Position numbers and translations under genes: made by a program | Part shown: piece by piece, positions 1 through 64,000 of the stretch | How the letters are laid out: every line of letters begins with the position of its first letter | How positions within the stretch are numbered: position 1 is the stretch's first letter | Assembly (NCBI GenBank): GCA_963695895.1 | Contig: CAVOIK010000011.1 | Location: 34,561 to 98,560, forward strand | Direction of reading: 5' to 3' | Source of the DNA: an uncultured delta proteobacterium | Lineage (GTDB): Bacteria > Desulfobacterota > BSN033 > UBA1163 | DNA length: 64,000 nucleotides | The notes under the pieces: model-generated | What the model was told of the DNA's origin: nothing | What the model saw: the letters and a program-made list of their open reading frames with translations, nothing else | Database searches by the model: none

Positions 1-85
1 AATTCGAGGCACAAAATTCGTTCTTAAGATAGTGTCACGAATCCTTTGAATCGTGGGACTCGAAGAAGTTTGCCAAGGAGGAAGA

Positions 86-964
86 ATGAATTTCCAGGAG
101 TTGATCTTTGCGCTGGAACAGTTTTGGGCTGATCAGGGGTGCGTCATTCAACAGCCCTATGACCTGGAGGTGGGCGCCGGAACCTTTCATCCTGCAACCT
201 CTCTCAGGGTCCTCGGCCCTGAGCCTTGGAATGTGGCTTATGTCCAGCCTTCACGACGGCCCAAAGATGGACGCTACGGAGAGAACCCAAACCGGTTACA
301 ACATTATTATCAGTACCAGGTCATCATGAAGCCTTCGCCGATTGATATTCAGGAAATCTACCTCAACAGTCTGAAGTCTTTCGGAATCAATCCCCTGGAT
401 CACGACATCCGTTTCGTCGAAGACGACTGGGAATCTCCCACGCTGGGAGCCTGGGGCTTAGGCTGGGAAGTGTGGCTGGATGGAATGGAGATCACCCAGT
501 TCACCTATTTCCAGCAGACAGGCGGAATTGACCTGAATCCTATTCCCGTGGAGATCACTTATGGGATCGAGCGAATCGCCATGTACTTGCAGGACGTCGG
601 CAACGTGTATGATCTGACGTGGACCAAAGGCGTGAAATACGGAGACGTGCACCATCGGGGAGAGGTGGAATTTTCACGATACAACTTCGAAGAAGCCGAC
701 GTGGCCATGCTTTTTCGGCTTTTCGACATGTACGAGAAGGAGTCCAAGAGCTTAGCGGAGAAAGGACTGGTTTTTCCGGCCTATGATTACTGTCTGAAGA
801 CCTCCCATGCCTTTAATCTTCTTGACGCGAGGGGTGCCATCAGCGTGACCGAACGGATGGGTTACATCTTGCGGGTTAGGGCGCTCGCCAAGCTCTGTGC
901 CGAGGGATATGTCAAACAACGGGAAGAAATGGGATTCCCGCTGTTGAAGAAACGTGAGGAGTAA
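86..964 (+). CDS. glyQ: Glycine--tRNA ligase alpha subunit
   Basis: The translation [19 protein letters not shown]...[25 protein letters not shown] is a typical GlyQ. An aaggagg RBS lies 5 nt upstream of the ATG at 86. The track ORF begins earlier, at a GTG at 53. Confidence 0.95.
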
Positions 965-998
965 GGAGTGAGGCGAGGGTAAGGAGCAAGGGCAAGGC
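961..998. repeat. Short-period (7-nt) degenerate tandem repeat, G-rich orientation (gtaagga gtgaggc gagggta aggagca agggcaagg)
   Basis: It is the reverse complement of the ccttgctccttgcgcctcactccttac blocks found at 52-61 kb and 10.64 kb. Confidence 0.7.
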
Positions 999-1081
999 AT
1001 TGTAAGAAACAAAAACATTACGAGACGGACAGACTAACGCTTTGCGCTATGCGATTTTGTGGTTAAGGAGACTTGTCATCA

Positions 1082-3146
1082 ATGAAAGAATTTCTTCTTG
1101 AGATTGGAACTGAAGAGATCCCCGCTGGGTTTGTTCCACAAGCGCTGAGTGATCTGGAGAAGCTTGTCAAAAAGGATCTGGAAGCGCAACGGATCGATTT
1201 TCAAGGGATGAAGACTCTGGGCACGCCGAGACGGCTCGTCCTCGCCATTGAATCGCTCGCTGAACGACAGAAGAGTGTGGAGCTGAGAAAGATCGGACCC
1301 TCAAAGCAGGCAGCCTTCGACGCCAAAGGGAACCCAACCAAAGCTGCCATTGGCTTTGCGAAGAGTCAATCCATTCCTGTGGAGTCCCTGCAGTTGGTTC
1401 CGACGGAGAAAGGAGAGTATGTCTGCGCCATTAAGGAAGAAGCAGGGAAGCCGACTCACGAGATTCTTCCCACCCTTCTCCCCGGATGGATCCTTTCGAT
1501 CCCCTTCCAGAAGTCGATGCGGTGGGCAGACGTTTCCATTCGGTTTGCGCGGCCGATCCACTGGATCTTGGCTCTTTTTGGAGGAGAGGTCATTCCTTTT
1601 GAGGTAGGAAATGTGAGAAGTGGAGACGTGACATACGGCCACCGCTTTATGCACGCGGGCCCGATCCGAGTGAACAACTTGAGCTCTTATCTTCAGAAGA
1701 CCCAAGAAGCTTTTGCGATGGTAGATCCGGCAGAGCGAAAAAAGAAGATTGAAGAAGAGATGGTGAAACAGGCGGCAGAGGTTACGGGAAAAATTCTGAG
1801 GGACGAAGAACTCCTCGATGAAGTGGCGTTTCTGGTTGAATATCCTGTCGCCATGCGTGGAAGCTTCGACCCCAAGTTTCTTTCTCTTCCCCAAGATGTC
1901 CTCGTCCACTCCATGAAGGAACATCAGAGATATTTTCCGGTGGTGGATGAAGATGGGAAACTTCTTCCCCATTTCGTCTGTATCAGCAACATCATGCCGA
2001 AGGATCGAAACGTCGTCATTAAAGGGAATGAGAAGGTCCTTAAAGCCAGGCTTTCTGATGCGGAATACTTTTTCCACGATGACCTGAAGGTTCCTTTGGA
2101 AAAGAGAGTCGAGGAACTGAAGAAAGTTGTCTTCCAGGCAAAACTGGGGACGTCCTATGAGAAGATGTCGCGGTTCAGGCAACTGGCCCTCTTTATGATT
2201 GAACGCATTGATCCAAAGCTTCGTTCTCTTGTGGATCGGGTCGCCTCTCTCTGCAAGGCTGATCTTGTGACCGGAATGGTTGGGGAGTTCCCAAAGCTTC
2301 AGGGGATTGTGGGCAGAGAGTATGCGCGAATTCAGGGAGAAAAACCCGAGGTGGCGGAAGCCATCTACGAGCATTACCTTCCGGGTTTCGCCGGCGATCG
2401 GTTGCCCGGGAGCCCGATCGGAGATGTCGTCAGCATGGCTGACCGGCTCGACACGATCGTAGGCTGTTTTGGCGTTGGTCTGGTCCCCACGGGGACGGCA
2501 GATCCTTTTGGACTGAGACGCCATGCCTTGGCCATTATCAGGATCATCCTGGAGAAGAAATACGCCCTTGCCCTGACCGAGTTGATTGAAGAAAGCGGAA
2601 AACTGCTAAGGGAAAAGATGGAGCGACCCTTCGCGGATGTGAAGAAAGAAGTCCTGGATTTTTTCAGAGTCCGATTCCAATACTTTCTCCTCGATAAGGG
2701 ATATCCATTTGACGTGATTGAGGCCGCCTTTTCAGCTTCTTTCGATGAGCTTTTGGACGTGCAGGGTCGTGTGGATGCACTCGTGGAAGCCAAGAAACTG
2801 AAGGATTTCGAATCCATCGTTATCGGATCGAAACGGGCGATCAACATCTTGAAGGGTTTGACTTCGGTCGGAAAAGTTGACCCTTCTCTCTTCCAAGAGG
2901 CCGCTGAAAAGAGGCTTTACGAGTCTTTTGTCGGTCATGAAGGACAAAGTGGAATCTCATCTCAATCGCCGGGACTACAGAGCAGCCTTGCTTGTCCTCA
3001 TCCAGTTGAAGAAACCCATTGATGATTTCTTTGACAAGGTCATGGTGATGGTTGAGGACAAGAAGATACGGGACAACCGCCTTGCACTTCTCAGTCAGAT
3101 CAGTCAGCTTTTCCTACGCATCGCCGACTTCTCGAAACTCAGTTAG
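1082..3146 (+). CDS. glyS: Glycine--tRNA ligase beta subunit, split by a 1-nt indel near 2927
   Basis: MKEFLLEIGTEEIPAGF marks the N-terminus. The C-terminus (DYRAALLVLIQLKKPIDDFFDKVMVMVEDKKIRDNRLALL) continues in the frame of ORF 2877..3146. One extra T in the T4 run at about 2927 restores ...YESFLSVMKDKVESHL. Confidence 0.9.
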
Positions 3147-3341
3147 AAATCCTCTGTCTGCAAATTGTTACGAATACTCGGTGAATGGGTTTTCTCCGCC
3201 GGAGGATAACCCTGTCAACAGAGTATGTAAAGGCCAAAATCCAGGTTGGATGAGGGAAGCTTGCGGGATGCATATGTTATGATTAGTTACAATGAGACGT
3301 CGTGTGTTAATTAGAGTTTTCGTCGAAAATGAGGAGCCACA

Positions 3342-4559
3342 ATGAAAATAGCCTATTTTGATTGTTTTTCCGGAGCAAGCGGAGACATGATTCTTGGAGC
3401 GTTGATCGATGCCGGGCTCAGCCCCCGCGGGCTCAGGGAGGAGCTGAAAAAACTTCATCTTCCTGCGATTACCGTGAAGGCCAAAAAGGTTCTTAAGGGA
3501 GGGATCTCTGCGACGCGTGTCACCGTCGAGGGGAAAGATGAAGAGCGACCTCACCGGGATTTGAAAGAGATGTTGAAAATCGTGGACCGAAGTGATTTGG
3601 ATAAGGATGTGAAAACGAAAAGCCGGGAGATCTTCGAGAGGATTGCCTCCACAGAGGCAGAGATTCATCGGTCTGTGAAGGAAAAGATCCATTTCCATGA
3701 GTTAGGAGGTCTCGATTCGGTTGTGGATATCTGCGGGGCCGTATGGGGTTTGCGTCAGATCGGAATAGATCAAATTCACGTATCGAAGGTCAACGTAGGA
3801 GCAGGCTTTGTCAGGTGTGAGCATGGTCTCTTACCCGTTCCGGCACCGGCTTCTTTGTCCCTCATGAAAGGAAAACCTATTTATTCCTCCGGCGTGGATA
3901 AGGAACTCCTGACGCCCACAGGAGCAGCGATCCTGACGACCCTGGGGTCGTCCTTCGGAAATCTGCCTCCCATGAAGGTGGAAAGGATTGGGTACGGTGC
4001 AGGTCGAGACGATCTTCCTCATCCGAATGTCCTCAGGCTGATGATCGGAACGTCGGAAACGGCTGCTCGTGAAGAGAGGGTGATGGTGGTCGAAACAAAC
4101 ATTGACGATATGAATCCTCAATTCTACGACTACATCATGGAACAAATGCTTAAGATGGGGGTCAAGGAGGTTTTTCTCACCCCTGTTTTCATGAAGAAGA
4201 ATCGGCCCGCGACCCTTCTTACGGCCATCTGCTCTCTTGGACAGATGCCCGTGGTAACGGAATTCCTTTTCCGAGAGACGACAACAATCGGCCTCCGGTG
4301 GCGTGAAGAGAGGAGGGCACTGGCCGATCGGGAGATCCGTTTCTTCGACACAAAATACGGGAAGATTCGTTTCAAAGTGGCTCGGTGGGAAGGAGCAGTA
4401 ATTAATGTTTCTCCGGAATATGAAGACTGCAAGCGGTTAGCGCTCGAAAGAAAGATCCCTCTGAAGGAAGTGTTCGAGGAAGCCAGAAGACTGGCGGTAA
4501 CGATCAGTAAGGATAGTGAAGTGAAGCTCCACGCCCTCAAGGGCGGGGCTTCCCGGTAA
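3342..4559 (+). CDS. larC: LarC-family nickel insertion protein (DUF111)
   Basis: MKIAYFDCFSGASGDMILGALIDAG matches the LarC/DUF111 N-terminus and the length is 405 aa. The last ~14 codons run into a repeat element. Confidence 0.8.
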   Translation: MKIAYFDCFSGASGDMILGALIDAGLSPRGLREELKKLHLPAITVKAKKVLKGGISATRVTVEGKDEERPHRDLKEMLKIVDRSDLDKDVKTKSREIFERIASTEAEIHRSVKEKIHFHELGGLDSVVDICGAVWGLRQIGIDQIHVSKVNVGAGFVRCEHGLLPVPAPASLSLMKGKPIYSSGVDKELLTPTGAAILTTLGSSFGNLPPMKVERIGYGAGRDDLPHPNVLRLMIGTSETAAREERVMVVETNIDDMNPQFYDYIMEQMLKMGVKEVFLTPVFMKKNRPATLLTAICSLGQMPVVTEFLFRETTTIGLRWREERRALADREIRFFDTKYGKIRFKVARWEGAVINVSPEYEDCKRLALERKIPLKEVFEEARRLAVTISKDSEVKLHALKGGASR

Positions 4560-4624
4560 GGTACTTTCCTTTTATATTGTGCCCCTTGACCCCGCCCTCA
4601 AGGGTGGGGCTTACGGGGCACTTG
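4518..4624 (-). repeat. MITE-like dispersed repeat, family A, copy 1 (inverted relative to copies 2 and 4)
   Basis: It is the reverse complement of the 7320-7446 element. Shared core: ggggcacaatataaaaggaaagtaccttaccgggaagcc, plus two GC hairpins of the form ccccgccctcaagggcgggg. Confidence 0.85.
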
Positions 4625-4712
4625 CCGGTCGCGGGCATCTTGAAAACAAGGCAATGAGATACTATATTGAAAGTGAAAGTTGAACGGAGATATTGGAAAA
4701 GGAGGTCTTAAC

Positions 4713-5289
4713 ATGCGCAAAATCATTCTTCTATTTCCATTATTGCTGGTTTCCCTTTGGCTCATGGGTTGTACGGGTACGATGACAGGTTCTACGATGG
4801 CAACTGCTATGATGGCAGCTCCAACCGCTGACTCGAAACCGCCTGTTATTACAAGCTTTTATGGTCCTGAACTGGCAAGATATGGCGATCCGATTGGATT
4901 CTATATTGCGGCAGAGGACCCCAATAATGACATGCTCCGGGTGGCAGTGGTCATCAGTCAGGTGGGTTATGGTAGCTACGAGACAGATTGGCTATATTTA
5001 AAGGGAGATCGCGAAGGTCGTTTTAAGGGGTACCTTCAGTGGAACACCTTTAGCAAGCACGGCCCTATCCCCGAATGGACTCGAGTTTCCGTAGAACATT
5101 TCGGTTTTTGACAAGACGGGGCTTGAGAGTAATGAGGTCGTAGTTCCGTTGATGTTTGTATCAAACGCGGTAAGTTATGCACCACCGCCTGCGCCCTTTG
5201 ATCAAAGGGATGTTCCGCGATTAGGATACATTCATATTGATCTCTTCAACCCATTCAGAGATGGCGGCCGTATCTGGGAACCGGATTGA
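4713..5289 (+). CDS. Hypothetical lipoprotein, probably extended past a T5-run indel at ~5107
   Basis: MRKIILLFPLLLVSLWLMGC carries a signal peptide and lipobox, with an aaaggagg RBS upstream. After the stop at 5111 the +1 frame stays open for 59 more codons to 5289. A hairpin with a T-tract follows at ~5325-5360. Confidence 0.5.
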
Positions 5290-5421
5290 TTGGAGCTTTA
5301 CTATTTGGACTATGAGCGGTGGAACGAACGGGGCCTGTTTAATACGGGCCCTTTTATTTTTCTTGCTTTTCTGGTTACAGGATGGTAAGAATTCAATAAA
5401 TCGTAACCAAGGGGGAACATT

Positions 5422-5886
5422 ATGCAACGCAGGATGATTCAACAAAATTACTGGATTGCCCTTTTGATGGTACTTCTGCTCGGTTCGATCTGGATGGGGT
5501 GTAGTTCCAACGTAAAAGAGACGCGGGGAGAAACAGCAGAAGGGTCCAATATGGGAGTGGGTAAATATTATTTTTTTGATGATATCCTCATTCCACAAGA
5601 ACTCAGCTACGATCAAGACGAATCCTTTGTTTATGAGGCACCTCAATTCAAGACGGGGATCATGGTCTTTACGAAGTGGCGACTTGATCCGAATTCTCTG
5701 GTTGATTTCTTCTCGCATTACATGGAAAAGGATAATTGGAAGCTGATGAACAGTTTCCGAGGAAAAGAATCCACCCTCAATTTTTCGAAAGCGGATAGGG
5801 GCTGTACCATCAAGATCTCTGAAAAATGGTATGGGACGACGGTGGTAGAGGTTCGTGTGGGTCCGGTGGGGATGAAAAAGATGTAA
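5422..5886 (+). CDS. Hypothetical lipoprotein
   Basis: The N-terminal hydrophobic segment ends in the lipobox-like IWMGCSS. I recognise no family. Confidence 0.5.
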   Translation: MQRRMIQQNYWIALLMVLLLGSIWMGCSSNVKETRGETAEGSNMGVGKYYFFDDILIPQELSYDQDESFVYEAPQFKTGIMVFTKWRLDPNSLVDFFSHYMEKDNWKLMNSFRGKESTLNFSKADRGCTIKISEKWYGTTVVEVRVGPVGMKKM

Positions 5887-7346
5887 ATGTCAGAGACATT
5901 GCTTCAGCAAGTTGCAGAGGCCATTGAACGCCATCAGTTGTTGAACAAGGGGGACCGGGTTGTTGTTGGAGTTTCCGGAGGAATGGATTCAATGGTCCTC
6001 CTCCACGTGCTTCATGCCTTCCGTGAAAGCCTTCGACTCGAATTGATCGTCGCCCACGTTAACCACGGGTTGCGTCCTGCCGAATCCGAAAAAGAAGCCG
6101 AGCTGGTTGAACGAGAGAGTCGACGGCTCGGCTACCCTGTTCGAGTATGGGCAATTCGATGTGAGAGAGTTTCAGAAAGAGTCCGGTTATTCCCCTCAGG
6201 ACGCTGCCCGTAAAATTCGGTTTCATTTCTTCAATCATCTGATCACCAAGCACAAAGCACAGAAGTTGGCTCTGGGCCACAATGCAGATGATCAGGTGGA
6301 GACCATCCTCCTTCGGTTGATCAGAGGGTCTGGATTGAGAGGCCTCAAGGGGATGCTCCCGATTCGGGAGGGACGGGTGGTTCGTCCTCTTCTCGACGTG
6401 TGGAGGGAGAGAGATCGAATCTTTCACTCGGGAGAGAGGAATCCCCTATCTTGTCGACTCCTCAAACCTGAAAGAGAAGTATCTTCGTAATCGGATTCGA
6501 CTGAAACTCATTCCTTCGATCGAAAAAGAGTACCAGCCCAACTTCAGAGAAGTGGTCCTGAGAAACTCGGCGATTCTTCGGGCTGAGGATGACTATCTGA
6601 GCCAGAAGACAGAAGAGACCTACCAGACGATGATCCAAGAGGGAGAAAATACCCTAGTCTTTTCATATCCTTCGTACCAATCTCTTCCGGAAGCCATTCG
6701 ATGGCGAATCCTGGAAAAACTTCTTGGAAAGTTGCAGGACGGCGAAGCAGGCTCGGAAGAAGGAGAATGGGTTGACGTCTTCCCGGTCTTTCAGAGGTTG
6801 AATTCCAGGGCTCCAAGTTTTCTTATGGAATTACCTCGAGGGTTAACCCTTGAGAAGAGGTATGACCAAGTAGTTTTGGGAAAAGGGAAGGTGACTACTG
6901 TCCCACCATTTGAAGTCGAGCTTCTCACGGCCGGCCGCACCTTGATTCAAGACATTCAAAAAGAAGTCATGATGGATGATATGTCCTGGAAGGGCAACGC
7001 AAAAGCTCGGGGATCTCCCACTGTGGCTCTCGTTGACTATCAGGCGCTCCAGTTTCCACTCAAGATGCGGAATTTCAGGCCGGGTGACCGATTTCAGCCG
7101 CTCGGGAGTCAAGGAACTCAAAAGTTGAAGGAATTTTTTATCGATCACAAAGTTCCGAGGTTCGAAAGACCGAAGATTCCTTTACTCATCTCTGGAGAAA
7201 CGATTGCCTGGGTTGTGGGTCATCGCATCAGTGAAAGAGTGAAGGTGAAGGAGACAACGAAGAGGGTTCTGCGGATTGAAGTAAGAGAAGTTATCTGGAT
7301 GATTGAAACGAATGACCGACAAGTGCCCCGTAAGCCCGGCTCTTGA
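5887..7346 (+). CDS. tilS: tRNA(Ile)-lysidine synthase, split into three frames (indels near 6137 and 6410)
   Basis: PP-loop VGVSGGMDSMVLLH, then ALGHNADDQVETILLRLIRGSGLRGLKGM, then SSNLKEKYLRNRIRLKLIP. The C-terminal domain ends TIAWVVGHRISERVKV. Confidence 0.88.
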
Positions 7347-7446
7347 GGGCGGGGCCCCTGCCACCCGGCAGGCAGGAAGGGGCACAATATAAAAGGAAAG
7401 TACCTTACCGGGAAGCCACACCCTTTAGGGCGTGGAGCTTCACTTG
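7320..7446 (+). repeat. MITE-like dispersed repeat, family A, copy 2
   Basis: It runs from caagtgccccgtaagcc to ggagcttcacttg, with terminal caagtg/cacttg inverted ends. It overlaps the last 9 codons of tilS. Confidence 0.85.
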
Positions 7447-7469
7447 ATAGGGTTTGAAGAGGACGACAT

Positions 7470-8534
7470 ATGGCCAGAGTGACCAAAGGACGATCGAAGA
7501 AAGCAGGGTTGCCTCCCGGAACACTGATTCACATCGGAGCCCGAAAGGTTCAGGAACCCAAAATCACGATTCTTGATTATGATGAGAACCAGTTTCACGA
7601 AAGAGAAGTAAAGGCCATCGAAGAATGTTTTATCTTTAAGGACAAGCCGACGGTCACCTGGATCAACATTGATGGACTCCATCAGACGGAAATCCTGGAA
7701 AAATTGGGAGAATGTTACGGATTGCATCCTCTGGTCTTGGAGGACATTCTCAATACAGAGCAGCGGCCCAAAATGGAAGACTACGCAGAGTATCTCTATG
7801 TGGTCGTGAAAATGCTTCATGACAAGGGCAAGAAGGGCCAGGTAGAAGCGGAGCAGGTGAGCCTCATCGTGGGGCCGAATTTTGTCTTTTCTTTTCAGGA
7901 GAGCGGAGGTGATGTCTTCGAGCCCATCCGTGAAAGGATTCGAAATGGGAAAGGTCGGGTCCGAAAAATGGGAGCTGATTATCTAATGTATAGCCTCCTC
8001 GATGCCATTGTGGATTACTATTTTGTTATCTTGGAAAAACTGGGGGAGAGGGTCGAGTTTCTGGAAGAGGAGCTCGTCACGAATCCGAAGACCCAGACTC
8101 TTCAGGAAATCCACCACCTCAAGAGCGAGATGATATTCCTTCGGAAGGCGGTTTGGCCTTTGCGAGAGGTCATCGGAGCCCTGGAAAGAGGAGAGTCTCC
8201 ACTGATTCAGAAGACGACGAGCGTGTATCTCAGGGATGTCTATGATCACACCATCCAAGCCATTGATACTGTGGAAACGTTCAGAGACATGGTTTCAGGT
8301 ATGCTGGATATTTATCTTTCGAGTGTCAGCAATCGGCTAAATGCTGTGATGAAGGTACTGACGATCATCGCCACTGTTTTCATGCCGCTGACATTCCTGG
8401 CTGGGGTTTACGGCATGAATTTCAAGTACATGCCAGAACTGGAATGGCGGTGGGGATATCCTTTGATTTGGGCAGTGATGATCGGAATCGGTGTCGTCAT
8501 GCTGATTTACTTCAAGAAAAAGAAATGGCTGTAA
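7470..8534 (+). CDS. corA: Magnesium/cobalt transporter CorA
   Basis: 354 aa with a C-terminal YGMNF motif (AGVYGMNFKYMPEL) and two transmembrane segments. Confidence 0.9.
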   Translation: MARVTKGRSKKAGLPPGTLIHIGARKVQEPKITILDYDENQFHEREVKAIEECFIFKDKPTVTWINIDGLHQTEILEKLGECYGLHPLVLEDILNTEQRPKMEDYAEYLYVVVKMLHDKGKKGQVEAEQVSLIVGPNFVFSFQESGGDVFEPIRERIRNGKGRVRKMGADYLMYSLLDAIVDYYFVILEKLGERVEFLEEELVTNPKTQTLQEIHHLKSEMIFLRKAVWPLREVIGALERGESPLIQKTTSVYLRDVYDHTIQAIDTVETFRDMVSGMLDIYLSSVSNRLNAVMKVLTIIATVFMPLTFLAGVYGMNFKYMPELEWRWGYPLIWAVMIGIGVVMLIYFKKKKWL

Positions 8535-8544
8535 AGAGAGAGGG

Positions 8545-8655
8545 TCCCAGGGTTCAAGGGTTCTAGGGTTCAAGGTCTGGCAGGAAGCGCTTTTCATGAA
8601 TCGTGGAAGTCAGTTTTGCCTCGTACGCTCTCCCTCGAAGCCTTGAAGCCTTGGG
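8545..8655. repeat. Imperfect inverted repeat made of 8-nt tandem words (gggttcaa... / ...ccttgaagcc) between convergent genes
   Basis: The arms lie at 8545-8575 and 8632-8655. It may act as a bidirectional terminator. Confidence 0.55.
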
Positions 8656-8658
8656 CCT

Positions 8659-9408
8659 TTAAGGTTTCTGTATCCGTTGATAGACCTTCTTCCAACTCTC
8701 CGTCTCGAGAAAACTTCCGGAAACATTTTTCAGAAGCTTTAAGAATACAGAGTAGGGCATGGCCAGAGTGAGAATGTCTTTTTCCACCATGGGCCTCGCA
8801 GAGACATCGAACATTCCCAGGATGACGTGAGGCCTTTCCTTGTCAGCTTCCTTCAACGGGTAGGCGAGAATGGCACTGCATCCAGAACCGAAGGGCGTGT
8901 GGACAGCCTCTAGGCTTTCCAAGGAGTAGTTCGCCAAGGTAAAAAGTCCCGACAGAATATCGGGAGACGCAAAGAAAACAACCACTTCGGGTTGCTCTCT
9001 TCCCTGGAATTGGTTGATAGGTTTGAACACGCAGTACTTCGCGGGGGCCCGTTTTGGTATTCGACTTGCGATAAAGATCTTGGCAAGCTCTGGAGTCTTG
9101 ACATATCGCTCTCCCTCCATCTCACCCGGAATTCCGCAGGAGAGGAAATATTCAAGTTTTGGCCTCGGTGATTCGAAGAATCCCATGTAGTACGCACCGC
9201 CGGGACATCCGAAATGCTCTTTATCAAAATAAACAGTCTCACCGTCTTGCCTGGCCTTTTTCAGAAGTCCGATCATGCACATATGGATATTCGGTTGGGG
9301 GGTCACCCCTTCCGGTTTATCGTTTGTGTAATAGACGCCCAGGGGATGCTCTCTCAACCCAAGTATTTCCTGGAACTGCTTCCACAGCCTTTCAGAGTTT
9401 ACCATCAT
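8659..9408 (-). CDS. DUF169 domain protein
   Basis: The overall sequence looks like DUF169. The start was chosen at the ATG at 9408, which follows an aaggagg RBS. Confidence 0.6.
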   Translation of the reverse strand: MMVNSERLWKQFQEILGLREHPLGVYYTNDKPEGVTPQPNIHMCMIGLLKKARQDGETVYFDKEHFGCPGGAYYMGFFESPRPKLEYFLSCGIPGEMEGERYVKTPELAKIFIASRIPKRAPAKYCVFKPINQFQGREQPEVVVFFASPDILSGLFTLANYSLESLEAVHTPFGSGCSAILAYPLKEADKERPHVILGMFDVSARPMVEKDILTLAMPYSVFLKLLKNVSGSFLETESWKKVYQRIQKP

Positions 9409-9427
9409 CCTCTCCTCCTTCGGCCTA

Positions 9428-9920
9428 TCATTCTTGGCCACATTCTGACGGGTCTCCCTTTAACTTGGACAAGGCATGGGGCAGGGCGGGTAGAATTACA
9501 GCAAGATTTTCTTTTACACCTTTGGGGCTTCCAGGTAAGTTGACAATCAGACAGGAGCCCCTGATGCCAACGACTGCTCTCGAAATCATGGCATGGGGTG
9601 TCTTCTTGAGGCTCTCAGCCCTCATGGCCTCTGAAAAACCAGGGACTTCTTTTTCGATGACTTTCAGCGTCGCATCGGGTGTGACGTCTCGTGGACTGAG
9701 ACCAGTCCCTCCTGTGGTGAGGACCAAGTCTGCTCGCATCTGGTCTGAACACTTCTTCAGGGCTTCGATGATCACGTCTGTTTCATCAGGAATGATCTCA
9801 GTAGTGGATGACTTTACCGGGAAGATCCTTGATCATCTCTCGAATCAGGGGACCACTCGCGTCCTCACGCTCGCCCTTTGAGCCTTTATCGCTTATCGTT
9901 AATATTGCAACCTTGAACAT
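9428..9920 (-). CDS. mog: MogA/MoaB-family molybdopterin adenylyltransferase, indel near 9800
   Basis: The N-terminus MFKVAILTISDKGSKGEREDASGP starts at 9920. The C-terminal part is LVLTTGGTGLSPRDVTPDAT...NLPGSPKG. Confidence 0.8.
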
Positions 9921-9963
9921 ATTTACCTCATCATTCAGATATCAAAGCTCAAATTTCAGGGGA

Positions 9964-10033
9964 AAGGTTGAGGTTAAGGTTGAGGTTAAGATTGAAAAAA
10001 ATGAAGTCCTAACCCTCAGCCTAAACCTAAGCC
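9964..10033. repeat. Long imperfect hairpin of 6-nt tandem words (ggttga/ggttaa vs cctaac/cctaag)
   Basis: The arms lie at 9964-9990 and 10008-10033. The right arm overlaps the MOSC stop codon. Confidence 0.6.
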
Positions 10034-10482
10034 TGCTCTTGGATGACTATTTCATCGCCCGCCGCTACTTTGCCGTCATTGATGACTTCGGCAAAGATTC
10101 CTTCTTTGGGCATCACACAGTCACCCGCCTGGTAATAGATTGCACACCGTTCATGGCACTCCTTGCCAATCTGGGTTACTCGAAGGACGACTTGTTTCCC
10201 AATGCGAATAATTGTTCCGATAGGTAAGTGGACAAGATCAATTCCCTCGGTTGTTATGTTCTCAGCAAAATCGCCATAGCCCACGTTGAGGCCCAGAGCC
10301 GTCATTTTCTGAATAGACTCATTGGCCAGTAGGCTGATCTGCCTGTGCCATGGCCCACCATGGGCATCATCTTTCAGTCCAAAGTCCTTGAGGACATGAC
10401 ATGAATTGACGTTCGTCTTCCGCGTCCCCTTTTTCTCGCTGATGTTGACGGCCAGGACTCTTCCTCTGTTCGGTTCTGTCAT
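10027..10482 (-). CDS. MOSC domain protein
   Basis: 151 aa. The pattern GLKDDAHGGPWHRQISLL...GDFAENITTEGIDL is typical of MOSC. Confidence 0.8.
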   Translation of the reverse strand: MTEPNRGRVLAVNISEKKGTRKTNVNSCHVLKDFGLKDDAHGGPWHRQISLLANESIQKMTALGLNVGYGDFAENITTEGIDLVHLPIGTIIRIGKQVVLRVTQIGKECHERCAIYYQAGDCVMPKEGIFAEVINDGKVAAGDEIVIQEQA

Positions 10483-10659
10483 TCACTGTTCTCCTCTGCC
10501 ATTGTGGAAAGGGTTCAAGGATTAGCGCAAAGGCGATTCGGAGGTAGTTCTGTAGGGCAGCATGCGGTCAATTGAGGGTCAATTAAAACATTGCAGATCT
10601 CACTTGACCCCTAGGACCACCTCGGACCCTTCTGTTCTATTGTCCGAACCCCTAACTCC

Positions 10660-11145
10660 TTACTCCTTGCGCCTAACGGCGTACATCCCGCTCTTCCCAC
10701 CCTTCTTCATGACCAAGTGGATGTTCGAAAGAGTCATTCCGCGATCGATCGCCTTGCACATATCATAGATCGTCATTCCCGCTACAGAGACAGCGACAAG
10801 CGCTTCCATCTCCACGCCTGTCTGAGCTTTGATCCTGACACGAGATTCGATGTCGATTCGGCTCTCCTTTTCCACCGGAGAGAAATTGATCTCAATATGA
10901 GCAAGATTGAGAGGATGGCACATCGGAATGATTTCTGCCGTCTTCTTGGCTGCCATGATGCCTGCCACTCTCGCAACGGCAAAAACATCGCCCTTTTCGA
11001 TTTTACCGGAGATGATTTTTTTAAAGGTCTGAGGTTTCATGAAGATGGATCCCCGAACCACGGCTTCCCTGAAGGTCTCCTTCTTCTTGCTGACATCCAC
11101 CATTCTTGCCCGACCCTGCTTATCAAAGTGAGTCAGTTTCGCCAT
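10660..11145 (-). CDS. moaC: Cyclic pyranopterin monophosphate synthase MoaC
   Basis: MAKLTHFDKQGRARMVDVSKK...IIPMCHPL...TGVEMEALVAVSVAGMTIYDMCKA. The internal ATG at 11145 was chosen as the start. Confidence 0.9.
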   Translation of the reverse strand: MAKLTHFDKQGRARMVDVSKKKETFREAVVRGSIFMKPQTFKKIISGKIEKGDVFAVARVAGIMAAKKTAEIIPMCHPLNLAHIEINFSPVEKESRIDIESRVRIKAQTGVEMEALVAVSVAGMTIYDMCKAIDRGMTLSNIHLVMKKGGKSGMYAVRRKE

Positions 11146-11306
11146 TGAACCTCCAAGGAATGAGCGTTTCACTGTAGGATCGCTTCTGCAGGGCTTGAGG
11201 AGCGCTTCGCTTGAGGACCGTATGCTTGAGGTAAAGTCAATGGCTAGCCTCGGTCCTCTCCCCTCGAGGCCAAAGGCCGCTCCTCGAGTGCAAACGGTCA
11301 TTTTGA

Positions 11307-12321
11307 TTATCCTCCAATCGCAGACATGTTGCGTTGGCACTTTTTGAACTGGGTTGTGTTTAGGTGGTGCCTTTCTGGTTTTGCGCGGAGCGCCTCGAGG
11401 AGACGCTCTTTGAGATCCTGATCGCTCCCGCCTTTTCGGAGAAGCTCCCTGAGATCAATCTCCTCATCGGAGAACAGGCAAGCCCTAATCTTTCCATCCG
11501 ATGTTAATCGAAGTCGGTTACATTCCCTACAGAAATGGCTGCTCACCGGGCCGATCAAGCCGATCTCGCCGGTCGCCCCTTCAAATCGGAATCTCAGAGC
11601 TGGTCCATCCCGCTGATCCGAGGGCAGGTCAATCAAGTGCCCGATCTTTTCAAGACGAGTTCTTATTTCCGGGATGGTTAGGATATCAGTTTCCCTCCAT
11701 GCGTCGCCATTGCCTGCGGGCATATATTCGATGTATCGAACGACCAAAGGAAGGTGAAGGGTCAGCCGCGCAAAATCTTCAATCTCATCGTCGTTCAATC
11801 CCTTAATGGCAACCATGTTGATTTTGATGGGGGAGAGGCCGACATTCAGAGACTCGAGAATTCCTTCCCAGACTCTTTCATATTCGTCCTTTCGAGTAAT
11901 CTGGCAGAACCGATCTCTCCGGAGAGAATCGAGACTGATGTTCACCCGTTTCAGACCGGCCCGTCTCAGATCCCGCGCAAACTCTTTAAGGAGAATGCCG
12001 TTGGTGGTGAGGCTGAGATCGTTGATTCCCGGGACCTGGGAGAGAAGGGAAACGAAGCTCAATCACCCCTTTCCTGACGAGAGGTTCTCCTCCGGTGAGC
12101 CTCACCTTTGAAATCCCTTCCGCTGCGAACACACGCACAATCCTCAGGATTTCTTCATAAGTGAGGATGTGCTCGTGAGGGATGAGAGGAATTCCTTCCT
12201 CAGGCATGCAGTAGCAGCACCGGAGGTTGCACCGATCTGTCACCGAAATCCGCAGGTAATTGATTCGCCTTTTGTAAGGATCGAGCAGCATGCCTTTTGT
12301 GTCCAATTGCCAATGACTCAA
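11307..12321 (-). CDS. moaA: GTP 3',8-cyclase MoaA (radical SAM), indel near 12060
   Basis: It contains the radical-SAM motif CNLRCCYCMP. The sequence continues in the second frame with LSLTTNGILL and the C-terminal cluster motif SHFCRECNRLRLTSDGKIRAC. Confidence 0.88.
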
Positions 12322-14303
12322 TGACCCAATGACTTGTCTATCAATTCTTCTCCTGTTCTTGAGACATCATAGCCTCCCATGCGCAGGACCATGTCCTTGA
12401 AGTCTCTGGAACGGATGGTCTCAAGGATCTTCTGGACCTCTTTGCTCTGGAAATAGACAGAGGGAATGACGAGGTCATAACGCTCTGTGCCAATCGGAAT
12501 GAAGTCGAGATGGAGGGCGCGAGCCGCGGACAGGATTCCAAGCCCGGTGTCCACCATCCCGCTGGCCACACTCGAAGCAACGGCCATGTGGGTGAATTCT
12601 TCCCTTTCGTATCCACGAATGTGACGTGGGTTGAGCGAAAGGGTTTTGAGGAGATGATCGAGAAGAATTCTCGTTCCAGATCCTTTCTGACGATTGATGA
12701 AACTGACGTCCTCTCTCTCGAGGTCCTTCAGCCCTTCGATCTTCTTCGAATTCCCCTTCGGCACGATCAATCCTTGTTCTCTGTTGACGAGGTGAATGAC
12801 TCTTACCGGCGTCCCTTTGAGATATTGGCGGATGTAAGGAAAGTTGTATTCTCCGGTGTCTGGATCAAGAAGATGGGAACCTGCCAGGTGACAGATTCCG
12901 TTCTTGATAGCCAGGAGTCCTCCCAAGCTTCCAACGTTCTGCGACGACAGAAAGAGAGGGGGATAGGATCTTCCCAAGAGACTGGCCAGGAGATCGAGGG
13001 TTAGATCGTGGCTTCCAACCATGACCACCGTGTTGCGGATCTCATCCAGAGGTCTGAGGAGTTCGGCCTCTGTTTCTTTATCTTCATCCAAGCCCTCGGA
13101 GAGGGCAGGAATGCGGAGGATCCCGTCTGCCCGGGTCAGAGAGGTGATCAGCCCGGAACCTCTCGGGAGAGGGGTGGCCAAAAACCTTTCCCCGATCTTG
13201 CCAATGGTTACCCTTAAGAATTCTTCCGTCCCTAACTTAGAAGGGATTTTTCTTGTAGGAAAAACCTTGATCCTCTGTCTTTCGGGTTTCATAAGTTGGA
13301 GCGATCGGTAAAGGATGGGCCTTACCAGCTCCTCGTAGGCGATGACGGCAGAGACAGGATACCCTGGGATTCCAACAATCGGACGCTCCATGAACTTCCC
13401 GATCAGGGTGGGCTTCCCGGGCATGATGGAAATCCCGTGTGCCAAGACTTCCCCTGACTCTTCGATGATGGATCGGGTATAGTCTTCCGAGCCAGCAGAA
13501 GAGCCAGCAATCATGAGGATCAGGTCGACCTCTTGACCGTGAGAAAGAAGCGCTTCCTTAATTCTCTTAGGATTGTCTTCAACTATCGGGTGACGCACAG
13601 GCTCTGCTCCGTCCTCTATCAGCAGTCCGGTGAGAACGTAGGAATTCGATTCAATGATGCCTGAGGGAGGACCCGGCAAGCTGGAACGGGATTGCTCCGG
13701 GTCTAACAACTCTGACCCCGTTGGAACGACGAGCACTGTGGGTTTCTTCTTCACAGGAACATCACGGTAACCGCTCGCGAGCAGGGCACCCACATCATAG
13801 GAAGTGATCTTGTGATTTTCAGGAAAAACCATCTCGGTGGCGATCAGATCCTCACCCACGGATCGAACATGTTGCCAGGGATGGGCTCCTTCTCTGATTT
13901 CAGCTGTTTCGGAATCAAGAAGGTGGACATCCTCAATCATGACGACCGCATCCATCTCCTTGGGGATGGAATTTCCCGTGTTAACGAAAAAGGCCTCTTT
14001 GCCAATCTTTAAGCTCTTGGGGGATTCCTCGGTGGCCCCATACGTTGCTGAAGCTTTAACCGCGATTCCATCCATGGCCGCGCAGTGGAAGGGTGGGGAT
14101 GAGATCTTAGCGAAGAGGGGTTCCGCGATCACCCGCCCCAGCGACTGAATCACAGGAATGGTCTCGGTTCCGAGATGGATAAGTTCAGCAACCTCTAATG
14201 CGATCGCTTTGGCTTCTTCGAGGGTCTTTTTCTTGAGATAGATGTTTCTTTTCATATCTACTGAGCCATGAAAATCGGTTTTATTTTTTCGTGGTGATGC
14301 CAT
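12318..14303 (-). CDS. MoeA-like molybdopterin molybdotransferase fused to a C-terminal periplasmic-binding-protein-like domain
   Basis: 661 aa. The MoeA core (AAMDGIAVKA...MIAGSSAGSEDY...GIPGYPVSA) is followed by a ~230-aa PBP-like domain. The start may be the internal ATG at 14255. Confidence 0.75.
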   Translation of the reverse strand: MASPRKNKTDFHGSVDMKRNIYLKKKTLEEAKAIALEVAELIHLGTETIPVIQSLGRVIAEPLFAKISSPPFHCAAMDGIAVKASATYGATEESPKSLKIGKEAFFVNTGNSIPKEMDAVVMIEDVHLLDSETAEIREGAHPWQHVRSVGEDLIATEMVFPENHKITSYDVGALLASGYRDVPVKKKPTVLVVPTGSELLDPEQSRSSLPGPPSGIIESNSYVLTGLLIEDGAEPVRHPIVEDNPKRIKEALLSHGQEVDLILMIAGSSAGSEDYTRSIIEESGEVLAHGISIMPGKPTLIGKFMERPIVGIPGYPVSAVIAYEELVRPILYRSLQLMKPERQRIKVFPTRKIPSKLGTEEFLRVTIGKIGERFLATPLPRGSGLITSLTRADGILRIPALSEGLDEDKETEAELLRPLDEIRNTVVMVGSHDLTLDLLASLLGRSYPPLFLSSQNVGSLGGLLAIKNGICHLAGSHLLDPDTGEYNFPYIRQYLKGTPVRVIHLVNREQGLIVPKGNSKKIEGLKDLEREDVSFINRQKGSGTRILLDHLLKTLSLNPRHIRGYEREEFTHMAVASSVASGMVDTGLGILSAARALHLDFIPIGTERYDLVIPSVYFQSKEVQKILETIRSRDFKDMVLRMGGYDVSRTGEELIDKSLGH

Positions 14304-14308
14304 GCTGC

Positions 14309-15542
14309 TCAGATCAGGATGACGTCCACTTCCTCGCCTGCCTCCAGGCCTTCTTCATTGATGTCGATCCGTATCAAACCATTGGCCTGGGCCAGATGGC
14401 GAATGGCTCCAGACTTTCCAAACACAGGATCAGCCAACAGAACTCCGTCCTTCTCTTCCAATTTGACTCTCACATAATCCTCTCTGCCGGGAACGGATGG
14501 GATGTTGCGAGTCGTTTTGGCCTTCACCTTGATCTGATGCCAGATCCCTTCCCTGGAAAAACCGGACAGAATTCTTCAAGATCGGTTTGCCAAAAAAGTG
14601 GAAGATCACGATGGCAGAGACAGGATGGCCGGGCAATCCGAGAAAGGGTTTTCCGCCAATATCTGCAAGCAACGTTGGTTTTCCGGGCCGGATGGATATG
14701 CCGTGTCCGAGAATCTCTGTCGCGGGAAATACCTGGAGAACCTCACCCGTGAGGTCCAGGGTTCCAACAGAGCTTCCTCCTGTGAAAACGACCATGTCCG
14801 CCTGACGGAGGCCCAGCTCAATCTTTTCCTTGAGGTCATCAAATCGATCCTTCGCAATGCCAAGAAAGGTCGGGATGCCACCGCTTTCCTTGACCATAGA
14901 GAAAACAGTGTACCGGTTAACGTCCCTGACCTGCCCTGGGCTTGGAGAGGTTTCTACTGGAACGATTTCATCTCCCGAGGAGATGATGGCGACCCTGGGC
15001 CGACGATAGACGAAAAGATCCGTCTTTCCAATGGCCGCCATGAGGCCAACATCCTGAGGTCGAATCCAGTGGCCCTGACGGAGGACAATCTCTCCCGCCT
15101 TGATGTCTTCTGCTATTTGCATGACATTCTCTAAGGGTGAGAGAACCTTAAACACGTGGATGGCGTGTGGGTCTACTGACTCAGTGTACTCCACCATCTC
15201 CACCGCATTGGCGCCTTTGGGCACCATGCCCCCAGTGGCAACCTTGATGGCCTCTCCATCCCTCAGCTCCATGTCTGAGACCTGCCCCATCGGGATTTCT
15301 CCCACGACTCGAAGAAGGGCAGGATTCTTTTCCGAGGTTCCATAAGTGTCCTCGGCCCTAACGGCAAAACCATCCACCGTGGATCGGGGAAATTCAGGAA
15401 CATTGCTGGGCGAGAGTATGTCTTCGTAGAGGACTCTGTGGAGAGAATCTTCGAGGCTGATCTTCTCGAAGGAGAGGGCCTTGAAACGATCCATTTTCTT
15501 GTAAAGTTGGTCCGGCGTCTGAACCTTGAAGAACTCTTTCAT
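14309..15542 (-). CDS. moeA: Molybdopterin molybdotransferase MoeA, indel in a T5 run near 14558
   Basis: STVDGFAVRAEDT...VFTGGSSVGTLD...GLPGHPVSA. The C-terminus (KAKTTRNIPSVPGREDYVRVKL) lies in the frame of ORF 14309..14527. Confidence 0.88.
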
Positions 15543-15558
15543 TCGTTGATCCTGTGAC

Positions 15559-15594
15559 AAAAAAATAGCCGATACCCGTGTTTGAGGTATCGGC
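15559..15594 (-). terminator. Intrinsic terminator forming the expression platform of the Moco riboswitch
   Basis: On the minus strand: gccgatacc-tcaaacacg-ggtatcggc followed by tattttttt. It lies 17 nt upstream of the moeA ATG. Confidence 0.75.
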
Positions 15595-15609
15595 CTTGAT
15601 TTCCTGTCC

Positions 15610-15715
15610 GTCTCCTTTCCAAACACGGGAGGTGTGGCCGTTTCCAACCACGCCCTGACGGCCATTTCCCATATCTGGATGATTGTCAGACTTAGGCAAA
15701 TGGCTCGGAGATCAT
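15610..15715 (-). promoter_or_regulatory. Moco (molybdenum cofactor) riboswitch aptamer
   Basis: The minus-strand RNA is cuCCGAGCC...cAGGGCG-[hairpin]-CCUCCCGUguuUGGAAAGGag. From memory this matches the E. coli moaA leader (cAGGGCG...GCCUCCCGUaucUGGAAAGG). It sits directly upstream of the Moco biosynthesis genes. Confidence 0.75.
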
Positions 15716-15795
15716 ATAAAATAATAATTCATCTCAACCCAAAAATCAATTAATAAAAGGGCACTTAAGCCCTCTTTCCCTAGCAGGGATTAGGG

Positions 15796-15824
15796 TTGAC
15801 ATCCCTCGAATTAGTATATATGAT
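15796..15824 (+). promoter_or_regulatory. Sigma70-like promoter for the ABC transporter operon
   Basis: TTGACA, a 17-nt spacer, then TATGAT. It lies about 110 nt upstream of the ATG at 15934. Confidence 0.45.
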
Positions 15825-15933
15825 CGAGAATAAATCACAAAAATGTCTAAAGGGGGTGGTTCATAGTACAGAAACGAGAAGCTCATCTTATTGGGGAATC
15901 TTTGAATAATTCAAAAACGGAGGAGGAGTCCAA

Positions 15934-17057
15934 ATGAAACGAATGATCTTGATGCTAACAGTATTGTTGATGGGTTTTCTTTGTTTTGGAGGGCTGTCCT
16001 TTGGCCAGCCTATTGAGGATGAGTTTTATCTCATTACGCCCGTGTCCAAGGATGTGCACGACCCCGCGCTGAAGGCTTTTGCCGAGCCTATGTCAAGAAA
16101 AAATACAACGTTAATCTCAAGACAAGTGCCATGCCCCAGGGAACGCCAGTGGCTTACGGCCAAATTGTTGAGTGGAAGGGCAACCCCCGAGCCGATGTTT
16201 TCTGGGGTGGGGAGGGGACCCTTTTTGATAGGCTGGCGGAACAGGGTCTCTTGGACCAAATTCAGGTGCCTCAGAAAATGTGGGATGAAATTCCTCCCAC
16301 CATTGGGAAGCCGATTCCGCTTCCCATCAAGGATCCGAAGAAATTTTGGGTCGGAACAACCTTGGAGCCCTATGGTTTGATCTATCAACCCAAGTTACTC
16401 CAGCGCCTCGGCGTTACGATCAAGGACTGGGATGATCTTCTCAACCCAAAATTGAAAGGCCAGATTGCCCAGTGTACGCCCGATCGGTCGAGCTCCAGCC
16501 ACGCCAGCTATGAAGTCATTCTCGCCATGTACGGGTGGGAGAAAGGATGGGATTGGCTGACGAAACTGGCAGCCAACACTGGAATTTTTACTGCTCGTTC
16601 TCGTGACGTTCCCAGTGTGGTGGCCAAAGGGGAGTTCGCTATTGGGTTCGCCGTGCCGAGCTATATGGCCTTCGCTGAAGTTTTGGGGGGGTATGATGTC
16701 ATGTACGTTTATCCTAAGAACGCCTACGTCACACCGGAACCGATGGCTGTTCTCAAGGGTGCCCCTCACCCCAAAGCAGGTCATGCCTTCATCGAGTTTC
16801 TGTTGACAGAAGAAGGCCAGAAGATTTTCATGGATAGAGGGCTTTTCCCGATCACTCCGAAACTGAAGGTTCAGGGCGCGCCAGGTTCCGATGCGGAGAA
16901 GGCGGTTCAGTTTACGGCGGGTATTCGCTCCTTCTACGATATCCAGGTTGGCAACGTCTATGATGAAAAGATTGCTGGCGAAAAGAAGAGGATGGAAGAC
17001 GTAAATGCCTATTTCCGTAAAGAGATTGCAGAGAAGCATAAGGAGATCGTGAAGTAG
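15934..17057 (+). CDS. ABC transporter substrate-binding protein (family 1, Fe3+-type), indel near 16087
   Basis: A signal peptide MKRMILMLTVLLMGFLCF is present. The body continues in the frame of ORF 16131..17057, and the join reads ...ALKAFAE/YVKKKYNVNLK. Confidence 0.75.
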
Positions 17058-17185
17058 GAAGTGAGTCTGCGTTACGTGACCTGCTCAAGTAAATCAGGGA
17101 AACTCCTCGGGAGATATCTTCCCGAGGAGTTTCCCTGTGTGAGGATTGTTAAGCTCAAAACCCCATTGATCACTGGAAAGACTCT

Positions 17186-18265
17186 ATGAATATTCAGTTA
17201 CAAGACATCGTAAAAAAGTTCGGCACCTTGGAAGCGGTGAGCCACGTTTCCTTGGAGATCCGAGACGGAGAACTCTTTACCCTCCTCGGTCCGTCGGGAT
17301 GTGGCAAAACCACCATCCTTCGCTTGATCGGAGGATTTTACAGGCCTGATCATGGCGATATCCGCTTTGATGGAAAGAGCGTGACTCCTATCCCGCCCTA
17401 CGAGCGAAATATCGGAATGGTTTTCCAGAACTACGCGCTTTGGCCCCACATGACGATCGTGGACAACATCACGTACGGCCTCAAGCTGAAAAAAATACCT
17501 AGGCCTGAAATTTCAGAGAAGGTCTCGCGTGTTTTGAAGCTGGTCAACCTCGTGGGATTGGAAAAGCGCTATCCCGGACAACTCTCGGGGGGACAGCAGC
17601 AGCGCGTGGCGCTTGCTCGGGCACTTGTTCTCAACCCCGACGTCCTTCTTCTGGATGAACCTCTCAGCAATCTCGATGCAAAAATCCGCATCCAGGTCCG
17701 GGCAGAGATCCGGAAGCTTCAGAAAGAGCTGGCCATTACAACGATTTATGTCACCCACGACCAGGAAGAAGCGCTCACCCTCTCAGACCGGATTGCTGTC
17801 GTTGATCACGGGAAACTGCAACAGCTCGGCACGCCGAGAGATCTCTATGAGAGACCGGAGAATCCTTTTGTGGCGGATTTTATTGGGATCAACAATCTGA
17901 TCGCCGGCGAGGTCCGGGAGATCGAGAGTGTCGGACGATCCATGAAGGTAGAGACCAAAGCAGGACCTTTACTGTGTTTCTGCTACAAACAATTCAAACC
18001 AGGAGACCGATGCATCATCAGCGTCCGTCCGGAGACGGCGACCATCAGCCCATCGAACACGCCCCTGGAGGGATGGAATGGGATCAGCGGAAACGTGAGC
18101 TTTGTGTATTATATTGGGAATGCGATTCGTTACGATGTGGAGATGGGCGATGGCGCACTGTTCAGGGTGGACATCCAAAACCCTTGGGAGCACCAGCCCC
18201 TAGCCATTGGAAGCAAGGCGTATGTGAGCTTTCCTTTCAAGACGACTTTAGCGATCCCTGTTTAA
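17186..18265 (+). CDS. ABC transporter ATP-binding protein (PotA/FbpC-like with TOBE-type C-terminus)
   Basis: Walker A GPSGCGKTT, signature LSGGQQQRVALARAL, Walker B LLLDEPLS. Confidence 0.9.
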   Translation: MNIQLQDIVKKFGTLEAVSHVSLEIRDGELFTLLGPSGCGKTTILRLIGGFYRPDHGDIRFDGKSVTPIPPYERNIGMVFQNYALWPHMTIVDNITYGLKLKKIPRPEISEKVSRVLKLVNLVGLEKRYPGQLSGGQQQRVALARALVLNPDVLLLDEPLSNLDAKIRIQVRAEIRKLQKELAITTIYVTHDQEEALTLSDRIAVVDHGKLQQLGTPRDLYERPENPFVADFIGINNLIAGEVREIESVGRSMKVETKAGPLLCFCYKQFKPGDRCIISVRPETATISPSNTPLEGWNGISGNVSFVYYIGNAIRYDVEMGDGALFRVDIQNPWEHQPLAIGSKAYVSFPFKTTLAIPV

Positions 18266-18278
18266 AGAAGAGACCTCT

Positions 18279-20000
18279 ATGAAGAGTTCACAAACGAATT
18301 CAGCTGTCGCCGTCTCTCAGCCTCGCCTCTGGCCTCAAGCGAGAATCGGTGGCATCTTGGGCTATGCAGCGATCTGGGCCTTCTTTGGCGTCTTTCTGAT
18401 CTATCCCCTCATCCGTCTGTTCTATGATGCCTTCACAACCGATCAGGGCCAGTTTACCCTGATGAATTTTTATGATTTCTTCACGGATTCTTATTACCTG
18501 AAAGCCACGATGAATTCTCTCCTCCTTGGCGTCGGCACTGTCATGACCACCTCGATTCTCGGCATCGCCATCGCCTATCTTCTGTTGCGCTACGAATTTC
18601 GTGGAAGGGAGCTTTTTTCCTATCTCACGATTATTCCCATGATCATGCCTCCCCTCGTGGGTGTCATGGGGTTTGTCTTCATCATGGGCCGGGCAGGAAC
18701 GGTCAACATTTTATTGATGGATTACTTGGGATTTACCAAACCCGTAAACTTCATGTACGGGATTCACGGCGTATTGCTTGTCGAGACGCTTCATCTTTTC
18801 CCACTGATGACCCTGAGTATTGTGGATGCTTTAGGAAAGATTGACCCCTCCCTCGATGAAGCTGCAGAGAGCATCGGGTCGCGGGGCCTCCGGAAGTTCT
18901 GGGATATTACCTTCCCTCTCACGACGCCAGGGTACGTGTCTGGCGCGCTTCTGGTCTTCATCTGGACGTTTGCAGATTTTGCCACTCCCCTCGTGGTAGG
19001 CATCGGTGATCTGCTCGCCTCTCAGGCCTATCTCAACATCGTCCAATTTGTGGACCGAAGGCTCTTCAAGATGGGGATCGTGATTTCGGCCATCATGATT
19101 ATTTTGGCGATCCTCTTTCTTATCGTCGCCAAACAGTACGTGGCGATCAAAGACTATAGTTCGCTTTCGTATTCAAAGATTGAGAGGAAAAAGCTATCCC
19201 GTCTTGGCTCCCTTGCAGCGATTGCATTTCTGACGATTATCCTTATTTTTGCCTTCATTCCTTATTTAGGCATTGCTCTCGATTCTTTTGGCAGAGGCTG
19301 GGCGCTGACGCCCCTTCCGGTGAAATACACGTTACAGTATTTCAAGCGGGTTTCGGTTGAAACGCCTAAGTTCATCATCAACAGCCTGCTTTACTCAGGC
19401 ATCTCCGTTTTGATTTGCATCGCGGTGGGTGTCCCGGTGGCCTGGATTATGGCGAGGACAAAGGTTCCAGGGAGAGAGATCCTGGATTCCTTAACCACTC
19501 TCATTCTTGCCCTCCCTGGGACAGGGGTGGGTATCGCTTACATGCGGGCCTTCAGAGACCCCTTGCCGTTTATGAACATGTCCTTGATCGCGATGTGGAT
19601 TGTGATTCCTATTGTTCTTGGCGTGCGGCGACTCCCCTATACCGTCCGCGGAACATTCGCCTCACTCCTGATCGTTCACAAGTCGTTTGAAGAGGCAGCC
19701 GAAAGCGTCGGGGCCAAGAAAGTAACCACTTTTAAGGACGTGACGCTTCCGCTCATCTGGAAAGGGGTTCTCGTCGGTTCGCTCTATTCTTTTATTCTTG
19801 CCCTCCAAGAGGCATCCGCCACGTTGCTCCTCGTCGTTCCTGGACACGAAATGATGACCGTGGGAATCTTCAACTTTTACATCGGAGGTTCCGTGAACGA
19901 AGCAGCGGCCTTGGGCTTTATCCTGATCATCCTCGGAGCAGTCTGCCTTTTCGTCATCAGCAAAGTTGCTGGAACCAAAATGGGTGGCGTGTTCGGGTAG
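18279..20000 (+). CDS. ABC transporter permease, duplicated two-module type (FbpB/ThiP-like)
   Basis: 573 aa and highly hydrophobic, with two permease modules. Confidence 0.8.
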   Translation: MKSSQTNSAVAVSQPRLWPQARIGGILGYAAIWAFFGVFLIYPLIRLFYDAFTTDQGQFTLMNFYDFFTDSYYLKATMNSLLLGVGTVMTTSILGIAIAYLLLRYEFRGRELFSYLTIIPMIMPPLVGVMGFVFIMGRAGTVNILLMDYLGFTKPVNFMYGIHGVLLVETLHLFPLMTLSIVDALGKIDPSLDEAAESIGSRGLRKFWDITFPLTTPGYVSGALLVFIWTFADFATPLVVGIGDLLASQAYLNIVQFVDRRLFKMGIVISAIMIILAILFLIVAKQYVAIKDYSSLSYSKIERKKLSRLGSLAAIAFLTIILIFAFIPYLGIALDSFGRGWALTPLPVKYTLQYFKRVSVETPKFIINSLLYSGISVLICIAVGVPVAWIMARTKVPGREILDSLTTLILALPGTGVGIAYMRAFRDPLPFMNMSLIAMWIVIPIVLGVRRLPYTVRGTFASLLIVHKSFEEAAESVGAKKVTTFKDVTLPLIWKGVLVGSLYSFILALQEASATLLLVVPGHEMMTVGIFNFYIGGSVNEAAALGFILIILGAVCLFVISKVAGTKMGGVFG

Positions 20001-20076
20001 CCTTCAAGGATCTCTCGCCCCACAGGACTCGCAAGTCCAGCCTTATGCCTGCCTGCTGCGGACAGGGTGAGGAGCT

Positions 20077-20571
20077 TCACCTGAAAGACACGTCTGTGCT
20101 CTTGGTGTACTCATCGTAGACGGCCGAGGCCGCTCCGTCAGGGAGTACAGCGATGGCAACCACCACTTTGATCCCCGCAAGGGTTCCGTAAGTGAGGTGG
20201 CCGCCAAGGGTCGTGACCGTATCTCCCACGACAGTCGAGGCCGAAAAGTGGCAGTGAATTTCCGGAGTCCCGTCCTGCTTGCTTGCGACCCAGCCTCCCA
20301 GGGAAACCAATTCGAGAGGAGCTTCCACATTCAGGTAGAGACGGTTGTCGTCCTTGACAGGATACTCCTTGGGAAAATGGATTAGATTTCTAAAGACCCC
20401 TTTGCTCAAAGCTCCCAGTCCGGAGACGAAGACCCCTGACTTGATCTTTTCTCTTCTGACCGCCTCTTCAATCGCTTTTAAAAGATCAGCCCCCACTTCT
20501 ACGTGAAATTGCACGATTCTCTGAATGGACTGCGAACCCATACTCGACAGGAGTGATGTTTCCTTTGTCAT
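20077..20571 (-). CDS. PPC (DUF296) domain protein
   Basis: About 160 aa. The pattern GLGALSKGVF...LELVSLGGWVA...HCHFSAS is typical of DUF296. Confidence 0.55.
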   Translation of the reverse strand: MTKETSLLSSMGSQSIQRIVQFHVEVGADLLKAIEEAVRREKIKSGVFVSGLGALSKGVFRNLIHFPKEYPVKDDNRLYLNVEAPLELVSLGGWVASKQDGTPEIHCHFSASTVVGDTVTTLGGHLTYGTLAGIKVVVAIAVLPDGAASAVYDEYTKSTDVSFR

Positions 20572-20825
20572 TCCAATCCTCCCTCATGATTCTGGACGTT
20601 TGTTCTGAGACATCCTATCCTCTACAACTGCAACAGGTTCAGTGCAAGATAGCTTGACGGGGTTTGGTTTGTCAAGAAGAAGAGAGATCGTGTCTCGTTT
20701 GACAAGCTTCGGACAAGCTGATATAAAATTTCTACACCAATTTCGAAACATGTGGAAGGTTTCGTCTGTTCGGGAATTAAGAATCGTTTGTGACTAATAC
20801 AAATGCAAAAAGTCCTTTTGCATTG

Positions 20826-20996
20826 TGAACCGTTGTCCTGGAGCGAAACTGGCCGGGAGCAGTGGGGTCACCCACTCTGGTGAGCAGGAAGGGGAAAGCC
20901 AGCCCTTTAGAGGCTGGAAGGGGTGAGAGATTTTCCCCGCCTGCGAACCTGAGAAGGGTCACTGCGGAGGCTGTGAAGCGACAGGGCATGGTTCAC
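20826..20996. repeat. Hairpin-rich structured element closed by gtgaacc...ggttcac, related to repeat family A hairpins
   Basis: It contains ccagccctttagaggctgg, agtggggtcacccact, and nested gcagg/cctgc and gggg/cccc pairings. It shares ggagcgaaa...ggccggg with 30600 and 49650. Confidence 0.5.
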
Positions 20997-21057
20997 AAGA
21001 ATCGAGATGTATCAGTTTATTTGATACGTTTGCATTAGAAACCGGAAAGGAGCTTTC

Positions 21058-21834
21058 ATGTTTGGAGGATTTATCTTTGATCTCGATGGGACGGTTTACC
21101 TGAGTGATCGTCTCATCCCGGGGGCAGACAAAGTCATCGGGCTACTCCGTGAAAAGAAGAAAAAGGTTGTTTTTCTTTCTAACAAACCGATTCAAACGCG
21201 GGAAGACTATGCAACCAAACTGACGCGACTCGGGATTCCCACAGCCCCTTCTGAAGTGGTCAATTCCACTCTGGTCATGATCAACTACCTCAAGAAACAT
21301 GCACCCAGGGCAAAGGTCTTTGTCGTGGGCGAAACGCCCTTCGTGGAAGAAGTAAAAAAGGCCGGATTTTCGATCACAGAGGAGCCCAAAGAGATTGACT
21401 ACGTGGTGGTGGCCTTCGATCGGACGTTTGACTACAAAAAGCTCAATATCTCGTACCAGGCGATCAAACTTGGAGCTCACTTTGTTGCGACGAACCCTGA
21501 CCGGACGTGCCCGGTGGAGGGAGGGGAGATCCCGGACTGCGCGGGGATGATTGCAGCCATTGAGGCCGTCACGCAGAAGAAGGTGGAGGTGATTGTTGGA
21601 AAACCTTCGCCCATCATCATCCAAACCGCCCTGGAGACCATGGGATTGAAACCCAAAGACTGCATCCTCATCGGAGACCGATTGGAGACCGACATCAAAA
21701 TGGGCAAAGATTCAGGGATCGCGACAGGCCTTGTCCTCACAGGCGTGACCCGGGAAGAGACTCTTAAAGAATCACCCATCCAGCCTGATTTTGTGTTTGG
21801 GAGCATTGCGGAGGTGAAGAACCTAGTTGTTTAA
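21058..21834 (+). CDS. HAD-IIA family phosphatase (NagD-like)
   Basis: FIFDLDGTVY motif I, SNK motif, and GDRLETDIKMG motif IV. Confidence 0.8.
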   Translation: MFGGFIFDLDGTVYLSDRLIPGADKVIGLLREKKKKVVFLSNKPIQTREDYATKLTRLGIPTAPSEVVNSTLVMINYLKKHAPRAKVFVVGETPFVEEVKKAGFSITEEPKEIDYVVVAFDRTFDYKKLNISYQAIKLGAHFVATNPDRTCPVEGGEIPDCAGMIAAIEAVTQKKVEVIVGKPSPIIIQTALETMGLKPKDCILIGDRLETDIKMGKDSGIATGLVLTGVTREETLKESPIQPDFVFGSIAEVKNLVV

Positions 21835-21852
21835 GACTGACAAAAGATGTTT

Positions 21853-22467
21853 CACCGCAGAGGCGCAGAGGACGCAGAGACGAGACTTTATCATTTGCCG
21901 GAGAGATACCGGCAAATGATAAGTTCACCCCTTTTGGGACAATCAGAATAGGACATTTTTTGCGAGAGTAGGATGGATAAGGATGAGCCTGAACGAGATT
22001 ACTGCAAGAGTCATCGGTGCCGCCATAGAGGTTCACATAGCCTTGGGACCAGGATTACTTGAATCGGCCTATGAAGAATGCCTCTCCCAAGAGTTGCAGC
22101 TAAGGGGTATCTCTTTTGAACGCCAGAAACCGCTTCCTGTCAAATACAAAGGTACTCGATTAGACTGTGGATATCGGCTCGATATGGTTGTAGAGGACAG
22201 GGTCATTTTGGAACTCAAGGCTTGTGATAGTATTGAAGAGATTCACAAAGCTCAGTTATTGACCTATTTGAGATTATCTGGTTTAAAACTGGGTCTAATT
22301 TTGAATTTCAATGTCCCGGTTATGAAGGAAGGTATCGTAAGGGTGGTCAATAATCTGGATGAGTGAACATGCGATTACCGAACTGTGGAAGCCTGTTTCG
22401 ATTTGGCGATATCTCCCGCCAAATCGAAAACAATTATCCCTCTGCGCTCTCGGCGCCTCTGCGGTGA
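21853..22467. mobile_element. IR-bounded 'caccgcagag' element carrying a GxxExxY gene
   Basis: Outer inverted repeats are caccgcagaggcgc (21853) and gcgcctctgcggtg (22454-22467). Each end is followed by an inner perfect hairpin, at about 21887-21922 and 22396-22430. Confidence 0.65.
21983..22366 (+). CDS. GxxExxY protein (PD-(D/E)XK-like family often found in 23S rRNA intervening sequences)
   Basis: LGPGLLESAYEECL contains the GxxExxY motif. The rest reads ...DMVVEDRVILELKA...AQLLTYLRLSGLKLGLILNF. Confidence 0.85.
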   Translation: MSLNEITARVIGAAIEVHIALGPGLLESAYEECLSQELQLRGISFERQKPLPVKYKGTRLDCGYRLDMVVEDRVILELKACDSIEEIHKAQLLTYLRLSGLKLGLILNFNVPVMKEGIVRVVNNLDE

Positions 22468-22478
22468 GAGACGTGTTG

Positions 22479-23687
22479 TCACCGTCGATCCAGGGCATCT
22501 CTTAGGATCTGAATCGGGTGCAACACTTCTAACCCTGTGAGATGGCGAATCTGCATCCGGCAGCCTTCGCAGTCGGAGAGGACGATCTCGGGTTTCAAGC
22601 GGGCGACAGCTTCTGCCAGATCCTTCCCAATCTCCTCAGAGATGTCATACTTCTCTTTCTTGAATCCGAACATCCCGCCAAGGCCACAGCAGTCCGCGTC
22701 AATGAAGTCAATCTCAAGCCCTGGGATGAGCCGGAGGAGCTCGAAAGCCGGGAATCCAATTCCGAGAGACCGGAGATGGCAGGGAGCAAAGTATGCGAGC
22801 TTTTTCGGGATCGACTTGAAATGGGTATTCAACGCTCCAGACCCATTCAAATTTCTGAGGAATTCGAAAAGATCGAACGTGTGTTGAGCGAGCTCCTCAG
22901 CTCCCGGAATGTGAAGGAGATGGCTGTACTCATGTTTGATCATGTTGCCGCAACTCGTTGAGGAAAAAACGATGTCCAGCCCCGAATTCACAGTTTTTGA
23001 AAGGGAAGGGACATTCCAGAGCCCCATTCTTCTGGCTTCTTTGAAGTCTCCGTTCCCGAGCATGGGAATTCCACAACACTTCTGAGGAGGAAGCACAACC
23101 TCAAAGCCGTTGGCCTCAAGAACCTGGACCGTGGCTTTTCCCACGTCCACCTCGTTCGTGTTGGCATAGCAGCCGTAGAAATAGGCGACCTTTTTTTCGC
23201 TTTTGAAACGGTGACCTCTGAACCACTGTCGAAAGGTGGGAGATTGGTATCCGGGAAGCTGCATTCTCTTGTCGATTCTGAAGAAGACGTCTAGAATCCA
23301 TTTCACCACGGAGTTTTGAAGCAGCGGATTGAGAATGGGCGAGAGAAAGGATGCAAGCCTGCCAAAGAGATAGATGTGCGTGAGAAGCCAGTCTCGGAGG
23401 GGTCTTCCCTTTTCATCCAGGTATTTGGCCTTGGCGATGAGGTTGAGCTCGGAGATATTGACTCCGGAGGAACAGACCATATCGCAGAGATGACATCCAA
23501 TGCAGAGGTCGATCCAACGATCAACAGAGGGTTCGTCTGATTTCCGGAATCGCTCCGCTCCAGGGCCTGCCTGCTTGGGCCCGGGAAAGAGAGGCGTGAC
23601 CCGCGCGACAGGGCAAATGGCCATGCAGGTTGCGCATCGCGTGCAGACATCCAGATTTCTTTTTGGCCACGTGGCTTCTTTTTTCAT
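22479..23687 (-). CDS. glpC: Anaerobic glycerol-3-phosphate dehydrogenase subunit C
   Basis: Two 4Fe-4S motifs (CTRCATCMAICP, CIGCHLCDMVC) and two CCG domains (CCG..., DCEGC). Confidence 0.85.
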   Translation of the reverse strand: MKKEATWPKRNLDVCTRCATCMAICPVARVTPLFPGPKQAGPGAERFRKSDEPSVDRWIDLCIGCHLCDMVCSSGVNISELNLIAKAKYLDEKGRPLRDWLLTHIYLFGRLASFLSPILNPLLQNSVVKWILDVFFRIDKRMQLPGYQSPTFRQWFRGHRFKSEKKVAYFYGCYANTNEVDVGKATVQVLEANGFEVVLPPQKCCGIPMLGNGDFKEARRMGLWNVPSLSKTVNSGLDIVFSSTSCGNMIKHEYSHLLHIPGAEELAQHTFDLFEFLRNLNGSGALNTHFKSIPKKLAYFAPCHLRSLGIGFPAFELLRLIPGLEIDFIDADCCGLGGMFGFKKEKYDISEEIGKDLAEAVARLKPEIVLSDCEGCRMQIRHLTGLEVLHPIQILRDALDRR

Positions 23688-23700
23688 AGTTTAAATCTTT

Positions 23701-23916
23701 CACCACAGAGACACAGAGAAAAGATCTTCGAACGCATTATTGACCTGGCGGGAGGTGCCGCCAGATCAATACTTTCAACCTTCGTGCAGAGGGAAGACCT
23801 TACATTCTTATTCTCTGTTGGAGCGTGGGTTTTTCATCCAGTCAGTGCCACCCGACGGGATGAAAGAAACCATCCATTCAATGGGTGTCCTCTGTGACCT
23901 CAGTGCCTCTGTGGTG
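23701..23916. repeat. IR-bounded 'caccacagag' element without a recognisable gene
   Basis: caccacagagacacagag at 23701 pairs with cctctgtgacctcagtgcctctgtggtg, which ends at 23916. It lies between glpC and glpB. Confidence 0.6.
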
Positions 23917-23923
23917 AGACGAT

Positions 23924-25144
23924 TTATGGGCTCTCCAATGCCTGCTTGGCAGCCATGTAACCCGTGCTGATCTCGATTCCTTCCCGGGACTTTTCCTTGA
24001 TCAGGTGGTGATGGCTCAACATGGAGCCGGCAATCCAGACGTTTTCCAAGATCCTCTCCCCTCTTTCGTCAACAGGTCGAAGGGATGAATCCGTGACAAC
24101 CCCTGCGTAATGGATGGGATGATCGTCGAAAAATGACCTTCCGAACCAATCGAGACGCGATGAGGGTTGTGACACGGGCAGGCTGAAAAGGGGTTCGTGA
24201 ATCCTCATCTCATCGGCCACGAGCCCGCCGCCGAGGAAACGACCCGTTGCAAGGATGAAGCGGTCGGCCGTGTGAACATTGGCTACGGGAGGATGGGATA
24301 CATGAATTCCTTCGCATCGTTTCCCCTTGAGAACAACCTTCGAGACAGGATAACCCATGAGAAATGATACGCCTTTTCTCAGTAGCCAATCTCTGAACGT
24401 GCTAAAAATCCTCTTCCCCGGTATAGATGGAGGAAGGGTGGGGATCTCGAAGACCTCAGTGCCGATGAGGTTTTCAAGGTCTCCTTTGATTGCCAATGGG
24501 TCATTCAATCCCAGAAGTGCCGGGAACCCGACGCGCACCTCTCCTCTCAGTTGTCTTTTTACTTCTTCCCCAATTCTCTTCCTAATGGAGTCCTTTTCAA
24601 GAAGTCTTGCGATCGCAGTCGCCGTCAATTCTCCGTGAGACGATCCCGAGAGGGAGAGGGTGATGGCACGACAATTCAAGGGATGTGCCAGATAATTGGC
24701 GTAGAAATCTTTGAACCCCTTGAAGCCGACGAAAAGGATTTCTCCCTGCCTCAATGAGTTCCCTGAGAGCATTGTATTGGGAACAAGGTAAGTGGAGCGG
24801 AATGTTCCTGTCGCTGTGAGGATGTCAGAGTTCTCGTCACCTTGAGACACGAAGGCGTAAGGACGAGTGAACAGCGATGAAAAAGAAATGAGAGCTCCGA
24901 GGATGTGTTCCACCCCCACTTTCCGATAAGGATGTTCGGGATGATCCTGCACCCATCGGGACAGACCCTCAGCCAGCTTCGTCCTTGCGGGTAAGGTCCC
25001 GAGGACATCAATCGTATTCGAGAAAAGGGCAAGGGCTCCCATCCCTTTTCCCACAAGGAGGACCTTCTTCCCCGCATCAACAGCTGTCTTTGCAGCCATG
25101 AGCCCAGAGAGTCCCGTCCCGATGATAATGAGGTCGTAATGCAT
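23924..25144 (-). CDS. glpB: Anaerobic glycerol-3-phosphate dehydrogenase subunit B
   Basis: N-terminal FAD fold YDLIIIGTGLSGLMAA, with GlpB-like length and gene context. Confidence 0.8.
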   Translation of the reverse strand: MHYDLIIIGTGLSGLMAAKTAVDAGKKVLLVGKGMGALALFSNTIDVLGTLPARTKLAEGLSRWVQDHPEHPYRKVGVEHILGALISFSSLFTRPYAFVSQGDENSDILTATGTFRSTYLVPNTMLSGNSLRQGEILFVGFKGFKDFYANYLAHPLNCRAITLSLSGSSHGELTATAIARLLEKDSIRKRIGEEVKRQLRGEVRVGFPALLGLNDPLAIKGDLENLIGTEVFEIPTLPPSIPGKRIFSTFRDWLLRKGVSFLMGYPVSKVVLKGKRCEGIHVSHPPVANVHTADRFILATGRFLGGGLVADEMRIHEPLFSLPVSQPSSRLDWFGRSFFDDHPIHYAGVVTDSSLRPVDERGERILENVWIAGSMLSHHHLIKEKSREGIEISTGYMAAKQALESP

Positions 25145-25162
25145 AGAATTAACGTGAAAAGG

Positions 25163-25292
25163 TTATTAAGTCATTGGTCATTAAGTCATTAAAACCATGA
25201 CCCACTCAAACCTCGCAATTCGGAACTGAATGACCCAATAACTCAATGACTCAATACCTAATGACCCAATGACCAATAACTCAATGACTACG
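25163..25292. repeat. Long imperfect hairpin of 7-8-nt tandem words (gtcattR / aatgacYc)
   Basis: The left arm is gtcattggtcattaagtcatt. The right arm is aatgacccaataactcaatgactcaat..., with aat recurring every 7-8 nt. It lies between glpB and glpA. Confidence 0.65.
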
Positions 25293-25317
25293 CAGATGGT
25301 CATTCTTAAGCAATCTG

Positions 25318-26832
25318 CTAAAGGTTAAACATCCCCTTATAGATAGACTCGAGAAGCTCCTCTTCTCTTATGGACGTGCCCCAGAGTATGGGGCGTCTTC
25401 CGCGCCATCTTTCCTCGAGAAACTTTTTCAGAACGTCAGTGGAGTCGCCTTCCGCGATGCCCAATTCGTGAAGGACGCCGAGTAAGCGAAAAACACAAAA
25501 ACCACCCTGACAGGTACCTTTCCCGAGGCGAGTCCGGTGAAGAATATCCTGGAGGTCTTTCATCTTCCCTTCGCTGAGAAAATCGTCCACCTCTTTCCTT
25601 TGGACCATTTCACAGTCGCAGAGGATTTCTCCTCGATCTTGGAAGAATTTTCGGAAGCGTTCTCTCAACCCCCTTGATTCATGGGCTCCCGGAAGAGGTT
25701 TGAGATGGGTGCTGCAGGGGACTTCGACTCCCATCTTGTTGCAAATGAGATCCACAGTTCTTTCAGCCATCAAGCGGTAGGTGACAAACTTGCCGCCGGT
25801 GATCGTGATCAAATGATGCAAGCCATCTTTCTGTCCGTGGTCAATCAGCGTGAACCCGCGGCTGATGGCGCGATCGTCTCCTTTTCCCGCGGATTGGACT
25901 AAAGGCCTGATCCCGGCATACGCCCGAATGAATCGGGTCTTGCTGATATCAGGGATCATTCTTTTTGTCTCTTGGATCAGCAACGAGACTTCGGCAGGGG
26001 TCACTTCAAAGTTCTCCACCTGATCGGCTTGGACCGAAGTGGTGCCTAGAATCGAGACCGTATCATTGGGAACGATGATGTCGCCATCTGAAGGTTTTCG
26101 ACACCGATTGATCACTCGTTGGCTCAATCTCTGGTTCGTAATTAACATCGATCCCTTGGATAAAGCCATCTCCAGACGGAGATTCACGAGACCGAGAACG
26201 GTGTTGACCCAGGCGCCGGTGGCATTGATGACGTAGGAAGGATAAATGGAATACTCCTCCCCAGAGGTCATTTCTTTTGCGAGGACCTTCTCTATTCTGT
26301 TCCCATGGGTCACAAAGGATGTGACGGCGGTATGAGGCAGGAATCTTACACCATGGGTTTCTGCATCTCGGATATTCTCCAGGATGAGGGTGAAGGGATC
26401 GATCGACCCGTCTGGAACCCTTACGGCTCCAAGAAGGTCGGGGTTAAGGCTGGGTTCCAATCCCAGGACTTCATCTCGGCTGAGTCGGGCTGATTCGATT
26501 CCTGCTTGTTCGCAGCCGCTGAGAAATCGGTCCTGAAAATCAAGACCATCTTCGGGAAGAGAGATAAAGAGACCCCCCGTTTCCTCCAAGCAATGAGGGG
26601 CGATTCGTTTGAGGACTCTATTTTCTTGAATACACTCGCGAGCCGCTTCGGGGTCCGTGACGACATATCTTCCTCCGCTATGGAGGAGACCATGGTTCCT
26701 TCCAGAGGCTCCGGAGGCAAAGTCCCCTTTCTCCAGCAGGAGGCAAGCAATTCCTCTCAGGGCCAAGTCCCTTGCAATTCCAGCTCCTGTTGCTCCACCT
26801 CCGATGACCAATACTTCAGTCCGTAGTTCCAT
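25318..26832 (-). CDS. glpA: Anaerobic glycerol-3-phosphate dehydrogenase subunit A
   Basis: VLVIGGGATGAGIARDLALRG FAD motif and GRNHGLLHSGGRY. The C-terminus is BFD-like 2Fe-2S (CDCEMV...CQGGFC). Confidence 0.88.
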   Translation of the reverse strand: MELRTEVLVIGGGATGAGIARDLALRGIACLLLEKGDFASGASGRNHGLLHSGGRYVVTDPEAARECIQENRVLKRIAPHCLEETGGLFISLPEDGLDFQDRFLSGCEQAGIESARLSRDEVLGLEPSLNPDLLGAVRVPDGSIDPFTLILENIRDAETHGVRFLPHTAVTSFVTHGNRIEKVLAKEMTSGEEYSIYPSYVINATGAWVNTVLGLVNLRLEMALSKGSMLITNQRLSQRVINRCRKPSDGDIIVPNDTVSILGTTSVQADQVENFEVTPAEVSLLIQETKRMIPDISKTRFIRAYAGIRPLVQSAGKGDDRAISRGFTLIDHGQKDGLHHLITITGGKFVTYRLMAERTVDLICNKMGVEVPCSTHLKPLPGAHESRGLRERFRKFFQDRGEILCDCEMVQRKEVDDFLSEGKMKDLQDILHRTRLGKGTCQGGFCVFRLLGVLHELGIAEGDSTDVLKKFLEERWRGRRPILWGTSIREEELLESIYKGMFNL

Positions 26833-26938
26833 TCAGGATTCCAGTCTGATTGAGTCCGAAGTATGGAAATTGAGTCTTGGCCCAACTTTTAGTGTCAAAT
26901 GCCAATGCCCAAATGTCAAATCTTCAAAATAGAATTTG

Positions 26939-27035
26939 CACCGCAGAGACGCCAAGGACGCAGAGAAGATCTATCCATCAGTCTATTCCTCTGCAATCTC
27001 CCTGCCTGCCGGCAGGCAGGAGCGTCTCTGCGGTG
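26939..27035. repeat. IR-bounded 'caccgcagag' mini-element enclosing the perfect 20-bp palindrome
   Basis: caccgcagagacgc...gcgtctctgcggtg, with cctgcctgccggcaggcagg at 27001-27020. Confidence 0.7.
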
Positions 27036-27077
27036 AACCGGGTTTGAATAGGATAAATGTTATTGGATTTGTGAAGA

Positions 27078-27710
27078 TCAGGTGGCCTTCATGATGATGT
27101 TGCAGATGATGTTGGCGGCATGGTCCCCTCGATCGGCGGCATTGCTGAGGTGTCTGTAGATCTCCCTCATCTTCAGCATGACGACAGTGTCCGTCTTCTT
27201 AAAAAGGTCGGCAAGAGCAGAGTGATAAGCTTTTTCCATGGCGTTTTCATAAAACTTCGCCTGGACGGCGTGTTCCCTGGCGATGCGGGGATAGTCTTTA
27301 ATGATTTTAATCGCGTCCTCGATTTCACGGGCGGCTTTCCTCAGAATATCGACCATCTCCCGGAGGTGATCATCGGGCGAGACTTCATAAATCTCCATTT
27401 CATCTACCGTCGTGTCGGCATAATCCACAATGTCATCGACCGCTCTCGACAGAGCGAAAATATCCTCGCGATCCATAGGGGGCGCAAAGCTCTGATGCAA
27501 TTTTTCAATCAAAGATCTTCGATGTTCGTCTGCTTCCTCTTCAATCTCCTTCACCCGTTTGGCATTCGTTGGTGAAGGTTCGATAACAAATTTCTGAAGC
27601 GCCTCAATCCCTTCGCGGGCCTTTGAGGCCTGATCGTGGAGTATTTTGTAAAAGTCTTCGTCCTTCTTCAGGAACTCTTCCAGCCCTGTTTTCTTCCCAA
27701 GCCAGCTCAT
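27078..27710 (-). CDS. DUF47 / PhoU-like phosphate-transport-regulator family protein
   Basis: 210 aa and helical. The DREDIFALSRAVDDIVD motif is typical of DUF47. Confidence 0.7.
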   Translation of the reverse strand: MSWLGKKTGLEEFLKKDEDFYKILHDQASKAREGIEALQKFVIEPSPTNAKRVKEIEEEADEHRRSLIEKLHQSFAPPMDREDIFALSRAVDDIVDYADTTVDEMEIYEVSPDDHLREMVDILRKAAREIEDAIKIIKDYPRIAREHAVQAKFYENAMEKAYHSALADLFKKTDTVVMLKMREIYRHLSNAADRGDHAANIICNIIMKAT

Positions 27711-27734
27711 GTTGCTTCTTCCCTTGTGGCCGGA

Positions 27735-27848
27735 GCGTGCCCCGCAGGTCCCGCCCTGGACGGCAGGGGCGCAATATCAACAATAAATCATTGCCGGGAA
27801 GCCCCGCGCTGTGCCTGCCTGCGGTAGGCAGGCGCCGGGAGCTTCAGT
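27735..27848 (+). repeat. Divergent variant of repeat family A
   Basis: gcgtgccccgcagg...aggggcgcaatatcaac...ccgggaagcccc...gcctgcctgcggtaggcaggc...gggagcttcag. Confidence 0.5.
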
Positions 27849-28041
27849 TTGCCTCTCTTGTAACGAGATTCCAGGACTTTGTCAAGCAGAAGGGACAACA
27901 GGCTACCCCCCCGGAGCCTTTCGTCTGAAACAAAAATTCCATACTTAAGAGTCTTGACATTTTGAGTGTGTTTCTTACAATGGGGTAACTTCTATCATCA
28001 GAGTTGACCGAAGATTCTGTGCCTGTTAGGAGGGAAAAGGA

Positions 28042-29181
28042 ATGGAAATGGATACTGCGCAGCCCCAGACCATTGAGAAATCCAGAAGTCTCCTCGATAC
28101 GATTCAGGTCGCGTTTCTGCTCACCGATTCCCACGCAAAGATTCTCCATGCCAATCACCATGCGGAATCTCTGTTCGGATACAAGACAGCAGAAATGCTG
28201 GGGCAACGGCTCCGAGTCCTTTTCCTGGAGGACGATCTGATTTATTTCCTCCCCAACATCATCTACCTGACCCTTTACAAGGATGGGTTTGACGGAGAGG
28301 CTCTTCTCAGACGAAAGGATGGGTCGAGGCTTTTTGTTCGTCTCTTCAGTACTTCGTTCAAAGAAGAGGGCGAAACATTCCTTACGTTTTCCATTCAGGA
28401 GATTCAGAGGCTTAAGAAACTGGAGAGAGAGAGATTGGAGTCGGAGCGATGGGAGAGTCTCGGAAGAATGGTTGAAGAAATTGCCCATCAGGTTCGCAAT
28501 CCTGTTGTCTCGATTGGGGGATACACGAAGCGTCTTCAAAAGGTCTTTCCATCCTCTCCCAAAGGCCAATCTTACCTTGAGCAGATCGTTCACGAGACGA
28601 ATAGACTTGAGACCATGATTCGACGTCTGGAAGAATATGTCCATATTCCGAAACCCATCTATGGAAGAGAGAACATGCACGAGGTTGTCGAAACGGCGCT
28701 TCAATTCTATTTCAAAGAAGCAACAGAACATGGGATTTCCATGACAGTTGAAACAAAGGGTGTTCGCGAGAATGGGTACCTGTTCATTGACAGAGACCTG
28801 GTCACACGGGCTTTTTCGCAAGTCATCAAGAACAGTCTCGAGGCAGTGATTCTGGGGTCCGTCGGAAAGCAGAGACGGGTGATTAACGTTGCCGTCTTTG
28901 GCGACTCAGAACACCTCGGGATCGCTGTGGTCGATAAGGGGCAAGGGATTTCCAAAAAGAATGTTGGCTTTGTATGTGAGCCGTTCTTCTCAACCCGGCC
29001 TGATCATGTGGGGTTGGGATTAACCCTCGTACGAAGGGTCATGGGAGAACATGGTGGAATCGTTCAGGTTGAAAGCAAATTGAAACAGTCGACCACAGTC
29101 ACCCTCCTATTTCCAAGAGATCGTCGTCGTAAGATCCGCCGAGAGCTCCTTTCCCCGGAAGCCGCGTCGACGCGGGATTGA
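28042..29181 (+). CDS. PAS-domain sensor histidine kinase
   Basis: A PAS-like N-terminus is followed by the HisKA H-box EEIAHQVRNPV and HATPase motifs (DKGQGIS, GLGLTLV). No response regulator gene lies next to it. Confidence 0.85.
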   Translation: MEMDTAQPQTIEKSRSLLDTIQVAFLLTDSHAKILHANHHAESLFGYKTAEMLGQRLRVLFLEDDLIYFLPNIIYLTLYKDGFDGEALLRRKDGSRLFVRLFSTSFKEEGETFLTFSIQEIQRLKKLERERLESERWESLGRMVEEIAHQVRNPVVSIGGYTKRLQKVFPSSPKGQSYLEQIVHETNRLETMIRRLEEYVHIPKPIYGRENMHEVVETALQFYFKEATEHGISMTVETKGVRENGYLFIDRDLVTRAFSQVIKNSLEAVILGSVGKQRRVINVAVFGDSEHLGIAVVDKGQGISKKNVGFVCEPFFSTRPDHVGLGLTLVRRVMGEHGGIVQVESKLKQSTTVTLLFPRDRRRKIRRELLSPEAASTRD

Positions 29182-29215
29182 TCGAGATTCGCCCGTTGAA
29201 TTCTCGATTGACCGG

Positions 29216-29369
29216 CAAGTGCCCCGTAAGCCCCGCCCTTGAGGGCCTGCCCTTAAAGGCCTGCCCTTAAAGGCAGGTCCCTGCCTACCGGCAGGCAGGA
29301 AGGGGCACAATATAAAAGGAAAGTACCTTACCGGGAAGTCACGCCCTTTAGGGCGTGGAGCTTCACTTG
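29216..29369 (+). repeat. MITE-like dispersed repeat, family A, copy 4 (with an internal duplication)
   Basis: Same ends and core as 7320-7446, plus the duplicated gcctgcccttaaaggcctgcccttaaaggcagg. Confidence 0.85.
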
Positions 29370-29505
29370 GGGTCCTTTTTCGTAAGAAAAGTTTCTGGAT
29401 CAGCAGAGGCCACTCAGAGTTGACATCCCGGGCACACGGGTTACAATATTCGGAGGGTTTTAGTCTTGGGGGAAGTGCGAAGGAGAGTCATTGAAAGGGT
29501 ATCCA

Positions 29506-30006
29506 ATGGAGAATGGATTGATTGAAGTGCAAGTGAAGGGTATCGTATTGGACCCCAAGGCCAATAACCCTGTGGTTGTTTTGGTCGACCTTGCCGGTGA
29601 GAGAGCGCTTCCCATTTGGATCGGGGTTTTTGAGGCCGAAGCCATCACAAGAGGTCTTGAGGACGTCGTCACCCTTCGGCCCATGACCCATGATCTCTTG
29701 AAACAAATTCTCGATACCTTTCAAGTTTCTCTAATCCGGGTCGTCATCCACGAGATTAAAGGAAACACGTACTACGCTAACCTCTATCTCAACATCGACG
29801 GAGAGGAGGTCGTCGTGGACAGCCGCCCGAGCGATGCCATTGCCCTCGCCGTGAGAATCAAAGCTCCCATCTATGTGGCAGAGTCTGTTATCTCGTCAAC
29901 AAAACAGATGGGAGTTTTGGCATCGGGCCTCTTGGAAGACGATGATGAGCTGAAATCCCTGATCTCAGACATGAACCCAGAGGATTTTGGAAAGTACAAG
30001 ATGTAA
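29506..30006 (+). CDS. Bifunctional nuclease family protein (DUF151/BFN domain)
   Basis: VVLVDLAGERALPIWIGVFEAEAI...RPMTHDLL...SRPSDAIALAVR is typical of DUF151. Confidence 0.8.
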   Translation: MENGLIEVQVKGIVLDPKANNPVVVLVDLAGERALPIWIGVFEAEAITRGLEDVVTLRPMTHDLLKQILDTFQVSLIRVVIHEIKGNTYYANLYLNIDGEEVVVDSRPSDAIALAVRIKAPIYVAESVISSTKQMGVLASGLLEDDDELKSLISDMNPEDFGKYKM

Positions 30007-30334
30007 ATTGAAACCCATCCCACACGAAGACTTCGCCTGAAGAAGTTCCAAGATCGTTTTCCTCTCCAAGTCACCCTGCTCTGTTGTATTTCTCTTCCGC
30101 GACCTTATTCAAAGCTAAGATTGAAAAGTTTGTCACAACGGTCGAAGCAGAAATTGGGCCTGCATCTTCGAGACATTCTCGCGCTATCACCCCCCGGTCA
30201 CCCCTTCGTCTGGAGATCCGCCGTACAGGGGTGCGGAGAAGACCACACTGGTCGGATCGCCACCTTTCACTGAAAGATTAAAGAAAATGAAATCTTTCAC
30301 TTGACAAATACTTTCGGACGGGATATGTATATTC

Positions 30335-30534
30335 CGTTTATACATTCTAGGTAAGAGTTAGTTTCAAGCAGTTACATGCCAATAAGTCTAGTGGTATAGA
30401 AAACTCGAGCCGGGAAGCTCCTTGTAATCCGGGGCTACCCTGGTTACGCAAATCTTGTAGCCCTATATATCCTCTGACTCCCACCATCCAAACCCCACCC
30501 AACTGGAAGAGGATATATAGGGCGTTTTTCTTTG
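30335..30534 (+). ncRNA. Candidate small RNA or long 3'UTR ending in a 16-bp stem with a 32-nt C-rich loop and a U-tract
   Basis: A possible promoter is TTGACA at 30301, 17 nt, then TATGTA, which is a weak -10. The stem gccctatatatcctct (30460-30475) pairs with agaggatatatagggc (30508-30523), followed by gtttttcttt. Confidence 0.3.
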
Positions 30535-30721
30535 TGGACCTGTTCCCCGGTCGTTGACCCGTTCGGCTGTGCCCACGGACGAAGCCCAATCATTGAAAAC
30601 GGAGCGAAAGAGCGCGGCTCAGGGTCAACCCTGAGCAAAATCTCCGGTCATGAAAAGGAGAGAGTCGAAGGGTTGACTTTTAGATCTATTTCGAAGAAAA
30701 TGCCTATTAAAGGGGTGTTCA

Positions 30722-31465
30722 GTGAAACGGTTAAACGATAGGGGCCTGCAAAGCTTGCGGCCGGTGAAGATCACACGCCATTACATGAAGCATGCCGAGG
30801 GATCGGTGCTCATTGAGATGGGAGACACGAAGGTGATCTGCTCGGCCAGTATCGAAGAGAGGGTCCCTCCCTTTTTGCGAAATACGGGAAAAGGGTGGGT
30901 GACAGCGGAATACTCCATGCTGCCGCGGTCCACACATACTCGAACCTCTCGCGACGCGATGACCGGGCGTGGGAATGGTCGCGCCTTTGAGATCCAAAGG
31001 CTGATTGGTCGGTCACTCCGATCCGTCACGGATCTCAGTGCTCTTGGAGAGAGGACAATTTGGATCGACTGCGACGTCGTTCAGGCCGATGGGGGTACGC
31101 GGACCGCTTCCATCACAGGAGCCTACGTGGCACTTGTCGATGCCTTTCGGAAGTTGGTGAAAGATGGAGTCATCGAGCAGGTTCCGGTCATGGATAGTGT
31201 GGCTGCCGTGAGTGTGGGGAAAGTGGGCGGACACATTCTCTTGGATTTGAACTATGAAGAAGACTCAAAGGCCCAGGTGGATATGAATGTAGTGATGACG
31301 GGGAGTGGAAAATTTGTCGAGGTTCAAGGAACAGCGGAAGAATCCGCCTTCACAAGACAGGAGCTCGATGAGCTGACAAGAGTTGCCCAGAAAGGAATCA
31401 GAAAGCTGATAAGAATTCAGAGAAAAGGCACTGGAGGGAAAAGGATAGATAAGAAGATACGGAGA
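30722..31465 (+). CDS. rph: Ribonuclease PH (reads through in frame into the RdgB-like region)
   Basis: [32 protein letters not shown]...[23 protein letters not shown]. No stop codon occurs before the RdgB homology begins. Confidence 0.88.
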
Positions 31466-32055
31466 GACATTCTCATCGCAACTCGAAACAAAGGAAAGCT
31501 TCGAGAATTTCGAGGGGCGCTGAGGGGCCTGGGATTTCAGGTACGTTCATTGATCGATTACCCGGATGCTCCGGGGTCAAGGAGGACGGGAAGAGCTTCT
31601 CTGAGAATGCCCTTAAGAAAGCTCGTTTCTACTCAGGATTCTTCAAGACGTTGACCATCGCCGATGATTCTGGGTTGGAAGTTGATGCGCTCAACGGACG
31701 ACCTGGAATCTACTCGGCCAGGTATGCTGGTAAGGGAGCCACGGATCGTAAGAACAAACAAAGACTCCTTGAGGAGATGAAAGGGATTCCGGCATCAAAG
31801 AGGGGCGCTCAGTTTGTTTGTTCCCTGGCTGTTGTTTCCGCTGAGGGGAAGGAAGCCGGTGTTGAAGGGATGTGCAGAGGTCGAATTGGGTTCAAGGAAG
31901 TGGGAAAGAAGGGGTTTGGATACGATGCGCTTTTTGTTCTCCCTCGATTTGGGAAGACCATGGCTCAGCTTGGGCTTGCGGAGAAGGATAGAATCAGTCA
32001 CAGAGGGAAGGCCCTCAGGAAAATGCGGAAAGTCATAAAGGACTTCAAGAGTTAG
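31466..32055 (+). CDS. rdgB: dITP/XTP pyrophosphatase RdgB-like region, indel in a G4 run near 31575
   Basis: [14 protein letters not shown]..., then after the frame correction [51 protein letters not shown] found no independent start codon. Confidence 0.8.
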
Positions 32056-32115
32056 CGGTTTGTCTGCGATTGTCTTTGATCTGAGAATGTGTTAATTTCT
32101 TAAGTTGTTAACCGT

Positions 32116-32160
32116 CGGGGCGTAGCCAGGCAGTGAAGCGCGCGTGCCTTGGGGTTCCGG
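32116..32160 (+). pseudogene. Degenerate copy of the 5' half of tRNA-Pro (unit A)
   Basis: cggggcgtagccaggcagtgaagcgcgcgtgccttgggg compared with the intact tRNA-Pro 5' half. Confidence 0.6.
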
Positions 32161-32305
32161 TACATGAAGGAATCGAGCGTTCTTGGCCCCCGAGACGGGA
32201 GCCGTACGGCGGGTTCAAACAATAAGAGAGAGCTCTGTCGAGTTTTGAAAAGCGAGCGTTGTACGAGTTAGACTTTTTTGAATTGAGGCAGTTTTGAAAT
32301 CAAGT

Positions 32306-32352
32306 CGGGGCGTAGCGCAGCCTGGTTTAGCGCGCCTGCCTTGGGGCAGGAG
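32306..32352 (+). pseudogene. Near-identical copy of the 5' two-thirds of tRNA-Pro (unit B), with 1 nt missing from the anticodon loop and no T-arm or acceptor 3' strand
   Basis: cggggcgtagcgcagcctggtttagcgcgcctgccttggggcaggagg is identical to 32513-32560 except for the loop deletion. Confidence 0.75.
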
Positions 32353-32512
32353 GGTGGCGTCGCGACGAATAAGGAGCGACTCTTGGCACGCCGCCGAGTG
32401 GTGAGCCGGCCGGACCGGCGTTCAAATAAGGAGGAACTCTTGCCACCCCGAGAGGTGAGGGGCCGGAGGCGTTCAACGATAAAGGCACTGGCACTTCGCA
32501 GACGATCAAGGT

Positions 32513-32591
32513 CGGGGCGTAGCGCAGCCTGGTTTAGCGCGCCTGCCTTGGGAGCAGGAGGTCGGCAGTTCAAATCTGCTCGCCCCGACCA
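32513..32591 (+). tRNA. tRNA-Pro (anticodon TGG), CCA encoded
   Basis: Manual cloverleaf: acceptor cggggcg/cgccccg, anticodon stem cctgc/gcagg, loop cttggga, T-loop ttcaaat. Confidence 0.85.
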
Positions 32592-32661
32592 TCCTTAAAG
32601 TGGCGAGAGCTGATCAGACGGACCTTGGTTTTAGACTTTGCACTTGAACGATTTTGACATT

Positions 32662-32738
<77 letters not shown>

Positions 32739-32805
32739 GATTGGAATTGGCTTAACGAGTCATAAAGGCCATAGATGGTGTTGATCAATGGTGATGGTGA
32801 GTGTA

Positions 32806-32883
32806 GCTCAGTTGGATAGAGCACTGGGTTGTGGCCCCAGTGGTCGGGGGTTCGAGTCCCCTCACTCACCCCATGCGCCCGTA
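32806..32883 (+). tRNA. tRNA-His (anticodon GTG) with G-1, CCA encoded
   Basis: An extra 5' G precedes the acceptor gtgagtg/cactcac. The anticodon loop is ttgtggc and the discriminator is C. Confidence 0.9.
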
Positions 32884-32884
32884 G

Positions 32885-32961
32885 CTCAGTTGGATAGAGC
32901 GTCGGACTTCGAATCCGCAGGCCGTCCGTTCGAGTCGGACCGGGCGCGCCACAAACCATGT
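32885..32961 (+). tRNA. tRNA-Arg (anticodon TCG), CCA encoded
   Basis: Acceptor gcgcccg/cgggcgc, anticodon loop cttcgaa, T-arm gtccg-ttcgagt-cggac. One T-C mismatch sits at the top of the anticodon stem. Confidence 0.8.
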
Positions 32962-33051
32962 GAGGTTTATGGCAGCCCTGAATTTTACGTAGTTCAGGGA
33001 GCCATGGACTCTGTCGCGGATAGCGAATAGATTCAGTAGCCGGTTAAAGGT

Positions 33052-33127
33052 GAGCCGTTAGCTCAACAGGTAGAGCAACTGACTCTTAATCAGTAGGTCG
33101 CAGGTTCGATTCCAGCACGGCTCACCA
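33052..33127 (+). tRNA. tRNA-Lys (anticodon CTT), CCA encoded, with an A-A mismatch in the T-stem
   Basis: Acceptor gagccgt/acggctc, anticodon loop ctcttaa, T-arm gcagg-ttcgatt-ccagc. Confidence 0.85.
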
Positions 33128-33287
33128 GATTTACCAAGTTCCGGGAACCAAGCTTCAAGGGAATTTCAAGTTAAAAACGGGCTCCAAGACCAATTGGAGA
33201 AACCACTCAGACTTCTTTTCCCCTCTGCCTTAGCTAAAAAGCTCAAGACGTCAGTCTGCTGATGCTGACACCCTCAAGTCATAAGAA

Positions 33288-33872
33288 ATGAGATCTGGCA
33301 ATACAGTAAGCCATAAGATCTACATGGGTTATGGAGATGAGACCGCAAAGGCGTATACGGCAACAAGTGCCAAGGTGCAGGTAGGTTACGGGATCTTGCT
33401 TGTAGAACATACTGAGATTGCCGAAGTCGAAAATGTTTTGGCCCAGCTTAAGAAACAATTCAATTTTGCCGATAAAGAGTTGCACGCCTCTAAAATATTC
33501 CATCCAAAGATGAGAATTAGAACGTATGGTTCATAGGTTGCTGAAACTGGGGTCTTTTCATTTATGAGCCAAATCATAAATGCAGTGGAGAACGTCTCTC
33601 ATATGGTATTTTGCACAGGAATGGTTAGAAAAGGAGAGCACAAGAGAACCACGACATATATGGAGCATATTTCTGGAAATGGAGATCAGAGAATACCGAT
33701 AGTCCTTCCCTCTTTTAACATAGAACACCATTCCAGGTTCTGCTTAGGCGGCTGTTCAGATATGATTCTTAGGCACGTCAAACAGGGCGTAAAAGAGATC
33801 ATATTGGACCCGGAAACAACGAAGGTTGAAAATATTATTGTTAATAACCGAGGCAGAAAGAACATTCCCTGA
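33288..33872 (+). pseudogene. Hypothetical protein (weakly DUF3800-like) interrupted by an in-frame TAG at 33537
   Basis: ORFs 33288..33536 and 33564..33872 are in the same frame and are separated only by one TAG. The motifs GYGDET and ELHASKIF faintly resemble DUF3800. Confidence 0.35.
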
Positions 33873-34560
33873 AACAATTAGGGGAACAATACACAGAGCA
33901 TGAGGGGATTGCGAAAAAGCCAAATCTGAAGACCATTAAGAGAGAAGACGTTAATCTTTATCCATTGCTTCAGTTGAGACTTATTTACTTATGTGTGCAT
34001 TCAGTTTCATACGGATGAGCGAACCACATTCAGAAGAATGTTCATACCCCTGTACGAAAAGATACAGCTAAGGGCTACTCGGCCAAACGGAGGATGCCGC
34101 CACCGAGAGGAAGGCCTTTCACCCTGAATCCCCTTTCCACTGAAAATCGTTATGCCCACCCAGTTCTCCCTGATCAAGCAGGTCATAGAGTGACCGCCTG
34201 AACATGCTCAACATCTTGTTCTCCGTCGGCTGAATCCTTTTTCAATCAGATTCATTTTTTAAAGGGATCTTTAATAAATGGTAATTTTTCGATCTCTGGT
34301 CTTAATGATTTTAAAGATTTAGGCCCTCGGATTTTCCAGGGTTTAATAAATGGTCCCGATCCCGCTGTAAAAAGAAGGATTTGAGATCAAATGCAGCCGT
34401 CCTCCTCATACTCTTGAGCATCTCATCTAAAGGTTTATTCTTGGCGCGTGGAGCACTTCCTGTAGTCGTGATTTGTGAAAATCCCATCTCCATGTAACAC
34501 TTCAACCGATAATAAGTAGAACGAATCCGGGGGTTGATTTGATTATCAAATCATACTATC

Positions 34561-35625
34561 ATGGGATCAAAAAACATTAAACACCGTGAGTTAGGAATGA
34601 GCGGAGTATTGTTATTCTTGATGATATTTCTTACAAGCTGTATGAAGAATGATACTGTCGCGTCTGATGGTAATACAGACAAAATCTTAGTTGAAGAAAG
34701 AAACGTAAATGGAATCTTTGCCCATATAACAACCAATGATTCCGTCCACCACATCGTGAATCATCCATCATTTAAAGGCTTTGGTCAGTTTATTCTGCCG
34801 TTGGACCGTGGTACATACGACGGGAATATGCAACTTAGTCGTGTGGGGTCTCTTTTGCCGTATCACAGCCAGGTAGAACCAGAGGCTGTAGTGAAGACAA
34901 TCAATTACATGATTGACCAAGTAGCCGAAGGAAAAACCATATTCTACAACTTCTACACCGAGCGGCAAAAGCTGGAAAAACCAGCTAAACAGAATACGGG
35001 CCTTTTCTTTTTCAAGGGTAAGCCGGGAGCCCCATTTGCCATCGTCTGCCCTGGCGGTGGCTTTTCCTATGTCGGTTCTGTTCATGAAGGTTTCCCTCAC
35101 GCTATAGAACTGAGCAAAAAAGGATATAATGCTTTCGTCCTGCAATACCGCGTGGGAGGTGAGCAGAGAGCCTGCGAAGATTTAGCGGCAGCTATATCTT
35201 ATATTTTTCAGCATGCTGAATCATTGGGCGTAAGCACGAAAGATTACTCGGTGTGGGGTAGCTCAGCGGGGGCAAGAATGGCCGCACAAATCGGTTCATA
35301 CGGCCCTGCCGGATACGGTGATTATGATCTTCCGAGACCTGGCGTTGTAGTCATGGCATATACCGGTCATTCGTCCTTCACCAAAAATGATCCACCGACT
35401 TTTGTGGTTCAAGGCGAAAATGACGGAATCGTTAATGTATCCACTGTTGACAGGCGTGTAGATGCCATGCGAAAGGCCGGAATAGAAGTCGAGTATCGTA
35501 AGTATCGGAATGTAGGCCATGGTTTTGGACTCGGCATCGGTACGAATGCCGAAGGATGGATAGAATACGCCGTTAAATTTTGGGAAAAGCACATATCTGA
35601 GAGCGTCCTGAGGGACGCCCATTAA
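34561..35625 (+). CDS. Alpha/beta hydrolase (esterase/lipase-like), probably a lipoprotein
   Basis: Oxyanion region CPGGGF, nucleophile elbow GSSAG, and catalytic His in NVGHGF. The N-terminus has LFLMIFLTSC. Confidence 0.8.
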   Translation: MGSKNIKHRELGMSGVLLFLMIFLTSCMKNDTVASDGNTDKILVEERNVNGIFAHITTNDSVHHIVNHPSFKGFGQFILPLDRGTYDGNMQLSRVGSLLPYHSQVEPEAVVKTINYMIDQVAEGKTIFYNFYTERQKLEKPAKQNTGLFFFKGKPGAPFAIVCPGGGFSYVGSVHEGFPHAIELSKKGYNAFVLQYRVGGEQRACEDLAAAISYIFQHAESLGVSTKDYSVWGSSAGARMAAQIGSYGPAGYGDYDLPRPGVVVMAYTGHSSFTKNDPPTFVVQGENDGIVNVSTVDRRVDAMRKAGIEVEYRKYRNVGHGFGLGIGTNAEGWIEYAVKFWEKHISESVLRDAH

Positions 35626-35626
35626 A

Positions 35627-35922
35627 TTATTGATTTGTTCCGGCCAACATCTCTGTAAAATGCGTATCATTAAACTTCTCGTAAACCTTCCGGGATAAGT
35701 TCAATACCTGCTGCCTCACTCTCTCCGAAATCCGATTCGGAGGAGGACGGCCTACGTTGCCGTGAATCAACCCTCTTGCTCCTTTCTGCTTCACAGCTCT
35801 CCAAATCCGTTTGGCCTGCCGGTAGGACACACCTATCTTCTCCGCCTGCCTCCCTTCAAGGTGATCTTTCCTCCCTCCACCAAACCCATCAGGTGCCACC
35901 TCTGTAACTGCCTCTGACTCAT
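35627..35922 (-). pseudogene. N-terminal fragment of an ISNCY-like transposase (HTH part only, frameshifted, catalytic domain missing)
   Basis: MSQRQLQRWHLMGLVEGGKITLK.../...GVSYRQAKRIWRAVKQKGARGLIHGNVGRPPPNRI...FNDTHFTE. Confidence 0.6.
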
Positions 35923-36134
35923 CAGAATCTTGTCCCCTTCCATAGGGGACATTTTACCTTGGCAGTTAGAGGGGACGCTTTCCCTTTGCTAACACAACGA
36001 AACAATTTTGCCGCAATTTTGCCTTGACAAAGAATATCATCTGTGATAATAAAGGATGCGTTATTTCTACCGGTTTATCTAAACAAGAAAACTACCAAAG
36101 AAGGTTGTACATTCAACATTAGAAAGGAGGGCTC

Positions 36135-37214
36135 ATGATGGCAAAACAAATTAGCCGGCGAAGTTTCCTAGAAAAATCCATAATGGCGGGGGTAGGAGTT
36201 TTGGGAGGTTCCCTATCTCTTAACAAAAAGGCTTATGCAGCAGCTAAACCGGAGATAATTATTGGATTTGATGGAGGAAGTTGGCAAGAGTTCCTTGATC
36301 AAATTTTTAGCCAGCCATTTGCCAAACAGTATAATTGTGAAATCTCTTATGATATAGGAACAGAGCTGGATAGGATAACCAAGCTCATTGCAGAAAAAAG
36401 CCAGCCTAGGGTTTGTTGCTCCAAGTTAGATACCACAGATATAGACAAATGTATTGATCTGGGGATCGTAGGAAAAATGGACCCTAAAAATGTACCAAAT
36501 CTGAAAGACATAGCTGGTGCGTTTAAGAATGAGTATTGGGCAGCAAATATAGTTGCGACTTTTGGGTTGGTTTACAATACAGAAAAAATCAAGGAAGGAA
36601 TAACAAGTTGGTGGGACCTTTGGAATCCAAAATACAAGGGTAAGGTGGGTATCCCTGTTTATGAATGGATGGGAGAAGCATTCTTGCCAATAATCAACTT
36701 TTTGGCAGGCGGTACTCCCAAAAATCTTGATCCTGGAGTGAAAAAATTGAGGGAGTACGTCAAAGAGATGAACCCAATTTTTATTTCCAATACGGATCAT
36801 GGAATTCAGCTTTTTACTCGGGGGGAGTTGTGGGCCGCGCCATTCTGGGACGGAAGAACTAGGAATCTGCAGGATAACAAGGTGCCAGTTAAGTTCGTTT
36901 TCCCTAAAGAAGGGGCTGCACCTCTTGGATATGGTCTTGCTTTGAACAAAGTGGCTAAAGCTGAAGTTAGGGAACTAACTGAGAAATACATTAATTATAC
37001 TTTGGATCCTGAGAAATTGATTCCATACTGTAGATTGACCAAATACCCTCCTACAAACTTAAAAGCTATGGAAAAACTTCCGCCTGATTTAGAAAGAATT
37101 AAGATCCCTAGGGAGGCGATGGATAATATGCTGCGGGTTGACTACTATGGCTATTCAAAAGTTACGGATAATGCCCTCGAAAGATGGAATAAGGAAATTG
37201 CAACTGCTGGTTGA
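36135..37214 (+). CDS. ABC transporter substrate-binding protein (PotD/family-1 type) with a Tat-like signal
   Basis: SRRSFLEKSIMAGVGVLGG resembles a twin-arginine signal. The fold length is SBP-like, and the ABC genes are adjacent. Confidence 0.75.
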   Translation: MMAKQISRRSFLEKSIMAGVGVLGGSLSLNKKAYAAAKPEIIIGFDGGSWQEFLDQIFSQPFAKQYNCEISYDIGTELDRITKLIAEKSQPRVCCSKLDTTDIDKCIDLGIVGKMDPKNVPNLKDIAGAFKNEYWAANIVATFGLVYNTEKIKEGITSWWDLWNPKYKGKVGIPVYEWMGEAFLPIINFLAGGTPKNLDPGVKKLREYVKEMNPIFISNTDHGIQLFTRGELWAAPFWDGRTRNLQDNKVPVKFVFPKEGAAPLGYGLALNKVAKAEVRELTEKYINYTLDPEKLIPYCRLTKYPPTNLKAMEKLPPDLERIKIPREAMDNMLRVDYYGYSKVTDNALERWNKEIATAG

Positions 37215-37236
37215 TTTATCACTTTAAAATAGTATT

Positions 37237-37279
37237 CGGGGAATGTCAGGACCGCTCCTTGCATTCCCCGACCTTTTTG
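37237..37279 (+). terminator. Intrinsic terminator after the SBP gene
   Basis: cggggaatg...cattccccg followed by acctttttg. Confidence 0.6.
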
Positions 37280-37393
37280 TATTCCTTGGGCAACCGAGGA
37301 GTATCTTTTGCCATGATCACTTCCAACCGATAATTCGTAAATATTTTCCGCTGCTCGCGTTTTTACCCAGCACTTTACATAAGGGTTAGGTCC

Positions 37394-38551
37394 ATGTACA
37401 ATTTGCTAAATTACGATCGATATGAAAAAGGTTTCTCGGAGAAAACTTATAACACGGATACGAACTATGTTTATTTAGAAAAAATCTCAAAACACTTTGG
37501 CTCAGTAAATGCGGTTGATAATATTAATTTGGAGATTAAGAAGGGCGAATTTCTTTTTCTCCTTGGACCCAGCGGATGCGGTAAAACAACTACACTCCGG
37601 ATCATTGCTGGCTTTGTCAAGCCTGACACTGGGAATGTATTTATCAATAATCAACTCATGAATCCCGTTCCAGTAAGCAAAAGGAACTTAGGGATGGTTT
37701 TCCAAAATTATGCCTTATTCCCGCACCTGACCGTTTTCGAAAATATCATCTTTGGATTAAGATTACGAAAAGCTAAAAAGGATGCCGTAGATTCAAAATT
37801 CAAAGACATGGTTCGACTTGCTAGACTCGATGAAACATTTAAGGATCGATACCCAACGCAACTGAGCGGGGGTCAACAACAGCGAGTAGCATTGGCCAGG
37901 GCTTTAAGTTGTTCCCCTGACGTATTGCTTTTAGATGAACCGTTTGGCGCACTCGACCGCAAATTGCGCAAAGAAATGCAAGTAGAGCTAAGGGAACTCC
38001 AAAAAACATTAGGCATCACAACGATATTTGTGACTCACGACCAGGAAGAAGCTCTCACCATGAGCGATCGCATTGCTGTGATGGAGTTCGGGAAAATTAT
38101 ACAAATCGATACACCCGAAGGTATTTACGAGAAGCCTAGAACAAAGTTCATAGCCGATTTCATCGGGGAAACAAATGTTTTCAAGGGAAAGGTTTCAGAA
38201 ATTTCTCAAGGCATCCTCAAAATTGAGATACGCGATAAAATGACCATTCATGCGGTTGCCCATCGATACAACTACGAGAAGGGCAAAGAAGTTTATGTCG
38301 CGATAAGGCCAGAAAAAGTGGCGTTTCAGTATGATAGACCTCTTACCTCAGTTAATTTATTTGAGGGAACTATTACGAACGTTTTGTATCTTGGTGACAA
38401 GACCCATTACTACATTAGGCTAACAACCGGTGAGAATATTGTAGCTTGCAGGCAAAATACTGAAATCAACCTCTCGAAAGATCATTATATTACTGGCAAA
38501 AAGATATTTGTTTGTTGGAATATTGAAAATACTCTTGTCCTTGAAGGTTAG
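37394..38551 (+). CDS. ABC transporter ATP-binding protein (PotA-like)
   Basis: GPSGCGKTT, LSGGQQQRVALARAL and LLLDEPFGALD, with a TOBE-like C-terminus. Confidence 0.9.
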   Translation: MYNLLNYDRYEKGFSEKTYNTDTNYVYLEKISKHFGSVNAVDNINLEIKKGEFLFLLGPSGCGKTTTLRIIAGFVKPDTGNVFINNQLMNPVPVSKRNLGMVFQNYALFPHLTVFENIIFGLRLRKAKKDAVDSKFKDMVRLARLDETFKDRYPTQLSGGQQQRVALARALSCSPDVLLLDEPFGALDRKLRKEMQVELRELQKTLGITTIFVTHDQEEALTMSDRIAVMEFGKIIQIDTPEGIYEKPRTKFIADFIGETNVFKGKVSEISQGILKIEIRDKMTIHAVAHRYNYEKGKEVYVAIRPEKVAFQYDRPLTSVNLFEGTITNVLYLGDKTHYYIRLTTGENIVACRQNTEINLSKDHYITGKKIFVCWNIENTLVLEG

Positions 38552-38592
38552 AATTCCCAAAAGTTACTTACTCTCTCACCAACTGTTTTAAA

Positions 38593-39402
38593 TCAACCCA
38601 ATTGCATTGTCTTTCCAAGACCTAGAACTCTATCTATAATTAATGCCGCTACGAATACAAATATGATCTGAATTGCAGATATCGATGCGATGACAGGACT
38701 ACTTGACCATTGAAGATATGAGAATAGCTGTATAGGTAGAGTCACCGTCTTCGGACCTGTAACGAATATTGAAGCGTCCAATTCCCCAAAGGAGGTTACA
38801 AATACGAACAGTAATCCCGCAATCACTCCAGAAGCCATTAAGGGCAAAGTAATTTTGGTGAAGATCTGAAACCGACTCGCACCCAATATTTCAGCCGCCT
38901 CCTCTATTGCTACATCTACTCCAGAAAGGCTGGCAATAACCGTCCGCATTATATAAGGCGTTGTCAGAATAACATGACATATCAAGATTGACAAAAAGGT
39001 TCCCCTCAGCTTAAGGCTTACAAAAAAATGTAACATTGACATGCCAATTATTATTGATGGAATTAGAATCGGTGAGAGCAGGAAAGTCTCCACGGCGTTC
39101 TTATACCTAAAGTTGAACCTAACCACTGCATAGGCGCTTGGGATTCCAACGATAGGCGTCAGGATCGATGCTACAAGAGCCAGTTGAAGAGAAAATCTCA
39201 AGGCTTTCACAAAGCCGGATATTTTGAAAAACTCATAGTACCACTTCAGCGAAAAGTGACTTGTTGGAATTACGAGTGAGTCAGTTGGATTGAAAGAAAC
39301 AAGTACTATAATAATGACCGGCGCAAGAAGATATGCATAAATAATGAACAAAACACAGCCAAATACGAAATAATTCAGTTTCTCAGCAGTGTCAGTTCTC
39401 AA
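38593..39402 (-). CDS. ABC transporter permease (PotC-like)
   Basis: 269 aa with six predicted transmembrane segments and an EAA-loop-like EEAAEILGASRFQIFTKITLP. Confidence 0.85.
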   Translation of the reverse strand: MRTDTAEKLNYFVFGCVLFIIYAYLLAPVIIIVLVSFNPTDSLVIPTSHFSLKWYYEFFKISGFVKALRFSLQLALVASILTPIVGIPSAYAVVRFNFRYKNAVETFLLSPILIPSIIIGMSMLHFFVSLKLRGTFLSILICHVILTTPYIMRTVIASLSGVDVAIEEAAEILGASRFQIFTKITLPLMASGVIAGLLFVFVTSFGELDASIFVTGPKTVTLPIQLFSYLQWSSSPVIASISAIQIIFVFVAALIIDRVLGLGKTMQLG

Positions 39403-39406
39403 CCCA

Positions 39407-40288
39407 TCACCCTCTTGTTGTTTTTCCTCTGACCGCCTTAAGATAGAACATTATTATTGCGCTAGTTACCACCATTAGAATAATGGCCATTGTCGAACCA
39501 AATGGCCAATTCCGGACCGTTAACATTTGCTGCCAAATTAATACTGCAATCATTATGTTCTTGGGCCCGCCCAAGAATAAAGGCGTTGATAAGGCACTAA
39601 TCGACAATGTAAGGACTAAAAGGGATCCAGAAATCATTCCTGGAACGCTTAAAGGCAAAATTACTTTGTAAAACGTTGTGATCCGAGTAGCTCCCAGTAC
39701 TCTTGCAGCTTCCTCCTGTGAAATATCAATCTTTTGAATGGAAGACATCAAGGGTAAAACCATGAATGGTAGTAAGATTTCCACAATTCCAATGATGACA
39801 GCCCCCTCTGTATAAAGAATTCTAACTGGCGAATCAATGATACCGATTCCTAGAAGAAATTTGTTTACAATTCCTTCACTTCCAAGAAGAATTATCCACC
39901 CATACGTCCGGACAACAACTCCCACCATAAGTGGCATTATAACAAGAAACAGATATAAGCCTTTCTTGTTTGATTTCGTTCTCGCTAAGAAATAGGCGAC
40001 AGGATAACCGAGAATAAGGCATAACAAAGTTGACATAACGCCGATTTTAAAACTGTTCAAGAGTATCCTTAGATAAAAAGAATCAAATAGAAACCTGGCA
40101 TAGTTATGCAGGGTGAACTCTTGAATATAAATCTTGCTACTATCAAATTTATAAAAACTAGTGGCTAAGGTAGAAAACATGGGAATCATCAGAAATAAGA
40201 GCACAAGCAGAATCCCCGGTGCCAAAAGGAACAAATGATTTTTACCGTGGATTAATCGCGGGATTTTCATTGGAATTTGTATACCCAA
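39407..40288 (-). CDS. ABC transporter permease (PotB-like)
   Basis: 293 aa with EAA loop QEEAARVLGATRITTFYKVILP. Confidence 0.85.
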   Translation of the reverse strand: MGIQIPMKIPRLIHGKNHLFLLAPGILLVLLFLMIPMFSTLATSFYKFDSSKIYIQEFTLHNYARFLFDSFYLRILLNSFKIGVMSTLLCLILGYPVAYFLARTKSNKKGLYLFLVIMPLMVGVVVRTYGWIILLGSEGIVNKFLLGIGIIDSPVRILYTEGAVIIGIVEILLPFMVLPLMSSIQKIDISQEEAARVLGATRITTFYKVILPLSVPGMISGSLLVLTLSISALSTPLFLGGPKNIMIAVLIWQQMLTVRNWPFGSTMAIILMVVTSAIIMFYLKAVRGKTTRG

Positions 40289-40427
40289 AATTCTTTCAAT
40301 AAATTTTCTTTTGTCGTCTTTTCAAGCTCTACCTTTCTTATAGCAGCCTTTCATAGCGAATGAATCTTCCCTTTACAATTCTAACAGGAGAAAGACATCC
40401 GCCGCGTATATCCTGAAAATCCAAGCG

Positions 40428-41228
40428 CTAAAAGATTGTGCTCCATCCTTCGGTATAATCTCTTAAATCAATCGCCTTCAATTTCTCAATCTCACCAACT
40501 AGACCTTTTATTTCATTTTCGAAAAGCCTTCTCCCTTTGTCTAGCCTCGCAAGCAAAGCATTTCCAAAAATACCGGACTTGGTCACAGATTTTGTTCTAG
40601 GTAATCCATAGAAAGTCATCTGTCTAAACAGTTGGTCTTCCTGGAAGACGAACAGGCCAGAACTTGATTCGGGGATTTCCTCCCTAGCCCGCTCCATCCT
40701 GACTAAATTCGGCGCGGATACCAACACTCTTGATGTTTCACCTTCGTCTGCATGGTAGCGAATCTTGTCTTCCAAGAAATCTTCTTTTTCATCTGGCAAT
40801 GAAGTGATATATGCCTGGCCAATTATTGTATCTTTTAGTCTATTCTTCAATTTGACTATGGCAACATCTAGTGTTGCGTTGTTTCCTCCATGTCCGTTCA
40901 GCAGCAAAATCTTCTTGAATCCATGATGTGAGCAACAAATGCACACGTCGAAAATTAAATGGATTAGGGACTCAGGGGTCAGACTTAATGTTCCTGGAAA
41001 ATCGATGTGATTTTGTGAAATGCCATATTTTATGATAGGTGCAACCAGGACCTCACATTTCTGGGCTGCCTTTCGAGCCAAATATTGGACATTGATAGAA
41101 TCAGTCGCCAATGGAAGATGCGGTCCGTGTTGTTCAATTGATCCGATAGGGACTATTATTAAGTTTTCCCTTTTTAAATAATCCTCGACGTCTTTCCAGG
41201 TCATCTCCTCGAGTAAAACAGTGCTCAT
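40428..41228 (-). CDS. Creatininase-family amidohydrolase
   Basis: VPIGSIEQHGPHLPLATD and GHGGN motifs are typical of the creatinine amidohydrolase family. Confidence 0.75.
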   Translation of the reverse strand: MSTVLLEEMTWKDVEDYLKRENLIIVPIGSIEQHGPHLPLATDSINVQYLARKAAQKCEVLVAPIIKYGISQNHIDFPGTLSLTPESLIHLIFDVCICCSHHGFKKILLLNGHGGNNATLDVAIVKLKNRLKDTIIGQAYITSLPDEKEDFLEDKIRYHADEGETSRVLVSAPNLVRMERAREEIPESSSGLFVFQEDQLFRQMTFYGLPRTKSVTKSGIFGNALLARLDKGRRLFENEIKGLVGEIEKLKAIDLRDYTEGWSTIF

Positions 41229-41316
41229 CCGAATCTCCTCCTTTCCGGGTTTAATAGTGAGAAATGTTCAGAGTTTCCCTCTAAATGATCAAAGGGCCTT
41301 TTGGAGACGCTAAAAA

Positions 41317-42471
41317 TCAGATGTCTATTATTTTGCCCCTTTTGGCCACGAATTTGACTCGATCTATAGATGTCATGTCTTCAATGGGATTTCCTGCCAC
41401 TGCGATACAGTCAGCCCATTTACCCTCTTCTAACGTACCAATCTGGCGTTCCAATCCGCAAAGCTCGGCCGCAAATTTGGTTGCTGATTGAATTGCCTCG
41501 ATAGGGGTGAACCCTATGTTCACAAGTTCCGTCATCTCATTTGCCAACTGGCCGTGAAGTTCGTCACAGCCCACCACAACCTTGACACCTATTTCTCGTG
41601 CTCTTCTAATTGTATCAGCGTAAACTGATCTTGCTTCATTACACTTTTCGCGGAAAAAAACTGGAACTTTTGGATCAGTAGCCCCTGCTCTAATTACACC
41701 AGTGGTTACTACAAGGAATACACCCTTTATCGCCATTAATGCTAGATCTTTTTCCTTGAGATAAATCCCATGTTCAATAGAGTCTATTCCTGCTTCAATG
41801 GCCCACTCTGCTCCTTCTCCTCCATGGATATGAGCTGCTATTTTTCTTCCGCTCCTATGGGCTTCCTCCACAGCTACTTCGATCTCCTCCCGTGTGTAAT
41901 CCGTTGAAATAGGGGAGGATCCCTCCGTTGAAATACCCCCACTAATCATAATTTTGATTAAATCCGCTCCCACTTTGACTTGCTCGCGAACTGCTTTTCG
42001 CACTTCATATGGTCCATCTGCTTCCCTTCCCTCAAACCATACGTGTCCACCTGTTCTCGTGATAAACCGGCCACTGACTAACAAGCGAGGGCCTGAAATG
42101 ATCCCCTCCTCTATTGCTCTCTTTAGATGGATATCGATAAAATTCTTTTCACCCATGTCTCTCAGAGTTGTAATGCCTTTTCTGAGGATTTCTCGGGCAT
42201 TCTTCACTCCTCTTAAAGCTGTATAGACATCAGCCTCCCTCGACTGAGCCTCTTCATCACCCAAATCCGTGCCTAAGTGATCATGACTGTCAATTAAGCC
42301 AGGCAAAACTGTATACGACTCCAAATTGATCGTCTGAATTGTTCCATCAACAGCGATATTATCTCTTTTGCCCAACTTAGCAATGCTTCCATCTTTTATT
42401 AAGACAACTGCATTGATTATGGGAGCGGAACCCGTTCCGTCAATGATGCGACCGCAATTCAGAGCTATCAT
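41317..42471 (-). CDS. Metal-dependent amidohydrolase (PF01979-type)
   Basis: The metal motif in PGLIDSHDHLG, the AAHIHG motif, and a C-terminal GTLEEGKWAD. Confidence 0.8.
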   Translation of the reverse strand: MIALNCGRIIDGTGSAPIINAVVLIKDGSIAKLGKRDNIAVDGTIQTINLESYTVLPGLIDSHDHLGTDLGDEEAQSREADVYTALRGVKNAREILRKGITTLRDMGEKNFIDIHLKRAIEEGIISGPRLLVSGRFITRTGGHVWFEGREADGPYEVRKAVREQVKVGADLIKIMISGGISTEGSSPISTDYTREEIEVAVEEAHRSGRKIAAHIHGGEGAEWAIEAGIDSIEHGIYLKEKDLALMAIKGVFLVVTTGVIRAGATDPKVPVFFREKCNEARSVYADTIRRAREIGVKVVVGCDELHGQLANEMTELVNIGFTPIEAIQSATKFAAELCGLERQIGTLEEGKWADCIAVAGNPIEDMTSIDRVKFVAKRGKIIDI

Positions 42472-42633
42472 TTGATCACTCCCAGTGGCAGAGGAAAAAC
42501 AACGAGCGATGTGGCTTCCTCTTGGCCTAATTTGGTATTTTCCATTTCTGGCAATTCAAAACAGCTAACGAGAAACTGACCCCGTAAATTCTTCCGACAG
42601 TTACCACCACTTAAAGGCCAAAAGTTGGATTAT

Positions 42634-43608
42634 TTATGGTTTTCCAATTTGAAAAATCGAATCTCCGGCTGTCACAAAAGGCTCTTTGGACACTGTTAAA
42701 ATTATTCCTTCCATCGGAGCTTTCACCGATTCTAACTTCTCGCCAAAAATCGTATATAATTTGGCTATAACATCGCCTTTCTTCACTCTTTCCTGAATTT
42801 TCACCGTCGGGACAAATTGTCCACCGTGAGGAGCCATCATCCACACCCAATGTTTTAGCATAATATAGTTGTCTTTAAAAGCAAAAGGCCCATCTAGCAT
42901 CTTCAGGAACTTCATTACATTTGTAATTCCATCAATTACGGCTGACACCGCTTCAGAATTTGCCAAAGCTCCACTTCCACCAGCTTCCACAATGATCCCA
43001 GGTTTTCCTTTTCGATTTGCCTGAACGCAAAAAGCATTTTTCAAAATGTCTGACTTACACGGATAAATGAGTTCAAATCCAAACGCCCGTGCCAACGCAT
43101 TAGATTTCTTGGCTGTCCTAGAAGCGTCTTCGCTATAGATTGTCCAAAACGTGTCAGGGTTGTGGCCGGTATGGAAATCTATCAGATAATCCGCATTCTT
43201 GATAAATGTCCGGAATAGATTATACGCCATGATCTCTGTGAAATTGCCATCTTCTTTTCCCGGAAAAACGCGATTCAGATCCGGAACACCGTATTTGCTG
43301 TGAGGTGAAAACCGCCTCCCATCCCGAAAGGCGGATATATTAAGAGCTGGGAAACAAATTAATGTTCCCATCATTTCCTTAGGATCCAATTTTTTGGACA
43401 CTTCCAACATTCCTAAAGAGCCACAATATTCGTTACCGTGAATACAACATTGTACCCAAAGGCGAGGCCCAGGCTTACGACCAACTAGCACGATTAATGG
43501 GGTATAAACTGGAGTCCCGTCGTTATAGGAGCCGATAGAGAGGATAGCCCTTTCCTCGTCGCCCAGGTTTAGCAACCACGGAACCAAGAGTTAACTTTTC
43601 CATCATAC
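42634..43608 (-). CDS. Succinylglutamate desuccinylase/aspartoacylase (AstE/AspA) family deacylase, indel near 43560
   Basis: QCCIHGNEYCG zinc-binding motif. The N-terminus MMEKLTLGSVVAKPG starts at 43608 behind a ggaggtgg RBS and lies in another frame. Confidence 0.7.
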
Positions 43609-44068
43609 CACCTCCAACGTGAAATATTCTTGGTAACGCCCTTCTTCGCTTTTTTCGATTAGCATAAAGGGGAGTCTTTGTCAACGAATTTTAGAGGAAT
43701 TTTAGAGGCCCTCAGAGATTCCGCATGCTGGGGTCGGAAGGGGGATAAGACCGGCGATAAGGCATGGGTTTTAAATGGGTACCAGGGTAGAAGGGAGTCA
43801 AGAGCCAAGAGAAGAGCGTTTTCGTGGTGACTTTTTGAGGTAGGGATCGAAAGAGTGGTGCAAGAAGGCAGAGTTGTCCCTCTGATTCTTGGAGAGGGTT
43901 TGCAGGAAATTCCAGCGAGACAACCAGTAAGGGAAGGGTTATCCCCCTCCTTTGAGCCATGGAGCGAGAGTGTCCATGGTGGCAAAGCCAATAGCGAGAT
44001 CCACTGCAACGCTGATGAGTGTGAGATGGGCACGGCGTTGGGGTTTGAGGCTTCCAAGTCCGTGTGTC

Positions 44069-44262
44069 TCCATCAGTAGTAGGTCTGCTCCGTGACTCCG
44101 AGCTTGCGGCTCACTTCACCCGCTGTGCTCCCCTAGCTTAGAAGAACTTCTGCTTCTCTCAGCTTCCCGATGATTTGCTCTGCGGTAAACCCCTTCTTCT
44201 TCCTGATCCCCTATACCTATTCTCAGCCCATATTCTAACTCTTCCTCTGGACCGATTTTCGG
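44069..44262 (-). mobile_element. IS3-family left-end relic A (degenerate orfA HTH fragment)
   Basis: About 194 bp are homologous to 46569-46765. It encodes the degraded sequence KKGFTAEQIIGKLREAEVLL. Confidence 0.65.
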
Positions 44263-44376
44263 ATTGAAACCGTCCGCAGATTACTTGAGGACCCATTGCG
44301 GGACTGCCGAGAATGTGCTATACATTGCCAAGATGTGACACAATGACACAAAGCGTCACGAAGAGGAGTGAAGAGC

Positions 44377-44606
44377 ATGAAGAAACTGACCATTCGTGGA
44401 AACACGGCAGGCGCTTGTCGCACCTGGACCGTCTTCTGTCTGGGGAGGGAGAGGTCACCATCACACGTCGCGGTGAGGCGATTGCTCGTTTGGCACCAAT
44501 CTGCAAGAAAAGGTCCATACCCTCCCACGGAGATCTTCGGGAAAGCATGCCGAGGATGCGGAAGGGAAGCGAGAAGCTTATCCGTAAGGATCGTGATGCC
44601 CGATGA
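44377..44606 (+). CDS. Type II antitoxin (Phd/YefM- or VapB-like), indel near 44410
   Basis: MKKLTIRGNT..., then in the other frame LSGEGEVTITRRGEAIARLAP. It overlaps the vapC start by 4 nt. Confidence 0.55.
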
Positions 44607-45048
44607 GCGAAGTGACTTATTTTGATACGAGCGCGCTGGCCAAATGGTATCTCAATGAAGAGAGATCCCAGGATGTCGAACGATATATCCAAGAACATGG
44701 GCCGGTTGCGATCAGCGACTTAACGGTGGTAGAAATGCGTTGTCTTCTGGCTAGACGACGGAAAAGAGAAGGCCATATCGATCTAAAGATGGAGTCACGG
44801 GCTTTCGCAACGTTCCAGGAGATATTCGCCAGAATTTCCTGACATGCCATCCATTTCCGGAAGGTCTCGCTGCAGGGACTGTCAACCTTGTCTCTGCGCA
44901 TCCGGATATACCCCTCCGGACACTTGATGCATTCCACCTGGTGATTGCGAAAACGATCCAGGCGGACAAGCTTGCAACAGCAGACCGAACCATGGCGGCG
45001 GCTGGCAAGGCGATGGGTCTATCTGTTGTTCGGTTTGGTGGTCGATAG
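44603..45048 (+). CDS. vapC: PIN-domain toxin VapC, indel near 44825
   Basis: The YFDTSALAKWYLNEE N-terminus carries the PIN acidic residue. The C-terminal part (LRTLDALHLVIAKTIQADKLATADRTMAAAGKAMG) is in a second frame. Confidence 0.7.
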
Positions 45049-45063
45049 AACCTCACAGGATCC

Positions 45064-45107
45064 CTTAACCAAGTAGGTCGCAGGTTCGATTCCTGCACGG
45101 CTGACCA
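45064..45107 (+). repeat. 44-nt copy of the 3' part of tRNA-Lys (anticodon loop to CCA), a putative att-site repeat
   Basis: cttaaccaagtaggtcgcaggttcgattcctgcacggctgacca compared with 33085-33127 cttaatcagtaggtcgcaggttcgattccagcacggctcacca. Confidence 0.75.
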
Positions 45108-45721
45108 TTTATTTTCAAGCACTTGCCTGCTATGACGCATTATCCACTAGAAATGGACTTCCAACGTGGCAGGAATTGTCACGTTGGCTTCAGGATGGCA
45201 AGTTCATCGTGCTCCCCATAGGTTTGATTCCGTGCCCTTCTTTAGCTGAAACAACCGTCTATCCTCACGCCTAGATGCCGAGAAAAGTCACTCAAAAACG
45301 ACCAAATGAGCGGAAACTTACCATTTGAATCTCTCGAAAAAAAAGTAAGTCATAACAAACCTTATAATTCCAAGTGCTTAAGCTAATGAGCAACGGTCAA
45401 GTATCTGGCATCTGAATTGCAGTTGACTTGGACCTTTGTGGGATGAACCCAATTAAGAGTTCGAATTGACAAGACGAAAAAGAAGCAGGGATTCGTAAGT
45501 AAGTAAATAGCTTTGGCTGAGTTTCGGTGGGAACGTGCTTAAGTTAGTCAATCAATAACGAACTTAGTGTCAGGAATAACTAATGTTCCATTGTTTCGAT
45601 TCATTGAAATTGCTCAGCCAAAAAGCATCTATGAAAGGGGGTGGTCACGGACGAGAGTGTTATATCGGTCGCAGAGGTGCACGAGTTGTTTATCAAACTA
45701 AATCGCTAAAGGAGGAACGCT

Positions 45722-46057
45722 ATGGAGGAAAGAAGAAAAGGTCTTGTTAAGGGTTTTTACATGATGATTGCTGTTATGGTCATGTTTCTTATGGGTGCCG
45801 TAGATAAGGCTGATGCAGCTTCAGCTAGCATTCTGATTCCCGTTGCTGAGTTCACAAACGATGGCTTTGTCAACACTGTCCCTGGTTCCTACTTTAAATC
45901 TTTTAGTGGAGGGTATCTCGAGGGGATTGCCAACGACCCATGCCTTGTTGCACCGGTGAAAATTCCAGGCACTGCCACAAAAATAAACAAAGTAATAGTT
46001 TACTTGACAGACGATGGGACCGGTTCACTTCCCTTTTTTCCAGCTTACTGCTATTGA
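45722..46057 (+). CDS. Hypothetical secreted protein (possibly extended by a frameshift near 46050)
   Basis: It has a signal-peptide-like N-terminus and an aaaggagg RBS. I recognise no family. Confidence 0.4.
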   Translation: MEERRKGLVKGFYMMIAVMVMFLMGAVDKADAASASILIPVAEFTNDGFVNTVPGSYFKSFSGGYLEGIANDPCLVAPVKIPGTATKINKVIVYLTDDGTGSLPFFPAYCY

Positions 46058-46439
46058 CATGGCAACAGCGTTCGCTGAGGACTATGTATTTGCTAGACGT
46101 CACAACCGGGACCCCTACCATACAGGCGAATAGAATTGCCTCTTATTAAGAAGACTTTGGTGAAAGGACGGGTTTATCAGCTCGGGACATGTCTTGATGC
46201 CGGCCAATTTCTATACGGGGCAAAGGTAGTTTACACGGTGCCGTAACACCAATTTACAGGCCATTGTGAACGAAGGCCCAGGGGCTGGATCATAGGTCCG
46301 TCCCCTGGGCTAGGTATCATCTCCGTTTCCCTCTTTGAACCCCCTCCCCATTGTCAAGACAAAAAAGCGGGGTGTATTTGGTGCATTGCTTGAGAAGCCC
46401 GTCCTGGGTTTAGGGGGATCGGTTGGTTGAAATAGACCT

Positions 46440-46776
46440 CATAAGGAGTTCGATTTCCTAAATTATTTCCTATTTGCTGCATCCTGCTGCACTGCAGAAT
46501 GAACTACCAGTCTTTTTAGGCCAACTTGATATGCCCTTTTGTTCGCTGCCACGTCCGTGCTCCCGCCCCCCATCGGTAGTAGGTCTGCTCCGTAATCCCG
46601 AGCTTGCGGCTCACTTCGCCCACTGTGCTCCCCTGACCCAGAAGAACCTCTGCTTCTCTCAGCTTCCCGATGATTTGCTCTGCAGTAAACCCCTTCTTCT
46701 TCATCCTGACCTCCCCTTACTTATTCTCAGTCCTATTCTAACTCATCCCCTGGACCGGTTTTCGGGGGGCAGGTCA
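46440..46776 (-). mobile_element. IS3-family left-end relic B with a truncated orfA
   Basis: ORF 46516..46704 encodes MKKKGFTAEQIIGKLREAEVLLGQGSTVGEVSRKLGITEQTYYRW, a typical IS3 OrfA HTH. There is no orfB. Confidence 0.75.
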
Positions 46777-46839
46777 GCTAAAGAAAATACTACAACGTAT
46801 ATTTATCCAACCCTATTGCGGCGGTCGCGGTCTATTTGT

Positions 46840-48021
46840 TTATTCTGATGACCATATTGGTTTCATCTCGGTCTTGAAGACTTCTGACATCAGCATAGAA
46901 CTTAATGGAGGACAGCCACCGACATATCGACCTCTATTCTTGTAGCGTTCAGTGCATACACCCACCAAAATCATCTTCTCTTTGGCTATTGGAGGCAGTT
47001 CATCGTGTTCACCTAATGTAAAAGTGAGATCTCTAATTTGGTCCAGTTTCTTTTGATCGTCCAAAACTTTTAAGAAGTAGAACATCATGCCTCTGCAACC
47101 CGTACACATTTTGTCACTCGATAGAAGTTTAAAATCCTGAAAACCTAACATCTTCTGGAAAGCCTCTGCAGAACTCTCAAATCTCCTCATCACATTCTCT
47201 ATGGTTTCTCCGACAACTTCGATATGGTCCATGCTCATCGTGCCAATCCCATGCTCTTCGGCCAATACCGCATCCTTCTGTTGTTTAGGGTCGATACCCA
47301 TTACCAATAAAGTTACTGTATCAACTGCGACCGGGTCCCTGCCCGCAAGGATCAGATCCATCTCAACTTCTTTGGAATAGGGATACCCCACCCCCTCTCG
47401 ACAAAATATCCCATCAACGATTGTCAGGTTGGGTTTCACGACAAGATTCAAATCGGCAATTCCCTGGAAAAGTCCATACTGACTATGAAACCTCTTCTTC
47501 TCTTGATCGGGTAACAAGCCTTTCATGTTTTTTAGACTCAAGGTCGCCGGCTCGTGATCATGGGTCTTAACGACAGGCAAACTGATGATGACATCGACTT
47601 CTTTGGCTAACTTAAATACCCTTACCTTCTTTAGAACCTTCGCTTCAGGATTATTGAGAATCATCGTTTTTGTCTTTTTCAGATTAACCACATCATATCC
47701 TTGATCACGAAGATCATAATACCCTGAAGCCCTAAATGCCGCTTCCCCGTTCACCCCTGGTGCTGAAGATTCTCCTATGATTGGCTTCGCGCCCATCTCG
47801 ACAACCAGATCGTAAACTGCCTTTGCCACCTTCGGATCTGAGACCTCTGTCTCTCCTGGTTTCAATTCATATGCAATATTAGGTTTGATAAGGACTCGAT
47901 CTCCTCTCGAAATAGTATCGCCTATACCCCCTATCAGACCAACGGCACGCTCAACCATCTCTCGGATCTCTTTTGCTTGAGGGTTCTTCGAGCCTTTGAC
48001 AATGGATACTTTGGTTTTCAT
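46840..48021 (-). CDS. DUF362 domain protein
   Basis: KVSIVKGSKN...RVLIKPNI...LPVVKTHDH...TIVDGIFCREG is typical of DUF362. The start was chosen at the ATG at 48021. Confidence 0.75.
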   Translation of the reverse strand: MKTKVSIVKGSKNPQAKEIREMVERAVGLIGGIGDTISRGDRVLIKPNIAYELKPGETEVSDPKVAKAVYDLVVEMGAKPIIGESSAPGVNGEAAFRASGYYDLRDQGYDVVNLKKTKTMILNNPEAKVLKKVRVFKLAKEVDVIISLPVVKTHDHEPATLSLKNMKGLLPDQEKKRFHSQYGLFQGIADLNLVVKPNLTIVDGIFCREGVGYPYSKEVEMDLILAGRDPVAVDTVTLLVMGIDPKQQKDAVLAEEHGIGTMSMDHIEVVGETIENVMRRFESSAEAFQKMLGFQDFKLLSSDKMCTGCRGMMFYFLKVLDDQKKLDQIRDLTFTLGEHDELPPIAKEKMILVGVCTERYKNRGRYVGGCPPLSSMLMSEVFKTEMKPIWSSE

Positions 48022-48244
48022 AAAAATGTTCTCCACATTTAAGATTACTCTACTATTCCGTCGGTCGTGAAAAAAATACAAGAGTGGTCATATTCCTGAA
48101 AATGTTTTTCCTCTAGCTTCATGAGAAAAGATCTGGCCACCTCGAATACACCGGTTCCTGTGTCATGGAGCAACATATCCGAGTGCCAGAAAACGTCTAG
48201 AGATCATTGCTCCTGTTGGAGTGGACACGGCGTACTCCTTTCCG

Positions 48245-49508
48245 TTAAGAAATGGCCACTTTTTTGGAACACACTTCGAGAAATTTCGCAGGAGCTCCCA
48301 TGCCGGCCATCCTCTTTAAGAATTTGACCGGATCCAGACACTCCGCAGCGATCACGCCTCTTGCAGCATTGCCCTCCACACACATCTTTGCTCCCAACGA
48401 CGGCCGGCAGGGAAACATAGATGTTTGAGGCACCGAATTTTCTATACATCTCCAGTTTTTCCTCTACCGTTTCAAAAAGGCTGAGAGGCAGAACGAGTTT
48501 GTATTCGATATCCTCTGCTCCCTTGCCTCCTTTCACCTCTATGGCAATACGGCCAATTATTTTCGGAGGAAGCTTAGCGGTGTTTTCGTCTTCGCTCAGA
48601 AAACTATCCACCGGAGGACGGACGATCTTCATCAATACGTCAATGGGCGCAACCTGCACACCCTTGACATCCACAGGGACAGAACTCGCGAATCCCGTCT
48701 TGATCAACGTGCCTGCTCTCGTATCGACGGTGTACTTGAAATCGCAGTACCGGATACCTTTGCCGATAAAATGTGGCAGGGTAATCGGTTCCTGGTGCTG
48801 ATGATATACAAGGGGAATCATTCCCACCGGCTCCGGAAAGTAATATTCTTCATAGCCGCTGAAGATGGGATACTTCTTGTACTGCCCACCCTCAAATATC
48901 GTAGGTTCCACCGCATAGCCCCAGAGTGCCCTGAAAGGAGACCATGTCGGTTCCCATGCGCTGACCACCTCAGTCGATGGGACCAGGTTCTTGCGACCCA
49001 ATCGAATGCGGATCTCATCAACACGGTCCAATTTGTCACAAACATATTTCGCCAGGATATTAACGATTCCCGGGGAAGCACCGGAACCCACCAAGGCAGT
49101 CAATCCGGCCCCTTTGAACTCACGATCAAGTCCCAGAGGTTTTTTCTCGATGATCTGGCCCAAAATGTTATCTCTCGCGCGTATGTCCATCAGACTGGGC
49201 TCGCCAAAGGAGGTGTCCACATAGTGAGCACCCACTTTCAGAGCCGTCTTCATGATATTGACGTCGAATGCGGTCAACGTCAGATTGATAATAACATCTA
49301 CGCCTTTGGCAGCTTTTTCAATATCCGCCATATCGCCGGCATCTACCTTGACGGCGGTGATTTTGTCACTGTGCAGCTTTTCTTTGACTTTATTTGCTAA
49401 GCCTAAGTCGATATCACTCAAAATAATTTTGGAAACCGCCTTGTCTCTGCTTAGAATCGAGGCACAAGGGCCGCCCTGTGCTCCAGCTCCAACGATCAAC
49501 ACTTTCAT
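48245..49508 (-). CDS. Saccharopine dehydrogenase-like NAD(P)-binding protein, indel near 48393
   Basis: MKVLIVGAGAQGGPCA Rossmann motif. The C-terminus continues in the frame of ORF 48245..48433. Confidence 0.7.
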
Positions 49509-49603
49509 TGTAGTTTCCTCCTTTAATCTATTTCTTAAATGTAATCGATTTGTCCCTTTTATCCATTCTATTTTTCAACATCGATGAGATCGAGCGAAAG
49601 TTC

Positions 49604-49712
49604 ACCTATTCGACCGTGCGAAGCCCCACCTTTCAAGGTGGGGGAGGGGAGCACGGCTCAGGGTAAACCTCGAGGAAGCCCCGGCCTTTAGGCCGGGGAG
49701 TCGAGAGGTTCA
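49604..49712. repeat. Twin GC-hairpin repeat related to family A
   Basis: It contains gaagccccacctttcaaggtggggg and gaagccccggcctttaggccgggg, flanked by gttcac...ggttcac. Confidence 0.6.
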
Positions 49713-49787
49713 CTCATGCTTTTACAACGTTGCTCGTCAGCCTTGGTATCAATGATTGTCTCGTTCAAGGACTGATCCCTGAGCCTC

Positions 49788-50693
49788 CTATCGAATAAGT
49801 TTCCCCGCAATTCTCACGGGAACGATCATCAAGAAGAAAGGTAATATGTAGACTGCAGCGAGTGTGGGAGCGAGAGGCCCGAAGAACTGTGATGAAAAGA
49901 CGATAATCAAGATATTGTTCATGCACGCGAACGAAACAGCCCCGGCCAAGCGGTCCTCTTTCCTTTTGCTCAAGGTCACGACGAATCCAATGACGTGCAG
50001 GATGGCAGATAGAACGAAAGCAACGACGATAGCTCCTATAATCGCCGCAGGTCTTTCCGTGAAATAGGAGGAGTATTTCGGAAAAACCCCCAGGTTGACG
50101 CAGGCGAAGATGACCAGTGAGACCGGGAATTGTATGGTCTCCAGTCTTCTTAGAAAGGAAGGGACCCATTGACGAAGCAAGGTGGCGAAGAACGCAGGCA
50201 CAAAGATCACCATGATGAGGACTCTCACCATCGACAAGAACGAAATCTCGATGGTCGTGCCGAGGAGGAGTTTGACAAGGGCAGGGAGTGATAAAGGAGC
50301 CAAGAGAGAGCTGATGACAACCATCATCAAGGCCAACAGTGTAGAGGCATTCAGAAGGCCTGAGATAAAGGGGGCGAGCACGCCAGTCGAAATTCCGGAC
50401 ATGAGAAGTATGGGAAGGGCGTATTCGGGCAAAAGGGCCTGGGCAATGAAAAAGAGAACGACTGGGACGATCAGTAGTTTACACATACACAAGATCAAAA
50501 GCGTGGAAGCCGTCTCGCCTGCATGGTGGATCACCTCAGAAAACTCGATCTTTAGGAAATTGAAAAAGAGCAGAATCATGAGCATGTAGAAAGGATAAGG
50601 AGAAAAGATTTTGCCCACGGCTGGGAATCCAATACCGGCTCCCATCGAGGCGAAGATGACCAGCAGGAGCATGAGGTCATTTTTTCTGAACAC
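49788..50693 (-). CDS. Bile acid:sodium symporter (BASS) family transporter
   Basis: 301 aa with about 9-10 transmembrane segments and a general BASS-like pattern. Confidence 0.6.
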   Translation of the reverse strand: MFRKNDLMLLLVIFASMGAGIGFPAVGKIFSPYPFYMLMILLFFNFLKIEFSEVIHHAGETASTLLILCMCKLLIVPVVLFFIAQALLPEYALPILLMSGISTGVLAPFISGLLNASTLLALMMVVISSLLAPLSLPALVKLLLGTTIEISFLSMVRVLIMVIFVPAFFATLLRQWVPSFLRRLETIQFPVSLVIFACVNLGVFPKYSSYFTERPAAIIGAIVVAFVLSAILHVIGFVVTLSKRKEDRLAGAVSFACMNNILIIVFSSQFFGPLAPTLAAVYILPFFLMIVPVRIAGKLIR

Positions 50694-50867
50694 GATGAAT
50701 TCACCTCGGAAAGATGTCGAAACAAGGGATAGAATAGTTCATTACTTTTGAATCCTTCGCTTCAGTCTGGTTCCATAGTTCTGGTCACGAACAACGGACC
50801 CGCTCCTGCTTATGAACTTAAGGACAATAAAAGCTTTAGCAAAACTCATATTCCGAGTGTTTCTCCT

Positions 50868-51257
50868 TCACGGGCACAGAATGCTGTGAAGAGGCTCCGG
50901 AACCGTTTTTTGAAAGATGCCTAACCAGTTTGGGTTATCGTAATAGTCATCACGGGTCTTGATACGATCGGCTTCCTCATATTCAACGACATCCAAAACC
51001 CGATAATTTTTTTCCTTGCAATCGATTTCTATTAAACTGGTTTCGCGCTTGGTTGCGTTGTTAATCCACACCCTGAAAAAGTCCTTCGATGGGGAGGTAA
51101 CACTTTCCTTGTCGTAGTAGAAGATCCCTGTACTCGCCTCGGCAAATTCTCTCCAATCTGCGCCCCATGCTTTCGCACAACAGACTGTAAGTCCGATAAC
51201 TATAAAGACCATTCCCAGCTTAGATAATGAAAGTCTCATTTGATTTAACCTCCTCAT
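50868..51257 (-). CDS. Secreted hypothetical protein (surface-adhesin-E-like pattern)
   Basis: It has a signal peptide. The WREFAE...IFYYDKESV...FRVWIN pattern resembles the adhesin-E/DUF family. Confidence 0.4.
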   Translation of the reverse strand: MRRLNQMRLSLSKLGMVFIVIGLTVCCAKAWGADWREFAEASTGIFYYDKESVTSPSKDFFRVWINNATKRETSLIEIDCKEKNYRVLDVVEYEEADRIKTRDDYYDNPNWLGIFQKTVPEPLHSILCP

Positions 51258-51288
51258 TTAGTTCTGTCTTGACCGGGACAGCTTGGAT

Positions 51289-51633
51289 CTAACGGATCTT
51301 TAGGCTTGGAGAACCATGGTCCTGGCATCCCAAGAAATTTAGCAGAGCGGTAATATAGTTTCCCCAAGTCGGGACCAACTTCTCGATCTCATTTGGCAAA
51401 AGGGCAATTTGTCCTTTCTGGATTTTTTCATGCACCTTTTGTAATCTTTGGAAGCTCAACGGCCATGATATTTTTCCTGTCTGCACACAAATCAGATATA
51501 TGGTTTTTGTTTTGCCATCGTAATCCAAAATCCTTAGCTTTCGGGTGCCATCTGCCGTCCAGAACTCGACTTGCTCTTCTTTCATTTTCACCAATTGTTC
51601 CCAGCTGAATAAACAAGACACAGACATTTCCAT
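51289..51633 (-). CDS. Hypothetical protein
   Basis: An open frame of 114 aa with no family I recognise. Confidence 0.35.
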   Translation of the reverse strand: MEMSVSCLFSWEQLVKMKEEQVEFWTADGTRKLRILDYDGKTKTIYLICVQTGKISWPLSFQRLQKVHEKIQKGQIALLPNEIEKLVPTWGNYITALLNFLGCQDHGSPSLKIR

Positions 51634-51862
51634 TCCTTCCGATCAGGGTAGGTTGTTAAAGAATACTCTGTCCAGAGGCAGATTTCAATTAAATCGGAGC
51701 CAATAAAACGATGGCTTCCAGGGTTGCGCATCCAAAAAGCTGACGGGCAGGTTGGCTTGATCCTCGTCCTTAGACGGAGAGAAATGCCGACCCAGTAATG
51801 ATACCCACATTACCCGGGAGCCCTCGCCAGAGATATGAACAGGAAAGAGAGGAGAGTTTACC

Positions 51863-52140
51863 GTGAGGAAATTGAGAAAGCTGCCAAAATTCAAGAACGA
51901 GAAGGAAGAATTTAAGTTCTGGTCAACCCATGACTCCACAGGATATGTGGATTATTCGAAGGCCAAAAGGGTGGTGTTAGCGAACCTGAAGCCTTCGACC
52001 AGGGCGATCTCCATCAGGCTACCGGAGTCCCTTATCACGCATAAAAAGTGTTGGCCAATAAGCGAGATATTCCCTATCAGTCTCTGTTGAAAATGTATTT
52101 GATAGAGAAGGTAGAAGAAGAGTTCCGCGAGGCGAGATAA
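51863..52140 (+). CDS. brnA: BrnA-like antitoxin (CopG/RHH C-terminus), indel in an A5 run near 52037
   Basis: KFKNEKEEFKFWSTHDSTGYVDYSKAKRVVLANLKPSTRAISIRLPESL, then in the other frame KVLANKRDIPYQSLLKMYLIEKVEEE. Confidence 0.65.
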
Positions 52141-52150
52141 ATTAGCAAGT

Positions 52151-52240
52151 CAAAGGCCTATCTTCCCCATTATTCATATTATTGGATTGCCAGGATCTGG
52201 AAAGACTACTTTGGCTGGGCAACTGTCTCTTTGCGGTTTG
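52151..52240 (+). pseudogene. P-loop NTPase gene fragment truncated by the junction repeats
   Basis: It encodes PIIHIIGLPGSGKTTLAGQLS (Walker A) and then runs straight into heptamer repeats. No ATG start is present. Confidence 0.5.
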
Positions 52241-52463
52241 TTAATTCTCGTGCGTTTTTTGGGCTTTGCCCTATGCTCTGCGCGCCATGCTCTATGCCTG
52301 CCTGCCGGTAGGCAGGCGCTCTGCGACTTTCAGTTTTTGGGGTTTACTCTATGCCCTATGCGCCATGCTCCGTGCTCTATGCGGTTTATTGGTTGACCCC
52401 CCTTGCGACTTACGACTCGCGCCTTGCGGTTTTTATACCCTTGCGCCTGACGCCTTACGGAAT

Positions 52464-52510
52464 TTGACGGGCGGTTCATATTGATGTATTATTTACAACA
52501 TATGATGTAA
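52464..52510 (+). promoter_or_regulatory. Promoter plus near-palindromic operator upstream of the wHTH-nucleotidyltransferase gene
   Basis: TTGACG, 17 nt, then TATTAT (52487-52492). Immediately after comes ttacaacatatgatgtaa, palindromic at 16 of 18 positions, at 52493-52510. Confidence 0.5.
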
Positions 52511-52536
52511 AATACACAACAAATAGGTCCCCGCAC

Positions 52537-53100
52537 ATGTCCATGATCCTAAATACAAGATTGAGAAGAAAGTTGCTAACCTATTCCTTCACACACCCTG
52601 ATGAAGACTACTATGTGAGGGAGCTTTCCAGTCTTATCGATGAGGACGCGGGCAATCTTTCAAGAGAATTGCGCAAGTTAGAAGAAGAGGGGCTCTTCGC
52701 CTCCTTTATAAGAGGGCGGGCGAAGTTCTATTCCCTTAATAAACAGTATCCGCTGTTTAAAGAGATCAAGAAGATCGTGTTTAAAACAGAAGGGGTGGAA
52801 GGCAGCCTGAAGGAGGTTATGGCTAAATATAGAGGAATTTCTTTTGCAGTCATCTATGGTTCATACGCTAAAAACAAGGAGACCAAGACTTCCGACATTG
52901 ATGTCCTCGCAGTCGGCGAGTTCCCAGTGAATGCGTTTACCCGGGATATCCGAAACCTGGAATCGAAATTAAGCAGAGAAATAAATTTTACCTCTTACAC
53001 TCGTGAGGAGTTTGAAAAAGAAAGAATGAAGGAGGGAGGATTCCTCAACCAGGTCCTTAAAGAGAAAGTCCACGTACTGAAGGGGAAATTGGGTGTTTGA
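52537..53100 (+). CDS. Winged-HTH fused to a minimal nucleotidyltransferase (MNT-type antitoxin-like)
   Basis: An ArsR-like N-terminus (YVRELSSLIDEDAGNLSRELRKLEEEGL) is followed by the NTase motif IYGSYAKNKETKTSDIDVLAV. Confidence 0.75.
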   Translation: MSMILNTRLRRKLLTYSFTHPDEDYYVRELSSLIDEDAGNLSRELRKLEEEGLFASFIRGRAKFYSLNKQYPLFKEIKKIVFKTEGVEGSLKEVMAKYRGISFAVIYGSYAKNKETKTSDIDVLAVGEFPVNAFTRDIRNLESKLSREINFTSYTREEFEKERMKEGGFLNQVLKEKVHVLKGKLGV

Positions 53101-53569
53101 GAAGCTGACAAAGAGATTTGAAAGAGAAGGAAAAATCAAAAAACAAAAGGCAGGGCTGGTGCAGGTGGAGGCTTTGCTGAAAGAAGCCGTCCTGGATCTT
53201 GAAGAAGCTAAACGAATTTCATCTGTCGCCGAAAGGGCAACCTATCTGCTGGCATACAACGGGATGCTCAAGGCAGGAAGGGCCCTCCTTCTTCTAAAGG
53301 GGTATGTTCCGGATGACGGGGCGCAACACAAAACCGTAGTGGAGATGACTGCTGCGATATTGGGAGCGAAATACAGGAGCCTAACCGAGCAATTTGAGAC
53401 GATGCGCAGGAAGCGAAATGATTTGACTTATGAAGCCGGGACGCTTCTCTCAAAATCCGAGGCCCAGAGGGCTTTCTTGGATTCAATTGAGTTGGTCAAA
53501 AGGATACTGACTGAGGTTAAGGCCCAGAATCCGCAGCTGGACTTGAAACTCGATTTGAAGGAAAGGTAG
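53093..53569 (+). CDS. HEPN domain protein (partner of the nucleotidyltransferase)
   Basis: 158 aa and helical, with a RRKRNDLTY region. It overlaps the upstream gene by 8 nt. Confidence 0.7.
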   Translation: MFEKLTKRFEREGKIKKQKAGLVQVEALLKEAVLDLEEAKRISSVAERATYLLAYNGMLKAGRALLLLKGYVPDDGAQHKTVVEMTAAILGAKYRSLTEQFETMRRKRNDLTYEAGTLLSKSEAQRAFLDSIELVKRILTEVKAQNPQLDLKLDLKER

Positions 53570-53946
53570 AACGCCTCGTCGACGGTTACCGATTGTGGGA
53601 TTTACTCTATGCCCTGTGCGCCATGCGCCATGCGCTTCGTAAGGGAGGGGAGTGACAGGGTTTTTGAAGGAGTCAAACATGAGAAGAATGACATAAGAAG
53701 ATTTGACCCCGGCTGTATACACTTGAGGTTCCATTTTGGCACCTCAAGCTGGATTCCTGAGCACATTGAAATTTCGGTTTGCATGACAGAGATTTCATGG
53801 TGCGTGACTTTTGTGATGAAGAGAATAACTGATTTCGATGACTATGGACCCCTTACTCCTTGCGCCTAACGCCTAACAGATGTGAGGGTGACCCAACGAA
53901 AGCAATAATGTCATGAACGTACCCAAGACCTTCGGAGGATGCGATT

Positions 53947-55230
53947 ATGGAGCAAGGAACAATTACCTGCCCGAAGTGTGGGCATCAGTTTGAAATCTCG
54001 GACGCCCTGACTAGACAGATCCGGGAACACCTCAAGAGCGAACTGCAGCAAGAGATAATCGGCCGAGAGAAGGACCTGAAAAAGAAACTCGATGCTTTCA
54101 AGGCCGAGAAGGAAGCCCTCAACAAAGATAGGGAGGCAATGGAGGAGGAGGTCGAGAGAAAGTTGAAGCAAAAGCTGGAGGAGGCGGAGGCCAAGGTTGC
54201 GAAAAAGGTGGAAGGCAAGTTCGCCGACCAGCTGAAGGAGCTTCAGGAGGCGCTCAATGAGCGCGAGATTTCGATAAAGACCTTCCGCGAAAATGAATTA
54301 GAGCTTCGCAAGAAGCAACGGGAATTAGAGAAGGCGAAGGAAGATGCCGAACTGGAGATCGTCCGAAAACTTGACGAGGAACGCGCAAAAATCCGTCTTG
54401 ATGCAGAGAATAAAGTTTTCGAGCAACACCGGCTGAAAGACTTGGAGAAAGAAAAGGTCATCAGCGACCTGAAGTCGGCGCTGGATGATATGAGGCGTAA
54501 GGCTGAACAGGGCTCCATGGAAACACAAGGAGAGGTGCTGGAGCAGGATTTCGAGGCACAGTTAAAACGATTCTTCCCACACGATGAAATTCAGCCGGTG
54601 CCCAAGGGGATTCGCGGAGCTGATCTGATCCAGGGCGTCCGGACTCCTTTTGGCGCGAAATGTGGGGTCATGCTCTGGGAAACCAAGAACACCAAGGCCT
54701 GGAGTACCGGGTGGATCCCCAAGTTAAAGGACGATATGATCGCGACGAGGGCATCAATTGCGATCATGGTCTCGGTGGCATTACCCGACGAAGTGAGTCG
54801 CTTCGGGATGGTTGACGGGGTGTGGGTCTCCGACCCATTGTCGGCCATACCTTTGGCTGCTGCCCTGCGACAGCAGTTGATCGCCCTCGATTGCGAACGC
54901 CAGGCTTCAGTCGGCAAGAATGAAAAAATGGAGCTACTATACCAGTACCTCTCCGGCACGGATTTCAAACAGAAGATAGAGGGTATCGTTGAGGCCTTCA
55001 CAGCCATGCAGGACCAGGTCAACAGAGAGCGCCGTGCGATGGAAAAGCAATGGAAAGAAAGGGAAAAACAAATCGAGCGAGTCGTTAAGAACACGGTCGG
55101 TCTCTATGGCGATATGCAGGGCATCATCGGCGGACAAATTCCACACATTCCAATGCTGGAACTGGATGGCCACGCGGTCAGAGCATTGCCTGCAGGCTCA
55201 GAGGCTGAATCTGCTGAGGAGGAGGTTTAA
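53947..55230 (+). CDS. DUF2130 protein (N-terminal zinc ribbon, long coiled coil, C-terminal nuclease-like domain)
   Basis: ITCPKCGHQF zinc ribbon, about 170 aa of E/K-rich coiled coil, then GEVLEQDFE...GADLIQ...MLWETKNTK. Confidence 0.75.
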   Translation: MEQGTITCPKCGHQFEISDALTRQIREHLKSELQQEIIGREKDLKKKLDAFKAEKEALNKDREAMEEEVERKLKQKLEEAEAKVAKKVEGKFADQLKELQEALNEREISIKTFRENELELRKKQRELEKAKEDAELEIVRKLDEERAKIRLDAENKVFEQHRLKDLEKEKVISDLKSALDDMRRKAEQGSMETQGEVLEQDFEAQLKRFFPHDEIQPVPKGIRGADLIQGVRTPFGAKCGVMLWETKNTKAWSTGWIPKLKDDMIATRASIAIMVSVALPDEVSRFGMVDGVWVSDPLSAIPLAAALRQQLIALDCERQASVGKNEKMELLYQYLSGTDFKQKIEGIVEAFTAMQDQVNRERRAMEKQWKEREKQIERVVKNTVGLYGDMQGIIGGQIPHIPMLELDGHAVRALPAGSEAESAEEEV

Positions 55231-55358
55231 CCTTGCTCCTTGCGCCTCACTCCTTACGAAGGGATAGGTGACCCGACGAAAGTAATAATGTCATGAACGT
55301 ACCAAAGACTACTTTCCCTTGGCATCCCTAGAGTGCAGGGTTTATGAAGAAATAAGCC

Positions 55359-55419
55359 TTGACAAAAGGATACACCCTATATAAGGTGTAAAGCATAAAT
55401 ACACCCTATTTTAGGTGTA
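55359..55419 (+). promoter_or_regulatory. Promoter with two copies of the TACACC-N8-GGTGTA palindrome upstream of satD
   Basis: TTGACA at 55359. The palindromes are tacaccctatataaggtgta (55371-55390) and tacaccctattttaggtgta (55400-55419). Confidence 0.55.
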
Positions 55420-55440
55420 ACTAATGGAGGCAGGAATACG

Positions 55441-56149
55441 ATGGGAAAAATCGTGGCAGCTGTGACATGCGACATCGTGAGATCGCAGAGATATTCAACG
55501 GAACTGAGGAAGAGAATTGACACCCTCCTGAAGAAAGAATTCGCCAAAGTGTACAAAGCCTACCCAAACGCTATTCACACGCCTACCTCTTTTAATATTA
55601 CTGTAGGTGACGAATTCCAGTTCGTCTTGTCGAAAGTTGAGAAGGCCTATGAGTTAACGATTTTCTACCGTGCGCTGGTTGCCCTCGCCGATATTACTCC
55701 GATGATCAGCTTCCGTTCGTCGATTGGGATCGGTGAGATCGCTGTCGAAAACAAGAAGGATTCCTATTCCCAGGATGGTAAGGCATTCCATCGTTCTAGA
55801 GAGGGCATCAATTTCTTCCGGAATCAGAAATATCAGAGGGAGGAGACGTACCAAAATCGTAACCGGAGACAGGGCCCTCGACGAGACCTTGGATCTCATT
55901 CTCATGTACCAGGATCTCCTGGAAGAAAAGTGGACTCGTGCGCAATGGGAGGCCATTCGCTGGCGACTGATGTTACCGACCTATGAGGAGATCGCCCGCA
56001 AGTTAGGGGTTGCTTATCAAAACGTCCAGAAACGACTGAAGGCAGCCAACTGGGATGAGTTTAGCAAGGGGATTGAATTTATTGAGAAGGTTTTGACGTC
56101 ACACCTTCAAAAGGGTGTAAGCGGCAATCTCACCCCTAAAAGGGTGTAA
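55441..56149 (+). CDS. SatD-family protein with a C-terminal HTH, indel near 55840
   Basis: AAVTCDIVRSQRY...ITVGDEFQF...SIGIGEI. In the second frame: WTRAQWEAIRWRLMLPTYEEIARKLGVAYQNVQKRL. Confidence 0.65.
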
Positions 56150-56163
56150 GGGGGATTGAGACA

Positions 56164-56886
56164 ATGATCTTTTGGAAAATTCTCCTTGCCCATGCGCTAA
56201 CCGATTTTGTCTTCCAGCCTGACTCTTTGGCCGAAAACAAAGGCAAAATAACGGTACTTTTAGTTCACACGCTTATCTTTTTTCTCCTTTCTGTTGTCAT
56301 CCTTTTGCCGAACCTTTCTTATCAGACGGTAACCGCTCTTGTATGCCTTGCACTCTTTCATGGGTTCATTGACTATCTTAAAAATCTGATCCAAAAAGGC
56401 ACTGCAAGAAGTCATTGGCTCTATTTTCTCGGGGATCAGGCACTTCATGTGTTGGGAATTGGAGTCGTCGTATTCTTTCTGGATAGGGAACGCTTTCATG
56501 CATGGATCAATCTCTTGTCGACTTATTGGTCAAAACCTTCTCTATTTCTATTTGTCTCCCTCTTTGTCGTGATTGTATTTGGAGGGGGTTTTTTTACCGG
56601 GGTCCTCTGTAGAGGGTTCCTGGGACGATTGAACTCGGAGAAGAGACCAGGGATTGAAAGGGCAGGGAGGTATATTGGAATCCTGGAAAGAAGTCTGGTT
56701 CTGACAGCTGTGCTCTTTGGCAAGATGGAATTTATCGGATATATCTTTGCGGCCAAATCGATTGCTCGTTATCCGGAGATGAAAGAAGGGACTCATTTCG
56801 CAGAATATTATTTGATCGGAACCTTAACCAGCATCTCCATCGCTTTTTTCGGAGGTCTACTCTTGAAGTATCTATTAGGATGGTAA
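56164..56886 (+). CDS. DUF3307 membrane protein (usual partner of SatD)
   Basis: LLAHALTDFVFQPD N-terminus with multiple transmembrane segments. Confidence 0.7.
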   Translation: MIFWKILLAHALTDFVFQPDSLAENKGKITVLLVHTLIFFLLSVVILLPNLSYQTVTALVCLALFHGFIDYLKNLIQKGTARSHWLYFLGDQALHVLGIGVVVFFLDRERFHAWINLLSTYWSKPSLFLFVSLFVVIVFGGGFFTGVLCRGFLGRLNSEKRPGIERAGRYIGILERSLVLTAVLFGKMEFIGYIFAAKSIARYPEMKEGTHFAEYYLIGTLTSISIAFFGGLLLKYLLGW

Positions 56887-57173
56887 TGGGCTTTTTGTTT
56901 TGGCGCCTGACGACTTACGTTTTACTCCTTGCGCCTCGCGCCTTGCGATTTCAACTTTTGGGGTTCACTCTATGTCCTATGCCTGCCCGCCGTAGGCGGG
57001 CGCTACCTGCCTGCTTGCAGGTCCGAAGCAGAGGAAACTGCGTAGGAGGATGCGCTGTGCGATTTCAGTTTTTGGGGTTCACTCTATGCCCTATGCGCTA
57101 TGCTCTTTGCGTCTTTTGCTTGTGCCCCTTGCGACTTACGACTCGCGCCTAACGGTACTTGTTGGAGGTGGCC

Positions 57174-57353
57174 ATGCCAGCAATTGCATCTCTTGAAGAC
57201 CTAAAAGCTGCGCAGAAAGATCTCTTGGAAGCGAAGGATCTGGATGAGTTGAAAGGTGCGTTCAAAAAATGCCGTCGAATCGGCTGGAAAAATGTGTGTA
57301 AGTTGTGGCTGGAAGAGCGTACACCAGAGCAATTGAAGGGTGAAAGCGGATAA
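57174..57353 (+). CDS. 59-aa repeated ORF, copy 1 (family unknown)
   Basis: MPAIASLEDLKAAQKDLLEAKDLDELKGAFKKCRRIGWKNVCKLWLEERTPEQLKGESG, with a ggaggtg RBS 4 nt upstream. Confidence 0.6.
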   Translation: MPAIASLEDLKAAQKDLLEAKDLDELKGAFKKCRRIGWKNVCKLWLEERTPEQLKGESG

Positions 57354-57508
57354 TTATTTATTGCTTTGCGGGGTAGGGTATGTGTGTTTTTTGGTTTCAA
57401 CTCCTTACTCCTTACACCTCACTCCTTACGTCTTTTGAAGGGGAGGGCGAGTAAATAGTGTAGGCCTGACACCCTAGTCACTATTCAACTAAACAGGAGG
57501 TAAGAAAT

Positions 57509-57853
57509 ATGAAGAGAGAGATTAAGGTCGAAAAACTTGATACAACTAAGGAGAAGGTTCTTTATGATAATTGTGTGATTAGCAAGAGAATTATTACTAA
57601 AGCAAGAAGTGGTTCAGAAAAGATGTCGTTTCATCATACCTTTATCAAGAAGGGTTGGGAACACCCGGTTTCATATCCTGAGATGGACGAAATTATCTAT
57701 TTCTTAGATGGCAGAGCAAAGATCTCATATGATGGGAAAGAAGTTGAAGTATCATCAGGGTTCTGCGTGTATATTCCTGCAGGTTGTGAATACAACTACC
57801 GGGCTCTTGACGATGCAACGATGGTTTGCGTTTTTTCACCGCCGGCAGAGTAA
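57509..57853 (+). CDS. Cupin domain protein
   Basis: 114 aa. The HHTF...EIIYFLDGRAKISYDGKEVEVSSGFCVYIPAGCEYNY pattern is cupin-like, and an aggagg RBS is present. Confidence 0.7.
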   Translation: MKREIKVEKLDTTKEKVLYDNCVISKRIITKARSGSEKMSFHHTFIKKGWEHPVSYPEMDEIIYFLDGRAKISYDGKEVEVSSGFCVYIPAGCEYNYRALDDATMVCVFSPPAE

Positions 57854-57980
57854 AGAAAAGAAGCAATGGGGGTCGGCTCTTGGGAAGGGACACATGGGGT
57901 AGGAGGATGCTCTTTGCGTTTTTTGCTTGCGCCCCTTGCGACTTACGACTCGCGCCTAACGGTACTTGTTGGAGGTGGCC

Positions 57981-58160
57981 ATGCCAGCAATTGCATCTCT
58001 TGAAGACCTAAAGACAGCACAGAAAGATCTCTTGGAAGCGAAGGATCTGGATGAGTTGAAGGGTGCGTTCAAGAAATGGCGTCGAATCGGCTGGAAAAAT
58101 GTGTGTAAATTGTGGCTCCAAGAGCGTACCCCAGAACAATTGAAGGGGGAAGGAGGGTAA
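57981..58160 (+). CDS. 59-aa repeated ORF, copy 2
   Basis: It differs from copy 1 at 4 of 59 residues and has an identical RBS and leader. Confidence 0.6.
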   Translation: MPAIASLEDLKTAQKDLLEAKDLDELKGAFKKWRRIGWKNVCKLWLQERTPEQLKGEGG

Positions 58161-58260
58161 AGTGGGCACGTTGGTCGCAATGATCCTAATTCACGGTTCA
58201 GGCCCCGACCCCCTTGCGTCCTTCAAGTTATAATTTCATGAACGTCCCAGAGGCCTACTA

Positions 58261-58296
58261 TTGACAAAGGAAACAATTTAGTTATAAATTGTTTCC
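58261..58296 (+). promoter_or_regulatory. Promoter overlapped by a perfect 11-bp inverted repeat, upstream of the ATPase gene
   Basis: TTGACA, 16 nt, then TATAAA. The inverted repeat is ggaaacaattt (58269-58279) and aaattgtttcc (58286-58296). Confidence 0.55.
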
Positions 58297-58309
58297 TGAG
58301 GTAAACACC

Positions 58310-59614
58310 ATGCCCGTCGATCCGTTGCTTCAGATCGTTGCAGAGTGGATCGAAGAAGTAACGCTTCCAAAACTGATCCCACGAAGCATCGCTCCCATCA
58401 ACCTTGAGCGACTCCGGGACATCCTTGCCATCGTGGGACCACGACGAGCGGGTAAGACGTTTCTCATGTATCAACTCATGGGGTCGCTGCTCCAAACGCA
58501 TCGGTGGACGAAACAGGATATCCTCTTTGTTGACTTCGAAGATTACCGATTGAAGGGGTTCCGGACGGAGGACGTGGAACCGCTCTTTGTCGCTTTTAAT
58601 CAGCTCGCAGGACGATATCCGACCTTTCTCTTCTTTGATGAAGTCCAGTATCTCCCAGATTGGAACCGGGTGCTCCGCACGCTCCACAATCGAGGGAGAT
58701 TTCATATTGTCATCTCCGGCAGCAACTCCAAACTTCTTAAGGGCGAAGTGGCAACGGAACTCCGGGGGCGTTATACGGATGTCCTCCTCCTGCCGTTCTC
58801 TTTTCGAGAATTTCTCGCTTTCCGGCGGGTCACCTACACCCCGGCCCTTCTTCACACAGCGGCCCGAGGTCGCATCCTGCGAGCGTTTGACGACTACTTG
58901 AAAGAAGGAGGGTTTCCGGAGGTGTTGATCCGTGAAGCAACGACGGAAAAAAGGAAGCTTCTCCAGACGTACTATAACACGATCTTCTACCGCGATATTC
59001 TGGAACGGTTTAACATCAAGGCAAAAACCATCCTCGACGGGATGATGACCTACGTCGTGAATACACCCTCAGAACTGTTTTCCATTTCTGCCTTCGAAAA
59101 ACAGCTCCGGTCGAAACAGATCCCCGGAAGCAAGCGAACCATTGCCAATTATCTTCGCTACCTGCAGGAGGCTTTCTTCGTGATCGCGAACGAGAAGTTC
59201 TCCTATTCCCCGCGGCATCGCCTGATGAATCCCAAAAAAGTCTATCTGACGGACACGGGATTTCTGATGTTAGCCACCCCATTCTCGGAAAACCGGGGCA
59301 AAGTGCTGGAAAATCTCGTCGCCATTGAGTTTTTCAGGCGAGAGCAGGAGATGTTTTACTTCAAGGGTAGACACGAATGTGATTTCATCGTCAAAGAGGG
59401 GACTCAACCTCGGGAAGCAATCCAGGTCTGCTGGGAGCTTCAGCCGCAGAACGAGAAGCGGGAGCTCCAGGGATTGTTGGAGGCCATGATCACCCTGAAA
59501 CTACGAAAGGGCAGGGTTTTGACCTACGCCCAGGAAGAGACGAGAAAGATCGAAGGCCGAACGGTCTCCGTCTCCCCAGTATGGAAATGGTTGTTAAACA
59601 GTGAGGTCCAGTGA
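58310..59614 (+). CDS. AAA-type ATPase with a DUF4143 C-terminal domain
   Basis: Walker A GPRRAGKT and Walker B FLFFDEVQ. The C-terminal DUF4143-like region is typical of this family. Confidence 0.75.
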   Translation: MPVDPLLQIVAEWIEEVTLPKLIPRSIAPINLERLRDILAIVGPRRAGKTFLMYQLMGSLLQTHRWTKQDILFVDFEDYRLKGFRTEDVEPLFVAFNQLAGRYPTFLFFDEVQYLPDWNRVLRTLHNRGRFHIVISGSNSKLLKGEVATELRGRYTDVLLLPFSFREFLAFRRVTYTPALLHTAARGRILRAFDDYLKEGGFPEVLIREATTEKRKLLQTYYNTIFYRDILERFNIKAKTILDGMMTYVVNTPSELFSISAFEKQLRSKQIPGSKRTIANYLRYLQEAFFVIANEKFSYSPRHRLMNPKKVYLTDTGFLMLATPFSENRGKVLENLVAIEFFRREQEMFYFKGRHECDFIVKEGTQPREAIQVCWELQPQNEKRELQGLLEAMITLKLRKGRVLTYAQEETRKIEGRTVSVSPVWKWLLNSEVQ

Positions 59615-59827
59615 CAAGGCCAAGTAGGCATTGTGCCTGCCTGCCGGTAGGCAGGCGCTATGCCTGCTTGCAGGTCCGAAGCAGAGCAGGCTGCGTAGGA
59701 GGATGCGCTGTGCGACTTTCAATTTTTGGGGTTCACTCTATGCCCTATGCGCTATGCTCTTTGCGTTTTTTGCTTGCACCCCTTACTCCTTGCGCCTCGC
59801 GCCTAACGGTATCTCTTGGAGGTGCTT

Positions 59828-60007
59828 ATGCCAGCAATTGCATCTCTTGAAGACCTAAAATCTGCGCAGAAAGATCTTCTGGAAGCGAAGGATCTGGATG
59901 AGTTGAAGGGAGTGTTCAAGAAGTGGCGAAGAATTGGATGGAAAAATGTGTGCAAGCTGTGGCTGGAAGAGAGAACCCCGGAACAATTGAAAGGTGAAGG
60001 CGAATAA
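59828..60007 (+). CDS. 59-aa repeated ORF, copy 3
   Basis: MPAIASLEDLKSAQKDLLEAKDLDELKGVFKKWRRIGWKNVCKLWLEERTPEQLKGEGE. Confidence 0.6.
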   Translation: MPAIASLEDLKSAQKDLLEAKDLDELKGVFKKWRRIGWKNVCKLWLEERTPEQLKGEGE

Positions 60008-60227
60008 ACCTCATTTTGGTGAGTTAGAGATGCCGTGTACGTTCTTAGTTTTGTCCCCTTGCGACTTACGACTCGCGACTTGCAGCTTTTTTATACCCCT
60101 TACTCCTTTCGCCTTGCACCTTACGGTATTTTATGGTCACCAGAGCAGTTGAAGGGGGAGGGCGAGTGAATAGTGTAGACCTGACACACCAAAACGACAA
60201 AACATATACAATCTCTTACATGGAGCC

Positions 60228-60794
60228 ATGAGAATGGGCAAAGACGTGGAATTGGTTTCTCCAGAGCACATCGAACAATCGATCCTGTTGATTCGTCACC
60301 AAAAAGTGATGCTTGACTCTAACTTGGCGGAACTTTACGGAGTGAGCACGAAAAGGTTAAATGAGCAGGTTAAACGAAATCGTGCACGTTTTCCGGGGGA
60401 TTTTATGTTTCAATTGACAGTATCAGAGACCGACATTTTGAGGTCGCAATTTGCGACCTCAAAAAAGGGAGGCGGGGGGCGTCGGTACCTTCCATATGCT
60501 TTCACAGAGCAAGGGGTAGCCATGCTATCCAGCGTGCTCAACAGTGAAAGAGCAATTCAGGTTAACATCGAGATCATGCGTGCTTTTGTCCGATTGCGGC
60601 GAATTCTCGCCTCTCATGCTGCTTTGGCTCGAAAGCTTGACGCTCTCGAAAAGAAATATGATGCCCAGTTCAAGGTTGTCTTTGATGCCATACGTGAATT
60701 GATGAAACCCCCTGAATCCAAAAAGCGCCCAATCGGGTTTCTTGTTGAGGAGCCTAAGGTTCCTTATCTCACAAGAAGGAAAAGGAAAAGTTAG
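60228..60794 (+). CDS. ORF6N domain DNA-binding protein
   Basis: [43 protein letters not shown]...[19 protein letters not shown] is typical of ORF6N. Confidence 0.75.
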
Positions 60795-60986
60795 GTGTTG
60801 GGGAAGAGGTTCAGATGTGGCAATTCATGATATGTGTTTTGCGTCGCCCTTGCGACTTACGACTCGCAACTTGCGACTTTCAGTTTTTTGGGGGGTTACC
60901 CTATGCTCTATGCGCCATGCGCTATGCTTTTCTTGTGCCCCTAACTCCTTGCACCTCACGCCTAACGGTATCTTTTGGAGGTGCTT

Positions 60987-61160
60987 ATGCCAGCAATTGC
61001 ATCTCTTGAAGACTTAAAAGCTGCCCAAAAGCCTTTACGCGTGATGCTCTCTGCGCTATGCTCTATGCTTTAGGAAAATGGCGGCGTATGGCTGGGAAAA
61101 TGTGTGTAAGTTATGGCTGGAAGAGAGAACCCCGGAACAATTGAAAGGTGAAGGCGAATA
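60987..61160 (+). pseudogene. 59-aa repeated ORF, copy 4, with its central part replaced by heptamer repeats
   Basis: The 5' 45 nt and 3' ~85 nt match copies 1-3. Positions 61032-61074 read cctttacgcgtgatgctctctgcgctatgctctatgctttagg instead of the coding sequence. Confidence 0.75.
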
Positions 61161-61447
61161 AACGTGATTTTGGTGAGTTAGAGGTGCTGTGTGCGGTCTT
61201 ACTTTCGATCCCTCGCTCCTTGCGCCTCACTCCTTACTGAGTTGAGAGGAGTGGGTGTCTGGATCGAAAAACTGAAAGAAATGAGCAACGTCCCAACCCA
61301 ACGCACTGCAAACCCAGCGCAAAATTGGCTATTCTGATTATCCCGGACAGTGATTCCGATTTGATGCCGGACGCCTGTTCCGAAGGATGGCGGACACCCT
61401 GGTCGGAGCGAAGCGACGCTGGGGTTTTAGGATATCTTACCGATGAA

Positions 61448-62188
61448 TCATGGGACGTCAAGTTTTTGTTTCTTTCTCATGGATCCTCCTTTCAATTGAA
61501 TGCGGTGAGCATTGTGAATCAGTCGATCCAGGATGGCATCGGCGATCGTTGGATCCCCGATATGGTCGTGCCAGTTTTCCACAGGGAGCTGGCTCGTGAT
61601 AAGGGTAGAGGTATTGCCGTGGCGGTCTTCGATGACTTCCAGAAGATCTCTTCGCTCGGTGTCGGTCAGAGGGGCTAAGCCCAAATCGTCAAGGACGAGG
61701 AGATGGGTTTTGGAGAACTTTTTGATGAGACTTCCATAACTGCCATCGGCCCGGGCGAGAGCGATCTGATAGAAGAACTGAGGGCAACGGAGGTAAAGGG
61801 TTCGGAATCCTTCGCGGCAGGCTTTCTGAGCCAGGGCACAGGCGAGGAAGGTTTTTCCGACACCCGTGGGACCGGAGATCAGAAGATTCTGATGGTTTCG
61901 GATCCAGTTACAGGAGGCAAGATTCAGGAGGACCGATTTTTCGATGCCCCGGGATGTTTTGAAGTCGATATCTTCGACGCAGGCCTGGAGTTTAAGTTTG
62001 GCCTCTTTGAGAAGTCGTTTGAGGCGAGTGTTTTCCTTCCAGGTCCATTGACGATCGACGAGGATACCAAAGCGGTCATCGAAAGAGAGATCCTGGAAGG
62101 AAGGCTGCTGGGACTGTTCTTTAAAGGCCTCAGCCATGCCGAGAAGTTTCATGCCATAGAGTTTGTCAAAGGTCTGTTCGTTGAGCAT
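61448..62188 (-). CDS. istB: IS21 helper ATPase IstB
   Basis: Walker A GPTGVGKTF, Walker B LLVLDDLG, 246 aa. Confidence 0.9.
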   Translation of the reverse strand: MLNEQTFDKLYGMKLLGMAEAFKEQSQQPSFQDLSFDDRFGILVDRQWTWKENTRLKRLLKEAKLKLQACVEDIDFKTSRGIEKSVLLNLASCNWIRNHQNLLISGPTGVGKTFLACALAQKACREGFRTLYLRCPQFFYQIALARADGSYGSLIKKFSKTHLLVLDDLGLAPLTDTERRDLLEVIEDRHGNTSTLITSQLPVENWHDHIGDPTIADAILDRLIHNAHRIQLKGGSMRKKQKLDVP

Positions 62189-62205
62189 GGGGTTTCATCA
62201 TCCTT

Positions 62206-63754
62206 TCACTGATAGTATTGTCTTCCTCTGAGGTTTGAATGTTCAAGCAGAGGCGGAGGGGTTTGAGAAGAAGCGACGGTAAGGGGCTGCCGATCCAATC
62301 CATTTTTGAGGATGGACTCCACGTTCTTATAGGAATAGGCTTTCATTCTGAGCGCTCTGGCGCAGGCAGATTCGAGACGCTCGGGAGTGTAACGTTTTCC
62401 TAACCGAAGCAGGCCCAGACACGAGCGGTACCCCTGCTCCGGGTGAGGACGGTTCTCCAGGATGCAGGCGACCAGTTTCTGAGTGGAAGGGCCGATCTTC
62501 GCTGCCCATCCGATGAGCCGAGAAGGAGTCCATTCGAGATATTTCTGATGGGACTTGGGCATGTGCTCGGAGACGGTGGTGGGTTTCCCGGGGCGATAGC
62601 TCCGGAGATGGGAGGCGACTCTTCGGCCCTTGAAGAAGATCTCGACGGTGGTCTCGGTGAATCGCACCTCCACCTTCTGGTGAATCAGCTGATAGGGAAC
62701 GCTGTAGTAATGGCGATCCACCTCGATATGGTAATCGATATTGACCTTGGCGCTTTTCCATTCGGCAAAGACGAACCGTTGAGAGGGGAGAGGCTTCAAG
62801 GCGGGTTTTTCCAGAGTCTCGAAGAGGATCTTGCGAGAGGTAGGGAGTTTCTCAAAGGGGCGATGGTTTAAGATCTCCAGTTGGACCCGGAGGGCTTGAT
62901 TGAGTTCCGTGAGACTGAAGAAGGTTCGGTGTCTTAGGGGAGCCAGACCCCAGCGTTCAATCTGCAGGACCGCGGACTCTCCCTTGGCCTTATCCCGGGG
63001 CTTACCGACACGAGCAGGAATGATGACGGTGCCGTAGTGCTCAGCCATTTCCCGGTAGGTGGCATTGAGGTCGGGTTCATAGCGGCAGGAGCGGGTGACA
63101 GCCGAGCGGAGGTTATCGGGGACCAGGATCTCGGCAACACCACCAAAGAATTCAAAGGCATGGATATGGGACTCGATCCAGGAAGGAAGCTCTTGGGAGA
63201 GGGAGGCTTCGGCAAAGGTGTAGTTACTGGCCCCTAGGGTGGCCACAAAGATCTGGGCTTCGGTGATGAGTCCCGTTACGGGATCAACGATCGGCATGGT
63301 CTGGCCGGCATAGTCGACGAAGAGCTTTTCTCCGGCTCGGTACTCTTGGCGAAGACAGGGGTCGAGCTTCTCAGCCCATTGGTGGTAGAGGCGACAGAAC
63401 TGACTATACTGGTACCCGTCGGGAGTTCCCTTGCTTGTACTCATCCCATAGGAGCTGAAGCGTCACCCCCTTCTTCTTGAGTTCCTGGTTCAGGTACTCC
63501 ATGGGAGGCATTTGGCGCTTCTCTGAGGGGATAGGGACCCTGGTAGGAAAGAGACGATGCTCCAGGGAGGCTTCATCCAGATCAGGAGGAAGGGGCCAGC
63601 CAAATCCGGCCTTCTGAGCACGATCCAGATAGTCATGAACCGTGCTTCGACCGATCCCCAGGCTTTGAGCGATTTCTCGGGTGGAGAGATTCTTTTCGTG
63701 GTAGAGACGCAGTACTTCTTTAACCTTACGCATGGATAATCTCCTTGTGGCCAT
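62206..63754 (-). CDS. istA: IS21 transposase IstA, indel near 63425
   Basis: The N-terminal HTH (STREIAQSLGIGRSTVHDYL) lies in ORF 63404..63754. The DDE core (VDYAGQT...) lies in ORF 62206..63444. Confidence 0.88.
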
Positions 63755-63875
63755 CTATGCCTCCTCAGAACGTTTCTCTGAGGACAGTAATGGCTCGATG
63801 GTCGATTATCCAGCGTCACTTCTCCAAAGACTTACAAGGTGTCCGGCATCAATCGGAATGACTGTCCGGGATGGA

Positions 63876-64000
63876 TCGTGGTAAAGACGCAGGACTTCTT
63901 TAACTTTACGCATGGATAATCTCCTTGTGGCCATCTATACCTCCTCAGAAGGTTTCTCTGAGGACAGTAATGGCTCGATGGTTGATTATCCAGCGTCACT
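63876..64000 (-). mobile_element. Second IS21 copy: left end plus the first ~12 codons of istA, interrupted by the complete copy and continuing beyond the window edge
   Basis: 63887-64000 duplicates 63705-63820 at about 95% identity. The junction falls right after ...LRLYH (taccac|gatccat). Confidence 0.75.

Follow-up and report, generated by a model that had tools for sequence, protein, structure and literature searches.

The junctions described here lie in a window of 64,000 nucleotides (the whole stretch of DNA that was analysed) and consist of tandem heads whose leaders are built from short repeats. These heads have probably been rearranged repeatedly without a dedicated recombinase, with the variants in the window forming a mixture. 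That mixture comprises two truncated heads, one indel polymorphism for which gain and loss are both possible, and one pseudogenised member of an allele with a heptamer tract in the middle of its gene (variant H). A preliminary description had read the same variants as a local decay series showing four kinds of damage. All four variants are present, at most 2-6 nt from where it placed them, and none can be attributed to chance because the matches span tens of nucleotides at 85-100% identity. Two are true truncations, but the heptamer allele, the leader form and the layout all recur elsewhere. Because the same variant forms occur in many other uncultured bacteria, the repeat-rich junctions appear to have been reshuffled many times rather than to have decayed in one place.

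Each module would be the head of an operon-like cassette, formed by a repeat-rich leader and a strongly conserved 59-aa gene, ORF59. The window holds four unequal copies (Table 1), which differ by 7-16%. When five intact copies were compared, 160, 53 and 20 differences fell at codon positions 3, 1 and 2, and the codon changes were 146 synonymous vs. 54 non-synonymous. Because the differences concentrate at the third position, ORF59 is a real gene under purifying selection. Its homologues form about 1,345 clusters, every one annotated as hypothetical, and its predicted structure is a confident small helical fold (pLDDT 82). Searches of Pfam, PHROGs, NCBIfam and PADLOC gave no match, while neither a PDB sequence profile (E ≥ 0.014) nor a Foldseek comparison of the predicted fold with the PDB (E ≥ 2.4) gave anything significant, and assignment to a known family or fold was therefore rejected. 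Its position suggests that it serves as a cassette head.

Table 1. Modules, relics and associated heptamer blocks in the window.
Feature	Position	Strand	Description
Leader, copy 1	56938-57173	+	Long form
ORF59, copy 1	57174-57353	+	Intact, 59 aa; third-position bias
Heptamer block before relic 1	57400-57430	+	CCTTACN-type
Relic 1	57431-57474	+	tcttttgaaggggagggcgagtaaatagtgtaggcctgacaccc; directly after the heptamer block
Leader, copy 2	57899-57980	+	Short form
ORF59, copy 2	57981-58160	+	Intact
Leader, copy 3	59634-59827	+	Long form
ORF59, copy 3	59828-60007	+	Intact
Heptamer blocks and linker before relic 2	60056-60134	+	Two CCTTRCG-type blocks
Relic 2	60135-60190	+	5'-truncated head
Leader, copy 4	60847-60986	+	Without hairpin element
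ORF59, copy 4	60987-61163	+	Frameshifted member of variant H

The substrate for rearrangement would be these tandem heads, with leaders made of short direct repeats (CTATGCN and CCTTRCG tracts), a hairpin element and block B. The copy 1 leader opens with block B (TTTCAACTTTTGGGGTTCACT), CTATGYC units and two hairpins (56982-57040), followed by the conserved word GTAGGAGGATGC (57042-57053) and a 50-nt extra segment (57054-57103) that consists of a second block B and three CTATGCN units; its 3' part holds TCTTTGCG, a CCTTRCG tract (57127-57154) and a Shine-Dalgarno sequence. Copy 3 has the hairpins, GTAGGAGGATGC (59695-59706) and a 51-nt extra segment (59707-59757), and then TCTTTGCG, a CCTTRCG tract and a Shine-Dalgarno sequence. 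In copy 2, the hairpin element is reduced to its last 12 nt (GTAGGAGGATGC, 57899-57910), which directly abut TCTTTGCG (57911), with the CCTTRCG tract and Shine-Dalgarno sequence behind it; the unrelated sequence upstream is the 3' flank of a cupin gene. The copy 4 leader runs from a CTTGCGA-type tract through block B, four CTATGCN units and a CCTAACT-type tract to the Shine-Dalgarno sequence.

Copy 2 lacks exactly 50 nt of copy 1 (57050-57099, equivalently 57054-57103), and the indel has ATGC at both edges and is in register with the CTATGCN heptamers. The preliminary description had called for a comparison with sister strains, and one is provided by L110, a syntenic contig with 91.7% identity over 1.5 kb, whose main difference from the window is the tract-bearing leader, where it lacks exactly the same 57050-57099. 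The short junction was found in 13 metagenome contigs, including the ORF59 leaders of L099 and L110. Thus, the absence of about 50 nt and its ATGC edges are as first described, but the short form is the common one in other assemblies and need not represent damage; the difference is an exact presence/absence polymorphism that could have arisen by gain or by loss. Slippage or unequal exchange between in-register heptamer units would produce an indel of this kind.

The leaders of copies 1 and 2 also have a patch in common. Positions 57911-58010 of copy 2 and 57104-57203 of copy 1 are identical at 98 of 100 sites, whereas the rest of the ORF is 89% identical, and the patch covers the tract, the Shine-Dalgarno sequence and the first 30 nt of ORF59. 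Inside it, 12 of 47 positions distinguish L110 from copy 1; the junction upstream of it, judged by eye from the alignment, is close to identical, with a few mismatches in about 200 nt. The contrast in identity suggests that gene conversion between paralogous heads may have generated the 100-nt patch.

The two relics, which had been placed at about 57437-57480 and 60137-60192, match ORF59 nt about 148-178 and 161-178 plus a P-type 3' flank. The block before relic 1 reads CTCCTTA CTCCTTA CACCTCA CTCCTTACG, and the relic itself is made up of a linker (TCTTT), the last roughly six codons of ORF59 (TTGAAGGGGAGGGCGAGTAA, with one G lost) and the flank ATAGTGTAGGCCTGACACCC; a cupin gene (57509-57853) comes after it. 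Relic 2 is preceded by blocks at 60056-60084 and 60097-60124 and an 11-nt leader-type linker (GTATTTTATGG), comprises the last roughly 11 codons (CACCAGAGCAGTTGAAGGGGGAGGGCGAGTGA) and the flank ATAGTGTAGACCTGACACACC, and is followed by an ORF6N gene (60228-60794). Both are homologous to part of their intact paralogues, have lost the start codon along with most of the reading frame, and are genuine 5'-truncated heads. They have a 33-nt stretch in common at 94% identity; none of the four window copies has this stretch after its stop codon, but a copy on contig C21 does; the P-type flank also lies 3' of full-length ORF59 copies on C21 and in L091. Truncated heads joined to heptamer blocks are present as originally reported, but the decay is not purely local: an intact gene followed by a heptamer tract and a relic is found again at C25:61433-61745 and in another genome (L009). 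This composite layout, which ends in a cargo gene, is older than the present genome.

Tracts are enriched at the truncation points. Across 84 loci, a period-7 tract lies within 30 nt upstream of 20 of the 35 3' fragments; for random positions the value is 3.2%, for intact start codons it is 15 of 57, and the corresponding figure for periods 6, 8 and 9 is 0/35. A coincidence of breakpoints with heptamer tracts, which the preliminary description presupposed, is borne out by this association and by the in-register 50-nt indel, but on their left side the relics break in the Shine-Dalgarno linker, immediately 3' of the tract and not inside it. The linkers preceding relics match normal post-tract leader linkers, and short-homology deletion from this purine-rich linker into the 3' part of the next ORF would leave such relics behind. 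The right-hand ends, however, cluster at ORF nt 120-125 and 139-149 beside several different left contexts, which is not obvious under random deletion; a cassette with a defined end, or selection to retain an element, might account for it.

With a defined end, the ORF59 3' end (about CTCCAGAACAATTGAAAGG...) and its conserved flank would form an attachment-like or homology-anchor boundary for cargo swaps, the relics would be displaced former ends rather than products of decay, and the tracts would be accessory binding sites at cassette ends. Analogues would be the orphan C-terminal modules of polymorphic toxin loci and integration into the 3' end of a target gene. The clustering of relic starts at nt 139-149 beside at least five different left contexts fits such cassette exchange, as does the retention of TTGAAR and a type-specific flank in every relic. 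Moreover, similarity between the composite heads of copy 1 and C25 stops right after CCTGACACCC, where different cargo genes start. In other arrays, members of these cargo families are found both behind heads and without them, and arrays run long on a single strand, like those of integron cassettes. Nevertheless, we regard cassette exchange as rather unlikely: no recombinase gene adjoins any array examined, relic starts overall are spread continuously over ORF nt 30 to 161 instead of sharing a fixed point, and the genome shows no enrichment of the motif RRYCYGAYAC (92 observed vs. about 171 expected). The tracts are direct repeats and not attC-like imperfect palindromes, and the ordinary leader linkers before relics are what deletion would leave.

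Alternatively, the last 20-45 nt of ORF59 and its flank might carry a signal on which the cargo gene further downstream depends, for example a -35 promoter element (TTGAAA/TTGAAG), an RNA element or one for translational coupling, with deletions removing everything upstream and nothing more. The shortest relics (relic 1 and that of C25) begin exactly at TTGAAG, the P-type and R-type flanks are conserved across genomes, and in some genomes the cargo gene lies within about 20 nt of the end of ORF59, which would suggest co-expression. A consensus scan, however, found no sigma-70-like promoter at either relic, the candidate -10 (TAGTGT) is poor and its spacing ranges between 15 and 17 nt, Rfam gave no match, and the ATPase cargo gene has a good predicted promoter of its own (58261-58290). 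Such a retained element is quite unlikely, and repeated rearrangement of the heads is the preferred reading.

Copy 4 illustrates how far a variant can spread. Here, a 43-nt segment at 61032-61074, consisting of CCTTTACG and CTATGCN-type units, stands in place of 47 coding nucleotides (ORF nt 47-93), and the frame is broken; the copy reads as ORF nt 1-46, the heptamers and ORF nt about 92-178. The replacement had been taken for local damage, but identical junctions occur in frame in a related contig, L091, and in L047/P0157, where one identical in-frame protein is found on at least 24 contigs; variant-H junctions are present in at least 25 protein clusters. Relative to the in-frame homologue L091:8032-8205, copy 4 has gained 2 nt near 61041-61044 and lost 1 nt near 61089, and it is these two small indels, not the heptamers, that break its frame. 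Copy 4 is thus a pseudogenised member of an old, horizontally spread allele in which the heptamer tract encodes codons 16-31. With regard to phase-variable simple-sequence contingency loci, the unit number of variant-H tracts differs between homologous copies (3 to 5) and in-frame and out-of-frame forms both exist, although the units are not identical; L049 and L083 carry a hairpin element inserted between units. At the DNA level, the frame is preserved in about 4 of 11 variant-H copies, a proportion that equals the chance expectation and is uninformative on function.

The frame-breaking single-base indels in relic 1 and copy 4 could be assembly errors. More broadly, the variants might all stem from near-identical repeats that were collapsed or chimerically joined during assembly, or from indel errors in long reads, given that this repeat-rich region adjoins the contig end at an IS21 element, that the istA gene of this element appears as two overlapping frames that could mean indel errors, and that the frame-breaking changes in copy 4 and relic 1 amount to only 1-2 nt. 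The copies nevertheless differ enough to be distinguished in assembly, the extra segments of copies 1 and 3 differ at two sites and so do not reflect a simple mis-join, and each structural variant recurs in assemblies made independently: L091 and L047 carry variant H, 13 contigs carry the short leader, and L009 and C25 carry the composite layout. An artefact is thus very improbable.

The genes downstream of heads are of defence or mobile-element types, including MNT/HEPN, AAA_14/DUF4143, ORF6N, cupin, HsdR/HsdM, type IIG restriction-modification, RadC, DUF499 and NOV_C. ORF59 heads occur in Thermodesulfobacteriota-like bacteria and in other phyla, directly 5' of changing cargo in same-strand arrays. 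Sedentary chromosomal integron arrays are similarly long and same-stranded, with small, mostly toxin-antitoxin or defence-type genes and repeated junction elements; unlike them, the arrays described here have no nearby integrase, their junctions carry direct heptamer tracts and hairpins instead of attC, and many junctions hold a whole conserved gene. No tyrosine recombinase gene was found on C11, C21 or C25 (the ten PF00589 matches of the genome all lie elsewhere) or in the 20-kb arrays L092 and L095-L097, and an integron cassette array was rejected on this basis, within a search bounded by the end of C11 at the IS21 element 108 nt past the window, beyond which a recombinase is possible. By eye, the junctions consist of direct repeats and short hairpins, and GCCTAAC is at the wrong end for attC, adjoining the following gene. 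Orphan CdiA-CT/Rhs-CT modules and the Neisseria pilS/maf cassettes, with their mosaic intergenic repeats, are orphan or silent 3' cassettes behind an expressed gene. They too have a short conserved end of the upstream gene before each variable module, in one-strand arrays, and recombination at the conserved piece reshuffles the part downstream, although no exchange event was directly observed here. Their variable part is the C-terminus of the same protein with an immunity gene, whereas here it is an unrelated, separate gene and the conserved gene is complete.

ORF59 is very abundant, precedes restriction, toxin-antitoxin and other defence genes across phyla and is a candidate organiser or regulator of defence islands. 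At its most far-reaching, the ORF59 head, its 3' end and flank and the leader grammar would constitute an undescribed integrase-free cassette-shuffling system across phyla, with relics as footprints of cargo exchange and the tract as a length-variable, possibly switchable coding segment. This is unlikely; if true, such shuffling would assemble and reshuffle same-strand defence islands in several bacterial phyla.

Arrays of short, degenerate heptamers are a common feature of many bacterial genomes, and the present locus is unusual in showing directly what they lead to: a register indel is polymorphic relative to a syntenic relative, a putative conversion patch is confined to the tract-bearing leader, truncated copies abut tracts far above chance, and a coding allele that contains a tract has spread widely. 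In marine Beggiatoaceae, TAACTGA heptamers form direct repeats (MacGregor, 2015; PMC4679880). Repeats of this and the STRR type occur across distant phyla, with proposed roles in translational regulation and gene rearrangement, and contigs often break there (PMC4679880). Like these and the cyanobacterial STRR/long simple sequence repeats, the module tracts are intergenic heptamer direct repeats in 5' regions. Those repeats, however, have one fixed unit in many exact copies, whereas module tracts are degenerate with only 3-5 units, are joined by a hairpin element and block B and, in one allele, lie in coding sequence.

A parallel may also be drawn with the multicopy tandem heptanucleotide/octanucleotide sites of Geobacter metallireducens, such as GTTGCTYN x4 and MTYCTGA x5. 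These were described as pairs on opposite strands to which a global regulator (IHF/HU) would putatively bind (Aklujkar et al., 2009; PMC2700814). Both have a delta-proteobacterial host and several unrelated families of 3-5 tandem degenerate 7-8-nt units that are mostly intergenic and sometimes inside genes, and insertion sequences can be nearby. Unlike the module, the Geobacter sites were not associated with any small conserved gene or with gene copies that had been rearranged, and the module tracts are direct only, with two flavours in fixed order before the Shine-Dalgarno sequence. The module tracts (for example CTATGCC CTATGCG CTATGCT CTTTGCG and CCTTGCG ACTTACG ACTCGCG CCTAACG) have at least three head-to-tail 7-8-nt units that are degenerate at one or two positions, and they all lie on one strand, without the opposite-strand pairing of Geobacter classes 1-3. 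Genome-wide, there are 47 period-7 and 71 period-8 arrays, compared with 31 of period 4 and 0-16 for periods 5, 6 and 9-12, and the period-7 and period-8 arrays fall into several unrelated families, with many of them in inverted pairs. Inverted pairs of octamer arrays occur elsewhere in the genome.

All four variants that the preliminary description had assigned to the ORF59 modules, namely the two 3' relics, the leader deletion of copy 2 and the heptamer replacement of copy 4, are present in the window. The account built on them is only partly supported: the tracts do mark the places where modules are rearranged, but the variants do not amount to four local injuries, and three have counterparts in other genomes. 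The surrounding metagenome-assembled genome (2.8 Mb, 38 contigs, 51% G+C) carries the modules in an array in which every gene lies on the forward strand, in the order MNT/HEPN, DUF2130, SatD/DUF3307, cupin, AAA_14/DUF4143 ATPase and ORF6N, beyond which lie an IS21 element and the end of the contig. The intergenic gaps of the array consist of a few recurring short elements: CTATGCN heptamers, CCTTRCG heptamers, a hairpin element whose 3' end is GTAGGAGGATGC, and block B (TTTCAGTTTTTGGGGTTCACT). The near-identical end of a BrnA-like antitoxin gene (...IPYQSLLKMYLIEKVEEEFREAR) lies immediately upstream of both the array start and the ORF59 copy on C21, another contig of this genome, as would fit a common entry point for arrays or the duplication of a segment. 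In the IS21 element, istA is divided into two overlapping frames, through a genuine frameshift or an indel of the assembly; this bears on the trust to be placed in single-base indels of the contig.

Positions of the array, its modules and related features (C, contigs of the same genome; L, related loci elsewhere)
Feature	Sequence	Position	Strand
Window	C11	34561-98560	+
Array	window	~52200-61300	+
BrnA-like gene end	window	51840-52140	
BrnA-like gene end	C21	10000-10160	-
Region syntenic with L110	window	55753-57274	
Extra leader segment, copy 1	window	57050-57099	
Near-identical patch, copy 1	window	57104-57203	
Near-identical patch, copy 2	window	57911-58010	
Relic 1	window	57431-57474	
Relic 2	window	60135-60190	
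P-type flank	window	57451-57487	
P-type flank	C21	9470-9505	
Heptamers in copy 4	window	61032-61074	
Head, tract and relic layout	C25	61433-61745	
Intact ORF59	C25	61433-61609	
Tandem repeat after variant H	L091	8206-8400	
Codon 42/43 insertion	C21	9549-9636	-
Codon 42/43 insertion	L049	1997; 3127	
Codon 42/43 insertion	L071	3629	
Codon 42/43 insertion	L083	3043	
ORF6N region	window	60311-60878	
ORF6N homologue, insertion	L108	4260-4385	-
istA frames	window	62206-63444; 63404-63754	
istA frame overlap	window	63404-63444	
Octamer arrays	window	8541-8575; 25225-25289	
Octamer array	C7	32623-32781	
Octamer array	C34	49384-51025	
Octamer array	C29	33901-34030	

ORF59 itself is a real gene. Comparison of five intact copies (one on C25, one on L091, a contig of a close relative, and the three of the window) places 160/53/20 differences at codon positions 3/1/2, and codon changes comprise 146 synonymous and 54 non-synonymous cases. 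Homologues form 1,345 clusters in a large protein collection (E<=0.001), all hypothetical and mostly on short contigs; relatives 75-95% identical come from genomes that carry the labels of several phyla, and a remoter branch (42-50% identical) is found in Spirochaetota and Planctomycetota. Conservation is almost complete at the N-terminus (MPAIASLE[DE]L) and in the C-terminal motif TPExLK, and AlphaFold predicts four short helices (pLDDT 82). No match to the family or fold was obtained in Pfam, PHROGs, NCBIfam or PADLOC, with a PDB sequence profile, or with Foldseek against PDB folds. The cargo genes downstream of other ORF59 heads are overwhelmingly defence or mobile-element genes, including MNT, NOV_C, DUF499, AAA_14/DUF4143, HsdR, HsdM, type IIG restriction-modification, RadC, ORF6N, helicases and cupin.

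Each of the two relics lies just after a CCTTACN block, as first described. The relics have 33 nt in common at 94% identity, and this stretch includes a flank, ATAGTGTAGRCCTGACAC, which is not 3' of any of the four window copies. The relics were compared directly with the sequences of C21, C25, L091 and L009 (a locus of another genome). The P-type flank follows full-length ORF59 on C21 and in L091, and a second head subtype is therefore the source of the relics. Across genomes this flank (GTRAATAGTGTAGRCCTGACACCC) is conserved, and in some copies a short inverted repeat immediately 3' of it could pair with it (AATAGTG...CACTATT). On C25 and in L009 the elements stand in the same order as in the window: intact head, short spacer, CCTTRCG tract, linker, P-type relic, cargo gene. 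The relics start at ORF nt ~148 (relic 2), 155 (L009), 160 (C25) and 161 (relic 1).

Fragments were profiled with nhmmer across 84 related loci, where 5' fragments frequently end at nt 44-48 and the starts of 3' fragments cluster at nt 85-95, 120-125 and 139-149. An allele with a heptamer tract in the middle of the coding sequence, variant H, accounts for the 85-95 cluster and for most of the 5' ends at nt 44-48, while five 3' fragments at nt 125 are an effect of an 88-111-nt insertion. This GC-rich, strongly folding insertion lies exactly between codons 42 and 43 (AATGTGTGT and AAGCTGTGG on either side) in five ORF59 copies, which belong to four genomes; the insertion has no Rfam match, is single-copy in the window's genome, and has a longer version that is read through in frame in one protein (P0204). 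Tracts do mark the sites at which modules rearrange: a period-7 tract lies within 30 nt upstream of 20 of 35 3' fragments, the corresponding figures being 3.2% for random positions and 15/57 for start codons of intact copies, and control periods of 6, 8 and 9 gave 0/35. The detector was set at 10/14 matches, 12/14 being too strict for degenerate units. The nucleotides between tract and relic match ordinary leader linkers, e.g., GGTTATAG or GGTATCTTTGG, and the left breakpoints are therefore in the Shine-Dalgarno linker rather than within the tract itself. TTGGAGG, the purine-rich Shine-Dalgarno sequence, is similar to CTGGAGGAA at ORF nt 136-144, and a short-homology deletion between the two would give the start cluster at nt 139-149. 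An insertion of ~115 nt interrupts the coding sequence of an ORF6N homologue on L108 (93% identical to the ORF6N region of the window), which has neither an ORF59 head nor a relic upstream.

In copy 4, 43 nt of heptamers do substitute for 47 nt of coding sequence, and the frame is broken, but the heptamers are not the cause. The L091 contig, whose genes in common with the window are 92-98% identical, carries an ORF59 with both copy-4 junctions (...CAGAAG joined to CCTTTACGC..., and ...CTATGCTTCAGG joined to GACATGGCG...) in frame, giving 57 aa, and relative to it copy 4 has +2 nt and -1 nt. Copy 4 is a member of an old allele, variant H, apparently broken by these small indels. A search with the L091 protein returned 25 or more clusters, which fall into two sub-types, ...AAQKPLRYALCALLYALGRWRRIGW... 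and ...AAQKEGVSIYAMLYAL...RKWRRIGW.... One of the clusters, P0157, is encoded identically by 24 or more contigs, which come from different samples and carry it within 20-kb same-strand arrays. The tract varies from 3 to 5 units among DNA copies, and those of L049 and L083 have the hairpin element between two tract units, as in leaders. Variant H is in frame in ~4/11 DNA copies, which equals the chance expectation, and thus no claim of selection or of a functional allele is made. After the in-frame gene of L091, the last heptamer, the ORF 3' half and the flank are repeated once in tandem, probably another relic-making event in this close relative.

The leader of copy 2 lacks exactly 50 nt of copy 1, with ATGC at both edges. 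This does not show copy 2 to be damaged; its short form recurs elsewhere. The short junction, GTAGGAGGATGC joined to TCTTTGCG, was found exactly in 13 metagenome contigs, and in two of these (L099 and L110) it lies inside an ORF59 leader laid out like copy 2. L091 came from a protein look-up and L098-L110 from the junction scan; the species set of genomes gave no syntenic relative, and neither the cupin nor the ORF6N protein had a match in an exact look-up. L110 is syntenic with the window through SatD, DUF3307, the junction and copy 1 at 91.7% identity, and the one sizeable difference is that L110 lacks exactly this segment. The segment consists of a second block B plus CTATGCN units. What copy 2 genuinely lacks is all that would precede the final 12 nt of its hairpin element. 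Between copies 1 and 3 the segment differs at two sites, by a substitution and by an additional C, while the following 100 nt are 86% identical, a disparity that hints at possible transfer between copies. Its edges fall at an equal position in two heptamer-like units (after GGATGC in GGATGCG and after CTATGC in CTATGCT), and exchange in repeat register is therefore the natural mechanism, by which the segment could be either gained or lost. The difference is best described as a polymorphism that may have arisen in either direction.

Copies 1 and 2 are in turn identical at 98 of 100 positions over a patch that runs from TCTTTGCG across the CCTTRCG tract and Shine-Dalgarno sequence to ORF nt 30, compared with 89% in the rest of the ORF. 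In this patch 12 of 47 positions of L110 do not match copy 1, and L110 is more like copy 3, while upstream its junction is nearly that of copy 1, with few mismatches in ~200 nt (by eye from the alignment). The patch has the probable signature of gene conversion in a tract-bearing leader, and the sister contig shows recent change at tract-marked places.

No tyrosine recombinase gene was found on C11, C21 or C25, or in four 20-kb arrays from other samples. An integron was rejected as the family assignment, with no integrase nearby and with junctions made of direct repeats and hairpins rather than attC-type palindromes, and CCTGACAC was dropped as an attachment core, its degenerate motif being counted 92 times against ~171 expected by chance. 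Neither the array nor any of four related loci matched an Rfam family, and the sigma-70 consensus is absent from every ORF59 leader and from both relics.

Tandem degenerate sites of 7-8 nt, in several families, have been described as putative regulator sites in Geobacter metallireducens (PMC2700814), and the TAACTGA heptamer repeats of Beggiatoaceae have been discussed as possible translational regulators and rearrangement agents (PMC4679880). The ORF59-module tracts belong to the same general class; novel features are their tight association with a conserved head gene, their documented rearrangement footprints, and the tract that is part of a coding sequence. Genome-wide, 47 arrays have period 7 and 71 have period 8. 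The numerous octamer arrays (TGGAGTAN, AGGGTTCN, AATGACCN) often form inverted pairs 40-100 nt apart, and their families are distinct from the ORF59-module heptamers.
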